Below, piece after piece: positions 1 to 64,000 of a stretch of 64,000 nucleotides of DNA. How positions within the stretch are numbered: the stretch's first letter is position 1; every line of letters begins with the position of its first letter. Source of the stretch: Malacoraja senta (lineage: Eukaryota). The notes under the pieces are model-generated. The model ran no database searches and was not told where the DNA came from. It saw nothing but the letters and a program-made list of their open reading frames with translations. The DNA is taken from the NCBI GenBank assembly GCA_038087875.1, contig CM075984.1, positions 25,916,001-25,980,000 of the forward strand. The letters are read 5' to 3'. The translations under genes and the position numbers were made by a program.

Positions 1-636
1 CTCTTCTCTTTACTTCACCCCCTCACCCTCATTTACCACCCCCCCTCCCCCGAGGGCCTCCAATCTCCCTCATCTGAATACCCCCTCACATTCTCCCTCG
101 GCCCCTTCCCCCCCTCACTCGCTCCCCCGACCCTCACCACCTCTTCCCTCACCCTCTCCTCCCTCACTCTCTCATCCTCTCCCTCCTTTCTGTCCCCGCT
201 CATTCCCCTCTTCCTTCCCCACACTCTCTCTCCTCCATCACTCCCTCTCTCTCTCGCTCACTCACTCTCCCTCCTTCAACCTCCTAGTCTCTCTCTCCTT
301 CTTCCTCCTTACTCTCACCCCCTCTCCCCTCCCTCCTTCAAACCTCTCCCCTTCACCCTCTCTCCTCCTCCCTCACCCTGCCTCCCCTCTCCTTCCCACT
401 CTGAGAGTGACTCTCTACCTCCCTCATTCACTCCTCTCTCCTTCCCACTCTCTCCCTCCCTCATTCTCTACCCCCATCACTCCCCTCTCCTTCCCACGCT
501 CTCCACCTCCCTCATTCAGTCCCCTCTCCTTCCCATACTCTCTCCCTTTCTAATTCTCCCCCTCCATCTCTCTCCTTCCCACTCTCTCCCTCCCTCATTC
601 TCTACCTCCTCCCTCCCTCCCTCCCTCCCTCCCTCC
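1..636. repeat. Polypyrimidine (C/T-rich) low-complexity tract ending in (CCCT)n
   Basis: About 630 bp almost devoid of G on the + strand, directly upstream of the CpG island. Confidence 0.9.
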
Positions 637-737
637 CACGGCAGGGCGGGGACGCGCTGACGTCAGACGCGGCCGGGCGGCGGGCGGGAGCGGCGGCGGT
701 GAGTGAGTGAGTGCGGGCGGGCGGGCGCTGGGGAGGG

Positions 738-768
<31 letters not shown>

Positions 769-980
769 GAGAGGGAGACCGGGCCGGGGTAACGGCGTCC
801 CCCCGCCGCCGCCGCTCTGGTGTGTGGCCGAGCGGCAGCCGGAACCGGGGGCTCGGGCCGGGCTGGGTGGGGCGGCGCCGGGCCCGGGCGCTGTCAGTGG
901 GAGCTTGCTGTGCGCCGCCTGCTGTAAGATGGTCGCCTCCTGCCTCTGCCAGGGCGGGGGAGGCCACTCGGCCCCTTGAG
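636..980 (+). promoter_or_regulatory. CpG-island promoter with GC box and full CRE; probable short non-coding first exon
   Basis: Very high GC and CpG density that does not look TE-derived. GGGCGGGG at 644-651, TGACGTCA at 658-665, GCG|GTGAGT donor-like site at 699. Orientation and target gene are inferred. Confidence 0.7.
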
Positions 981-1049
981 CCCTGCTGGCCACCCAGTAT
1001 GATCATGGCTGATCTAATCTTGGCCTCAGACCAATTACCCACTCCCTGT

Positions 1050-1450
1050 GCCCTCTGACCCCGTCAGCACCACTGCCCCTCTCCCCTGATCCCTGACTTC
1101 AGTATCATTGCTGCTGTCCCCATGACCTCCTCATTACCACTGCCCCTGATGCCGGACCCCTCCGACTGTGACCCCGCCCCCTCAGTACCACTGCCCCTCT
1201 CCCCTAACCCCTGACCGCATCAGCACCACTGCCCCTTCCCTCTGATTGCTCTTCATGTGGCCCCAGACTCTCTCAGTACCACTTACCCTCTCGCCAGGCC
1301 GTCTCAGTATCATTGCTCCTCTCCGCTCTCCCAGTGACCTCCTCAGTACCACTGACCCCTCTCCATATGACCCCTGACCCCAGTGCCTTTGCCCCTCTCC
1401 CTGTGACCGCCTCAATACCACTGCCCATCTCCCCTAACCCCTGACTCTCT
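1050..1450. repeat. Degenerate minisatellite (CAGTACCACTGCCCCTCTCCC...TGACCC-like unit)
   Basis: Repeated imperfect copies of the unit. Confidence 0.7.
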
Positions 1451-2074
1451 CAGTTCTCACGACTGGAGAGCCTCAGTGGAGGGTTGTAGCTACAGAGTGA
1501 GGAGCTGTTCATATATAATTGAGATGCGTAGGAATTTCCCACAGAGCGTGATGAATCTCTGGAATTCTCGGCCTCTGAGAGTGATGCAGGTCGGATCATT
1601 GAAAGTATTCGATCTGAGGACAGATAAATATTTAAAAGATCCAGTAGTTGAGGGTTATGGGAAACCGGTACAAATAGAGGTTGATGCCAGCATAGATCTG
1701 CCATAATCATACTGAATGGAGGTGCAGGTTTGAAGGGGTGAGTCGCCTCCTCCTGCTGATATTTTCCTTTGTCCTTATAATTCGAATGTCTGTCAATCTC
1801 CACCTTGAATGTGCTCAGTGACTTGCGTTCCATAGCTTTCTTCCGATGTGAGTTCCAAAGATTCACGTACCTCCAAGAAGAAAAGTCCTCCTCATCAGTC
1901 CTAAAGAGCGATTTCTTATCCCGAAGCTATGTCCACTGGTTCTAAACACCTTTGTGAGGGGAAACATCAGCTCTGCACCTGCATTATTAAGCGTCAGAAT
2001 CTAGGTTGTTTCAATAAGATCACTCCTTGTCCTGCTGAATGTCAATGAGTTTGGGGCCAACCTTTTCATTTCGC

Positions 2075-2170
2075 AGATAGACACAAATAGCTGGACAAAG
2101 CGGGACAGGCAGCATCTCTCCAGTGATGCTGCCTGTCCCACTAAGTTACTCCAGCTTTTTGTGTCTATCT
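2075..2170. mobile_element. Palindromic Penelope-like pseudo-LTR mini-insertion
   Basis: Two inverted arms of the GATGCTGCCTGTCCCGCTGAGTTACTCCAGC...GTGTCTA repeat, the same family that terminates the PLE at 27303-29950. Confidence 0.7.
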
Positions 2171-3325
2171 TCAGTTCCTTTCTACTTCTCTCAATTGTCC
2201 TTGCGTCGTAGTGAGGCCATTTTCTCCCATCAAACCAGCTTTGCTGGCTCTTGGTGCATTCACATCATTCTCTAAACCCACATTTTTCTATGTCCTTCAA
2301 ACACCCCCTCGTTGTGTCAGGGAGTTCACAGCAGTCAGTTAATAACACCATGTCCAAGAGTTGGGATGTAATATTAGAGGTGTAGAAATGGTTGGTGAGA
2401 ACGAACCTGAAGTACTGTGCTGTTCTGGTCGCCCAGCTGTAAGGAGGATGTCATTATGCCGGAGAGGATGCAGAACGGATTCACAGGGATGCTAAGATTG
2501 GAAGCTTGAGTTATAAGGAGACATTGGTCAGACTGTTTTTCTTGCAGGCCGAGAAGTGTATAAAATAATGAAAGAGTAGGTGGGGTGGATATTCATAGTC
2601 TTTACCATGCCAGGGCTTTCTCAAATTAGAGGACGTTTAGGTTTAAGGTGAGAAGGAAGTGATTTAAAAGGGATCTGAGGACTACATTTTTTCACAATCA
2701 CGTAGTTGGTATCTGGAATGAGCTGCCAGAGGAGATGGTGGAGGCAGAAACAGTAACATTAAAGCATTTAGGCAGGTACTTTTGAATGAATGAGGTGTAA
2801 AGGGATATGGAATTAATGCCAGAGCCTGCTTCTATGCAGTACAACTCTTATGACTATAAAGCAGGAACAGATTACCGCCATTATTCTACTGACCAATAGG
2901 GCAGGTGTGATGGGCCGAGCGGTCTTCTCCTGCACTTATGATTCAATGAATCCTGGCAAAGTCAGCATTTATTAGCCATCCGTAAGTGCTTTTGAGTAGA
3001 TGCTGTGGAGTTACTTGGAGGCGCTGGTAATAAATGAGTGTGGTGCTGAGTGGATATCATCAGTCAGATCCAATTACTTTTTGTAGACTAGACAAAGCTG
3101 TGCCATTGCACTATCAGGAAGGTGCCCGAGTTCTAACCATTCGGGACAGCTCTGGCAGTAGTGCAGCGATTTCTGCAGAGTGGGTCTTCAGGATGTCAGA
3201 TAGGGTATTGCAGCTTCCTGCAACTTTTACTGCATCTATTCACCTCACCATTTTGTTAAATAACATGAGTGAATTGAGTAAAACACCAAAGCGCTGGAGG
3301 AACTTAGCAGGGCAGACAGCATCTG

Positions 3326-3789
3326 AATGTCAGGACTTTCATATGAAGAAAGATTGGATAGACTTGGCTTATACTCGCTAGAATTTAGGAGATTGAGAGG
3401 GGATCTTATAGAAACTTACAAAATTCTTATGGGGTTGGACAGGCTAGATGCAGGAAGATTGTTCCCAATGTTGGGGAAGTCCAGGACAAGGGGTCACAGC
3501 TTAAGGATAAGGGGGAAATCCTTTAAGACCGAGATGAGAAAAAACTTTTTCACACAGAGAGTGGTGAATCTCTGGAACTCTCTGCCACAGAGGGTAGTTG
3601 AGGCCAGTTCATTGGCTATATTTAAGAGGGAGTTAGATGTGGCCCTTGTGGCTAACGGGATCAGGGGGTATGGAGAGAAGGCAGGCACGGGATACTGAGT
3701 TGGATGATCAGCCATGATCATATTGAATGGCGGTGCAGGCTCGAAGGGCCGAATGGCCTACTCCTGCACCTATTTTCTATGTATCCATG
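3326..3789 (+). mobile_element. Young 5'-truncated CR1 (HER1-type) LINE 3' end
   Basis: ORF 3327-3698 (LSYEERLDRLGLYSLEFRRLRGDLIETYK...FFTQRVVNLWNSLP) is the CR1 ORF2 C-terminus, followed by the GGCCGAATGGCCTACTCCTGCACCTATT tail. Confidence 0.92.
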
Positions 3790-4345
3790 AAGAGGCAGCA
3801 TTTCAGGTTAGGACCTTTCATCAGACTGATGGATTGGGGGTTGGGGTAAGCTGAAAAAGAGCAGTCGGGTGGGCAAAGCCTGGCAAGTGATAGGTGGGTA
3901 CAGATGATGGGCGATGGTTAACAGAAGGGTAGAGTGAGTGGCAGTGGCTAGAGGTGAAAAGGAAACAAAAGGGTGTCAGATAGGAGAGAAGAGGAGGAAT
4001 GAAATGTAAATCCGGACGGAGGGATATGAGTGGAGGGGGGAGGGGGCATGAAAGAAAAATTAGAGACTTGCAGATGAGTGTTGGGAGGAGGTAAAAGGAA
4101 CAGGGTAATGGGGTGGTGGTAGAAATGTGTGTGCCCCAGATGGGGGCACCAGGGGGAGTGGGGTGGAGTCAGGGGATATTACTTGAAATTGGTGAATTCG
4201 ACATTCATAGCATTGGATTGTACGCTACTCAAGCGGGTGAGGTGCTGTTCTTACAGTGTGCGTGTGGCCTCACTCTGGCAACCGGGAGTTCCAACAGGCC
4301 CTGGTGGACTGAACTGAGCCAGAGTGAACTGAATTGGCTAACGAC
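3790..4345 (-). mobile_element. Penelope-like element 3' fragment
   Basis: Minus strand reads ...RLSSVQSNAMNVEFTNFK* (PLE ORF end), then a pyrimidine-rich UTR and a pLTR with a CTGATGA...GAAA motif. The pLTR is split by the CR1 at 3326. Confidence 0.65.
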
Positions 4346-4348
4346 TAA

Positions 4349-4547
4349 AGGGCCTGCCCCACTTGTGCGTCATTTACGCGACATTATTTACGCATCATGA
4401 TGCACAACGCGCGCGTCGTGATGCACACGTGGCGAGGCGTGGTGGCATAGGCAGCGACGCGCGCGGCGCCCCAGGATTTTGGGATTCACAAAATCTTCGC
4501 GCGCCACCTGCATGACGCGCAAATGACGCCCAAGTGGGACAGGCCCT
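4349..4547. mobile_element. PIF/Harbinger-type MITE
   Basis: TIRs AGGGCCTGCCCCACTTG / CAAGTGGGACAGGCCCT. TAA TSD at 4346-4348 and 4548-4550. Confidence 0.85.
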
Positions 4548-6029
4548 TAACTGCTGTAATTGTTTGGACTTCGGATGAGGCCATTTGGCACTTCTGATTG
4601 AAAGAGGTTGGAAATGCATTTAACATTGTGCTGCTCAATTCTCCAGGGTGGAGCATGCAGGGATGTAGAAACAAAGAACTGCAGATGTTAGTTTATACCA
4701 AAGAAAGACACAAAGTGCAGGAGTAACTCAGTGAGTCAGGCAGCATCTCTGGAGAAAAAGGGTAGGTGACGTTTCGGGTCCTGACCTTCTTCAGACTGAC
4801 CCGCTGAGTTTCTCCAGCACTTTGTGTTTACCTAACAGGGAGGTTTTCCTCCAATCTGTACCTATCAGCATTCACGGTGGATGTGATATGTTTATAGAGC
4901 TTGGGTCTGACCATTACTTGTGGGGCTGATTTGTTCTGCTTCAAGCATGATCTTTGGGGACTGACCTCCCAATATATCTGGCCCCAGATTGCATGAGGAA
5001 TTTATTTGTAAATGCACGGACTGAGGGACACTTTGCCCAGTGAGGTATGGAGGTCAATATTGCTGTTTTATTCCACTCACCCTTTTCAACAGGTTTGATA
5101 CTGGGTATGTACGAGTATACTTCAGAGGAAGGAGAGTTGGATTGTATCTGCACAAGTTTGGCTGAAACTAGAGTTATGATTTATTTTGGCAAATACTTGA
5201 AAGAAAAGAAAATTGAAGGATCTTGGAAAGAGTAGGGAATAGGGACATGGAACAGCGCTTTCCAACGTTGGCCATGGTAATGTGGGCCAGATGGTCAGTT
5301 TCTAGAATATGTTTCCTATCAGTGAGTTGGTGTAGATTGAAGGAGGCACTGAGTTTTCAGAGTTGCTGACGTGATTGTAATGTGAATTAAAAGCAGGAAT
5401 AGGCTATTCTGCCCTCTAGCCTGTTCCTCTACTCAGTAACATCACGGCTCATCTTTCACCTCGGCACCACTTGCCTGCACTCAGTTTGTATCCTTTAATT
5501 TCCTTAATATCTAACAATCTATCTTTTTTACTGATTTACACAGCAGTTTCTGATTTTTCTGATTTACTCAGCAGCTGAGCCTGCTGTTCTGAATGGCTGA
5601 CTTTTTATTTTGAGGCAGTGAGCGCTCTCCCGGACACGCACCAACTCTGTGTCCATTCAGTGAAACATGACAAGGATTTGGCACATTTTAATGAGATCAC
5701 TCTTTCTAAGATCAAGTAAGTGTAGGCCCAATTTGTTTTAGGGTCCCGACCCAAAATATCACCTGAACATTTCCTCCACAGATGCTGCCTGGCTTGCTGA
5801 GTTCTTCCAGCATTTTGTGTTTTACCGTTTATTTAATCTCCTCGTACGAGAAACCAGAATGTTGACTCTGCTGCGATTACAGTGATTTATCCCTCAGGGA
5901 GGGAGACCACACCTGTCCACAATATTACAGGTGTGGTCTCACAGGGTTTGGCATAATTGGAGCAAGATGCCTCTATCCTTATTCTCAAATCCTCTTGTAA
6001 TTAAGGCCAGAGATGCTGCTTACTTTACT

Positions 6030-6171
6030 GTGTAAGAAAGAACTGCAGATGCTGGTTTAAATCGAAGGTAAACACAAAATGCTGGAGTAACTCAGTGGGA
6101 CAAGCAGCATCTCTGGAGAGAAGGAATGGGTGATGTTTTGGGTCGAGACCCTCCAGCATTTTGTGTCTACC
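6030..6171. mobile_element. Penelope-like pLTR mini-insertion with inverted end and 13-bp TSD
   Basis: Flanked by TGCTTACTTTACT (6017-6029) and TGCTTGCTTTACT (6172-6184). Confidence 0.75.
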
Positions 6172-8329
6172 TGCTTGCTTTACTAATTGCTTGCTGAACC
6201 TACATATTAACCATCAATGACTTGTGCACAAGGACACCGATTCTGCCGAATGCAACACCTTTCACTTTCTCATCACTTCAGAAAGATCTGCCTTTCTATT
6301 TTTCCCATCAAATTGTTTTTCAAAGTGATCAAAGTGTATCACCTCACATTTTGCCACAGTATTCTCCGGCTGACATTTCTCATCCACTCACCCAGACTGT
6401 CTGTATCTCCAAGCTTAGCCTGTTGGTTCTGGTAGTTTGGCTTGTTAGTGATGGTGGTGGGGAAGGAGTGCGGGGCAAGTTCGGTGGCTGATCACCGTTG
6501 GTTTTTGGTCTTGACTTGTACAGGGTTGGCAGTTGTGTATGTGTTCAGGAGAAGTACAAAGTCCCTCATTGCCTGTAAATGTTTCAAGGTATTTGGGGCG
6601 TGGAAAAGCTTTTATTCTAACAGAACCTGGCGAGAGGCCAAGTTCAGAGTTTAAACCGATAGCAACCTTTGGTGTGGAGTCACCACCGAGTGAATGTTAG
6701 ACAGGGAAGTCAGTGAGTGTCACTGCCGTCCTGTCTGCTCCACTCCCGGGGCTACAAGTGGCAGCTTCCCTTCAGTGGAGCAGGTCGGCACCTGCTCGCG
6801 TTGAAGCTCCTCTCAGATCACCCCTTCACTCAGAACAGGGACACTAGAACTGGAGGAGACCACTCAGCCCTAGGGTCTGCTCCCACATCAAGGAGATCAG
6901 GGCTGATCCAGCGCAGGCCATTGTGGAAGAATGCCATTCAGACCATCTCTACATCCCTGGATGCTCTTGTCCAGACCATTCTTGGTGTTGAGATGTCCAC
7001 CATCACCAGCTTCCTCTCCAGGACCCTGCAAATGATTTCTCATCAATATATATCCAGCTACTTGTCGGAAGTTCTTCTGGAATCCAATTTCACTGCTCTT
7101 TCTGATATCTGTGCAGATCATTCTGGGTCAACAAATCTCTCTACGTTTTCTTGCTTGTTCTTTTGACATTTATGTTAGACTTGAAAATTTGAGTTTGGTT
7201 CACATGCACTGTCCTCCTCCCCATTGATGCTTGGTCTGGAGGGGTGAGGGTGTCATGAGCCATGGAGACGTAGTGACAAAGGCTGCTGGTGATGTTTGCC
7301 CGGTTCCCAGAGTGCGATCTCCATCGTCCATCATTGAGCTGATGGAGAGAGTGGCTGGAGTTCTTCATTAAAGTCATCAAACATTTCCATTATGGAAAAA
7401 AGCCATTCAGCCTATCTGGTTTGAACTGGTCAAGGCAGCTAAATTCTTCATTAAAGTCATCCTACATTTACATTATGGATAAGGCCATTCAGCCCATCTG
7501 GTTTCAATTGCTGCCTCCCAACTGTGGTTCTGGTGTCAAGCTTCCTCATGTCCAGACCCAAGTGTAGTGCGAAAGTGGTGAGGTTTGCCTTTTGGCTTGG
7601 CCCCTCAATCCTGCCCCTCCATTCCACATGACCATGGCTGACCTACTCCGGCCTCAGCTTCCCTTCTGCCAGTTCCCCAGAACCTCAGTTCCCTGATTTT
7701 TAACACCAGAGAGTTGGTGGAGAACGTCACTAGCACTAGCAGAACTGCCCACGGGTGTACTGGTGAAGAGCAACTTATTTGGATGGAATGTGTTCCACTT
7801 CCCCAAAACTGATCTCAGTGTCCCAAGAACTAAATAATTGTTCCTGCACCATCTCTAGCCAGACGGTCAGCCACAAATAAGACGTGAAGCTGGTTCCTTA
7901 TTAATTAATGCAGGAAAGTAGGATTAGTATAGATAGGCCTGATGGTTGGTATAGACCTGGTGGGCTGAAGGGCCTGTTTCACTGCTGTGCCACTTAACGA
8001 CTCAAAGTGATCATCTTTCTTATTTTCTAGTTCTTCCCACACAGCCTCTTTGGCCAATACCTCCAGGATCCCTCTCCCCCACTCCCGAGGTCCTGCCGTG
8101 ATTGGTGGTGCCGTCTCCTTTTGCACCCCCTCCGTTATGCCTGGGACATCAGCAGCCTGGAACAGTCAGCTGCCAGTCCTGCCTTTCCCTCAACCACCTC
8201 TCTGTGATTGCATCAATATTATAATCGTCATGGTCTATGTGTAGCTTTCTATATGAATTTGCACGGGAAAGGCATTATTTTATGTTATATTCTGGAGGTC
8301 TGGGGCAGATCTGCTGTGATTACTTTGTA

Positions 8330-9041
8330 TGGCATGTATAGCTGCTGAAGGTACTGGCTCACTTATCTTCATTGATGATACAACTGCTGATGGCAGTAGC
8401 ATAATAAATTCTGAAGTGTATAGACACATCCTATCTGCTCAAGTTCAAACAAATGCCTCAAAACTCATTGGCCGGCGGTTCATTCTACAGCAAGACAATG
8501 ATCCCAAACATGCTGCTAAAGCAACAAAGGAGTTTTTCAAAGCTAAAAAATGGTAAATTCTTGCGTGGCCAAATCAATCACCCGATCTGAACCCAATGAG
8601 CATGCCTTTTATATGCCGCAGAGAACACTGAAGGGGACTAGCCCCAAAAACAAGCATAAGCTAAAGATGGCTGCAATGCAGACCTGGCAGAGCATCACCA
8701 GAGAAGACACCCAGCAACTGGTGATGTCCATGAATCGCAGACTTCAAGCAGTCATTGCATGCAAAGGTTATGCAACAAAATACTAAACATGACTACTTTC
8801 ATTTACACGACATTGCTGTGTCCTAAACATTATGGTGCCCTGAAATGGGGGGGATTATGTATAAACACTGCTGTAATTTCTACATGGTGAAACCAAAATG
8901 TATAAAAATGGCCTTTATTAAAATCTGACGATGTGCACTTTAACCACATGTGATTTATTCTATTACAAATCTCAAATTGTGGAGTACAGAGGCAAATAAA
9001 TAAATGACGGGTCTTTGTCCCAAACATTATGGAGGGCACTG
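8330..9041 (+). mobile_element. 5'-truncated Tc1/mariner transposon (IR/DR type), pseudogenised transposase C-terminus
   Basis: FILQQDNDPKH...KKW*ILAWPNQSPDLNP motifs of a DD34E transposase. Right TIR ends ...GGAGGGCACTG|TA. Inner direct repeat GTCCTAAACATTATGG near 8820. Confidence 0.9.
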
Positions 9042-9141
9042 TATGTACTTTACCGTATGTGATGTGGATGTGTTGCTGAATGATACAGTTCTTCATCATA
9101 TAAGATGTGGTTAGTATGTGAAGTAACATGGAATGTGCATT

Positions 9142-9292
9142 GGTGGACACAAAATGCTGGAATAACTCAGCGGGCAGCGCAGCGTCTCTGGAGAGAAATT
9201 CCTCTTCTCCAGAGATGCTGCCTGTCCCGCTGAGTTACTCCAGCATTTTGTGTCTACCTTTGATTAAACCAGGATCTGCAATTCTTTCCTGC
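9142..9292. mobile_element. Palindromic Penelope-like pLTR mini-insertion with 16-bp TSD
   Basis: Perfect ACATGGAATGTGCATT duplication at 9126-9141 and 9293-9308 around two inverted pLTR arms. Confidence 0.85.
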
Positions 9293-11719
9293 ACATGGAA
9301 TGTGCATTATTATGTGTAATGGGATGTGGGCGTGGGATGTATGTAACTTTGAGGTACTGTAAGAGTACAGACGTGTGATTTCCAATATGTTGGTGTGAAG
9401 TCAATATTCCTGTGGCGTGGCACTTTTGTTGCTGTTAGATTATGTTCACATCTTGTTCACTGATGCCAGCTCAGTCAGTGTGGTTGTTGCTGCAGTGGAG
9501 AATGGCTATTCTGTGAAGAGTGCAGAGTCCAAAGTATTCCTTTAGCAGCTTCTACTTCAGAGGTTGCTGTTAGTGTGAGCTGCCTGGTTTACAGGGAGGC
9601 GGCAGAGGCTGCACTGTGGCACAATTCCTTCTTTTCCGTTTTTGAGGAGATTTTGTGGCAGTAATTTTTGTGCTGTGTTTGTTGTAATTTCCCATATTTG
9701 GAATTGTTGAGCTGTTCCTGGGATCGGAGGGAAGGGGAGGGATGTAGGAGGGAGGATTTGGTGGTGCTTCCAGCAGGTTTCCTGCCAGTAGCGGTGGAGT
9801 GTTCAGCCTGGGGGCTTGAGCATTGAGGGCAGGCTGCTGGTCGCAGCTCTCCAACCCGGCCTCGCTGCAAGTGCAGAAATCTGTGGATCTGGGTTCAGAA
9901 GAAGAAGTGGAAAGCTGAAAAGTATAATTCTTGAAGAGGGCAGGGAAGGCAGGTTTGTACAGGAACTGAAAGAATGAGAGAAGAAGCACTGGGCCAGAAA
10001 TGGCTGGCTGCTCTCTGAACTGGGTGGTGCCCCAGAGATTATGACAGTCTTCTGTGTTCTTTAACAGTGTAATTGTTAACCCATTGAGGACAATGTCACT
10101 GTTGCAATATGTATACGTACAGAGCACCTATATCTCTCTGTGTAATGTTGCCCTGTGTCAGTAAGGTCTATCTGACCGTGTATGTCTGATTGTTCTGAGA
10201 CTGCATCGCGCTCTGTCTACGTCTCTCGCACGCATGTGATGTTCGTCTGTCTGCCTGTCGGCATTCTGTGTACCTGACTGTGTAGTGTGTGCCTGGACCT
10301 GTGTTATGTGGCAGCATTTAGGATCAGGGTATACGAGGGAGTGCAAGTGAGGCGCTTATAACACTGGTCAAAGCGTTGACGTCTGAAAAATGGTGTGAAG
10401 GTGAGATCGAGTATCGTGTGACAGGTAGAGTCTGTGCAGAGGTGTGTGGCCTTTAGTGATCTATGGCAGCTTTCCACACAGATTGGAGCAGCAAAATTGG
10501 CCTTTACAGTGATGTACACAATGGAAGCAAATGGACAACGTAATGTGAAGTAGTGGTGATTGGCAACTTCATCCTAACAGGTTTCACTGCCAATTCTGGA
10601 CAAAACCCATAGCCCCGGTCACATTTAGCTCCCATACCCCCTGACATGGGGCAATTACAGCCATATTGTACCATCCCTGTGCCAACATTTTGTTATTGTG
10701 TCTGTGTCCCTCACAGCAGCTGCATAGACCCTTGCTTTAACTATGCCCCTCATCTATAGTGTTATGTCTTGTCTTAAATATGCCACCTGCCTCTGGTGCT
10801 ATGTCTTAGCTTAACTGTGCCACCTGCCTCTTGTGTTATGACTTACATTAACTGTGCCTTACCTTAACTATGCCATTCATTTCTGACTATGCCGAAACTT
10901 TTAGTTGGTCTTAATCAACAGATAAATACTAAAATATTTGTCAAAGGAATAGGCTGATTGGGTAAAAGGGATATTGTTTAGAGGCAAAATGTGAACCTAA
11001 GATCTCTAATTTGTTTTTGCATCTGTGCTCAGTTGCAAAGAGTATTTTGCCACATGACAGCGAAATATGGCACATTTATATTATTGGGAAGGATATAAAT
11101 AGAAAAATAAGTCATTGGAAAGTTGTCAGTGTTCAGAGTAGAAGTGTGATCTAATCTGGGTGGGATGCAAAATATAATACTGCAGATTCTGGAAATCAGA
11201 AATAAAAACAGAAAATGCTGGAAATAGGTCAGTCAGCATCTGTGGAGAGGGAGAAAGTTAACATTTTAGGTTGAAAATGTTTAATCAAAATTAGGAAAAG
11301 TTAGGTAAAACAAGTCTCCTAAGTCATAGAATCGCACTCTTGTCGCTTGGAATGAGCATTTGGCCCAGCCACCAACATCAAGATGGAAGAATGGGAATTG
11401 AGGAATGGGGAGTGGGAAATGGAGTGGGTGGTTTGGGAAGTAAAGATGGAAATTACTCTGCCGTCGAGGCTCTGCTGTAATTGTATGTCCTCCTTGTATA
11501 TGTGGCTGATACCAGAGGATGGAGGATTGCAAACGTTGCACCTTGTTCAGAAACAGAGAGGGCAAAAACAGCAGCTGCAGGCCAGTCAGCTGGCTGCATT
11601 TGATGTTGCTGAAACTTCGCAGAAACTTCCTGAGATGATCATTTGGAAACATTTTGGCAAATCAGAACATTTAAGCACATGCTAAAAGCCAAATTCTTGA
11701 AAGAATTATCATAGAATTG

Positions 11720-13090
11720 TAGAGGCATGGAAGGCATTGAGACCATGGAACCTGTGCCTCTCTCTGTTGAGCAACCCTCTCAGTTTCATAACCCACTCTT
11801 ACCCCACAGCCCTGCAACTCTCTCTCCCTCGTGCCTATTCATTTCCTTTTGAAAACCTCGATCAATTCTGTTCCCAGCATGCTTAAAAATGAAGCATTCC
11901 AGGTAATAAACATGATCTATGTAAAATCAAACTTGTATCTTACTTGCATCTTTCACCAGTCTCTTAACATCGCTGCCCCTGATACTTGAAGGTTTAATAC
12001 AATGAGAACAGCTTTGCACCACCTACCCCATCTAAACTAGTCATGCTCTTGTACACTTCTATCAAATTTCCTCTCAACCTTCACTGCGTAAAGGACATCA
12101 TCCCTAGCTTCAACAGTCTAAACTTGGAGCAGAAGTCCCTCATCCGTGGCAACATTCCAGTGGATCTTTCTGCACCCACTTTAGGACAATAATGTCCTTG
12201 GTAAAGTGCAGTATTCCAATTGTGTGCTGCTCTGTACTCAGTGTATCTAATTATGAATCATGGGATTCCATTTGGTTTACTAACCACTCTCATCGTGGGC
12301 CGCCACTATTATTACATATACACCCTGGTCCTGTGGTTCCTGCACACAGAACAATTTGAGAAGGCTGCTGAGGCATGCATAGGTTCATAGCTTCATAGCA
12401 GAGGTATGGGAAACAAGAGGAGAGACAACATAAGTCCATAGCTTGCTGATAGAGACGACGTAGGTGGATACAAGGCATCTTGCACGCTAGCCTTCATAGA
12501 CCAGGACATAATTAAAGTGTACAAAATCATGAGGAGCACGGATAAAGTGAATTGAGATGTCAAGTTGCAGCTGTACAAAACATGTCTAAAGACTGGGCTT
12601 GGGGCATTGTGTACATTTTTGGTCGCCACACCGTAGAAAACATGCGACAGCAATAGAGAGAAAGAGCAGATGAGATTCACCAGGATGTTGCCTGGAATGG
12701 AGGGGTAGGAGAGATTGGATAAGCTGGGTGTATCCCAGTGGAATGTGGGAAGCTGAAGGATGACCTTACACAAAAGTATGAGAGGCATAGATAAGAAAGT
12801 TAGGCAGAGTTTTTTTCCCAGGACAGAAAAATCTAGAACTCAAGGGCACAGGTTTATGGTGATAAGGGAGAACTTTAAAGGAGATGTTTTTTCCAGAAGC
12901 TTCTAGAAGAGATGGTGGAAGTAGATACAACCCCAATGTTTGAAAGACATTTACACAGGTATTTAGATAGATAAGGATGGAAGGATATGGGTCCAATGCA
13001 GGAAATTTAGATTACTGTCGGTACCTGTCACAGTTGGCTTGGTGGAGATGTGCTGTAAGGGCCAGTTTTTGTGCTGTATACTTGGATGAC
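11720..13090. mobile_element. Two old CR1 3' fragments (minus about 11720-12230, plus about 12420-13090)
   Basis: Degenerate matches to the CR1 ORF2 end and 3' UTR seen in younger copies in this window. Confidence 0.6.
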
Positions 13091-13394
13091 TGTATGAATC
13101 ACTGGTTGGGACATAAGCAGAGTATCAAGTCCAACTGTGGATACCACACTTTGGGAAAGATGTCAAGACAAACATAAGTGGATGATGTATACATATAGCA
13201 TTATACCAGAAACCCGTTTTATGGAAATGTGTTTGCTGTGGAATGCCAATAAAAAAAGTATATTAAAAAAAGAAAGAATACAGTTAAGGACTAAGTGGAA
13301 TGATCTCAGGCATGGTGACTTCAAATGTACAGAAATAAAGAGACTGCTAATGTTCTTCTTCCAGCAAAGGTTATGAGAGGTTTCCTTAGATTTA

Positions 13395-13775
13395 ACATAG
13401 AAAATAGATGCAGGAGGAGGCCATTCGGCCATTCGAGCCAGCACCGCCATTCATTGTGATCATGGCTGATCGTCCCAAATCAATAACCCGTGCCTGCCTT
13501 CTCCCCATATCCCTTGATTCCACTTGCCCCTAGAGCTCTATCTAGCTCTCTCTTAAATTCATCCAGTGATTTGGCCTCCACTGCACTCTGTGGCAGGGAA
13601 TTCCACAAATTCACAACCCTCTGGGTGAAAAGTTTTTTTCTCACCTCAGTCCTGAATGGCCTCCCCTTTATTCTAACACTGTGTCCCCTGGTTCTGGACT
13701 CGTCCAACATTGGGAACATTTTTCTTGTATCTAGCTTGTCCAGTCCTTTTATAATTGTATATGTCTATAAGATCC
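13395..13775 (-). mobile_element. Young CR1 LINE 3' end
   Basis: ORF 13480-13719 (FPMLDESRTRGHSVRIKG...WNSLP...GYGEKAGTGY) plus the conserved tail. Confidence 0.9.
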
Positions 13776-14139
13776 TAATTAGGTCCAGAACCTAATTAAA
13801 ATGATTGTCAAAAGAACTGAGGTGATTTAAGTGTTTTTTTTCACACTGTGCGTTGTGGTCTGCAACGTGCTAACTGATGATTGATAGGGCAGCTTTAGGC
13901 ACAGTAGTGTCATGCAAATTGACCGACTGGAGGCAAGTAGTTTAGACCATTGACCCAGAAGCACGAGTGTCGATCGGCCATTGTAGCCGGCAAAACTAAA
14001 CGCGTGTATTTAAAATGGAACTTAATAAAAGAGCTCATGTTGGTAATGTTAATTATGAAGCTACAAGGTAAGAACCAGCTGGTTCAACAGTGTCCTTTTG
14101 GGAAGAACATTATGGTCCTTAGCTGGGCTGGCTGGACTG

Positions 14140-16490
14140 ATTGCTTGTGATATATGAATAACATGGAAGGAAATATTGGTGGGCTGATTTGTAAGTTTGC
14201 AAATGATGCAAGAATTGGAAGAATTGTGAATAGTGTGGAAGGTTGTCAAAGGATGCAGCAAGATATAGATCAGTTGGACGTATGGGTGGGGAAATGACTG
14301 ATGGAGTTTAATCTGGGCAGGTGTGAGATGTTGCACTTTGGCAGGTCAAATGTGAATGGAGAGAACACAGTTATTTGAAAGACCCGAGGGAGTATTGATA
14401 TGCAGAGGGATCGGAGTGCAAATCCATAGCAAGTCCTTAAAAGTGGCAACACAAGTAGATGGGTGGTGAGGAAGACATGTGGCTTGCTTGCCTCCTCGTT
14501 GAGTATAAAAGTTGGGAAGTCATTGGAGCTATGAAACTTTGGTCAGGCCACATTTGGAGTATTGTGTTAAGGTCTGGTTGCTACATTACAGGATATTGCC
14601 TGGAATGGAGGGGCCTGGCTTTGGAGAGGTTGCAGAAGAGGTTCACCGGGATACTGCCTGGTTGGAGAGGTTGGGTAAACTCGGATTGTTTTCTCTGGAG
14701 TGTCCAGGGTTGAGGGCCGAACTGATACAGTGTATAACAATATGAGAGGCATAGAAAGGGTTGATAGACAGTTTTGATCCCAGGCTGGATATGACAAAAA
14801 TGAGAGGGCATAAATTGAGGGCGAGAGGGGGAAAATTTAAAGGAGATTAACAAGGCAATTGATGCATTCAGAAAGTATTCAGACCCCTTCACTTTTTCCA
14901 CATTTTGTTGCAGCCTTATTCTAAAATGGATTACATTATTATTATTTTTTTTAATCATCTATCTACACACAATACCCCACAATAACTGAAATATCACATT
15001 TACATAAGTATTCAGACCCTTTACTCAGTACTTTGTTGAGGCACCTTTGGCAGCGATTACAGCCTCAAGTTTTCTTGGGTTTGACACTATAAGCTTGGCA
15101 CACCTGTATTTGGGTAATTTCTCCCATTCATCTCTGCAGATCCACAAGCTCTGTCAGGTTGGATGGGCAGCGTTGATTCACAGCTATTTTCAGGACCCTC
15201 CAGAGATATTCGATCGGGTTTAAGTCCGGGCTCTGGCTGGGCCACTCAAGGACATTCACAGACTTGTCACAAAGCCACTCTTGTGTTGTCTTGGCTGTGT
15301 GCTTAGGGCCGTTGTCCTGTTGGTAGGTGAACCTCCGCCCCAGTCTGAGGCCCAGAACACTCTGGAGCAGGCTTTCATCAAGAATCTCTCTTCAATCCTG
15401 ACTAGTCTCCCAGTTCCTGCCACTGAAAAATGATGCTGCCACCACCATGCTTCACCGTAGGTATGGTATTGGCCAGGTGATGAGCGGTGCCTGGTTTCCT
15501 CCAGACGTGACGCTTGCCATTCATGCCGAAGAGTTCAATCTTGGTTTCATCAGACGAGAGAATCTCCTTTAGGTGCCTTTTGGCAAACTCCAAGCGGGCT
15601 GTCATGTGCCTTTTACTGAGGAGTGGCTTCCGTCTGGCCATTCTACCATAAAGACCTGATTGGTGGAGTGCTGCAGATGTAGATGTCCTTCTGGAAGGTT
15701 CTCCCATCTCCACAGAGGAACTCTGGAGCTCTGTCAGAGTGACCATCGGGTTCTTGGTCACCTCCCTGACCAAGGCCCTTCTCCCCCGATTGCTCAGTTT
15801 GGCCGGGCAGCCAACTCTATGAAGAGTCCTGGTGGTTCCGAAGTTCTTCCATTTAAGAATGACGGAGGCCACTGTGCTCTTTGGGACCTGCAATGCTTTA
15901 TACCCTTCGCCAGATCTGTGTCTCGACACAATCCTGTCTTGGAGGTCTACGGACAATTCCTTCTTCTTCATGGCTTGGTTTTTGCTCTGACATGCACTGT
16001 CAACTGTGGGACCTTATATAGACAGGTGTGTGCGTTTACAAATCATGTCCAATCAATTTAATTTACCACTGGTGGATTCCAATCAAGTTGTTGAAACATC
16101 TCAAGGATAATCAATGGAAACAGGATGAACCTAAGCTCAATTTTGAGCGTCATAGCAGAGGGTCTGAATACTTATGTAAATGTGATATTTCAGTTATTTC
16201 TTTTTAATTACTTTGCAAAAATTTCTAAACACCTGTTTTCGCTTCTTCATTCTGGGGCATTGTGCGTAGATTGAATCCATTTTAAAATAAGGCTGTAACA
16301 TAACAAAACGTGGAAAAAGCGAAGGGGTCTGAATACTTTCTGAATGCACTGTAGATGGACATGGGAACATGCAGGGAATGGAGGGGTGTAGACCACGTTC
16401 AAGCAGATGGGATTAGATTCAATTTGGTATCATAGGTCAGCACAGACACGATGGGCCAAATGGCCTGTTCCTACGCTCTACTGCTTTACT
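14140..16490 (+). mobile_element. Old CR1 RT/3' fragment interrupted by a Tc1 element
   Basis: Degenerate KFANDA, LVRPHLEYCV and LERLQKRFT motifs at 14140-14860. The 3' UTR resumes at 16352. Confidence 0.75.
14863..16351 (-). mobile_element. Near full-length Tc1/mariner transposon (IR/DR type), defective transposase
   Basis: ORF 15402-15971 has a paired-like HTH, ARRKPLL, SDETKIELFG and TVKHGGGSI, then frameshifts and deletions. TIRs TGCATTCAGAAAGTATTCAGACCCC at both ends, right end CACTG|TA, inner direct repeats near 15001 and 16160. Confidence 0.95.
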
Positions 16491-17579
16491 GTTCTCAACT
16501 AACCTATTAATATGGTTTCATGTATACCTCTCAACTGCATCATAAGTATGGATTTTGTGGCAAAGTTCACATCCTGTGAATTAATAAACAAAAAGATCAA
16601 TAGGCACTTTTAAAATTAATCTTGAAGAGGAGGGATATAGGGAATGGGCCTCCCGTGCCGTACACCCACGGTCAGATGGGCTTACAGTCCTCTGGCTGGG
16701 AGATGGTGTGGCACTATAAGAGTCATTGTAGACGTATTATCCATAGCTGTAAACATTTGTGAACTTGCTGAATTCTATCACTGATTTGCTATGTATTTGT
16801 ACAGTAGAGAGAGATGACCCTTCCCATCCGACCTGTGCAAGCTCTTTGCTGCTCATCTCTCTGCTTGTTTGTGCCTGATAGCCTTGCAAATATCTCCTCC
16901 TATGTGTACGCAGTCAACTGCAAAAATGGATATGGGTTGATGAGAATTGTGTGTCTGTGTTGTATGTTTGGAATTTCAAAAAGCATTTGATAAGTTTCCT
17001 TACAGAAATGTATTTGAAAAATAGGGGATGATAGCCTGTATATAATTGTCTAAGGGATCAGAGGATCAGAAATGTGGTACAAATGTTGTCCGTGTAGAGG
17101 ATGTGGCGTGGGTTCGCCCAGCATTATTATTCTTGCAATAAAGAAGACAGAATTTTTGTTTATTGATTTACAGAACAAGATTGTCACTGGCAATGTCAGT
17201 ATTACCATTTATTGGGTACATAGAGTACAATTTAATTGTTTGTGTTTGACACAGAACTTGTCGATAGTAAATAGTGTGTTTGATGGTAGGTGCATTCAAG
17301 GAGATGGGGACCTAATCCATGGACATCCCATTTAGTGCAGGTGTGACGGGAGGAATTTGGGGGCAACAGTACGGAGAGGTGGGGCAATCCAAATTGTCCC
17401 ATTCTGGGGGAGGGGTGGAGAATGTAAGAACAGAGGGACCTGGAGTGTGTGGCTAAGAAGACTTTGAAGAAGGCAGGGCAAGTTGACAAGGTTGTTAAGA
17501 TAATGATTGGAATATTTTTCTGTATAAATAGGGGCAGTGAATACAGAAACAAGGAAGTCAGATCAAAGCCTTCCATTGT

Positions 17580-17875
17580 TTCATAAGTTCATGTCACAGG
17601 AGCAGAATTGGGTCTTTCGGCCCATCGGGTTTACTCTGTCATTCAATCAAGGCTGATCTATTTTTCTCTCTCAACCTCATTCTCCTGCCTTCTCCCCGTA
17701 ACCCTTGACACCCTTACTAATCAAGAATCTGTCAATCTCCGGCTTAAAAATACCTAATGACGTCCGCTGCCGCTGTCTGTGGCAATGAATTTCACAGGTT
17801 CACCACCCTCTGATTAAATAAATTCCTCCTCATCTCCTTTCTAAAGGTACATCCTTTCATTCTGAGACTGTGCCT
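17580..17875 (-). mobile_element. CR1 LINE 3' end
   Basis: Reverse complement of the CR1 tail and FFxQRVVNL region. Confidence 0.8.
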
Positions 17876-18710
17876 GATCTGATATAGAGTTACATGTCCA
17901 TTTCTGGAGAGCACAAATGTACTAGTTAGGAGCGGGGGGTTGCTGGAAACCATTAAACATGACCGTGGCTGGCTTCAATCCTGCTTCATCACCCTGTGGG
18001 AACCTTCCCCCTTCATCGCAAATCTGCCTACCTCTGCCTTAACACATCCAGTCTTCTTCCATCATGCTTTAAGGAAGAGAGTGTAAAAAACTTGCAGAAA
18101 CCAGGTGCGGCAGATGCTGATTTATGGTTAAAAAAATGACCCAAAGTGCTGGAGTAACTTAGCGGGTCAGGCAACATCACTGTAGAACATGGATATGCGA
18201 CGTTTCGGGTCGGCCACTTCTTAAGACTGATAGTGTGGGCAGGGGAGAGGGGGAAGACAGGTGGAAGAAAAGGCTTGCAACCTTCTGTCTTAAATAAATG
18301 GCATTTTAATTCAAAACAGTGTCTACGAGTTCTCGGTTCTCCCGCGAGGAAACATACTCTTCGTATTCACCCTGTCAAGACCACTTGAAATTTCAGTCCC
18401 CCTCGCTCCTCTACACTCCAGAGGATACACACTGAGCCTGCCTAACCTCTCCTCACAAGGGTCACAACCCCAAACGTCAATCATCCCTCAGCCTCCACAG
18501 AGGTTGCCTGACCCGCTGAGTTTCCCCAGCACTTTCTATTTTGTTCCATTCCACATATTAATCCAGTAAGTGAAAATTAAAAATTAAAAAAGATGCTGGA
18601 AATATGAAATAAAAAATAAGAAACTACTAGAAATGCTCAGTAGGTCAGTAAGCATTTGTGGAGGGAGATATAGTTCATTTATCAGGGTGAAGCGTCTGCA
18701 GCTAAACTAA

Positions 18711-19027
18711 AGGGCCTGTCCCATTTTGTGATTTTTTTTCGGCGACTGCCAGCGTCATTGATTGAAGCCGAAAGACCGTCAAGTTGTACGACAACCTACG
18801 ACAGCACCTGCGACTGGAGACGACAGGCAATGTCAGGCAATGCCAAGCCCTCTGTCGCTGCAAGGTTTTGAACATTTCAAAATCCAGCGGCGACAAGAAA
18901 AAAGTGACGACACTTGCGGAGACAGCTCACCACAACACAGGCGTCAGCCCGCGTCACGCCGCGACCATGAGGCCACTGCCTATTTTTCGGCTGTCGCCTA
19001 AAAAAGTCGGCAAGTGGGACAAGGGCT
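18711..19027. mobile_element. PIF/Harbinger-type MITE
   Basis: TIRs AGGGCCTGTCCCATTT / AAGTGGGACAAGGGCT. TAA TSD at 18708-18710 and 19028-19030. Confidence 0.8.
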
Positions 19028-21228
19028 TAAGACAAAGATAAAGGAAGTTAGTGCTAAATTGCAGTGAGGGTGGGTATGGGTGGTGCCAGGGTTATTGTGA
19101 ACCTCCACTGAACTATTTCATTATGTTAACGTGCATCCTTAAATCTGGAGACTAATGTACCCAGGGTGTGATCTGACCAATGCCCTGTGTAAATGAAACA
19201 CACATATGAAGAATGTCAATATTTTGATTAGAAGTTTGTCAGAATAATATCAGGGATTAAGTATTTCAGTTATGTCGAGAAATTAGGGAGTCCAGAATAA
19301 TGCCCCTTGAAGCGGATAAATTAGTAAGATGCGAAAACAATCATTAAAATGTGAGGCATGAGAGACTGCAGGAGCTGGAATCTGGAGCAATAATCAATCA
19401 GTGAATGAGTTGCGTAGCATCTGTGGAGGAAAAGGAATTGTCAACATTTCTGGACAAAACCCTACATCTGGACATTGCAGGTGGTGATGCAGGGTCTCGA
19501 CACAAAACGTCGACAATTCCTCCCCCACCAGAGATGTTGCCTGACCCACTGAGTTCCTCCAGAAGATTGTTGTTGCGTTGCATTTGATACAGCACATCAG
19601 GAGAGTGATTTCTTTGTTACTGTGGCAAGGGCAGAAGTTGTGACTTAAAGTAATGCCCATGGTAACCAGAGCAGAAATGAACAGAAATTTCTTCATGCAC
19701 ACAGGGATTGGTAAGATCTGGGACTCTACGTAGAAGGATGTTTAATCAAATTTCATGGGGCCTTTTAGTAGACAGTTGTTGATGTATTTGAGGATTGATT
19801 AGAAGGATTATGGAGGAAATTCTGGAGTGTGGATTTAATTGGATCAGTATTTGAAAGAACCAAGACACAGACAGCTGGTGAAAAGCCCTCAGTCTGTGCT
19901 GTAAGATTCTGTGAAAGTTCGACTGAATCAGCTTCCTGCACCCTTCCAGGAGCACATTCCAGATCAGGCTTCGTGTCTCATCAATTACCACTTATGGTAA
20001 CATTCCACATTCCAGGAAGTCTTTTGAGAAACTTTCGTCTAATCTCGTTCTCTGCTATTCGATCATTCCTGACTACAAAATTTCCATTTTTGTCCCTTAA
20101 TGGGAACTCGGTAAACAGTGTGCTTGCCAATGTGTGATGATCTCACTTTTGTTTGTCTTATTACAAATGGCTTAAATTGGCATGCCTGGCAGAACAGGTG
20201 GCAATGGGCCAGAGGGTACATCAGGAAGTAGTTCATTGATCCTCGCTTAATGTTAACACATGAAAATATGTAAACAAAGGAATAACTCTACAGGGATAGA
20301 ATTCAGAGACTTTTAAACAATCTGGGTTGGAACATCTTTTGAGTATTTTCAAGGATTAGAAGCAGGGTATGGGATCATTGGAGAGACATAAAAGTGATAC
20401 AAAAATGTGAGTTTTTGTGGGATTGAACTGGCTGATGATGTTTACGGGAGAAAAGAGAGGGATCATCTGACAAGATTTATAAAATTAATCAATGGGGTGG
20501 TAGGTTGCTCACGGAGATGATTACATATTACTCTCGGCAGGAAGAAACTATTTTTCTCATTTGCTAGCTTTGGCAACATTTATCATATTTTCCACACTCC
20601 TCTGTACTTCCCACAAATCCTGCACATTTTCTCTCTCCAATATTTTCAATTCTGTATTTAACGTGTTTCATCGCTCTTTCAGGTGGTGTGTCCCTTGGGC
20701 TCTGTTGCCCTCCGAGTCTCCATTCAAGTTGATCCTTCCATTTGAGCCACTCTTCAGGTACCCTGCTTGGAACCTTTCTCTCGTTCCAGTTGTTTACGCT
20801 CCTCAATGGATTCCAGTGCCCCCTCTGATGCCGTGCCCAAACATCTAAGTTTAAACGGCATTTACAACAGGTATTTGGATGGGAAGGAATAGAGGGATAT
20901 GGGACTGGTGTAGGAAACTGGTGCACATTGGCATCGCAGTTGGCATGGACAAAGTCTTCTATGCTGTATAACTGTATAACTCTGGGTAAAATCCAAATTT
21001 GCTGATGATACAAAGCTGTGTGACTGTGAATTATAAAAGGATGCATAAAGTCTAAGAAATAGAGAAGGTTAGGTGAATGAGTTAGGAGATGGCGGATGGA
21101 ATATACTGTAGAAACATGTTTGGCCATTCACCCTTGTAGAATAAAATAATTTGTTTTAGTTTAAAAGTAGAGATTGTACATGTATCATTGAAAATTTACA
21201 TGGAGATAGAGCAAATCATTTAGAAAAT

Positions 21229-21936
21229 CAGGGGCGGAAATCCCGAGGGGGACAGGGGGGGCACGTACCCCCCTGTTTTGAGAGGTGGGGGACGATTCCC
21301 CCCCCCATTTTATGTAATCCGGATTTTAAAACTCGGTGAAAAAAAAAGCTGTTAAAAATCTCCGCTTTCCGCGAGACAGTGGGGGTGGGGCTGATGATCG
21401 AGGGCGCCGATTGGACGAGAGAGACGTCGGTCAGCAGGCAGTGGAGGGTGTGGGGGACCATGATGATTCAGCGCGGTGATTGGAGGAGGGAGGTGTCGGT
21501 CAGAGGCAGAAGTAGGGGGGTGGGACTGAAGATAGAGCGCGGTGATTGGAGGAGGGAGACGTCCTGGCGGAGCAAAGATCAGAGCGGAGCTTGAATCGGC
21601 TCGTTCGCGGGGCCGGCCCGGCGCAGCTTAAAATCGGCCGCGGGGTCTTCCACCGCCCCGTGGTCAAATTGCTGCGTCGATGCGATCGAGGCTCCCGATG
21701 TTGAAGCCCCCGCCGGGCGATGAAAGGCCCCGCGAACGGGTTGATTGAAGCCCCTCGATTCGGGGCAGATGAAGCTGCTGTTGCTGGAGTTTGGAGTCGG
21801 TTACCAACCAGGTCACTTACCGATGTTACCGTCCACAGGGCCCACGGCCGAAACCTTGTGTGTGTGCGCATGCGCGCGCGCGGGCCGCCAAGAAACTGTC
21901 CCCCCCCCCATGTTTTAACAGCGATTTCCGTGCCTG
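21229..21936. mobile_element. hAT-type non-autonomous DNA transposon (copy 1)
   Basis: TIRs CAGGGGCGGAAATC / GATTTCCGTGCCTG. 8-bp TSD TAGAAAAT / TAGAAATT. Homologous to 50200-50924. Confidence 0.88.
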
Positions 21937-22066
21937 TAGAAATTAAATGGTATTTTGGCCACAGTCACAGAGAGATTTGAGTGCAAGTGTGGTGCCATAT
22001 TGTTCCTACAATACAGATGCTGGTGAGATCACATCTGGAATATTATGTACTTATCTGGTCTTCCAA

Positions 22067-23460
22067 TAGGCCTTGGGCCGAGCAACGAAAATGTGTCTAG
22101 AATTTAACTTTTGTGACCCATGTCTGGTATTTACTTGAAATTTGGCACAGATTTAGATAAAATATAATTGAGAAGGAATTCATAACTTGTCAGTGCAAAA
22201 GTTGCACACTAATTAATTAAGCTAATTAGAAAATTAGATCGAGAAAGTTAGCGCCATCTAGTGCTCAATGCTCATATTACTCTATGGGGAACCTAATTCC
22301 GTGTTGCAGTCTATTTAAACCATATATTATTATACCATATATATGTATATATATGATGTGAATATGACTGGAGTTATATATAATTATATTATATAAAAAT
22401 AATATAATGAATATAATTGTGAGTGTGTATGTTGAGTGAGACTGCCGCAGAGGTCCCGGGTTTCACCGGCTCCTGAACGCGCCTAATTAATGGGTGAGGG
22501 CAGATCCTGTGCGTTCTCCCGTTTGCTGAACCCCACTGACTGCCAGTGTGCAGAGTGGGGGTTACGGCCTTAGTGGGACTGGGGCAGTGCCAGGCTGGGG
22601 GAAGGCTAAGGCATCTTCTACTGAGAGGAAAATGCCTAACCCTAAACCTAACTCGCCCCCCCCTTCCAGAGCTGCCCACGGCTGGAGCTTGAGCCGCTTT
22701 GGGACCGGCTGCGGGCTCTGTACGTGTGGCCGCTCAGCGCGTCCACCTCAGCCAGCATGCCCTTCTGATCATCAGCAGCAGCCCACCCGACGCCACGATT
22801 ACACCGAATGTCAACATGGTGGGGAGCAGCACTGCCCTGCACACCGCCCGGGCGCCTTCAGTACCCCCATAGCGCCGGCTCCATCAGTCCGCCCCCCTCG
22901 CAACACTCACCGGCCGACAGCCCAACCGACCCCTCGCAGCACCCACCGGCCGACAGCCCAATCGACCCCTCGCAGCACCCACCGGCCGGCCGACAGCCCG
23001 ACCGACTGACTGACCCTAACCCTAATCACAACCCTATCTCTACATTTTTATTTATCATTTTTATTTAACAGTTCACATCATAACTTTACAAAGATAATCA
23101 GTTGTAAAACAAAATTATCAGCAAGGTTAACATTACCTTTATTCCTTTGAAACCTTGCTATTGTTGTGATGTTATTAGGAGGCAGCCATGATCCCATGTG
23201 CTCGCAGCCTAACAAGCATGAAACAAAGCGCGTGATTAGTCAATTGGCGTCTGACTCAATGTCAAATGTGCTTTGATTGGACAATTACTACTCGGAAAAT
23301 TTGAGGTTTTTCTCATATTTAAAAAATATATGCAGGTTTTGTTCTTGACGAGTTTCAGGTATGATTTCTATAATATTTTTACACAATATGTTATAAATAC
23401 AGGTAGATACGTGATTTGGGTCACGAAATGAAATGGAAAAGCACCTCGGCCCACGGTCTA
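22067..23460. mobile_element. Non-autonomous TIR DNA transposon with TAG...CTA ends and 3-bp TSD (Academ-like, tentative)
   Basis: TIRs TAGGCCTTGGGCCGAG / CTCGGCCCACGGTCTA plus a subterminal imperfect IR. CAA duplicated at 22064-22066 and 23461-23463. The host CR1 reads through when the element is removed. Confidence 0.7.
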
Positions 23461-23929
23461 CAACCGAAGGAAGGATATATACTTGCTGTGTAGGGAGTAC
23501 TGCAAAACTTTACCAGGTTAATGCTGGGGCAAGGGGGTTGTCTGATAAGGAGAGTTGAAGCTGGGTATTACATTTGATTTGAAGAAGTAGAAGTGAACTT
23601 GTTATAAAGGGTATTACAGGACTTTTCCCTGGTTGGGGTACCTGGAAAATAAGCAGTCAACAATTCAAGTAAGCCTTCACCTAGAAGGATGAATCTTTAG
23701 AATTCTCTACCCAAGGATGTTGTGGAGCCCCAGTGGCTGGTTGTAGATATGAGCAAATCAGGGGATGGATGGTGTGGTGCTGAGATAAATGATCAGCCAT
23801 GGTCTTACTGACCGTGGAGCAAGAACAAGGAGGGAATAGCCAATGTTCAACCCACAGGATGTGTTTGTGAGGCACAAATTGTGGGTATTTCTGACCGAGA
23901 AAATCTTGTTTTTCTCTGTGAAATTTCAG

Positions 23930-24470
23930 CAGATAGAATCATAGTCATAGAGTTATAGAGTCTTACTATGTGGAAACAGGCCCTTCGGCCCAACTTGCCC
24001 ACGCTGGCCAACAAGTTCCATCTACACTAGTCCCACCTACCTGCATTTGGCCCATATCACTCTAAACCTGTCCTATCCATGTATCTGTCTAAATGTTTCT
24101 TAAACGTTGCGATAACTCCTGCCTTAACTACCTCCTCTGGCTGCTCATTCCATATACCCGCCACCTCTATGTGAAAAAGTTGCCCATCAGATTCTTATTA
24201 AATCTTTTAAGGCATAGGTTTAAGGTGAGGGATGAAACATTTAATAGGGACTTGAGGGTTAACTTTATCACACAGAGGATAGTGGGTAAATGGAAGGTGC
24301 TGCCAGGGGAAGTAGTTGAGGGGGGGGGGGGGGTATAATAAAAGTCATTTGGGCAGGTACATGGGCAGGAGAGGTTTAGAGGGATATGGGCAAATGGGAC
24401 TAGTTTAGATGCGCATTCTGGTCGGCATGGACGAGTTGGGCCTGCTCTAATGACCCTATGATTCTCTATG
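23930..24470. mobile_element. Two CR1 3' ends joined head-to-head
   Basis: Minus-strand tail at 23930-24205 fused to a plus-strand tail at 24205-24470. Confidence 0.7.
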
Positions 24471-25559
24471 ACTTGCAGTGTGTGTTTACTGGGTTTAAAA
24501 GCTGGAATTTCTGACTCGGAGCCTGTAGTTTTGAGTGCCATTTTTGGCAAAACCATTCTCATTTTGTCTGTTGTCCTTTGACCCACTTAACATGAAAGAA
24601 AGAAGGAATGGAATTGTGAGGTCTTGGTGTGGTTTCCTCGAATCATTCATCACATAGTTGCTCTCCAGTGACTTCTAACTTGTTTGCAAATACAGATAGA
24701 TTGCTCTTTGATTGTTTAGATTCCAGCCTGTATGTTGTGGTAAACAAAAGAGAGATTGTCTCTTAAAATTACTTGAGATTTATTTGTGGTTTAGGATGTG
24801 CATGTTCTTGGATTCCAGCTCTAGGGGCCTGCGAGAGGAATGAAAGTTCTCTCTGCCATTGGCCCGAGTGTATTGGAGCTGCCCAGGTCTGGGCTCCCCT
24901 CACCGCGGATCCTGATAGGGAAAGTGGCAGAAACGAGTGTGCTTCGTGCTGTGTTGTGCAGTGCCACTGCCCTGTGCTAGTTGTTTATGACGTGAGCTTG
25001 AGAGGGAGTGTTAGGAATGCTGGAGCTCAGAACATGGAGAAGTATTTCCTGTTTATTACGTTCACCTTTGGCTTCTGATTGTGTCGGGAGGTTGGCTGAA
25101 ATCAACAATGCCAGCTGTCATCATGCCCTCCACGTTCCTCTTTCTGTGCTCCTGTGGGTGGCATGAGATGTCCCGACTGCTCCAGCACTGCCAGCCCCAC
25201 AGGAAATGCTGGAAAGTCACAGATTCTGCAGAGGAAATTGTTGACAGTTTAGCGGAAACTCACACATTATCTGCCCCTTCTAAGAACTGGCTGAGGGAAC
25301 CATAGAGAAATAGATTATGTACTAGACACACTGCTCTGCTCTTTGAGATTCAGAATGATAACAAAACGGGAGAAGGCCATTCAGCCCGTCAATCCTTTGA
25401 TGACAATGAATGTTCTTCCTCCCTCCTTTGCTCTCTTCCCTCATCTTGGGTCTATATATTTATAACATTCCCATTTGAAAGTTCACATTGACTCTTCTTT
25501 CACTGCCTTTCCAGTTCACACCCTTTCTTCTTTGTGTCTAAAGAGTTATAAAATTATTT

Positions 25560-26650
25560 AGCAGATACAGCCCCTTCGACACCAACTCATCCATGCTGAC
25601 CAGGATGACCCACCTGCCTGCATTTGGCTCATATCCCTCTGCACCTTTCCTCTCCATATACTTGTCCAAATGTCTTTTAAATATTGTAATTATACCTGGC
25701 TTGACAACTTCCTTTGTTCCTCCACCCTTTGTGTGAAATGGTTGCCCACAGGCCCGCTTTAAAACTTTGTCCTCTCAAGTTAAATCCGAAATGCACGCAG
25801 TACTCCAAATGTGGTCTCACCACGACTTGTACAATGTAACATGACGTCCCAACTCCGATACTCAATGTGTAGGTAGGAACTGCAGATGCTGGTTTAAATC
25901 GAAGATAGACACAAAATGCTGGAGTAACTCAGCGGGACAGGCAGCATCTCTACGCTCTGACTGATGAAAGCAAGAGTGCAAAATGCCTTCTTCACCCCTC
26001 TGTCCATCTGAACCGCCACTTTCAGGGAACCATGCACCTGCACTCCAAGATCCCTCTGTTCTGCAACTCTCTCCAGGGCTCTACCATTTACTGTGCTGGT
26101 TTAATTGACCAAAATGCAGCACCTTGCACTTGTCCGAGTTAAAGTCCACTTCTCCAGTTCATACAGTTCCTGTTATAATGTTAGATAAACTTCTTCATTG
26201 CCCACTACATCAATGATTTTGGAATTATCTGCCAACTTAATCATCTTATTAACAATATTGTCTAAATCGCGAATATAGATGACAAACAACAGTGGACCCA
26301 GCACCAATCCCTGCGGCATATCACTGGTCTTCGATCTGAATAACAACCCTCTGCTACTACCGTGTGATGCTTGAATCCACTGAACTAATTTTGGATCCAG
26401 TTGGCTAGCTCACTCACTTTTCAGACTAGCCTACCAGTATAGATCTTGTCAAAGGCCTTGTAAAGTCCATAGAGACAACACCTACTGCCCTGCCCTCATC
26501 CATCCTCTTGGTCACCTCTTCAAAAACCTCTATCAATTGTGAGACCATGCTGACTATCCTTCATCGGACTTTCCCTTTCCAAATGCTGGTAGATCCTGTC
26601 CCTCAGAATCTTTTCCAGTAACTCTCCCACCACTAATGTCAGGCCCATTA
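25560..26650 (-). mobile_element. Old CR1 RT/3' fragment with pLTR insertion at about 25867-25952
   Basis: VVRPHLEYCV motif (ORF 25677-25865) and degenerate RT sequence upstream on the minus strand. Confidence 0.7.
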
Positions 26651-27302
26651 GCTCATCTTTTATCTCACTTCTCCCTGGGTCGTTGACTCATAGTGTGATG
26701 TTTTGAAATCTTTCTTCTGTAACTGCACTATTTTGATTTGTTATATATATGTGAAGTAAGCTGTGAGATTCAGATTGAAATGTGTCTTCTGTCCTGATTT
26801 TCACGTGGATAATGTCTTGTAATGAAACACTGCCTTATCGTGCCTCAGCAACTGTTATTTTTATGGAAAATTGAACAGTTAGTATGTGGAAGATTACAAT
26901 AGACAATAGGTGCAGGAGTAGGCCATTCGGCCCTTCGAGCCAGCAACGGCAGTCAATGTGATCATGGCTGTTCATCCACAATCAGTACCCCGTTCCTGCC
27001 TTCTCTCCATATCCCTCAACTCCGCTATCCAAAAGAGTTCTAACTCTCTCTTGAAAGCATCCAGAGAACCAGCCTCCACCGTCTTCTGAGGCAGAGAATT
27101 CCACACACTCACAACTCTGTGTGAAAAAGTTTTACCTCATCTCCGTTCAAAATGGCTTACCACTTATTCTTAAACTATGGCACACAAAAATGCTGGGGAA
27201 ACTCAGCGGGTGCAGCAGCATCTATGGAGCGAAGGAAACAGGCAACGTTTCGGGCCGAAGCCGGCCCCTGGTTCTGGACTCCCCCAACATTGGAAACATG
27301 TT

Positions 27303-29950
27303 AGACAAAAAATGCTGGAGAAACTCAGCGGGTGAGGCAGCATCTATGGAGCGATGCTCCATAGCTGCTGCCTCACCCGCTGAGTTTCTCCAGCATTTTT
27401 GTCTACCTTCGATTTTCCAGCATCTGCAGTTCCTTTGTCTATATTTTGTCTACTCCACTGCGAAATCTCCTCATGGTAAGCCTACTTTGAAGAAGTTCTC
27501 CTCCTCTCTCCGAAGACAGTTTAACAACCTCCTCTCTCACTGCCCCCCTCTGTGATTCCCCCTTCCCTCCAACTCTACGACCACATCCTAACCGAGATCC
27601 GGTACCACAGCCACGTTTGCTTTCTCGGGACTTGCCTGCGCCTCCATCTTGTACCTCATGGGTTCCAGCTCCGGTAACTCTGAGTATCCCCCCCTCACCG
27701 ATTACGCCGACCCTCGCTACCTCCCTGATTCCTCCGACTATCGCCACCATAAGAATGACCACCGAACCTCGCCGCCTCACTGGGGCCTACTCACCTCGCC
27801 GCCTCACCGGGATTGCCGAACCTCCCCGCCTCACTGGGACCATCGAACATCGCCGCCTCACTGGAGCCGTCCAACCTCGCCGCCTCACTGGGACCGTCGA
27901 ACATCGCCGCCTCACCGGAGCCGTCCAACCTCGCCACCTCACTGGGACCGTCAAACATCGCCGCCTCACCGGAGCCGTCCAACCTCGCCACCTCACCGGG
28001 CCCTACTCACCTCTCTGCCTCACCAGGACCGTCCAACCTCGCCGCCTCAACGGGCCCGCCGAACCTCGCCACATCACCGGGGCCTACTCACCTCGCCGCC
28101 TCACCAGGCCTGCCGAACATCGCCGCCTCACCGAGCCCGGCGAACCTCGCCGCCTCACCGACCATTCGCTGACCAGTTCCTCCTACTCTTTGCCCGCTGA
28201 CCCGGACTCTACTCCCCGTGGGCCTCCACCATCGACTCCACCGACTCCACCTCACCACTCCACCACCCTCTAGCACACCGCAGCCGTCGCCTTACCTGAA
28301 TCCTAGGCTCAGCACCAGGCCTGAAGTCTCCACGCTACAGACTCCTACATCACGGGCTCTGACTGTGCTGGGTCTTGGTGCTAGTCCCCCTAACCCAGGA
28401 AACCCCAGTGGTTGTTCCACTGGGTCTTCCCCTTCCCCCTCAAACCATGTGACCTCAGCTCTTCCCCACCCACACTATAGTCCTCATACCCCCTCCCTCC
28501 CTGATCACCCCCCCATCAGACATCGCCTCGGCCTCAGTCCACTCACCTGCCTTCCTCCGGCCCCAACCCCCATCCTTGCTGTGCGTTCACCATCCCCCCT
28601 GATCTCCCCCTCTCTGATACCGAAAGGTCTGTCCTCAGCAGAGGCCTCACCTTTGTCCCCCTCCGTCCCCACCTCAATGAGTTCTACGCCCGCCACGATG
28701 TGGAGTTCTTCTTCCGTCGCCTCTGCCTCAAAGCGTTCTTCCATGGGAAGGAGTCCTCGCCCCCCCATTGCTGCCCCCTTCTCCTGTCTCCAACAGAACC
28801 CCTCCTCTTGGACCCCCCCTCATGGCCATCTCCCGGCTTTAGACCTTTTTATTTTAAACTGCCGGCGGGACATCAACCGCCTCAACTTCTCCACTCCCCT
28901 GTCTCACTCTAACATCTCCCCCCCTGAACGTACAGCCCTCCACTCACTGCAACAACCCAGACTGGGTGATCAATCCCGCCGACAAGGGAGGTGCCGTGGT
29001 AGTCTGGCACGCTGATCTCTACAAGGCTGAGGCCACGCGCCAACTCTCAGACACCTCCTCCTACTTCTCCTTGGACCATGACCCCACAGACGAGCACCAG
29101 GCCATTATCTCTAGCACCATCACTGACTTCATCAACTCCGGCTCCCTGCCCTCCCAAGCCTCCAACCTCATCGTTCACCAGCCCCGCACGGCCCGATTTT
29201 ACCTTCTCCCAAAATCCACAAACCTGACAGTCCTGGCAGACCCATTGTTTCTGCCTGTTCGTGTACTACCGAACTCATTTCCACATACCTCGACTCCATC
29301 CTATCCCCCCTGGTTAAATCCCTCCCTACCTATGTTCAAGACACCTCACACGCTCTTCGTCAACTCCAGGACTTCCGTTTTCTAGGCCCCCATTCCCTCA
29401 TCTTCACCATGGATGTCCAGTCACTCTACACCTCCATCCCTCACCAGGAGGGTGTCAAAGCCCTCCGTTTCTTCCTCGACCGGAGAACCAACCAATCCCC
29501 GTCTACTGATACTCTCCTCCGCCTAGTGGGGCTGGTCCTTACCCTTAATAACTTTTCATTTGACTCCTCCCATTTCCTCTAAATACAAGGCGTAGCCATG
29601 GGCACGCGCATGAGCCCTAGCTATGCCTGCCTCTTTGTAGGGTACGTCGAACAATCCTTGTTCGAGATGTACCGTGGCCCTATCCCCGAACTCTACCTCC
29701 GCTACATCGACGACTGCATTGGTGCTACCTCCTGCACCCATGCAGAACTCACTGACTTCATCCATTTCACCACTAACTTCCATCCGGCACTCAAATACAG
29801 CTGGACCATTTCCGACATTTCCCTACTATTTCTTGACCTCACTATCTCAGGTGAAAAAAGTATTTCGCTCCAAAGATGCTGCCTCACCCGCTGAGTTTCT
29901 CCAGCATTTTTGTCTACCTTTGATTTTCCAGCATCTGCAGTTCCTTCTTA
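27303..29950 (+). mobile_element. Penelope-like retroelement (RT pseudogene, pLTRs, no GIY-YIG), 17-bp TSD
   Basis: RT motifs LSRGLTFVP, PADKGGAVVVW, PKIHKP..PGRPIVS, TMDVQSLYTSIPH, QGVAMGTRMSPSYA, YLRYIDD, FLDL across frames. Direct pLTRs at about 27353-27435 and 29862-29950, inverted pLTR piece at 27303-27352. TSD AACATTGG(A/G)AACATGTT at 27286-27302 and 29951-29967. Confidence 0.92.
27760..28165 (+). repeat. About 27-bp tandem repeat inside the PLE 5' region
   Basis: Repeated (C)GAACCTCGCCGCCTCACCGGG-like units. Explains several overlapping repetitive ORFs. Confidence 0.9.
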
Positions 29951-32835
29951 AACATTGGGAACATGTTTCCTGCCTCTAGCATGTCCAAACCCTTAATAAT
30001 CTTATATGTTTCAATAAGATTCCCTCTCATCCTTCTAAATTCCAGAACATACAAGCCCAGCCGCTCCAATCTATCAACATTTGACAGTCCCGCCATCCCG
30101 GGAATTAACCTTGTGAACCTACGCTGCACTCTCCCAATAACAAGAATGTCTTTCCTCAAGTTTGGAGACCAAAACTGCACACAATACTCCAGGTGTGGTC
30201 CTGTACAACTGCAGGAGGACCTCTTTGCTCCCATACTCAACTCCTCTTGTAATGAAGACCAACATGCCATTCGCTTTTGTCACTGCCTGCTGTACCTGCA
30301 TCCTTACTGTCAGTGACTGATGAACAAAGACCCCCAGATGCCGTTGTACTTCCCCTTTTCCCAACTTGACACCATTTAGATAATAATCTACCTTCATATT
30401 TTTGCCACCAAAGTGGATAACCTCGCATTTATCCACATTAAACTGCATCTGCAATGCATCTGCCCACTCACCCAACCTGTCCAAATCACCCTGCATTCTC
30501 ATAGCATCCTATTCACAGTTCACACTGCCACCCAGCTTTGTGTCATTTGCAAATTTGCTAATGTTACTTTTAATCCCTTCATCCAAATCATTAATATATA
30601 TTGTAAATAGCTGCGGTCCCAGCACCTAGCCTTGTGGTACCCCACTAGTCACTGCCTGTCATTCTGAAAGGGACCCGTTAATTCCTACCCTTTGTTTCCT
30701 GTCTGCCAACCAATTTTCTATCCATGTCAGCACCCTACCCCCAATACCATGTGCTCTAATTTTGCCCACTTATCTCTTATGTGCGACCTTATCAAATGTT
30801 TTCTGAAAGTCCAGGTACACTTCATCCACTGGCTCTCCCTTGTCCAATATCCTGGTTACATCTTCAAAATATTCTCGAAGATTCGTCATGTATGATTTCC
30901 CCTTCGTAAATCGATGCTGACTCGGACCGATCCTGCTACTGCTATCGAAATGTGCTGCTATTTCATCTTTTTTTATTGACTCCAACTTCTTCCTCACCAC
31001 CGATGTCAGGCTAACTGGTCTATAATTCCCTTTTTTCTCCCTGCCGCCCTTCTTAAAGAGTGGGACAACATTAGCTACCCTCCAATCCACAGGAACTGAT
31101 CCTGAATCTATAGAACATTGGGAAATGATCACCAATGCATCCACGATTTCTAGAGCCATTTCCTTAAGTACCCTGATATGCAGACCATCAGGCCCTGGGG
31201 ATTTATCAGTCTTCAGTCCCATCAGTCTACCCAACACCATTTCCTGCCTAATGTGAATTTCCTTCAGTTCCTCTGGCCACTAGTATATCAGGAAAATTGT
31301 TTGGGTTCTCCTTAGTGAAGATGGATCCAAAGTACCTGTTCAACTCATCAGCCATTTCCTTGTTCCCCATAATAAATTCACCCTTTTCAGTCTTCAAGGG
31401 TCCAACTTTGGCCTTAACTAGTTTTTCTTCTTCACATACCTAAAGAAGCTTTTACTATCCTCCTTTATATTCTTGGCTGGCTTACCTTTGTACCTCATCT
31501 TTTCTCCCCGTATTGCCTTTTTAGTTATCTTCTGTTGCTCTTTAAAAGTTACCCAATCCTCTTGCTTCCCGCTCATTTTTGCAATGTTATATTTCTTCTC
31601 TTTTATTTTTATACTCTCCCTGACTTCCCTTGTCAGCCACGGTCGCCCCTTACTCCCTTTGGAATCCTTCTTCCTCTTTGGAATGAACTGATCCTGCACC
31701 TTGTGTGTTATTCCCAGAAATACCTGCCATTGTTGTTCCGCTGTCATCCCTGCTCGGTTATCTTTCCAGTCAACTTTGGCCATTTCTCCCTCATGGCTCC
31801 ATAGTTCCCTTTGCTCAACTGTAATAACGACACCTCTGATTTACCCTTCTTCCTCTCAAATTGTAGATTAAAATTTATCATATTATGGTCACTACCTCCT
31901 TTACCTTGAGTTCCCTTATCAAATCCGGTTCATTACACAACACTAAATCCAGAATTGCCTTCTCCCTGTAGGCTCCAGTACAAGCTGCTCTAAGAATCCA
32001 TCACAGAGGAACTCTACAATCCCTTTCTTGGGTCCAGTTCCAACCCGATTTTCCCAGTCTACCTGCATGTTGAAATCATCCATAACAACGGTAGCATTAC
32101 CTTTGCGACATGCGAATTTTAACTCTTGATTCAACTCGCAGCCCATATCCAGGCTACTGTTTGGGGGCCTGTAGATAACTCCTATTAGGGTCTTCTTACC
32201 CTTAAAATTCCTCAGTTCTATCCATACTGACTCCACATCTCCTGATTCGATGTCACCCTTCGTTAGAGACTGAATTTCATTCCTCACCAACAGAGCTACC
32301 CCACCCCCTCTGCCCACCTGTCTGTCTTTTCGATAGGACGTATACCCTTGAATATTCAGTTTCCAGCCCTGGTCCTCTTGCTGCCAGTCTCTAATTCCTA
32401 ATTCCCACAACATCATACTTGCCAATTTCTAACTGAGCCTCAAGCTCATCCACTTTATTTCTTATACTTTGCGCATTCATATACAACACTTTGACTTCGG
32501 TATTCACCTCCCCTCTCACAACGGTCACTCTTGGCTCTGACCTTACTCTTTTATCCCCTCTCGAACTTTCCTTCCCATTAATTCCCATTAATTAATTACA
32601 TAAAGCAGAACTAACTGGACCATTATTTTGTGGTATTGGTGCTGCTTCGGATAATGGAGGAGTAGTGCTGGTCTGTGACTCATTATCAAGGTCAGGAGAT
32701 CCACAGCACACAACTGAGTTATGGCATCTGAAACGCCTCTTCAAAGGGTATATATTTTTTAGAAAATACAGCAGCATTCCCTCGTAGAATCAGCAGGTGT
32801 GTGCGTGTGCACGCACTTGTAAAACACCTCTCTTC

Positions 32836-32839
<4 letters not shown>

Positions 32840-32885
<46 letters not shown>
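32840..32885. repeat. (CT)n microsatellite
   Basis: Direct observation. Confidence 0.95.
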
Positions 32886-32887
<2 letters not shown>

Positions 32888-33369
32888 CCATCTCTCCCCC
32901 TCTCCCTCCCTGCTCCCCCTCTCTGAAACTTACCTGTTTTACACTTTAATTCTGCCCTCACCCTTTCTCTGTCTTTCTCATTATATCTCTTTCTGTTTCT
33001 AATTCTGTCCACCACTCTCATAGTCACACTTTGTCTCTCGCTTTTTCTCTCTTCTATTAGGCTCTATCTCTCTGTTTCTCCTAGTCTCACTCTTATCTTC
33101 CTTTATCTCTGCCTCCAATACCATTTCTTTCTCTGTCTCTCTCTGACAGGTAATGTTTTGAAGAATTCTCAATGTGGGCGATTTATCGCCTGTCTCGTAG
33201 CCTTATCTTGTGCTTCAGTTTAACCCCCATATGACTGATGCACTTCCTGAAAGGTTAAACTGTCAAAAAAAATCTGTCTTCCACCTCCACAGTCTCCGAA
33301 GGAACAATTTCTTACAAAGTGCGCGTTTGAAGAATATTCTGGTTGGGCTGTGCAGAAATTTCCATTTCT

Positions 33370-33870
33370 AAAAGAAGGACTTGCCTCAACCTCAGCAACC
33401 TCAGGACGACCCAAATGATTCATAGCGAATTAAATACCTTTTGAAGTGCAGTCACAAATGTAATGTGCAAAACGTAGCAGGCAGCTTGAGCATTGCAAGT
33501 TCCACTAAACTCCAGTCCAATGAACCATATAATCTGTACTCCTTATCCTGGTTGGGAAATAAATATTGCCCAGAATAACACTACACTCCCCCACCATAGT
33601 TTTTTCTCTCTGTTTTTCTTCCTCCTTTCTGATCCTTTCTTTTACTGTGAAATGTCAAATTGAGAGAGCAGGTGGGATCTTGATGTACTGCTGCACTCCA
33701 GATCTTAATACCCATGACAATAAACTAAACTAAACTAAACCAAAGCTTCCATGCCCCACAGCATAGTGCAGCGCTCCCTCAGTCCTGCGCCTTTGGCAGA
33801 GCAACATCAACCGTGTTGTTGCTGCACTGGGCTATCAGCTGGAACTTGTGCTCAAACTGATCTCTATCTG
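33370..33870 (-). mobile_element. Old SINE remnant, DeuSINE (SacSINE1/AmnSINE)-like
   Basis: Degenerate ACTTTTGAAGTGTAGTCAC-, AATAAATATTGCCCAG- and GTGCAGCGCTCCCTCAGT-like blocks. Family name is from recall only. Confidence 0.4.
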
Positions 33871-34199
33871 TGACCTAATGCCCCTGTCCCACTTAGGAGA
33901 CCTGAACGGAAACCTCTGGAGACCTTGCGCCCCACCCAAGGTTTCCGTGAGATTCCCGGAGGTTTCCGTGAGGTTCCCAGAGGTTTTGGTCACTCTCCCT
34001 AATGGTCGAAAGTGGTTTCCGCGTAGTCGAGGCTTCTATGTTCCTGCGATTATTTCAACAAAACCAAAAGCGGCCTCGACTAAAAATAGGTTGCCGTTTG
34101 GTTGAAGCCAGTGGAGTGGGGTTGCTATTTACTTACAGGCAGTCGAAGGCAATCTCCTTCGCTGACCGGCCATTTTGATTGGCTCATTGGAGTTTTCAG

Positions 34200-34221
34200 C
34201 AAAGATCCTGTAGGATCTTTG
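34200..34221. mobile_element. 22-bp palindromic micro-insertion with 8-bp TSD (hAT-like ends), copy 1
   Basis: GTTTTCAG[CAAAGATCCTGTAGGATCTTTG]GTTTTCAG. Confidence 0.8.
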
Positions 34222-34558
34222 GTTTTCAGGACCTAGAAGATCCGCTGGAAGGTAAAATGCCCGCTAACTTTATTAAACTTCTTAAAACTGTCTCCACTCC
34301 TTCTCCCCCCCTTCTCTCCCCTTCTCCCCCCTTCTCTCTCCTCTTCTCTCCCTTTCTCTCTCCCCTTCTCTTCCCCTTCTCTCTCCCTTTCTCTGTCCTT
34401 CTCTCCCCTTCTTTCCCCTTCTCTCCCTCCCTCTAAAGGACTTACAGTGTTCTGTGGCAGCCGTTTACCTTCCTCTTCATCGCGCAGACAGCGCTCCTCT
34501 GCTGTCCCTGGCCCCCACCTTCGCGATGTGTTTGTGTGTGTGTGTGTGCAGTCGGTAG

Positions 34559-34580
34559 CAAAGATCCTGTAGGATCTTTG
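34559..34580. mobile_element. 22-bp palindromic micro-insertion with 8-bp TSD (hAT-like ends), copy 2
   Basis: GTCGGTAG[CAAAGATCCTGTAGGATCTTTG]GTCAGTAG. Confidence 0.8.
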
Positions 34581-34720
34581 GTCAGTAGATGCAGCTCACG
34601 CATCGGTCAAGGCTTTCCAGGCAAGTGACCAAAACCCCTGGCGACTCATGGAAACCTTGGGTGGGGCGCAAGGTCCCCAGAGGTTTCCGTTCAGGTTTCC
34701 TAAGTGGGACAGGGGCATAA

Positions 34721-34858
34721 GTGAGTCTGAAGAAGGGTCTCGTCCCAAAACGTCACCCATTCCTTCTCTCCAGAGAAGCTGCCTGTCCCGCTGAGTTACT
34801 CCAGCAATTTGTGTCTATCTTTGGTGTAAACGAGCATCTGCAGTTCCTTCCTACACTG
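34721..34858 (+). mobile_element. Solo Penelope-like pLTR with mutated hammerhead motif
   Basis: CTGAAGAAGGGTCTCGTCCCAAAACGTC followed by the pLTR body. GTGACCTAA duplicated at 33870-33878 and 34859-34867. Confidence 0.8.
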
Positions 34859-37784
34859 GTGACCTAACTGGGTAAAATGCTATCATCACCCCCTCCTCAG
34901 GCAATTTCACATGCTGATTACATTGCAATGATTTAATGGGTTATTTACCATCCTGCTTAAAGTTGAGAATGTGAATGTTCTCGGCCAGTGCAGTAGTCTC
35001 AGTAAATTACACCTAGAAGAATCAGCACCTGCAGATGCTTGGTGCTTTGACATCACCAGGTTTTGTGCAGCAATAATGATAAATTGAACAATTTTCTTTT
35101 ACCATCATTTTCTGTGGAAATGGAACATTGAGTTCTCTTCTAATTTTGATTCCTGACTTACACTGTGTGCTACTCTTCATTTAACTCTAGTTGTTTGTAA
35201 GATGCTAACACTGGGCTCGATGCTCTGAGAGAGTTCTGCACCTTCACTGGGAAATCTTCGGCAAGTATCGGAGAAGCAGCGGAGAGTCTGTCAGGAGTGA
35301 GTCCCCAATTTTAAATCCTTTCTCACTGAGTAACTTTGATCTCGGTAACACTTGTAGTAACTCCTGGCCCACTATCCAGGAATGATGTTAGTAATAGCAG
35401 ATACCAGCCAACACACTCAGAGATCATTCATTTGTTGCGGAATGAGGAGCATCACGGACAGGACTATAGTTGTAGGCTCTCTGAGTAGAGAGCCTAGATG
35501 TTGTTGGAGCTACTCCAAAACCCTTGGTTTTGTGAACAACAAGACAGAGAATCTCAGAGAAAGGGAGGGAATTATAACTGTGCAAAGTTTTATAGGATAT
35601 CATTTGCAGCGATACAGTTGGAACTAATAACTGCAGATGAAGGGAATCTGAAGCAAAAGCAGGTAGTGGGAGTGTTCAACAAGTCTGGCAGCATGTGTGG
35701 GCAGTCTGCGCATGTTTGGACCTTTGTCAGAACTGGAAATGTGAGGAGGCTAGAGTTTTACTTTGCAGAGAGGGCTGGGTGGAGAGGACAGGGAGTGTCT
35801 GAACTGCTGTGCAGTTAAGCTGTCAAGGTAACAATTACTTTAAAACTGGCAAATGAAACAAACATAATACAGAAACAAAAGTACCAGCATATCTGTGAAA
35901 AAGAGGGATTTACCTGAAATTAATAAACTCGGTATTATTTTGAATCAAAGATTTCCTAAAAAAAAACAAGTACTGGAGGAACTCAGTAGATCAGGCAGCA
36001 TCTGTGGAGGGAACCTTCTTCAGAGTGAGACGTCCCAACCTGAAACATCATTTGTCATTCCTTCCAAAGATGCTGCCTGACCCATTTGAGTTCCTCCAGT
36101 ACTAAGCTTTTTACTCAATATTCCAGCATCTGCAGTCTCTTTTGCCTCAAAACTTCCCTACTGTTACACTCCATACCCTTTGCAATAAAGGCAAACTTTC
36201 CATTTGTCTTCCAGGTTACTTGCCGTGCCTGCATGCTGTGTGAATAACCTCACATATTCCTACGTTATATTCCAGCTGACAACTTCTTGCCCACTCACAT
36301 AACCTATCTATATCTTTTTGCTGGCTCAATGTGTCCCTTTAGAACTTGCTAGTCCTTATATCTTCCCTCTTCAGCAAGTCTGGCTACAGTATATTAGCTT
36401 TCTTCATCCAAGTCAATAATAAGGATTGGAAATGGTGGACTGATCCTTGCGGCACTCCACTGGTTACTGTTTGTCAATTGAAAGTGACACATTTATCTCG
36501 ACTTTCTGTTTCCTGTCAGTTCGTCAATCCCCTTTCCAGGCCAGTATATTATCTCAAACACGTATACTGTCATGCTGTCAAAAACTATCTTGGCACCTTG
36601 TCAACATTCTTTTGGGAATCCAAATACACCACATCTACTGCTTCCCTTTATCTATCCTGTTCACTGAACTCAAAAACAAGTGTCCAATGCACTGTCTCTT
36701 TCATAAAACCACGTTGGCCTTGCTTTATTGGCTCATGTTTTTTAAATGTCCTGCTGTTGCTTCCGAGACTCCTGAATTTTCCCAATGACAGGCTTTAGCT
36801 AACTACATGTAGTTTCCTGATTTCTTTCCGCCTCCCTTCTTGAATAGTAGCATTACGGTTGCAGTTTTACGGCCCAGGTGCTCGTCTAAACACTTCTTAA
36901 ATGCTGTCAGTGAACCAGCTTTTGGGTGTGAAAAAAACACAAAGTACTGGAAGAACTCAGCGGGTCAGGCAGCATCTGTGGAGGGAATGGACAGACGGCG
37001 TTTTGGCTTGGGCCCCTTCTTCAGATTGCATGTGAAAGTAGGGGATGTGTTCAATTCAGTTTTAGTTTATTGTCACATGTACCGAGGTACAGTGAAAAGC
37101 TTTTGTTGCATGCTAACTAGTCAGCGGAAAGACAATACATGATTACAGTCGAGTCATTAACAGTGTAGAGATACAAAATAAGGGAATAACATTTAATGCA
37201 AGATAAAGCCAGTAAAGTACGATCAAAGATAGTCCGAGGGTTACCAATGAGGTAGATAGTAGTTCAGGACTGCTCTTTAGTTGCGGTAGGATGGTTCAGT
37301 TGATGAACAATGGTTGCAGTGTGGATAGTGAGGAGCATAGCCTCTGGCTGCAACACAACATCATGAACTGGTAAGGAAAGCAGAAAAAAGGTAGATGGAA
37401 TTTATTCCTGAAAAATGTTTTGAATGTTTGAGTTCCTCGGTGTCGAGTGGCAGCAGATCTTAGATTGTATTCCTTCTCCACAGAGCCTCTGCGTTTGCTG
37501 CACCATGCCTCGGTGCATCCCTCAGTGCAGCTCCTGCAGCGAATGCAAGGAAATGGGATCAGTTTAGATGATGGCCAGAACAGACAGTTGTCTGAAGGGC
37601 CTGTCTGTACTGTATGAGTCTATATGACAGTGGTGTGTGGTCACATTGAACTGCCGTGGTCCTGTGGTGAGGTTGCTACCTCCATGCTCCTGAGGAGAGA
37701 ATTCCAGCAATGATAAAGGCCCAATGTTATTTTTCCAGTCTGGATAATGAGTAACCTGGAGGGAACCAGAAGGTGATAGTTCTT

Positions 37785-38240
37785 CATAAGTCATAGGAGC
37801 AGCATTAGGCCATTCGGCCCATCGAGTCTACTCCACCATTCAATCATGGCTGATCTATCTCTCTCAAGCCCTTTCTCCTGCCATCTCCCCATAATCCCTG
37901 ACACCCTTACCAATCAAGAACATTTCAATCTCCACCTTAAACACACCCAATGTCTTGACCTCCACAGTCATGTGTGGCAATGAATTCCACAGATTTACCA
38001 CCCTCTTATTGAAGAATTTCCTCCTCATCTCCTTTCTACAGGTACGTCCTTTTATTCTGAGGCTGTACACTCTGGTCCGAAACTTTCCCATTAGTAGAAA
38101 CATCCTCACCACATCCACTCTCATCCACATCCACTAGGCATTTCACTATTCGGTAAGTTTGACTGAGGTCCCTCATAAACATACCTCTTGTAACCTCAAG
38201 TGAGCAGTGCCATCAAATGCTCAACATACGTTAACCCAAT
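37785..38240 (-). mobile_element. CR1 LINE 3' end
   Basis: ORF 37864-38130 (FFNKRVVNLWNSLP...FKVEIE) plus the tail. Confidence 0.85.
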
Positions 38241-38456
38241 CACCCCGTGATAGTGTTCCCATAGCACTGCCATTGTCCATCTTGGTGCCACACTTCAGAG
38301 TTTTGGTTGAAGAGTTTTGGATTGCAGATGAAATTGAACTACATTTATCAATGAATGTCCACTTTGTGATGAAGGAAGGCCATTGATGAAACAAGGCAGC
38401 ATGGTTGGGCTCAGGATCTTGCTCTCTGGAACCCCTGCTGTAATGTCCTATGTGAT

Positions 38457-38656
38457 NNNNNNNNNNNNNNNNNNNNNNNNNNNNNNNNNNNNNNNNNNNN
38501 NNNNNNNNNNNNNNNNNNNNNNNNNNNNNNNNNNNNNNNNNNNNNNNNNNNNNNNNNNNNNNNNNNNNNNNNNNNNNNNNNNNNNNNNNNNNNNNNNNNN
38601 NNNNNNNNNNNNNNNNNNNNNNNNNNNNNNNNNNNNNNNNNNNNNNNNNNNNNNNN
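38457..38656. other. Assembly gap (exactly 200 N)
   Basis: Direct observation. The round length suggests a scaffold join of unknown true size. Confidence 1.
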
Positions 38657-40449
38657 ATGAAGCCAATTTGCTATCCATTCAGCTATCTCTCCTTGGATCC
38701 CGCTGTAGATGTATACAACATCTACAGCTCTCATCGACCTTTTTGGTCATGTCCTCAAAAAACTCAATCAGATTTGTGAAAAAACTTTTGTGTGCTATTC
38801 AGTAAAATCATACTATACATGTACAATTAAGCCATACACAAGTACAGCAGGTTGTGCAAAAGGAAAAAAAAGCAGAGCTCTGAATATAGCGTTACAGAGT
38901 TTGTGTTACAGCTACAAAGTACAGAAAAGAAATGCAAGGGGCAATGAGGTAGGATGGGAGATTGAGACAATACCTGTAGCTTATGAGAGGGCCGTTCGGC
39001 AGTTTGATAACTGCAGGGAAGAAGACTTACTAAATCTGAATATACCGAGTTACCTTTTCAAAAAATTCAGTCAAGCTGGTGGGACTGGATTTCCCACAAA
39101 TAAAGCTATGCTGTCAATCCCTAATCAATTAGTCTTAAGTGTTGATAAATCCTGTCCCTTTGAATTTTTAAATCATTTCTTTAGCACTGACATAAAACTC
39201 ACTGGCCTGTAGTTATTTAGCTTATTCCTGCTATTCCTCTTGAACAAAGAAAGAACATTTGCTATTATCCAGTCATCTGGTATCCAGGGCCTCTACCATA
39301 AAACCTCAAAAAATCATTATTTCAACCAACTGTGGACAAATTCTCCCCATCTTGAATTGGAAATATATCCTTTATTGTTACTGAACCAAAATTATATAAT
39401 AACCTTAAAATCACTGCAGCAATTCAAAATAACATAAGATTTTCTCTTTCATCACATTTACTAGACAGTCGAAGAATAGTAAAAGTTTGTTCGCTTATTG
39501 AAAAGAAGATACAACACCTTTGAATACCAGATAGAAATCCTCATTCTTTCTCCTTATCAGGCTTTACAATTCACCTCCTCAGGTTTATCAAGGTGTAAAG
39601 CCAGTTCCTTCTCCTCATTCTTATGCTTTCCCGTCTGCTTCAGTATGCCTGCTTTATTGGGTGAATCTGCAGGCAGCAGTGACCGTCAAATCCGTCTCCA
39701 AACAGCTCTTCCCACCAATCTACCCAATTGTGGGAAGGTAGGTGGCAAGATGGACCTCGTAACTCTGGTACATGACCCATTGCACATGCTGTTTATGAAA
39801 TCTCTACTTCGTATTGGCGATAGTTTGCTAAATAGTTCCATTGTCATCACCAACATGCTGTCCACTTCTCCCTAAATTTTGCCATGTCCATTTTTCAGTG
39901 ATAACTTTTAGAAATAATTTCCTGCATCTACTAGCATTGTTTTGTCTTTTCATACAGGGCAGGCAAACTACATGAATTAGAATTCAGTATTTCAGTAAGC
40001 ATAATTTGTAGAATCTGGTCCATTTAGCCATTGTTATTTCTTACAATTGATATTAAATGTTGTCATTGCCTGCATCCAAAACCCAGAAATTAATATTTAA
40101 AAATGCCTTTTTGCTCAGCTGCTTAACAATGTAAAAAGAAAGGTTGGGTGGGTTTGCCTTCTATCATTTAACATGTCTGTTCACCATGATGCAGGTAGTC
40201 TCTTAATTGTATTTGGGCTGCTACCATTTGTACAATTACAAACCACAGAGTTTTTAATGTTTTGTGCAGAAATGTTGATCTTTTCTATCTAAAGGCCTTT
40301 TTTGAAGAAAAAAGTTTGATTTTTTTTTTAACCTTGTGAACATTTTGGCTTTTAAGTCTTGAAAACACAAATACAAAATGCCATAAAAATTGCAAATGTA
40401 ACTGAATTATTTCTGTATGGTAATGTGTTGTTTTTGTTTGTTTTATCAG

Positions 40450-40550
40450 CATGAGTGAGAGTGGAAGCACCCAGGGCTTGTCGCAGCCCTCCACACAGAC
40501 CACCCAGTATTTGCGAGCAGATACACCCAACAATGCAACACCTGTCACTA
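40450..40550 (+). CDS. RYK: RYK receptor-like tyrosine kinase, juxtamembrane exon
   Basis: tttttatcAG|C ATG... encodes (S)MSESGSTQGLSQPSTQTTQYLRADTPNNATPVT, matching vertebrate RYK QGLSQPSTQTTQYLRADTPNNATPIT. Donor A|GTAAGG. 101 bp, phase 2-1. Confidence 0.96.
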
Positions 40551-40609
40551 GTAAGGATTTTATTTGGATAATGAGAGAACTACATAATTGTTTCATTTAT
40601 TATTAAAAT

Positions 40610-41150
40610 ATAGAACACTACAGCACTGGAACATGCCCTTCGGCCCACAATGTTTTTGCCGAACATGATGCCTAGCTGAACTGATGTCATCTGCCTGCAC
40701 ATGATCCGTTTCCCTCTATTCCCTGCGCTTCCATGTACCTCTCTAGAAGCCTCTTAAAAGCCACTATCGAATCTCCGTGATCCACCCTCTCTGGCAATGC
40801 GTTCTAGGTCCCCACCACCCTCTGTGTACTTCATTAAATCTGCCCCTCTCACCTTATATTGCCCTCTTGTATTGGACATTTCCACCCTGGGTAAAAGGTT
40901 TTGGCTGTCTACGCTATATATACCTCACATAACTTTATATACTTCAATCAACTCTCCCCACAACCTCCAACTTTCTAGAGAAAACATTCCAAGTGTATCC
41001 AACCTCTTCCTGTAGCTGAAACTCTCTAATTCAGGTGGCATTTTGGTAAACCACCTCTGCACCCTCTCCAAAGCCTTGACATAGTTCCTGTAATGGAGCG
41101 ACCAGAAATGCACACAATGCTCCTATTTTAGCTTAATCAAAGTCCTAAAA
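40610..41150 (-). mobile_element. CR1 LINE 3' fragment
   Basis: ORF 40925-41113 (FWSLHYR...ALERVQRWFTKM...LIEVYK) plus the tail. Confidence 0.8.
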
Positions 41151-41189
41151 CGATGCATTATGACTTCCTCTTATCTTCAATGCCCCTAG

Positions 41190-41762
41190 AAACGAAGGCA
41201 TGGGTGACGTTTCAAGTCGAGACCCTTCTTCAGACTAGTCAGGTGAAAGAGAAAACGAGAGATATAGACGATGATGTAGAGAGAGATAAAGAACAACGAA
41301 TGATGCAAAAACGTAACGATGATAAAGGAAATGGGCCATTTTTAGCTCTTTGGGTGAAAATGAGAAGCTGGTGCGACTTGGGTGGGGGAGGGATGGAGAG
41401 AGGGAATGTCGGGGTTACTTCAAGTTAGAGAAATCAATATTCATACCACTGGGCTGTAAGCTGCCCAAGCGAAATATGGGATGCTGTTCATCCAATTTGC
41501 GCTTAGTCTCACCCAGACAATGGAGGAGACCTAGGACAGAAAGGTCAGTGTGGGAATGGGAAGGAGAATTAAAGGGTTTAGCACTTCACTTGCACCTCTT
41601 CCAACCTCATCTACTGTATCCGTTGTTCAAGATGTGGACTCTTGTACATCAGCGACACCAAACGAAGACTGGGCGATTGTTTCGCTGAACACCTTCACTC
41701 AGTCTGCCTGGACACTTTAATTCTCCTTCCCATTCCCAGCATCTGCAGTTCCTTCCTACACA
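41190..41762. mobile_element. Penelope-like fragment with internal inversion; GIY-YIG endonuclease remnant
   Basis: Minus-strand ORF end and pLTR at 41190-41580. Plus strand 41585-41710 encodes FTCTSSNLIYCIRCSRCGLLYISDTKRRLGDCFAEHL (IY..CxxC..YI-type GIY-YIG). Confidence 0.85.
41206..41233 (-). ncRNA. Minimal type-I hammerhead ribozyme motif in a PLE pLTR (core intact)
   Basis: Minus strand CUGAAGA-A-GGGU[CUCG]ACUU-GAAA-CGUC: core boxes, a 4-bp stem II, palindromic ACGU stem III and a GUC cleavage triplet. Activity is not shown. Confidence 0.6.
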
Positions 41763-44379
41763 TATATCCTCTGGTGCCATCAGCAAATTTGCCAACCCAT
41801 CTACATTGACGTCTCGATCTTTTGGATTATTATGGATTAAGTTAATCATACAGAGTCAACTATCAGCCTAGTTTTGAAGTATAGGTTTGATATCTGTGTT
41901 CCTATTTGTAAAACACTCATGCTCAAATCACCTATCCATGCTCACCAGAGATGCTGCCTGGTCTGCTGAGTTATTCCAGTACTTTTGAGTTTTTTTTAAT
42001 AAACCAGCATGTGCTGTTCCTTGTTTCTACAATCTCATACTCATTAGGTTATGCATTGGAGATACAAGAAATTGCAGATGCTGTAACTGAATTTAAAAAA
42101 AAACTGCTGGAGGAGCTCAGCAGGTTAGGCAGCATCTGTGGAAGGAAATGAACAGTTGAAGTTTCCCGTCAAATCAATGGACTGACCTGCTCAGTCCCTC
42201 AAACACTTCGTATTTTAGTTTAATTCTTGACAGTAATTGTCCCTGTATCCCATAGTGGTTAAAATTATGGGTTAGAGCATTTCTTTATAAAGAGAGACTC
42301 GATAGACTAAGGCAGCACAGTGGAATCCCCAAAGCATAGAAAGCTATGGATTGGGTATTAGTACATGGAGGTAGTCGATAGGGACTTGATGGTGCGGATG
42401 AACAGGGTGGGCTGAAGGGCCTGTTACTGTGCTGTGTAGCTCCATGGATCTGACACTGCTCCAGTGGCTTGTACATACTAATGTTTTAATGTTCCATGTG
42501 CCTAAGATACTCCTGCTGTGGAGAAGGGGGGAATTTGTCAACATTTTAAAATAAGCTTTCCCCTGTGATTGCAACAGTCAGAGTAAGAAAGCATTAGTAT
42601 TTGCGACTAGCTCGCACTCCATTGATACCATATGTCTTAGATTTAATTTATGTAGTAATCTTAGCTAGCCTTAGCTAGGAACATTGTGATCCGTGAGTGA
42701 TTCACATCAGTTTACAGTTGATGATCATACCCAGGATGCCCTGATAACAAAGGTTGAAGAGTAAGAATAAAAATATCATGGAACATTGGACTTTGAATAG
42801 TGCAGCTCAAGACTGTTGAACATGATGCCCAATTAAACTAATCCATTCTGTCTGCACATGATGCATATCCTTCCATTCCATGTGCATATCGAATAGCCTC
42901 TTAAAGGCCACTGTCGCCATATCATTACCCCTCACTCATAAGACCCCAGCCAAATGCAAAACTAATTAGTGAAAGGCAAGGCAGCAGGTCGGACGGATAC
43001 TGATCAGAAAAGGATAAGGCAGATACTCTGAGATGGGTTTTTTCTGCATGCTCAGGCTGGTGACACATCACTCTTGCCAAATCTGATCTGCAGGGTGGAC
43101 ACGGTTGAGGAAGGCATTTGGCATGCTTATATTCATTGGACTCGTATTGGATTCATATTGAGCACAAGAATTGGGATGTCATGTTACAACTCTGCATGAT
43201 GTTGGTGAAACCGCATTTGGAGTATTGTATGAGTGACTGACATTGTTTTGTCTTTTCATTCAGGCAGGCAGGCAAACTACACGAGTTAGAATTCAGTATT
43301 TCAGTAAGCATAATTTGTAGAATCTGTCATTTAGCCATTGTTATTTCTTACAGTTCATATTAAATGTTGTCAATGCCTGCATCCAAAATCCAAAAATGAC
43401 TTAAAAAATGTCTCCTTGCTCAGCAGCTCGTGAATTTTATGCATTGGGCTTATTCTGGCGGGCCAGTCTTGGCTTTGAGGAGAAAGCGCGGGCGGTCTCG
43501 GGCTGGTCCCAGCAGCTCACTCATGCCTTGAAAGGTGGTGTTGGGAGTCTCGGGCTTGTCCTGGTAGCTCGGTCGAAGTCTCAAAGAGGAGGCTCTGGTG
43601 GTCTTGGGCTTTTCCTGGCAGCTCCGACCTGGCCTCTGAGGTTCTGACGGTCTTGGGCTTATCCTGGTGGCTCACTCTTTGCACTCCATGTGGGGGCGCC
43701 GTCCCTTGTTGTCTGTGGGCAGGTGAGGATATGCTGGTGGTCTGAGGCTTGCCCCAGCAGTGTGTTTTGGACTCCAGGAGGAGACGCTGGTGGTTATGGA
43801 TTTTTCCTCCAAGCCTGCTTTTGTGTAAAAATGCATTGTTAAAAGAAAAATAAATGATTATAACACAACTTTCTGTCCTTGCAGGAAGTGATTTGAAGGA
43901 ACTTTCTGGGGGTAATCCTGAAGAAGAAAGACAAAATGGTATCACCCAAGTTTCCAAAAAGTCAGGTTAGCATCATCATTAACAGTGACTTTACAGAGCA
44001 CATTGTATTTAAGGTGCTAAGAAAGTTCTATGGAGATGCAAAAGTGGTTTTACTCTGAATTCATATCCCAATCAACAGTTTGGAAATTGCTCAGTAGCCA
44101 TTAATTTTACTGCTGTTTTTTGCTTTATACCAATTTTGTTTCTGTGATGACTGATGCAAAATATTTATTTAATGTGTCTGTCATTTCCCTTTTCTACTTT
44201 ACTAAATGACTGTTACTGCTCTAAGAGGAATAAATAGAAATAACATCCAACAGTCTGGGAAATCTGAGGCACTACCACCAAAGTCCAAAAGTGCTGGTCT
44301 GTTGTTCTCCTGTACTTTTGGATTCATGTGAAGAGAGGCGAAGAGATTGAATGGGTGTCTTTTTGGGCACAGGAGGAGG

Positions 44380-45370
44380 GGGTTGGGGTGCGATGCGCAG
44401 AGGGGATGGGGTGGGTGATGGGCAGAGGGGATGGGGTGGGTGATGGGCAGAGGGGATGGGGTGGGTGATGGGGTGGGTGATGGGCAGAGGGGATGGGGTG
44501 GGTGATGGGCAGAGGGGATGGGGTGGGTGATGGGGTGGGTGATGGGCAGAGGGGATGGGGTGGGTGATGGGCAGAGGGGATGGGGTGCGATGGGCAGAGG
44601 GGATGGGGTGCGATGGACAGGGGTCTGGGTGGGGGTGAAGGGATTGGGGTCTCCGTGGGTAGTTTTGGTGGGTGGTTGGGGAGTCGTGGTGGACGGAAGG
44701 GTCGGGGATCTTGGCACATGGAGGGGACTCTGGTACCTTGGTGGGCGGAAGGGGTTGGGAGTCTCGGTGGAAGAAGCGGGCTGGGGATTGAGTGTACGGA
44801 GTGGATTGAGGTGCCTGGTGGACAGTGGGTTGGGGCTGGGGATTGGTGAGCCAGGATAGGTGGCGGTGTTCGGGGTTCTCAGTGGACAGTGGTGTCTGGG
44901 GGCCTCAGTGGGTGGAGAGGGTTGTGGGTCTCAGTGGGGAGTGGAGGGAGGGGGTCTTGGTGGGCAGAGGGGAGTCTGGGTGGACGGAGGGGGTTGGTAG
45001 TCTCGGTGGGCGGAGGAGTTGTCGGTGGGCAGAATGGGATGGGGGTCAATGGGCGGATTAGGTCTTGGTGGGCGGTGTGGCTGGTGGTCTTGATGGGCAA
45101 AGGGGCTCGGTGGGCAAAAGGGTTGGGGCTCTAGGGAGATGAGGGGGTTGGGGATCTCAGGTGATGGAGGGTGTTTACATCTCTGTGGACAAATGGGGCT
45201 GTTAGTCTTGGTAGGCAGAGTAGAATGATGATCTCTGGACTGAGGAGGTTGAAGATTATTGTGAGTGGACGAGTTGAGGATCTTTGTGGGCTCACAGGTT
45301 GGGGATCTCTGTGGGTGCACAGGTTGGGGGTGTCTGTGGGTGAGTGGGTTGAGGGTCTCTGGGTGAGTCG
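44380..45370 (+). repeat. G-rich minisatellite (25-bp GATGGGCAGAGGGGATGGGGTGGGT) grading into a degenerate G-rich tract
   Basis: Near-perfect units at about 44395-44620, decayed units beyond. Confidence 0.9.
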
Positions 45371-45700
45371 CAATAGACAATAGGTGCAGGAGTATTTGGC
45401 CCTTCGAGCCAGCACCGCCATTCACTGTGATCAAGGCTGATCATCCCCAATCAGTATCCCGTTCCTGCCTTCTCCCCATATCCCCTGACTCTGCTACTTT
45501 TAAGAGCCCTATCTAGCTGAAAACCTGCCTCCACCACCCTCTGAGGCAGAGAATTCCACAGACTCACCACTCTCTGTGAGAAAAAGTGTTTCCTCGTCTC
45601 CGTTCTAAATGGCTTATTCCTTATTCTTAAACTGTGGCCCCTGGTTCTGGACTCCCCCAACATCGGGAACATGTTTCCTGCCTCTAGCGTGTACAAGCCC
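45371..45700 (-). mobile_element. Young CR1 LINE 3' end
   Basis: ORF 45451-45696 plus the (GTCTATT)n-type tail. Confidence 0.9.
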
Positions 45701-46053
45701 TAACAAGTGGGTTGAGGGTCTCTGGGTGCGTGGGTTCGGGGCCTCTGTGGGTGCGTGGGTTGAGGATCTTTGAGCGCGATGCAAATTGATTGCTGACAGT
45801 GACCATGCTTCATAGTTCTGATAGTCATGCTTCATCTTTACGTAATCTTATTTGTTGTGATGTACTTTGGGGCTTCCCAAGGTTGTGCAAAACGGCCTAA
45901 CATTATTTGTTTATTTTTCTCTTATGTATTTGAAGCTGCTTTCCTCATGCATGGTATATGCTGCAATTTATCACTAATCCTACAGTTACGCACTTTTGAG
46001 TTTTGAACAAGGTCAATATATGTTGGAAATTGGTTTTCACTTTTTCTTTCCAG

Positions 46054-46179
46054 GTTACCCAACACTTCGGATAGAAAAGAATGATCTCAAAAGTGTCACA
46101 TTAGCAGAGGCAAAAGCTAAAGTGAAGGACATAGCTATCTCCAGAGAGAGGGTCACTCTCAAAGAAGTTCTTCAAGAAG
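46054..46179 (+). CDS. RYK: RYK exon (juxtamembrane to kinase subdomain I)
   Basis: ttttctttccAG|GT TAC encodes (S)YPTLRIEKNDLKSVTLAEAKAKVKDIAISRERVTLKEVLQE(G). Donor G|GTGAAG. 126 bp, phase 1-1. Confidence 0.97.
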
Positions 46180-46289
46180 GTGAAGATTGCAGCAAAAGTT
46201 TTAAAGTTTTAAAATTATTTAACTTTTCAACCCTACACTTTTCTGTTCTGAGATGACTGGGTAATTTCAGAAAACAAGACTGACTCTTA

Positions 46290-46872
46290 AAGGCCTGTCT
46301 TACGAGTCTGCGGTCATTGGCGGCGAAACAGGAAGAATCTACCGCTCCTAGGCCGCCACAGACCGCGCACTCGGTCAAACGCACAATTCCGTGGCCGTGC
46401 GGCGTTGTTCCCAACACCGCACGGTGCTAAAAAAAAACCAACACTGTCCAAAACAATGTTCTTACCGCACAGCCGCCACCAGCGTGGCACGAGTGCGGCA
46501 CGGCCGCCGCCACAGCCGCCGCCAGTGCGGCACGAGCGCCGCGAGTCCAAATTTCACCGCCACAGCCTCCGCCAGTGAGGCACGTGTGCGGCACGGCTGC
46601 CGCCACAGCCGCCGCCAGTGAGGTACGTGTGCGCCACAGCCGCCGCCAGTGATGTACGTGTGCGGCACGGCCGCCGCCACAGCCGCCGCCAGTGAGGTAC
46701 GTGTGCGCCACCGCCCCGCGATCCGAAAGCCGAAACAGCAAGCTCGTGGAACCGGCCGTACTTGGCCCCCCGCGCAGCATCCGTGCGGCGCTCTCATGGT
46801 TGCCGTGCGGTCCCCTCTTCCGGCGATGCCGCGCTTCACCGCCAACGACCGCAAACCCGTGGGACAGAGCCT
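46290..46872. mobile_element. PIF/Harbinger-type MITE with internal GC-rich tandem repeat
   Basis: Imperfect TIRs AAGGCCTGTCTTACG / CGTGGGACAGAGCCT, TTA TSD. CACAGCCGCCGCCAGTG repeats at 46470-46710. Confidence 0.7.
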
Positions 46873-46874
46873 TT

Positions 46875-48010
46875 ACTTTCTTGATGAAGGTAAGGCAGTG
46901 GAGGTTGTCCAGATGGATTTTAGCAAGGCATTTGATAATGTCCTTCATGGTAGTCTAATCCAGAAGATTAAGGTGCATGCGATTAACAGTGACTTCGTAA
47001 TTTAGATTCAGAACTCACTTTGTCATGGAAGACCGGGTATTGATGGAATAGTGTTACTCTCCTGAAGGTCTGTGACCATGGTGTTCCACAGAGACGTACA
47101 TGTGTGTGTGTGTGTCCCAGGTTATTGAGGGAGGCAAGAGAGAATCGACGCCTTGAAGAAGATCTTAGTTTCTTCTCTAGCCTCAGGTGAGGTCCCGGAT
47201 GGGATGTTGTATGCATGTATTTTAGTAAGACTTTTAATAAGGTCCCTTGCGTTAGGCTGATCCAGAAGATTAACATGTACCCGATTCATGGTGACTTGTT
47301 CGTATAGATTCAGAACTGATTTATTTATAGAAGGCAGCGGGTCGTGGTGGAAGGTTAGATAATCTGGCTGGAGATCTGTAACCAGTGGAGTTCCGTAGGG
47401 ATCTGTGCTGGGACCTCTGCAGTTTGTGATAAATATGTAAATGACTTAGACGTAAATGTAGATTAGTTGCTGAATAAGTTTGCTGACAACAGCATTTGGA
47501 CTATTGTGTGCAGTTATGGTTGCCCCTTGACAGGTAAGATGTGGAGGCTTTAGAGCGTGTGCAGACAAGGTTTACCAGCTGCTTGGATTGGAGGGTTTCA
47601 ACTACAGGAAGTGGTTGGATAGACTTGCATTGTTTTTTCTGGAACGTTGGTGTTTCAAGAGATTTGATAAAAGTATAAAACATTATGAGAGACACAAATA
47701 GGGTAGACAGTCAGCAACATGTTTTCCAGGGTGGAAATGTCCAACACTGGAGGGCATAGCTCAAATCTAAGAGGGAGAAAGTTTAATGGAGATGTGTGGG
47801 CCAAGTTTTTTTTTTCTATGCAGTGAATAGTGGATGCCAAGAATGCATTGCTAGGTGGAGGCAGGTACAACAGTGGCATTCAAGAGGCTTTTAGATATGC
47901 ATACACAAATGCAGGGAAAATAGAGATATGTACAGGCATGAGATCAGTTTAACTTGGCATCATGTTAGGCACAGACTTTGGTTCCTGTGCTGTACTATTC
48001 TGTTATATTC
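46875..48010 (+). mobile_element. Old CR1 RT/3' fragments
   Basis: DEGKAVEVVQMDFSKAFD, GVP*GSVLGP and ALERVQ motifs, followed by the 3' UTR. Confidence 0.75.
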
Positions 48011-48660
48011 GGTGATGATAGGCAAATGGTTGGGACAAAGGCCAGAGATGAAAAAACAAAAGATGGGAGATAAAAGGAATAAGAGTTACGAAATGTGCAG
48101 CCAGAGAAAGGGATGTATGGGGAGGGGGGGGAGGGGGGGGAGAGAAAAGGGAGGGATGGGAGCTCTGAGAGGTTACCTAAAATTGGGGAATTCAATGTTC
48201 ATATCATTGGGTTGTAAGGTACCCAAGTGTAATATAAGGTGTTGTTCCTCCAGTTTGTGTATGGCCTCACTCTAGCAATGGAAAAGGCCCAGGACAGAAT
48301 GGACAATAAGGGAATGGGCAGGGGAGTTAAAATGGTTAGCAACCAGGGAATCCAGTAGGCCTTGGTGGACCAATCGCAAGTGTTGCCGTATCTTTCCACT
48401 CCTACATCTCAACGAATTCCTTCTTCTTTTTCAACTCTGGCCTTTGTCCATCCATCTGCTGAATAACCCCCCCCCCACCCCCACCCCCACCTGTCTTCAC
48501 ATCTCACCTACCACGTTTTGTCCTGCTCCTGCTCCTCTTCTCTTCCAGTTTTCTTCCCCCACAATCATTCTGACGAAGGGTCCAGATCCGAAGCGTCACC
48601 TATCCATGTTCTCCACGCATGCTGCATGACCTGCTGAGTTACTCCAGCATTTTGACTTTT
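48010..48660. mobile_element. Inverted pair of Penelope-like 3' fragments
   Basis: Minus-strand ORF end at 48010-48385, then plus-strand UTR and pLTR with CTGACGA...GAAG at 48570-48597. Confidence 0.65.
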
Positions 48661-48762
48661 CAGCAAAATAGATCTTGTATAGATTTTGAAAGTTAAATCT
48701 GAAGTGTAAATGAACAAGCTTGATGGCTTTCCATACAATATTTGGTTAATTTTGTGTTTCAG

Positions 48763-48849
48763 GTACATTTGGTCGTATCTTTCTTGGGATTTTAATTGAT
48801 GAGAAAGATCCAAGTAAAGAAAAATATGTTTTTACTAAAGCAGTAAAAG
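48763..48849 (+). CDS. RYK: RYK exon (kinase subdomains I-II)
   Basis: tgtgtttcAG|GT ACA encodes (G)TFGRIFLGILIDEKDPSKEKYVFTKAVK(D). Donor G|GTAAGT. 87 bp, phase 1-1. Confidence 0.97.
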
Positions 48850-50199
48850 GTAAGTAATCATATAGTAAATATTGTACCTAATTGAATACACAGCTCTGGT
48901 CGACTAACTGTCTCCACCTCAAAACTTTGTTTTTTGGCCTTATTAATGTGTTGGTATTTTTAATGTACTTTTCATCTATTCCTAGTTCCCTTTGCTCCTT
49001 TATCCAGTTTAGATTTTTATTTTTCTATTCCAATGTATGCGGCTTCTTCATTCAGCCATGCAACATTGCAAGCTAATCGGCAAGAAAATGACGTTGCTAT
49101 TTAATATGTCCCTGCACTTCATTCGGTTTCAACTGAATCTCAGGGTTTTATCAGTCTTCCATCCTGTGTCTGGTTTTGTGTGATTCCTGCCACTAATCTC
49201 TTGACTTCTGATTATTTTAAGTTAGATATGAATCTAATGTGCAGTACTTTATCAAAGGGTTTTTCAAAATTTACGTTTAGTTTATTATTCTTGTCCGTTC
49301 TTCCTGTTGTTTCCAAGAATTAAGTGTTTGGTAAACATTAAGGTGCTGATAACTGCCTTTTCAGGCATGTTTCTTGGAATTTCTAAGTAATGACTCCCTT
49401 ACATTTCCTCATGCTGTCAGTGGCAGCGGTTTTATTTCCATCTGCCTTTTTAAATAATTCCATTAATGGTGTTAAATATATCTGAGAGGCATAGAGCTGT
49501 ACAATACAGAAGCAGGCCTTTTGGCCCACCTTATACAAGCGAACCAAGTTGGCATATTGGGCTAGTCCCATTTATCTGCATTTGGCCCATATTCATATAA
49601 ACCACTAATATCCAAATAGCTGTCCAAATGTCTTTTAAAAGTCATAATCAGTGAGCAACTGACAACAAGAACAAAAGATTGGGACTTTCAAAAGTCAACA
49701 GCCAGTAAACAACCACCAAAAAAACGAGGCTCATTCAGTTTTTGCAACTGAAAGGAGAAGGAGCTCAGAATATTAAAAAGGTTAGCGGCTCAAAGTCATA
49801 ATCAGTGAATAGGATTTATTTAAAAGTCAGCAGCCAATTAATGAGACACATTCAGTTTTGAAGCTGAAAACAGTTTGCATCCTGGATTGAGTGCTCCTAG
49901 TGGGTACGTAAAACAGAGGCAGACACTAGTGGAGAGGCCTGTTAGGACCAGCTGTGCAGAGGTGCAAGTGCAGTGCAGAGAGTAAGTGTGAGGTTTTAGC
50001 TTGAGAGGATGATTGCAGGATAAGGTATGGACTGTTTTTTTGTCTTCCGTTCATGAATCTTCCCTGGTTTATTGCAGCAAAGATTGTAGTTAGGGTAGTG
50101 GCATGCTCCCCCTGGAGGACATGGGAGGTCAGGGAGACTTCCAGTGTCCCAGAGAACTACTCCAGTGTGAGGTGTGTCCAGTTGCAGCTTCTTACAGGC

Positions 50200-50924
50200 C
50201 ATGGGCGGAAATCCTGGGGGGGGGGGGGGGGCATGTCCCCCCCCCAAGTTTTGAGATGGGGGACAATCCCCCCCCATCCCATGTTTTGTAATCCGAATTT
50301 TAAAACTCGGTGGAAAAAAAAATCTATTAAAAATCTCCGCTTTCCGTGAGACAGTGGGGGTGGGACTGATGATCGAGGGTGCCGATTGGACGAGAGTGAC
50401 GTCGGTCAGCATGCAGTGGGGGGGGGGGGAGGACATGATGATTCAGCGCGATGATTGGAGGAGGGAGGTGTCGGTCAGAGGTGGAAATAGGGGGGGTGGG
50501 ACTGAGGATCGAGCGCGGTGATTGGAGGATGGAGGTGTCCTGGTGGAGCAAAGATCACAGAGCGGAGCTTGAATCTGCCCGTTCGCGGGGCTTTTCATCG
50601 CCCGGCGTGGCTTAAAATCGGCCGTGGGATCTTTCACCGCTGTCAAGTTGCTGCGTCGAGGTGATCGAGGCTCCCGATGTTGAAGCCCCCGCCAGGCAAT
50701 GAAAGGCCCCGCAAACGGGCCGATTGAAGCCCCACGATTCGGGGCGGACGGAGCTACTGTTGCTGGAGTTAGGAGTCACCAACCAGGTCAGCTCCCGATG
50801 TTACCGTACACATGGTCCACGGCTGAAGCCTCCAAAGCCTTGCTTGCCTGTGTGTGCGCATGCTGACCGCCGTCTCTAAGAAATTGTGTGTCCCACCATG
50901 TTTTGATAGCGATTTCTGCCCCTG
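50200..50924. mobile_element. hAT-type non-autonomous DNA transposon (copy 2)
   Basis: TIRs CATGGGCGGAAATC / GATTTCTGCCCCTG. Perfect 8-bp TSD TTACAGGC at 50192-50199 and 50925-50932. Confidence 0.9.
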
Positions 50925-52049
50925 TTACAGGCTGCATTTGAGAACTGGAGCAGCAGCTGGATGATATCCAGATCATCCGCTGGGTGACCTCTGGATCATC
51001 CAGGAGACTGTCATAGATAGGAGTTACAGTGAGGTCATAACACCAAGGGTACTGGCAGAAAGTAGATGGGTGACCACCAGGAAAAGGAATAGACAGAGTG
51101 CCTTACCGAAGGCTCCCGCCCTCAAATGTCACCCATCCATCTTCTCTAGACATGCTGCCTGCTGCTGTGTTTTGTGCCTTTTTTTGTAAACCAGCATCTG
51201 CAGTTCCTTGTGTCTCCATGAAGGCGAGGGAACTTGGGCCAGTCAATGAGGATGTCAGGAGGACGGTCCGTATAACGGTCAAGTAGGTGCTGGATGTCCT
51301 CGGACATATGAAGGTAGATAAATTTCCCGGGCCTGATCAGATGTATTGAAGGATGCTGTGGGAAGCTAGAGAAAAAATTGGGGGGCTCCTGGCTGCGATA
51401 TATGAATCATTGTTAGACTCTAGTGAGGTGCCGGATGACTGGAGTGTGGCTGATGCTGTGTCTTTATTTAAGAAGAACTTCAAGGCCAAGCCTGGGAACT
51501 AGACGAGTGAGCCTAACTTAAGTTATTAGAGAGGATTCTGAGGGATAAGATGTGAATGCATATGGACAGATAGGCTGATTAGGCATAGTCAGCCTGGTTT
51601 TGTACATGGGAAATCGTGTCATGAATTTGAGCTTTTTTGAAGAGGTAACCAAAAAAGGTTGACGATGGCAAGGGTGTAGTCGTTGTCCATATGGACTTCA
51701 GCGAGGCTTTTGATAAGGTTCCATCTGGTAGGCTGCTCTCTAAGGTCAGATCATATAGGATCTGGGGAGAGCTAGCAAACTGGATAAAAAATTAGTTTCA
51801 TGGAAGGAAACAGAGTGGTGGTGGTAAGATGTTTTTTGGACCGGATGCCTGTGTCAAGTGGTGTGCCTCGGGGATCGGTGCTGGGCCCAATGCTGCTTGT
51901 GGTTTATTTCAACAAATTTGGATGACAATGCACAAGGCATGATGAGTACATTTGCAAATGACATTAAAGTGGGTGGTATTGTAGATAGCGAAGATGGTTT
52001 TAAAAATTGCAGCATTAGACAATAGACAATGTAAATAGACAATAGTTGG

Positions 52050-52665
52050 CCTTTATAACAAGAGGAGTTGAGTATTTGAGCAAAGAGGTCTATCTGCAGT
52101 TGTATAAGGCCCTAGTGAGACCACACCTGGCGTATTGTGGTCCCCTAATTTGAGGAAGGACATTCTTACTATTGAGGGAGTGCAGCATAGGTTTACAAGG
52201 TTAATTCCCGGGATGGCGGGACTGTCATATGCTGAGAGAATGGAGCGGCTGGGCTTGTATACTCTGGATTTAGAAGGATGAGAGGGGATCTTATTGAAAC
52301 ATAAGATTATTAAGGGTTTGGACACGCTAGAGGCAGGAAACATGTTCCCAATGTTGGGGGAATCCAAAACCAGGGGCCACAGTTTAAGAATAAGGCATAA
52401 GCCATTTAGAATGGAGATGAGGAAACACTTTTTCTCTCAGAGAGTTGTGAGTCTGTGGACTTCTCTGCCTCAGAGGGTGGTGGAGGCCAGTTCTCTGGAT
52501 ACTTTCAAGAGTGAGCTAGATTGGGCTCTTAAAGATAGTGGAGTCAGGGGATATAGGGAGAAGGCAGAAACGGGGTACTGATTGGGGATGATCAGCCATG
52601 ATCACGTTGAATGGTGGTGCTGGCTTGAAGTGCCGAATGGCCTACTCCTGCACCTATTGTCTATC
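52050..52665 (+). mobile_element. Young CR1 LINE 3' end
   Basis: ORF 52294-52581 and the conserved tail ending CCTATTGTCTAT. Confidence 0.9.
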
Positions 52666-52781
52666 TGCTTCTTCGTCCATGCTTTGCATTCCTTGCTGAG
52701 ATCATATGGTTCGTGTCCATACTTCTAACATGTCCTCCGATTTATACCAATTACCTAAATTAGACTAAAGAAAGACCTCGG

Positions 52782-53329
52782 AAGGTCCATCTGTCTCCTC
52801 GGATTCTGGTGAACTTCTACCGCTGCACCATCGAGAGCATCCTTACCAACTGCATCACAGTATGGTATGGCAACTGCTCTGTCTCCGACCGGAAAGCACT
52901 GCAGAGGGTGGTGAAAATTGCCCAACGCATCACCGGTTCCTCACTCCCCACCATTGAGTCTGTCCAAAGCAAGCGTTGTCTGCGAAGGGCGCTCAGCATC
53001 GCCAAGGACTGCTCTCACCCCAACCACAGACTGTTTACCCTCCTACCATCCGGGAGGCGCTACAGGTCTCTCCGTTGCCGGACCAGCAGGTCCAGGAACA
53101 GCTTCTTCCCTGCGGCGGTTACACTACTCAACACTGTACCTCGGTGACTGCCAATCACACACCCCCCCCCCCGGACACTCCTCCCACCAGGATTTATTAG
53201 ATTAGATTTATTTATTTACTGCTCATATTTATGTCGCTCTTCTAGGGAGATGCTAACTGCATTTCGTTGTCTCTGTACTGTACACTGCACAATGACAATA
53301 AAGTTGAATCTGAATCTGAATCTGAATCT
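52782..53329 (+). mobile_element. Rex1/Babar-type LINE 3' end
   Basis: ORF 52809-53147 (NFYRCTIESILTNCITVWYG...LQRVVK...HP...F.LLPSGRRYRS...SFFP.AV.LLN), then AATAAA and an (AATCTG)n tail. Confidence 0.88.
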
Positions 53330-55407
53330 TACCTCCTCAATCCCCATGGAGTGGCTATCTACTAAAACAAAATTATTATTCCCTTGACAAGAACTGCAAT
53401 ATTTGATTATTTGCTGTTGTGCTGCTTGCAAAATTGTCGCCACGGAATGGCAGATAGAATGTAGTTCTGACAAGTGTGAAGTGGTGCATTTTGATAAGTT
53501 AAACTAGGGCAGAACATACACAGTAAATGACAGGAACCTGGGGAGTGTTATTAAACATGAGACTGAGTGGTAAAAGTGGTAACAGGTAGACAAGATTGTG
53601 AAGAAAGCATCTGGCGTGCTTGCCTTCATTGGACGGAGCATTGAGTACAAGAGTTGGAACGTCATGTTACAGCTGTACAAGATCTTGGTGCCGTTGCACC
53701 GAAATACTGTGCGCAGTTTGGGTTACTGCATTATTGGAAGGATGTGATTAAATTAGAGCTGGTGCCGATTCACAAGGATGTTGCTGGGAATGGAGGACTT
53801 GCATTATAAGCAGAAACTGGATTGGCTAGGACTGTTTCCCCTGTAGCAGAGGAGGCTGAAGGGTGACATGTATAGTGGTTTATAAAATCATGAGTGGCAT
53901 AGATAAGAGGGATGGACACTGTCTTTTCCTGTGAATTGGGAGTCTAAAACTAAAGGGCAAAGATTTAATGTGAGCCATACAACAGTACAACATAGGAAAC
54001 TGGTCCCTCGGCCCAGCTCGTTCTTGTTGATCAAGGTGCCTAACTGAGTAAGTGAAACTTGCCTGTGTCTGCTTCATATCCCTTCAAACCTTTCCTGTCT
54101 ATGTACCTATCCAAGTGTTTTTTAAATGCCATAATTATACCTACCTCTACCAATTCCTCTGAGAGGGAGGATTTAAAGGGGACATGAGGGCAAGTTTACC
54201 CCAGTTGCCAAAGGAAGTGGTAGCACAGAGTACAATTATAATGTTTGAAAAACATTTGGACTAGCTCTAATAGGTACTTTGGTTGGCATGGGTGATTTTG
54301 GCCAGAGAGCATGTTTTCATGGCATAATTGTGACTATTCAAGTCCTCTTGAAGAATGCCACGAGGTATTTGGAAATAAGATTGTTGAGTTTTAAAGAGAT
54401 CTGTAATTGATTTGATCTGTAGAGGCAAATTACAACACTATTAGGCAGGAGCTCAGGAGCATACATTGGGAGCAGTTGTTATTGGGTAATGTTTAAGTTA
54501 AATGGTATTAATAGTGATTTGGTGTTGTAGAACTGAGATACCTAGGAGTACCAGTACATAGTTCCTTGAGGTGGCACTACGTGGACAGGATAGTGAAGAG
54601 AGCATTTGGCAGGCTTGCCTTCAGTCTGGGCATAGGGCTCGGTAGTTGCGACATTGTATTGTATATTGTATATCTTTATTGTCATTTCCTGAGTATTCAC
54701 ATACCCAGAGGAAACAAAAAAACGTTCCTCAACCAGTGTCCATTTCAGTGTGCAGTAAAAAATAAATAGAAGTAAAAATACATATATCATGAACAAATTA
54801 ACACTCTACTCAACATCAACAGGCATTCCGATCGGCAGCGGCACGACAGTGGCTCTGCTGCCGTGTGTCCAGGTTGGTGGTTGGTGCCTCATATGACATC
54901 ATATTGTAACTGTACAAGTTCCTGGTGAGATTTGAGTTGAGGGTGGAGGGTATATGGAGCGAGCTGCCAGAGGATGTGGTAGAGGTGGGTACAAATACAT
55001 TTTTTTTTAAAGACATCTAGTCAGGTACATTAATATAAAAGATTTAAAGGGATATGGGCAAAACACAGGCAAATTATCTCGATTGGATAAACAACTTGGT
55101 CAGCATGGACGAGTTGTGCTGAAGGACATGTTTCCATGCTGAATAACTATTACACTCCATGGCTCTAAACTAATTGTTATACCTAAAGCACTGAAGAGTT
55201 TGAATTTAGTTCAAAGCAGCATGGCATTTGCCACCCAACTTAACTAATTGTAAATCCGATAGTTATATATATATCATAGAGCGGAGAAACAAGCCCTTCG
55301 GCCCAACTTGCCCATGCCGACCAACATGCCATCTACACTAGTCTCACCTGCCCACGCTTGGCCCATAATCTTCTAAACCCATCTTATCTATGTACCTATC
55401 CAAATAT

Positions 55408-56205
55408 CGGTCCATCCGAGTGGTGGCGCCATCAAGTGTGGCAGTCTTGCCAGCAGCTGTCTGTCCTTTCATCCTTTTTATTATTTTTAGTCTGTCAAAG
55501 TTTGTTTTTGGAGGTCTTTTAGTCCTTTTTATGTGGGGGGGGCCGTCTTCTCAGTCACTACCTGGTTGAGGATACGTCTTTTTTCAGAGCCGCTTCTTCG
55601 CCCCCCCTCGCGGCCTACCATCTGTATTGGCGCGGCCTTTCCTGCCGGAGCCCGGCCAGAGCTTCAGCAGCGGCACAGCACTCAATTACCATCGTGGAGC
55701 GGGCGATGCCTTACTGGGATCGCCATGTTGGAGCTCCGGAGTGTTGGGCCTGCCGACTTCCAGCTGAGGGCGGCGCTGGCTTTAACATCGCGAAGGCCTG
55801 GGATCTTTCGCCGAGGATCGCCAGTGTTGGAGTTCCGCCCATCTGGACCTGTGGACTTCTGAAGCTGCGGTCTCCGGTAGGAAGCGGCTGATTCGGAAAC
55901 TCCAAGCCGCTGAGAGTGTTCTTCCGTTCCGACGCCGGAGCTCCGATCATCCTGGCGAGAGGGCCTGAAACATCGGGCTCCGTTGCTGCGACTGCAGAGG
56001 CCTCAATAGGCCCCGACCACGGGTGAACAAGCGGAAGAGGACTGAACTTTGTTGCCTTCCCTCACAGTTGGAAACGTAGATTCCGCTGTTGGGGGATGTT
56101 TTTATGTTTTATGTTAAATTCTATAGTGTTGTGTTTATCTTATTTGTGTGCTGCATGGTAACTAATTTCACTGCACCAATTGGTGTATGTGACAATAAAT
56201 GTCCT
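55408..56205 (+). mobile_element. CpG-rich non-autonomous retroposon-like insertion in a CR1 tail
   Basis: Interrupts a minus-strand CR1 3' end and ends in TTTCACTGCACC...GTGACAATAAA, resembling the Rex1-type tail. Family not identified. Confidence 0.45.
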
Positions 56206-57103
56206 TTATTCTTTATATACCCACCATCCATTGTGTAAAAAAAGTTACCCCTGAGGCTCTTATTAAATCTTTCTTCTCACCCCCCCCCCCCCCCCCCCAT
56301 ATCACCATTAACCCATGTCCTCTGGATATCAATTCACCTATTCAGGGCAAAAGACTGTGCCTTTTCCCCACCTATTCCTCATATGATCTTGTACACCTCT
56401 AAAAGCTGTTGGAGTTCCGCCCAGCTCATTCTCCTACACTTCAAGGAATAAAGTCCTAGTCTGTTTAACCTCTCCTTAAAGTCCAGGCCCTCAAGTCCTG
56501 GCAACATCCTCGTAAATCTCTGCACCCTTTCAAGGTAGACAACATCTTTCCAATAATATGGTGACCAAAATCGAACACAATACACTATATGTGGTCTCAC
56601 TGACGTCTAGTATAACTGCATTTTGACCCCTCAACGTCTATACTCAATGTTTACCAAAATGCTGCTTGGATTAGAGGGTACCATCTACAGGCAGAAGTTG
56701 GAAAGACTCGGATTCTTTTCACTGAAATGTTGGTGTTTGAGGGGAGTCGATAGGAGTATATAAAATTATGAGAGGTGGACGGTCAGAATATTTTTTTCCA
56801 GGGTGAAAATGTCCAAAACTAGGGGGCGTGGCCATAAGGCGAGAGGAGGGAGGTTTAATGGAGATGTGCAGATCAAGTTACTTACACAGATCGTAGTGGA
56901 GGGCCTTGCCGGGGGTAGTGCTGGAGGCCGATAAGGTGCCATTTTAGAGTTTTTTAGATAGGCACATAGAAGTATAGTGTCTAGGGGGATATAGATCATG
57001 TACAGGCAGATGAGATCAGTTTAACTTGGCATCATGTGCGGGCACAAACATTGGGGGCCGAAGAGCCCATTCCTGTGCTGTATTGTTCAGTCTAATGGTG
57101 CAG

Positions 57104-60100
57104 AATAGTAAGATTAAACGAGAACTTACCTAAGTTTGAAGTTTGATCTTTATTTTATGAGGAGTTACGTTGGTGATTACGTGAAGAACCCCGCCAGTGC
57201 GCCTGCGCGTCAATCTTCGAAGCAGCGGTGTGAAATCACAAAAAACAACAAGCGAAGTAATATAGTATCATAATAAAACGAGTAATACAAGAACTTCCAT
57301 CTGACCTTTATGATAGAGGGTTGGGTCTTGGTGGGCACGTAATCACCAACGTAACTCCTCATAAAATAAAGATCAAACTTCAAACTGGTAAGTTCTCGTT
57401 TAATCTTACTATTTTACTTCGGAGTCACGTGAGTGACTACGTGAAGATTTTAAAGCTTTGGGATTTCATGCCGCAGACAAATCCCGGCTTCTCACTGCAT
57501 TGATTGACTCGGAACGAGAATATTCAATAATGCATTAATAATAACATTTGTACCACAAATGCAGTAATTCATTTATTTGAATAAAAGAATGAATAGTATC
57601 CCCTTTAACCCAGGAAAAATTAAGCAGAATATAGTAAAAGTGTTGAAACACCAACTTATTAGATCACCCTGTGAGAATATGATCGACGGGACTTCCTTCG
57701 CCCTGGTCGTCGATGTTGCTGCTAAACTGAATGGAATGTAAAACCATCAATGTTCACACGTACAGCAACTAAAACTTGTTTTTAACCATCTTAAAATAGT
57801 CTAAACTGACACCATCTTGTATGGTTTTTCGTGAATGATAAACAATCTTGTTTTCATATTTCATAAGATCTTTGTAGCCTCAATTATTTGCAATAAATAT
57901 GTCTTAACATATAGACATGGATCCATAGAATATGTTAATAAAACAATCTTGAATCCTGTCACACCTGATCCTACTTCATTCGAGTAGTTCATAAAATGTA
58001 AAACATAACATAATCCTGAGGTACTTCTGTGTATCTGTAACTTAGTAATGTTACAAGTGCCATAAACATGACTACCTTCATGCTGAACTTGGCCAAATCA
58101 GAATCGTACCAAGACTCCTTTGATAAAGTAGCTTAAAACAATTCTATATTCCAGATTCCCTCCTAGGTTTAGAAGGTCTAGAATTAAAATTCCTTTCATT
58201 AATCTGGAAATAAAAGAACGAGACTCAACAGGACGTCTTTCCAACCTCATCAAATAAAAACGAGGAATAATATACTTCTGTGTGAATAAATCGCACTATA
58301 CCTCAACCCATTAAATAGAGGTCAATCCAAGATATTTGAGACATGTGCCGTACAACATTCCATATTCTTTTATATACAGAAATGTTTTCCCCTCATTCTT
58401 TACATAATGGGAAAGCAGTATTTACAGAGTCACAACTCAGATTCACAAATGTACTGCTTTTGAGTACTCTTCCGCCAGACTGCTGTAAGCATGTCCACAG
58501 CATGCCCAGACAATCCTCTTTTTTAAAACCTGCATCCATACAGGCATATGACGGATGTTACTCCAATTATCGAATACACCAGTAACTTCCTTTTGGGAAC
58601 ATTTATCAGAAACTGTGTCATATTCCAATATCAAAGGGAACCATGGCTGCGTAGACCCGTCTGGTACCACGAATACCCCAGAGGCAGCATACTGCTTCGA
58701 TTTAAGCAGACACCAATTTATGAGACAGGATGAAGTAAAATGCATATAACAACATACCATCCTAATATAGCGAGAAACATCCATCGCTACTGTCTCCCGA
58801 TATAGTCCCATAACACATATCTCTGTAACTGGTGATTGAGTCTGGATGGAAACAAGTCATATCTGGCTTCCCAAATCTGACTATTATATCCTTAAAAAAT
58901 CTTACGGTTAAACATCCATTCTTTGTTATGGAAATTCCACCCATACAATTAATACATGCCATTGCTGAAGTGTTGTTAATTTGAAACAACATGCAGATTA
59001 GTTGTATTTAACAACAAGCTTGTAGCTCATAAGCCTTCCAATAGACTTTAAAACGTCGATTCTCCATGTCTGTAAAATAATGCTTCTTCCATATTCCATC
59101 TGTCCACAGATGGGTACCTTTTCAGTGGCACCAATCCTAGTACACTGATATCAGTCTGTTAAGACCATGGTAGGCTGTTCAATCCGTATCTTGCTTGAAC
59201 TACTGAAGACATGTTAAATCCACTACTGCAATCAGAAGCAGCATTTGTTGTTTAATTGTATGGCCTATCAAAAAATGGCCATCATGCATCTTAGTGTTTT
59301 TTTATTTTTGCAGTCTGCAGCTGCTGGTAGTCCAATGGCCCATATTGTATTGCTGGAGATAACACTAATTCTCCTAACAAGCTGGCCACCTGTCTTAATT
59401 GAAGATTGTTGCTTTTCCAACTGCTTAATACAACCATCAATTAGCTTTACCCTTTACCCTGGGTAAATTACTACCTTTTCAATTGAATCAAATAATCAAT
59501 TGTTGTAAGTATCGTTAACTTAATTTCTCTCTGGATGAATTAAACCCAACTTTCAAAAGTGGTTTGAATAATTTGAGAGAGATAACTCACGAATTCTCTT
59601 GTTCGTCCTAATTAGGACATCATCCAGTTAAGCCATCCACATCTGTCCTTGGACTCTAATTAGCCGCAAAATTGGTTTTACCAATTTAGTGAATTTCTAG
59701 GGACTGAAGTTAACCCGTTAGACAAAACTTTGAATTGCCATAATTGTTCCTTTAGATAATTTTATCTTATAAATGAACAAACACTAAGTAATATACATCT
59801 TTCAGATCTATAAGTGCCATAAAACATATTTTTTGAAATAAATTGTTTGGCAGTCTCAACGTCTCTATTTTGAAGTGTCTATACTTCACTAAATTTTTAA
59901 AGATTTGTCAGATCTAAAATACTCCTCACCTTTTTAGGTTGAGAAATGTTAAACACAATTTGGTGGTTTTGATAAACCGACCTTTCAATTATTTGTTTAT
60001 AAACAAGTTTTCAATTCAGCTTGAACCTCCATCAATTATTTTAATGTGAAATTTGAGTGTTCTGCTTGGAACATGCTGGATGGCAAATCAGTATTTGAAT

Positions 60101-61819
60101 CGAATCAATTAGAAACCTTTCTATAATACTCAGAATAATAACTGAAGTAATTTACTTCCAATATTTGGCTGTTTTTGCCTTAATATGTTCCCATAAGAAC
60201 CAGGTCCACCTACCTCCTTTGTCATCTGAGTGACCTGTGGTCCCTGGTTCTTGGCAGGCAAAACCCACGCTTTTTCGTTTTCCTGCTGCGGGACATCAAC
60301 TGCGTACCTGCTTCAATGGTCGATTTGATCCTGATGTCGGTCCAGGATTTTGTATGATGTCTGAAAGGATACGTCCTCTTTGCAGACTTGACCACCATTG
60401 ATGTTGTGATCATCTTTGCTGTTTTTGCCTCATTATCCAACTCTTTCCCACGATTCATGAGGTTTTTTCTCTGAATAATAAGGTGAATGACTGCACATTG
60501 CTGGGCTTTACAGAGTTGCTGCAACTTTGGGTTGATGGTGGACCGAATGGCATACTTCCTGAAACAATTCATCTTGAAGTGGGCGCTACATAGCAACCTT
60601 AGTGCCACTTGATGCATCTCCATCCATGGCCTCCATCCATCGTTTTGCAAATTGCAGTTGTTCATCAACCCAGCAGCTTCAATATTCTCTGCAGTTTACT
60701 TTCCTTAGGCTTACATGCCTTCGCCCATCGGACCCCTTATCTTGGTTCACTGCTAGTACTTTCAGCAATACGCAGTTCCTTGGGATCTCGTGCTTTTTTT
60801 GGGGGCATTTTCATCCATCGTAAGCTACTAGAGCTGATGGCGGACACAATAGTTGATCACAGAGACCACGTCCTTTCCAGTGGCTCTCCTGACTCTGACG
60901 GGGCAGCGAATCGTACTACCAGGAGTAAAACATCTGGCAGCTGCCGTCTTCGCTTGTATCGGCCTCACCGTCAGACTCGGGGTCAGAACTCTCACAGAGT
61001 AGCAAATCGTACTGCCAGGAATAGCACATCTGGTAGCTGCCGTCTTCGCTTGTTTTGGAAACTCTGCTGACCCTGTGCACGCACCTCATCAATGAGGGTG
61101 CTATCAAGCAGCCCTTTACTAGGTGCTGCTGACCTGGCTTCTGGAGCCTGGTTCTGACATCACTCCTCCTGGAGTATGTTTTGTTGGAGCAACCTGTGTA
61201 CAGGTTATCCATTTGGAATATCCACTCAGAAAGTGGTATCCAGCCTTGGAGGTGAATCCCAAACTGACTCTTGCTCCATGGCCCTGACTTGTATGTCGCC
61301 TAGCACCCAACTGACGCCAGCTCCGTTCTTTTCTTTAATGCACAAGTCCACAGTTCGCCCCGCTCCCAGCCGGCGACTGTTGTAGGGTATGAGGCAGTCC
61401 TTTACCGACCGCATTCCCGCAGCTTTTTATCGGCTTTGCCTTGCCCCACTGGTGCTGACTAAATTCACTTCAGCCCCAATATCCCCAGTCGCTATGCTGT
61501 CTGCTGGCGACTGTACCGTGGTCAGAGGCGGCTGGTCGCCGACCGCAATCTCGCGACTTTCTACTGGCTGAGTCGCTCGCCTCCTCCCCTTGCCCGTTTT
61601 TTCCATGGCGCCTGTGGAAAAAATCCCCACAGACCCACAGCAAACGGACACGGAAATACTTCCAAAAAAGTTTATACTTACCTTGTAGTTTAAAACTACA
61701 ATTCCACTAGAGGAGCTCTGCTCCTCGCGTCCATTTGCGCCAATGCGTCTGATGTAATGACGCGCAGGCGCACTGGCGGGGTTCTTCACGTAGTCACTCA
61801 CGTGACTCCGAAGTAAAAT
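57104..61819 (-). mobile_element. Full-length DIRS1-type tyrosine-recombinase retrotransposon (ITRs + ICR), coding regions decayed
   Basis: Perfect 35-bp ITRs at 57178-57212 and 61758-61792. ICR at 57336-57447 is complementary to both outer ends. AAT at both termini. Minus-strand remnants: RT (FMALIDLKDVYY near 59790-59820; *LDD at 59619-59630), RNase H (QINNTSAMACINCMGG), methyltransferase (VVPDGSTQPWFP) and YR-like (TILRWLK; FHS..AATS...FQHFY). Confidence 0.95.
60900..61065. repeat. Internal tandem duplication (about 96-bp period) in the DIRS gag region
   Basis: Two copies of AGC(G/A)AATCGTACT..CAGGA...CATCTGG(C/T)AGCTGCCGTCTTCGCTTGT. Confidence 0.85.
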
Positions 61820-61889
61820 CTATTTTAACATTTGACCTCAATCATTCAAAAATGAATATTTTTTTCAAATGAATGAGATGCTGGTGATT

Positions 61890-62130
61890 GAGAGCACGCA
61901 TTGCTGCTGCCTCACAGCTCCAACAACCCAGCTTTGATCCTAACCTCTGGTGCTGTTTATCTGGAGTTTGCACATGGTGTCTGAGTAAGTTTGCCCCAGG
62001 TGCTCATGTTTCATCTGAAATCCCAAAGATGTCCTGGTTTGTAAGTCAAGTGGCTTCTGTAAATTATATCCATGTTATTTGATAATGGAGATATAGTCAA
62101 CGGGCATGTGACTAGGATTATAAGGAAATA
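61890..62130 (+). mobile_element. Degenerate tRNA-derived SINE (HE1/V-SINE-like)
   Basis: GCTGCCTCACAGCTCC...TTGATCC (B-box-like)...GGAGTTTGCAC central-domain-like sequence. Confidence 0.55.
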
Positions 62131-62392
62131 ATTGATGGAATTGTATTTATAGTGTTGTCTAAGAGAATACGGCGGTGAGTTTTTCTCAATTTACCACTTC
62201 TGCTTGAACTTGAAAATGCTTGTTTATGGATTAGTTCCTAGTACTAAATGATATGGTGCTATGAGCCACATGCACACTTAACTATAGCTTTAAAAGTAGT
62301 GATTTTTACCTTTGTTTAATGGAAAGAAGGGAACAGATTTTGTCCAACAAATGTGTGCAAATGCTATAATTTATTTTTGTTTCCTTTTGTAG

Positions 62393-62462
62393 ACCATGCT
62401 TCAGAGGTACAAGTAACTATGATGTTGACAGAGAGCTGCAAACTGCGGGGACTCCATCACAG
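62393..62462 (+). CDS. RYK: RYK exon (alphaC helix region)
   Basis: ttccttttgtAG|AC CAT encodes (D)HASEVQVTMMLTESCKLRGLHH(R). Donor AG|GTAAGC. 70 bp, phase 1-2. The gene continues beyond the window. Confidence 0.97.
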
Positions 62463-62519
62463 GTAAGCAAAATTAACTTTCATCTATCGTTCTTCTCAGG
62501 CAGTCCATTGGGGTTAAGT

Positions 62520-62650
62520 GTCTAAGAAGGAACTGCAGATGCTGGAAAATCGAAGGTAGACAAAAGTGCTGGAGAAACTCAGCGGGTGCGGCAGCATCTA
62601 TGGAGCGAAGGAAATAGGCAACGTTTTGGGCCGAAACCCTTCTTCAGACT
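62520..62650 (-). mobile_element. Solo Penelope-like pLTR with mutated hammerhead motif
   Basis: Minus strand CTGAAGAAGGGTTTCGGCCCAAAACGTT followed by the pLTR body, about 60 bp downstream of a RYK donor. Confidence 0.8.
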
Positions 62651-64000
62651 CTCCTGCTTCGGTGTTTATTATTTTGAGTCTGCGATGACAAATTAGTGGG
62701 AACAGTGAACTTGCATACAATATTTGCTAGTCTTTTACAGTAGCTGCGATTCTGTTCTCATCTTCTGTCCATCTTATTCTCTTTTATGCCTTGTTTCTCA
62801 GTTTACTTTTCAGTCTTGTTCTCAATATTTGCCTATCATGACATCCACCCCTAAATTTTATTTGGTTCAACATATTCTACCCCCTCCCCCTCTCTTGAAC
62901 CCTGTTGCATCATATTTTTACCTTCCACTGTTTGTGCATGGCTAGCAGGTGCTCCTGATAGAGATGCTCAGTGTTGTTGGAGCTACCTGCTTCTCTGCCA
63001 ATGCGAGCAGTCTTGGGTGAGGGCTCTCCAGGATTTAATGGAGAGAGTTTGGTGGTACTTCTGCAGTGCCAATTTCGGGTTTGGTTTTCAGACACAAAGG
63101 AGCCGGTGGATCTTTAGTTTCCTTCACGTAGAATCATTGATTTGTATTGGTACAGAAGGGGCTACTTGTAGTGTAAAAATCCCCCAAAAATGCAGGTGCT
63201 GGCAAACTGAAATAAAAATTGCAATTGCTAGAAACATTCAGCAGGCCAGACAGCCTCAATAGAAAGAGAATCAGAATTAATGTTTCGGGTTAGATACCTT
63301 ACTCATAACAGTTCAGCAATGTAGTGGTTACATCAGCGAATACACAGCCAAAGTACTGGACCATGGTTCCAGATGCATGAGTTCAAATTCCACTGCAGCA
63401 GCAGAGGAGTTTAAATATAAACAATTAAATCAAGATTAAAAAAAAAAATTATGATCTGGTTCATTAATGACGTTTGGGTAGAAAATTGTTGTTCGATCTG
63501 GCAGATGTGTTATTCATGACTCAATAGTCCAGCTGTCACGTCACTGCCATACCTCATTAAATGCCTGTTTCCACCCCATTATAGATGTGATCTCCAGACC
63601 TTTAGTGTTCATGTTTTACATATTATGGATCGAGATAATAAAGTAAATGGAAGATAATTGCGTTCAGCAAACATAGAACAGCATAGGAATGTTTGTGCTG
63701 AAGATGATAAACTGAACTAAACTAAAGTTAAACTGAAGAAACAAAGAAGTTTCTTTATTGGAGCTATTTATGTTGTGCTGCCATCACCAAAGAACCTCAA
63801 ACAGTGGGTAGGTGGGAACCCGGCGTGTCCCCTGTGTTTAGAGGTCCCAATGTTGAGGCATATTTTGTCAGGATGTTAGACTATTCTTTCTCAAGGTCGA
63901 TATACATGGCAGCATAACTTGGTCTTGAAGTGGAAAGCTGAGAGGATGAGAGCACAGGTGAATTCAGTATGCAATAGGACTGAGAGTATCGCTATTCATT

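What the first reader, a model, noticed from the sequence alone, without database searches (positions are those of the whole stretch)
34192..34588. Two identical 22-bp palindromic micro-transposons, each with its own 8-bp TSD
Seen: CAAAGATCCT-GT-AGGATCTTTG at 34200-34221, flanked by GTTTTCAG/GTTTTCAG, and at 34559-34580, flanked by GTCGGTAG/GTCAGTAG. Different TSDs indicate two independent insertions, and both targets fit GTnnnnAG. Established: 8-bp TSDs and YARNG termini (CAAAG fits) are hAT hallmarks. Inference: the element is nothing but two 10-bp TIRs, which seems too short for normal in-cis synapsis of both ends. That implies either an unusual mobilisation route (ends paired from two molecules, or hairpin insertion) or a reproducible collapse of a longer palindromic MITE. 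Both copies sit inside a Harbinger MITE and may hitch-hike with it.
Basis: partly seen in the sequence, partly recalled or inferred. Interest (0 to 1): 0.75.

Follow-up and report, generated by a model that had tools for sequence, protein, structure and literature searches.

The report
Two transposon excision scars inside MITE
Two identical 22-base palindromes, each between its own 8-base target duplication, are real and are most likely scars left where a larger cut-and-paste transposon landed and later left, not tiny transposons; a high-copy Harbinger-type element then copied them around this skate genome.

Summary
CAAAGATCCTGTAGGATCTTTG lies at 34200-34221 (flanks GTTTTCAG/GTTTTCAG) and at 34559-34580 (flanks GTCGGTAG/GTCAGTAG). 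Shuffles give no such match. These are the only TIR-only objects with 8-bp duplications in the 64 kb. Both sit in an 839-bp, non-coding, high-copy TIR element with a TAA/TAA duplication, a PIF/Harbinger-type MITE.

Each site records a separate 8-bp-staggered integration. The 22-mer is probably not mobile itself: it has no interior and its two ends cannot be paired in cis. I read both as in-situ scars of a larger element. The scar shape (both duplications kept, 10-11 terminal bases of each end between them) is what a long staggered cut of the Drosophila P-element type predicts, and not what hAT excision predicts. The hAT label is not established, because GTnnnnA also fits the P target consensus GTCCGGAC.

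Short-read contigs from two skate species span site 1, and one spans site 2, in diverged copies of the MITE. So the scars predate amplification of a MITE subfamily and ride with it. No parent element or transposase was found.

Earlier notes of this scan report similar 12-46-bp scars with 8-bp duplications elsewhere in this genome.

The parts
33876..33878 (.). TAA, left copy of the host element's 3-bp target duplication
   Evidence: Read directly; the inverted-repeat arms run through it (I1).
33879..34717 (.). Host element: 839-bp non-coding TIR element, a PIF/Harbinger-type MITE, high copy
   Evidence: Ends TGCCCCTGTCCCAC...GTGGGACAGGGGCA. TIRs of 77 nt at 95% to 91 nt at 89%. No ORF longer than 85 aa. 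Summed contig depth 1e5-6e5 against about 30 for single-copy flanks.
34718..34720 (.). TAA, right copy of the host element's target duplication
   Evidence: Read directly.
34192..34199 (.). Site 1, left 8-bp target duplication GTTTTCAG
34200..34221 (.). Site 1, 22-bp palindrome CAAAGATCCT-GT-AGGATCTTTG: two 10-11-nt transposon tips, tips outward
   Evidence: I15.
34222..34229 (.). Site 1, right 8-bp target duplication GTTTTCAG
34291..34434 (.). CT-rich microsatellite-like stretch between the two scars, inside the host element
   Evidence: families D1 and D2.
34551..34558 (.). Site 2, left 8-bp target duplication GTCGGTAG
34559..34580 (.). Site 2, the same 22-bp palindrome in the same orientation
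   Evidence: I16, D4.
34581..34588 (.). Site 2, right 8-bp target duplication GTCAGTAG (one CpG-type change from the left copy)

Best explanation
Proposed history:
1. A larger cut-and-paste DNA transposon with ends beginning CAAAGATCCT(G/GT) made 8-bp target duplications.
2. It inserted twice, 337 bp apart, into a master copy of a Harbinger-type MITE. This could be one element hopping locally or two visits of the same family.
3. It excised both times.

Why the scar looks like this: the transposase cut one strand at the element tip and the other strand roughly 10-17 nt inside the terminal inverted repeat, as the Drosophila P-element transposase does with its 17-nt stagger. Each flank therefore kept its target duplication plus a single-stranded tail made of the transposon tip. 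End joining of the two tails gave duplication + about 11 nt of the left tip + about 11 nt of the right tip + duplication. Because the cut position is fixed, the same 22-bp product can arise at independent sites.

The 22-mers are inert scars. The MITE subfamily that carried them later amplified and spread them.

Shown: two integrations with separate 8-bp duplications; tips-only content; location inside the MITE; presence of the same blocks in diverged MITE copies.

Inferred: excision, the staggered cut, the P-type enzyme, and local hopping.
For: Anatomy:
- Both objects are duplication / 10-bp tip / GT / 10-bp tip / duplication, with different duplications. These are two integration events, not a copied segment.
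- Among the characterised cut-and-paste transposases I know of, only P makes a cut long enough to leave 10 or more nt per side: a 17-nt stagger inside the TIR (PMC7776569, PMC2577343).
- From my own knowledge, Drosophila P excision products commonly keep both 8-bp duplications and 4-18 nt of each end (Staveley et al. 1995; Beall and Rio 1997).

Target and size:
- P elements make 8-bp duplications, and their target consensus GTCCGGAC shares G1, T2 and A7 with both sites here (PMC2577343).
- Vertebrate P-like elements with 8-bp duplications exist and can be excised by zebrafish THAP9 (PMC10983969).

Local hopping is documented for P (PMC7776569) and would explain two scars 337 bp apart.

Mobility: the 22-mer has no interior, so it cannot be a normal substrate.

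Age and hitch-hiking:
- Contigs about 10% diverged from this copy cross the site-1 block without gaps, in X1 (records 4-7) and X19 (record 13).
- One contig contains site 2 (X20, record 28).
- One duplication has a CpG-type change.
- So the scars are old and are copied passively with the MITE.
Against: - No parent element with CAAAGATCC ends is in the window, and none in a 20.6-kb sample of a skate genome.
- No P or hAT transposase domain was found in any window ORF of 110 aa or more.
- The termini do not resemble Drosophila P or zebrafish Pdre2 (CATACCTGTCAAC, PMC10983969) beyond CA.
- T2/A7 and the CAAAG tip fit hAT at least as well.
- Laboratory P footprints are heterogeneous, so two identical 22-bp products require a dominant repair outcome.
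- The retained length is 10-12 nt per side, not 17.
- Excision itself is not observed. No orthologous or paralogous site with a full element was seen.
- Only one empty-like variant was seen (joint 34195 to 34230 with CTC between). It could also be a secondary deletion between the two 8-bp repeats.
Confidence: 0.5

Rival explanations
1. In-situ collapse of a hAT (or other 8-bp-duplication) element by abortive gap repair. After excision, or a break inside the element, both broken ends copy the element's tips from the sister chromatid. The new strands anneal as soon as they can, for example because the TIR itself carries the short inverted repeat ATCCT..AGGAT. Everything is deleted except about 11 nt per side. 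The remnant is inert, as in the best explanation; only the enzyme family and the repair route differ.
For: - 8-bp duplications with T at position 2 and A at position 7 in both sites, and a CAAAG tip, fit the hAT rules NTNNNNAN and YARNG (PMC3878927).
- hAT elements also hop locally (own knowledge of Ac/Ds).
- If the TIR reads CAAAGATCCTGTAGGAT, a 12-nt self-complementary stretch would force the same 22-bp junction every time. This is my inference from the sequence.
- Deletion derivatives formed by abortive gap repair are well documented for Ds and for mariner MITEs (own knowledge; PMC3814204 title and abstract).
Against: - hAT excision puts hairpins on the flanking DNA and leaves 'a random footprint' without transposon tips (PMC3878927).
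- Abortive gap repair usually gives variable junctions and much larger derivatives.
- The internal-palindrome TIR is hypothetical, because no parent was seen.
Confidence: 0.25
2. One reading: the 22-bp palindrome is itself a mobile micro-MITE. A hAT-like transposase moves it in trans by an unusual route, either pairing ends from two molecules or inserting a hairpin form.
For: - Two copies identical in all 22 positions, including the asymmetric GT centre, each with its own 8-bp duplication. Identity is what a mobile unit predicts most simply.
- An untested lead: earlier notes of this scan list another pair of identical 22-bp hairpins with 8-bp duplications elsewhere in this genome (s1-197977). 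That pair may simply be another copy of the same MITE.
Against: - Two ends 2 bp apart cannot be brought into one synaptic complex on stiff duplex DNA.
- There are no subterminal binding sites.
- Cut-and-paste movement of a 22-mer has no precedent that I know of; from my own knowledge, the shortest described MITEs are about 50-80 bp.
- There are only two copies in 64 kb, both inside one MITE.
- None is in 20.6 kb of another skate locus.
- The blocks are shared by diverged MITE paralogues, so their spread is explained by the MITE.
Confidence: 0.1
3. Not transposon-derived: chance palindromes, a library or assembly artefact, or hairpin-templated filler inserted at two staggered breaks.
For: - Short palindromes do occur by chance. 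One 24-bp palindrome without a clean duplication lies at 35473-35496.
- The single match in public metagenome contigs is a chance hit inside a bacterial coding region, with no duplication.
Against: - 0 matches in 100 shuffles and 0 such objects in 5 shuffled windows.
- The same 22-mer occurs twice, with 8/8 and 7/8 flanking repeats.
- The block is present in independent short-read contigs of two organisms.
Confidence: 0.03

Closest known systems
Drosophila P-element excision footprints (17-nt staggered donor cleavage followed by end joining)
   Same: Both copies of an 8-bp target duplication are kept. Between them lie only the terminal nucleotides of the two inverted repeats, tips outward, forming a short near-palindrome. 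The target shares G1, T2 and A7 with the P consensus GTCCGGAC. Close spacing fits local hopping.
   Different: The tips (CAAAGATCCT) are unrelated to Drosophila P or zebrafish Pdre2. About 11 nt per side is retained rather than up to 17. The scars are fixed in a germline and amplified inside another transposon, rather than recovered from a laboratory excision. No P/THAP9-type transposase or parent element has been linked to them.
hAT superfamily non-autonomous elements and hAT excision footprints
   Same: 8-bp duplication, NTNNNNAN target pattern, a terminal motif fitting YARNG, and short TIRs.
   Different: hAT footprints come from hairpins on the flanking DNA and do not keep transposon tips. 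hAT MITEs have interiors and subterminal sites and are tens to hundreds of bp long. Here there is nothing but two 10-bp tips.
Tc1/mariner canonical footprints (for example C(A/T)GTA for Sleeping Beauty)
   Same: The same logic applies: a fixed staggered cut leaves a reproducible piece of each transposon end between the target duplications.
   Different: Those leave 2-3 nt per end and a TA duplication. Here it is 10-11 nt per end and an 8-bp duplication.
PIF/Harbinger MITEs (Tourist-like), for the host element
   Same: TAA/TAA duplication, long TIRs, no coding capacity, thousands of copies.
   Different: This subfamily carries two foreign scars as passengers. No autonomous Harbinger partner was examined.

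Membership tests
hAT non-autonomous element (MITE) | 8-bp target site duplication | tested here: met
   8/8 at site 1 and 7/8 at site 2. The feature is shared with the P superfamily and others.
hAT non-autonomous element (MITE) | Target pattern NTNNNNAN | tested here: met
   GTTTTCAG and GTCGGTAG both have T2 and A7. There are only two sites, and the P consensus GTCCGGAC has the same T2/A7 (PMC2577343), so this does not discriminate.
hAT non-autonomous element (MITE) | Interior with subterminal transposase-binding sequence that allows both ends to be paired | tested here: not met
   The whole object is 10 + 2 + 10 bp.
hAT non-autonomous element (MITE) | An autonomous partner with the same ends that encodes a BED / hAT-dimerisation transposase | not testable with these tools
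   None in the window. The genome could not be searched.
hAT non-autonomous element (MITE) | Many copies in unrelated contexts, each with its own duplication | tested here: inconclusive
   Two copies, both in one MITE. None in L002. Public collections do not hold this genome.
P-type (long staggered cut) excision footprint | Both copies of the 8-bp duplication retained | tested here: met
P-type (long staggered cut) excision footprint | Between the duplications only the terminal nucleotides of both TIRs, at most the stagger length (17 nt in Drosophila) per side, tips outward | tested here: met
   10-11 nt per side, with the CAAAG tips next to the duplications. Stagger length from PMC7776569.
P-type (long staggered cut) excision footprint | A parent element with the same ends that encodes a THAP / P-type transposase | not testable with these tools
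Not in the window.
P-type (long staggered cut) excision footprint | Evidence of a former occupant: an orthologous or paralogous site that is full or empty | tested here: inconclusive
   One empty-like paralogous variant (34195 to 34230 with CTC between, table 5c). No site with a full element was seen.
PIF/Harbinger MITE (host element) | 3-bp TAA/TTA duplication, TIRs, non-coding, high copy | tested here: met
   TAA/TAA. TIRs of 77-91 nt at 89-95%. No ORF longer than 85 aa. Depth 1e5-6e5 against about 30.

The most novel reading that the evidence does not exclude
The 22-bp palindrome is a genuine mobile unit, by far the smallest cut-and-paste element known. It consists only of two abutting 10-bp ends and is mobilised by a route that does not need both ends of one molecule to be paired, such as ends from two copies or insertion of a hairpin or cruciform form.
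Probability: 0.1. Interest if true: 0.85.

Novelty: new member of a known kind. Interest (0 to 1): 0.4.

Why it matters
If the scar reading is right, these 22-mers are fossil evidence that a cut-and-paste family with a long staggered cut, a property known only from P elements, was active in the germline of skates. P-type transposition in vertebrates is otherwise known mainly from zebrafish Pdre elements and the domesticated THAP9 gene.

Scars of fixed shape record the enzyme's cut position without any biochemistry. They also give exact terminal sequences with which to find the parent family.

The case also shows one transposon's scars being multiplied by another transposon. Such multiplied scars can be mistaken for a new ultra-small mobile element in repeat annotation.

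Tried and rejected
- Exact 22-mer scans of public collections. Viral contigs gave 0 and prokaryotic genomes gave 0. Metagenome contigs gave one hit, inside a bacterial coding region with no duplication, so a chance match.
- Reaching other MITE copies through predicted proteins. The 44-aa ORF across site 1 found no candidate, so MITE ORFs of this genome are not in that collection.
- Sampling skate DNA through a Tc1 transposase ORF. It gave one skate protein, P0102 from Rhinoraja longicauda. Its 20.6-kb locus L002 holds the window's SINE family but no host-MITE copy, no CAAAGATCC and no TIR-only object. I ran no further search on more such loci. About 20 kb per look-up against roughly one MITE copy per 150-600 kb made a useful yield unlikely.
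- Looking for a parent element in the window. Pairing all near-matches to the tip with 8-bp flank tests gave only chance-level pairs.
- A 6.6-kb 'element' with a 14-bp TIR and an AACATGTT flank turned out to lie inside about 310-nt inverted repeats. It is not related.
- Reading the shared 26-mer (AG + 22-mer + GT) as a 26-bp element. Rejected because the flanks then do not form direct repeats in register.
- Reading the SINE-tail joints 33736-33744 to 34724 as proof of a 983-bp insertion. Rejected because the matched sides are only about 22-28 nt of low-complexity tail.
- Site 2 in reads. The tool masks the (GT)n run at 34521-34558, so nothing could be laid across it.

Full report
**1. Observation**

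The sequence is as described. CAAAGATCCTGTAGGATCTTTG lies at 34200-34221 and at 34559-34580, both in the same orientation. 100 dinucleotide-preserving shuffles of the window gave no match even with 3 mismatches.

The flanks are GTTTTCAG/GTTTTCAG (34192-34199 and 34222-34229; 8/8) and GTCGGTAG/GTCAGTAG (34551-34558 and 34581-34588; 7/8). The one difference is CG versus CA, the usual decay of a methylated CpG, so the right-hand copy has probably mutated.

The repeat finder reports a shared 26-mer, AG + 22-mer + GT (D4). That is because both duplications begin GT and end AG. Reading the object as a 26-bp element leaves flanks that are not direct repeats in register, so the 8-bp duplication is the correct reading.

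I scanned the whole window for short palindromes (10-90 bp, terminal arms of at least 6) flanked by direct repeats of 6-10 bp. The scan returned exactly these two at 8 bp. It returned nothing at 7, 9 or 10 bp, one weak case at 6 bp, and nothing in five shuffled windows.

**2. Surroundings**

Both objects lie inside an 839-bp element at 33879-34717.
- Its ends are TGCCCCTGTCCCAC...GTGGGACAGGGGCA.
- Its inverted repeats are 77 nt at 95% to 91 nt at 89%.
- It has TAA on both sides and no ORF above 85 aa.
- This is the anatomy of a PIF/Harbinger-type MITE.

Laying Logan contigs of four public runs on 33000-35600 shows single-copy flanks at depth about 30 in the best-matching run. Summed depth across the element is 1e5-6e5, which means thousands of copies. 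Directly to the right, at about 34724-34860, lies a far more abundant SINE-like repeat.

Runs X19 and X20 (one organism) hold about 0.8 of the sampled words. Runs of other organisms hold about 0.4, and the contigs of two of them (X1, X2) differ from the window at a few percent of positions in the unique flanks (table 3). These are therefore close relatives.

A Tc1 transposase ORF in the window led to one annotated skate protein (Rhinoraja longicauda). Its 20.6-kb locus carries the same SINE family. Earlier notes of this scan also call this genome a skate.

**3. Are the palindromes private to this copy?**

No.
- Contigs about 10% diverged from this copy, and therefore other copies of the MITE, align without any gap from left of site 1 to right of it. 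In organism A these are X1 records 4-7, for example 34172-34294 with 11 mismatches. In the window's own species it is X19 record 13, 34191-34309 (table 8).
- With at most 13 mismatches over 119-137 aligned bases and no gap, a block of the same 30-bp length must be present in those copies.
- For site 2, one contig (X20 record 28) aligns from 34559 to 34704 and runs 40 nt further left into the masked (GT)n.
- One class of contigs joins 34195 to 34230 with CTC in between (table 5c, X19). This is an empty-like variant of site 1 in a more diverged subfamily, but it could also be a secondary deletion between the two 8-bp repeats.

So the two objects were acquired by a progenitor of a MITE subfamily and have since been copied passively. 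The tables are truncated, so the proportions of filled and empty copies cannot be given.

**4. What the objects are**

Two different duplications mean two integration events by an enzyme that makes 8-bp staggered target cuts. What lies between the duplications is only the two tips of an element, tips outward, with no interior.

Such an object cannot be a normal substrate:
- The two ends are 2 bp apart on stiff duplex DNA, so they cannot be brought into one synaptic complex.
- There is no room for subterminal binding sites.

The simplest history is that a larger element sat at each site and left.

[quoted passage not shown] Tc1/mariner elements leave 2-3 nt per end.

The P-element transposase is the only characterised cut-and-paste enzyme I know of that cuts far enough inside its inverted repeat, 17 nt (PMC7776569, PMC2577343). 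Each flank then keeps a long tail of transposon tip. From my own knowledge (Staveley et al. 1995; Beall and Rio 1997), Drosophila P excision products commonly keep both 8-bp duplications and 4-18 nt of each end.

The objects here have that shape, with 10-12 nt per side. A fixed cut position also explains how two independent events can give the same product. For example, 11 + 11 nt could be joined end to end. Alternatively, 12 + 12 nt could overlap by the terminal GT with G-T wobble pairs, which after replication gives GT or AC, the same 22-mer in either orientation. These junction models are inference.

P elements also hop locally (PMC7776569), which would account for two scars 337 bp apart.

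**5. hAT or P?**

- The P target consensus is ATR-GTCCGGAC-WAT (PMC2577343). G1, T2 and A7 therefore fit P as well as hAT (NTNNNNAN).
- Neither family predicts G at position 8.
- The tips resemble neither Drosophila P nor zebrafish Pdre2 (CATACCTGTCAAC, PMC10983969).
- The window holds no longer element with these ends.
- No hAT or P transposase domain occurs in any ORF of 110 aa or more. The only hits were Tc1/Sleeping Beauty HTH, a reverse transcriptase and an endonuclease fragment.

The superfamily is therefore open. The scar's shape favours a long staggered cut.

The main rival keeps the in-situ remnant reading but invokes a hAT element collapsed by abortive gap repair. That would be reproducible only if the TIR carries a self-complementary stretch such as ATCCT..AGGAT.

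**6. Rivals and odds**

| Reading | Odds |
|---|---|
| P-type scars | 0.5 |
| hAT or other element collapsed in situ by gap repair | 0.25 |
| Genuinely mobile 22-mer | 0.1 |
| Non-transposon origin or artefact | 0.03 |

The first two together make the 22-mer an inert remnant at about 0.75.

The identity of the two copies is the best argument for mobility. The physical impossibility of cis synapsis, the absence of any copy outside this MITE in the DNA I could see, and the sharing of the blocks by MITE paralogues argue against it.

**7. What could not be done**

The genome itself is not in any searchable collection here.
- The 22-mer is absent from viral and prokaryotic collections.
- Its one metagenome match is a chance hit in a bacterial gene.
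- MITE ORFs are not in the protein collection.

No listed contig of the exact locus crosses either palindrome, so raw-read confirmation of this very copy is also open.

**8. Earlier notes of this scan**

These are AI notes, untested by me. After I had written down the footprint reading, a word search showed that other windows of this genome carry 12-46-bp palindromic inserts with 8-bp duplications. Those were read as P-type excision scars, with the parent never found.
- One note (s1-197977) describes two identical 22-bp hairpins, each with its own 8-bp duplication, in a 348-base stretch. That may be another copy of this MITE subfamily.
- Another note (s1-206920) reports a fragment of a P-like THAP exon in this genome.

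These agree with my reading but are not independent evidence.

**9. Verdict**

The interpretation as hAT micro-transposons is only partly right. The objects mark two real integration events and do ride on the MITE. But they are best read as inert excision scars of an unidentified 8-bp-duplication transposon, probably one with a P-like long staggered cut.

This is a new member of a known kind. Interest is moderate: naturally fixed scars of this type in a vertebrate are, as far as I know, undescribed, and they give a direct handle on the parent family and its cut position.

Noticed in passing
window 34724-34860 (and the tail-like (AAACT)n at about 33716-33745): SINE-like repeat directly right of the host MITE, with summed contig depth about 4.5e7 against about 30 for single-copy DNA in all four runs laid. 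It is by far the most abundant repeat in the stretch. The same family (85-91% identity) occurs several times in the Rhinoraja longicauda locus L002.
   Followed up: partly
window 35473-35496: 24-bp palindrome TAGGCTCTCT-GAGT-AGAGAGCCTA in single-copy DNA. Its flanks show only a 5/6 match (AGTTGT/AGATGT) and no clean 8-bp duplication. It could be an old decayed scar of another family or chance; about 0.6 hairpins of this size are expected per window.
   Followed up: partly
window 45394-45701 and 52313-52638: Two copies of a repeat of about 310 nt in inverted orientation (88-92% complementary), enclosing about 6.6 kb. A perfect 14-bp 'TIR' with an AACATGTT flank found by my scan lies inside these arms and is not an element boundary.
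   Followed up: partly
window 15405-15971 (-): 189-aa ORF with Sleeping Beauty-type HTH and Tc3 HTH domains (E 1e-20), the N-terminal part of a Tc1-like transposase. Its closest database proteins are 68-84% identical and are mostly from ray-finned fishes and bichirs, with one from a skate.
   Followed up: partly
window 21513-21632 and 50489-50608: Two copies of a repeat sharing ...GGGGGTGGGACTGA[AG]GAT.GAGCGCGGTGATTGGAGGA...CAAAGATCA... Their CAAAGATC is unrelated to the 22-mer.
   Followed up: no
window 45278-45330 and around 45764: Tandem-like units GG(G)ATCTCTGTGGGTGCACAGGTTG. Their GGATCTTTG matches are part of this array and are not transposon ends.
   Followed up: no
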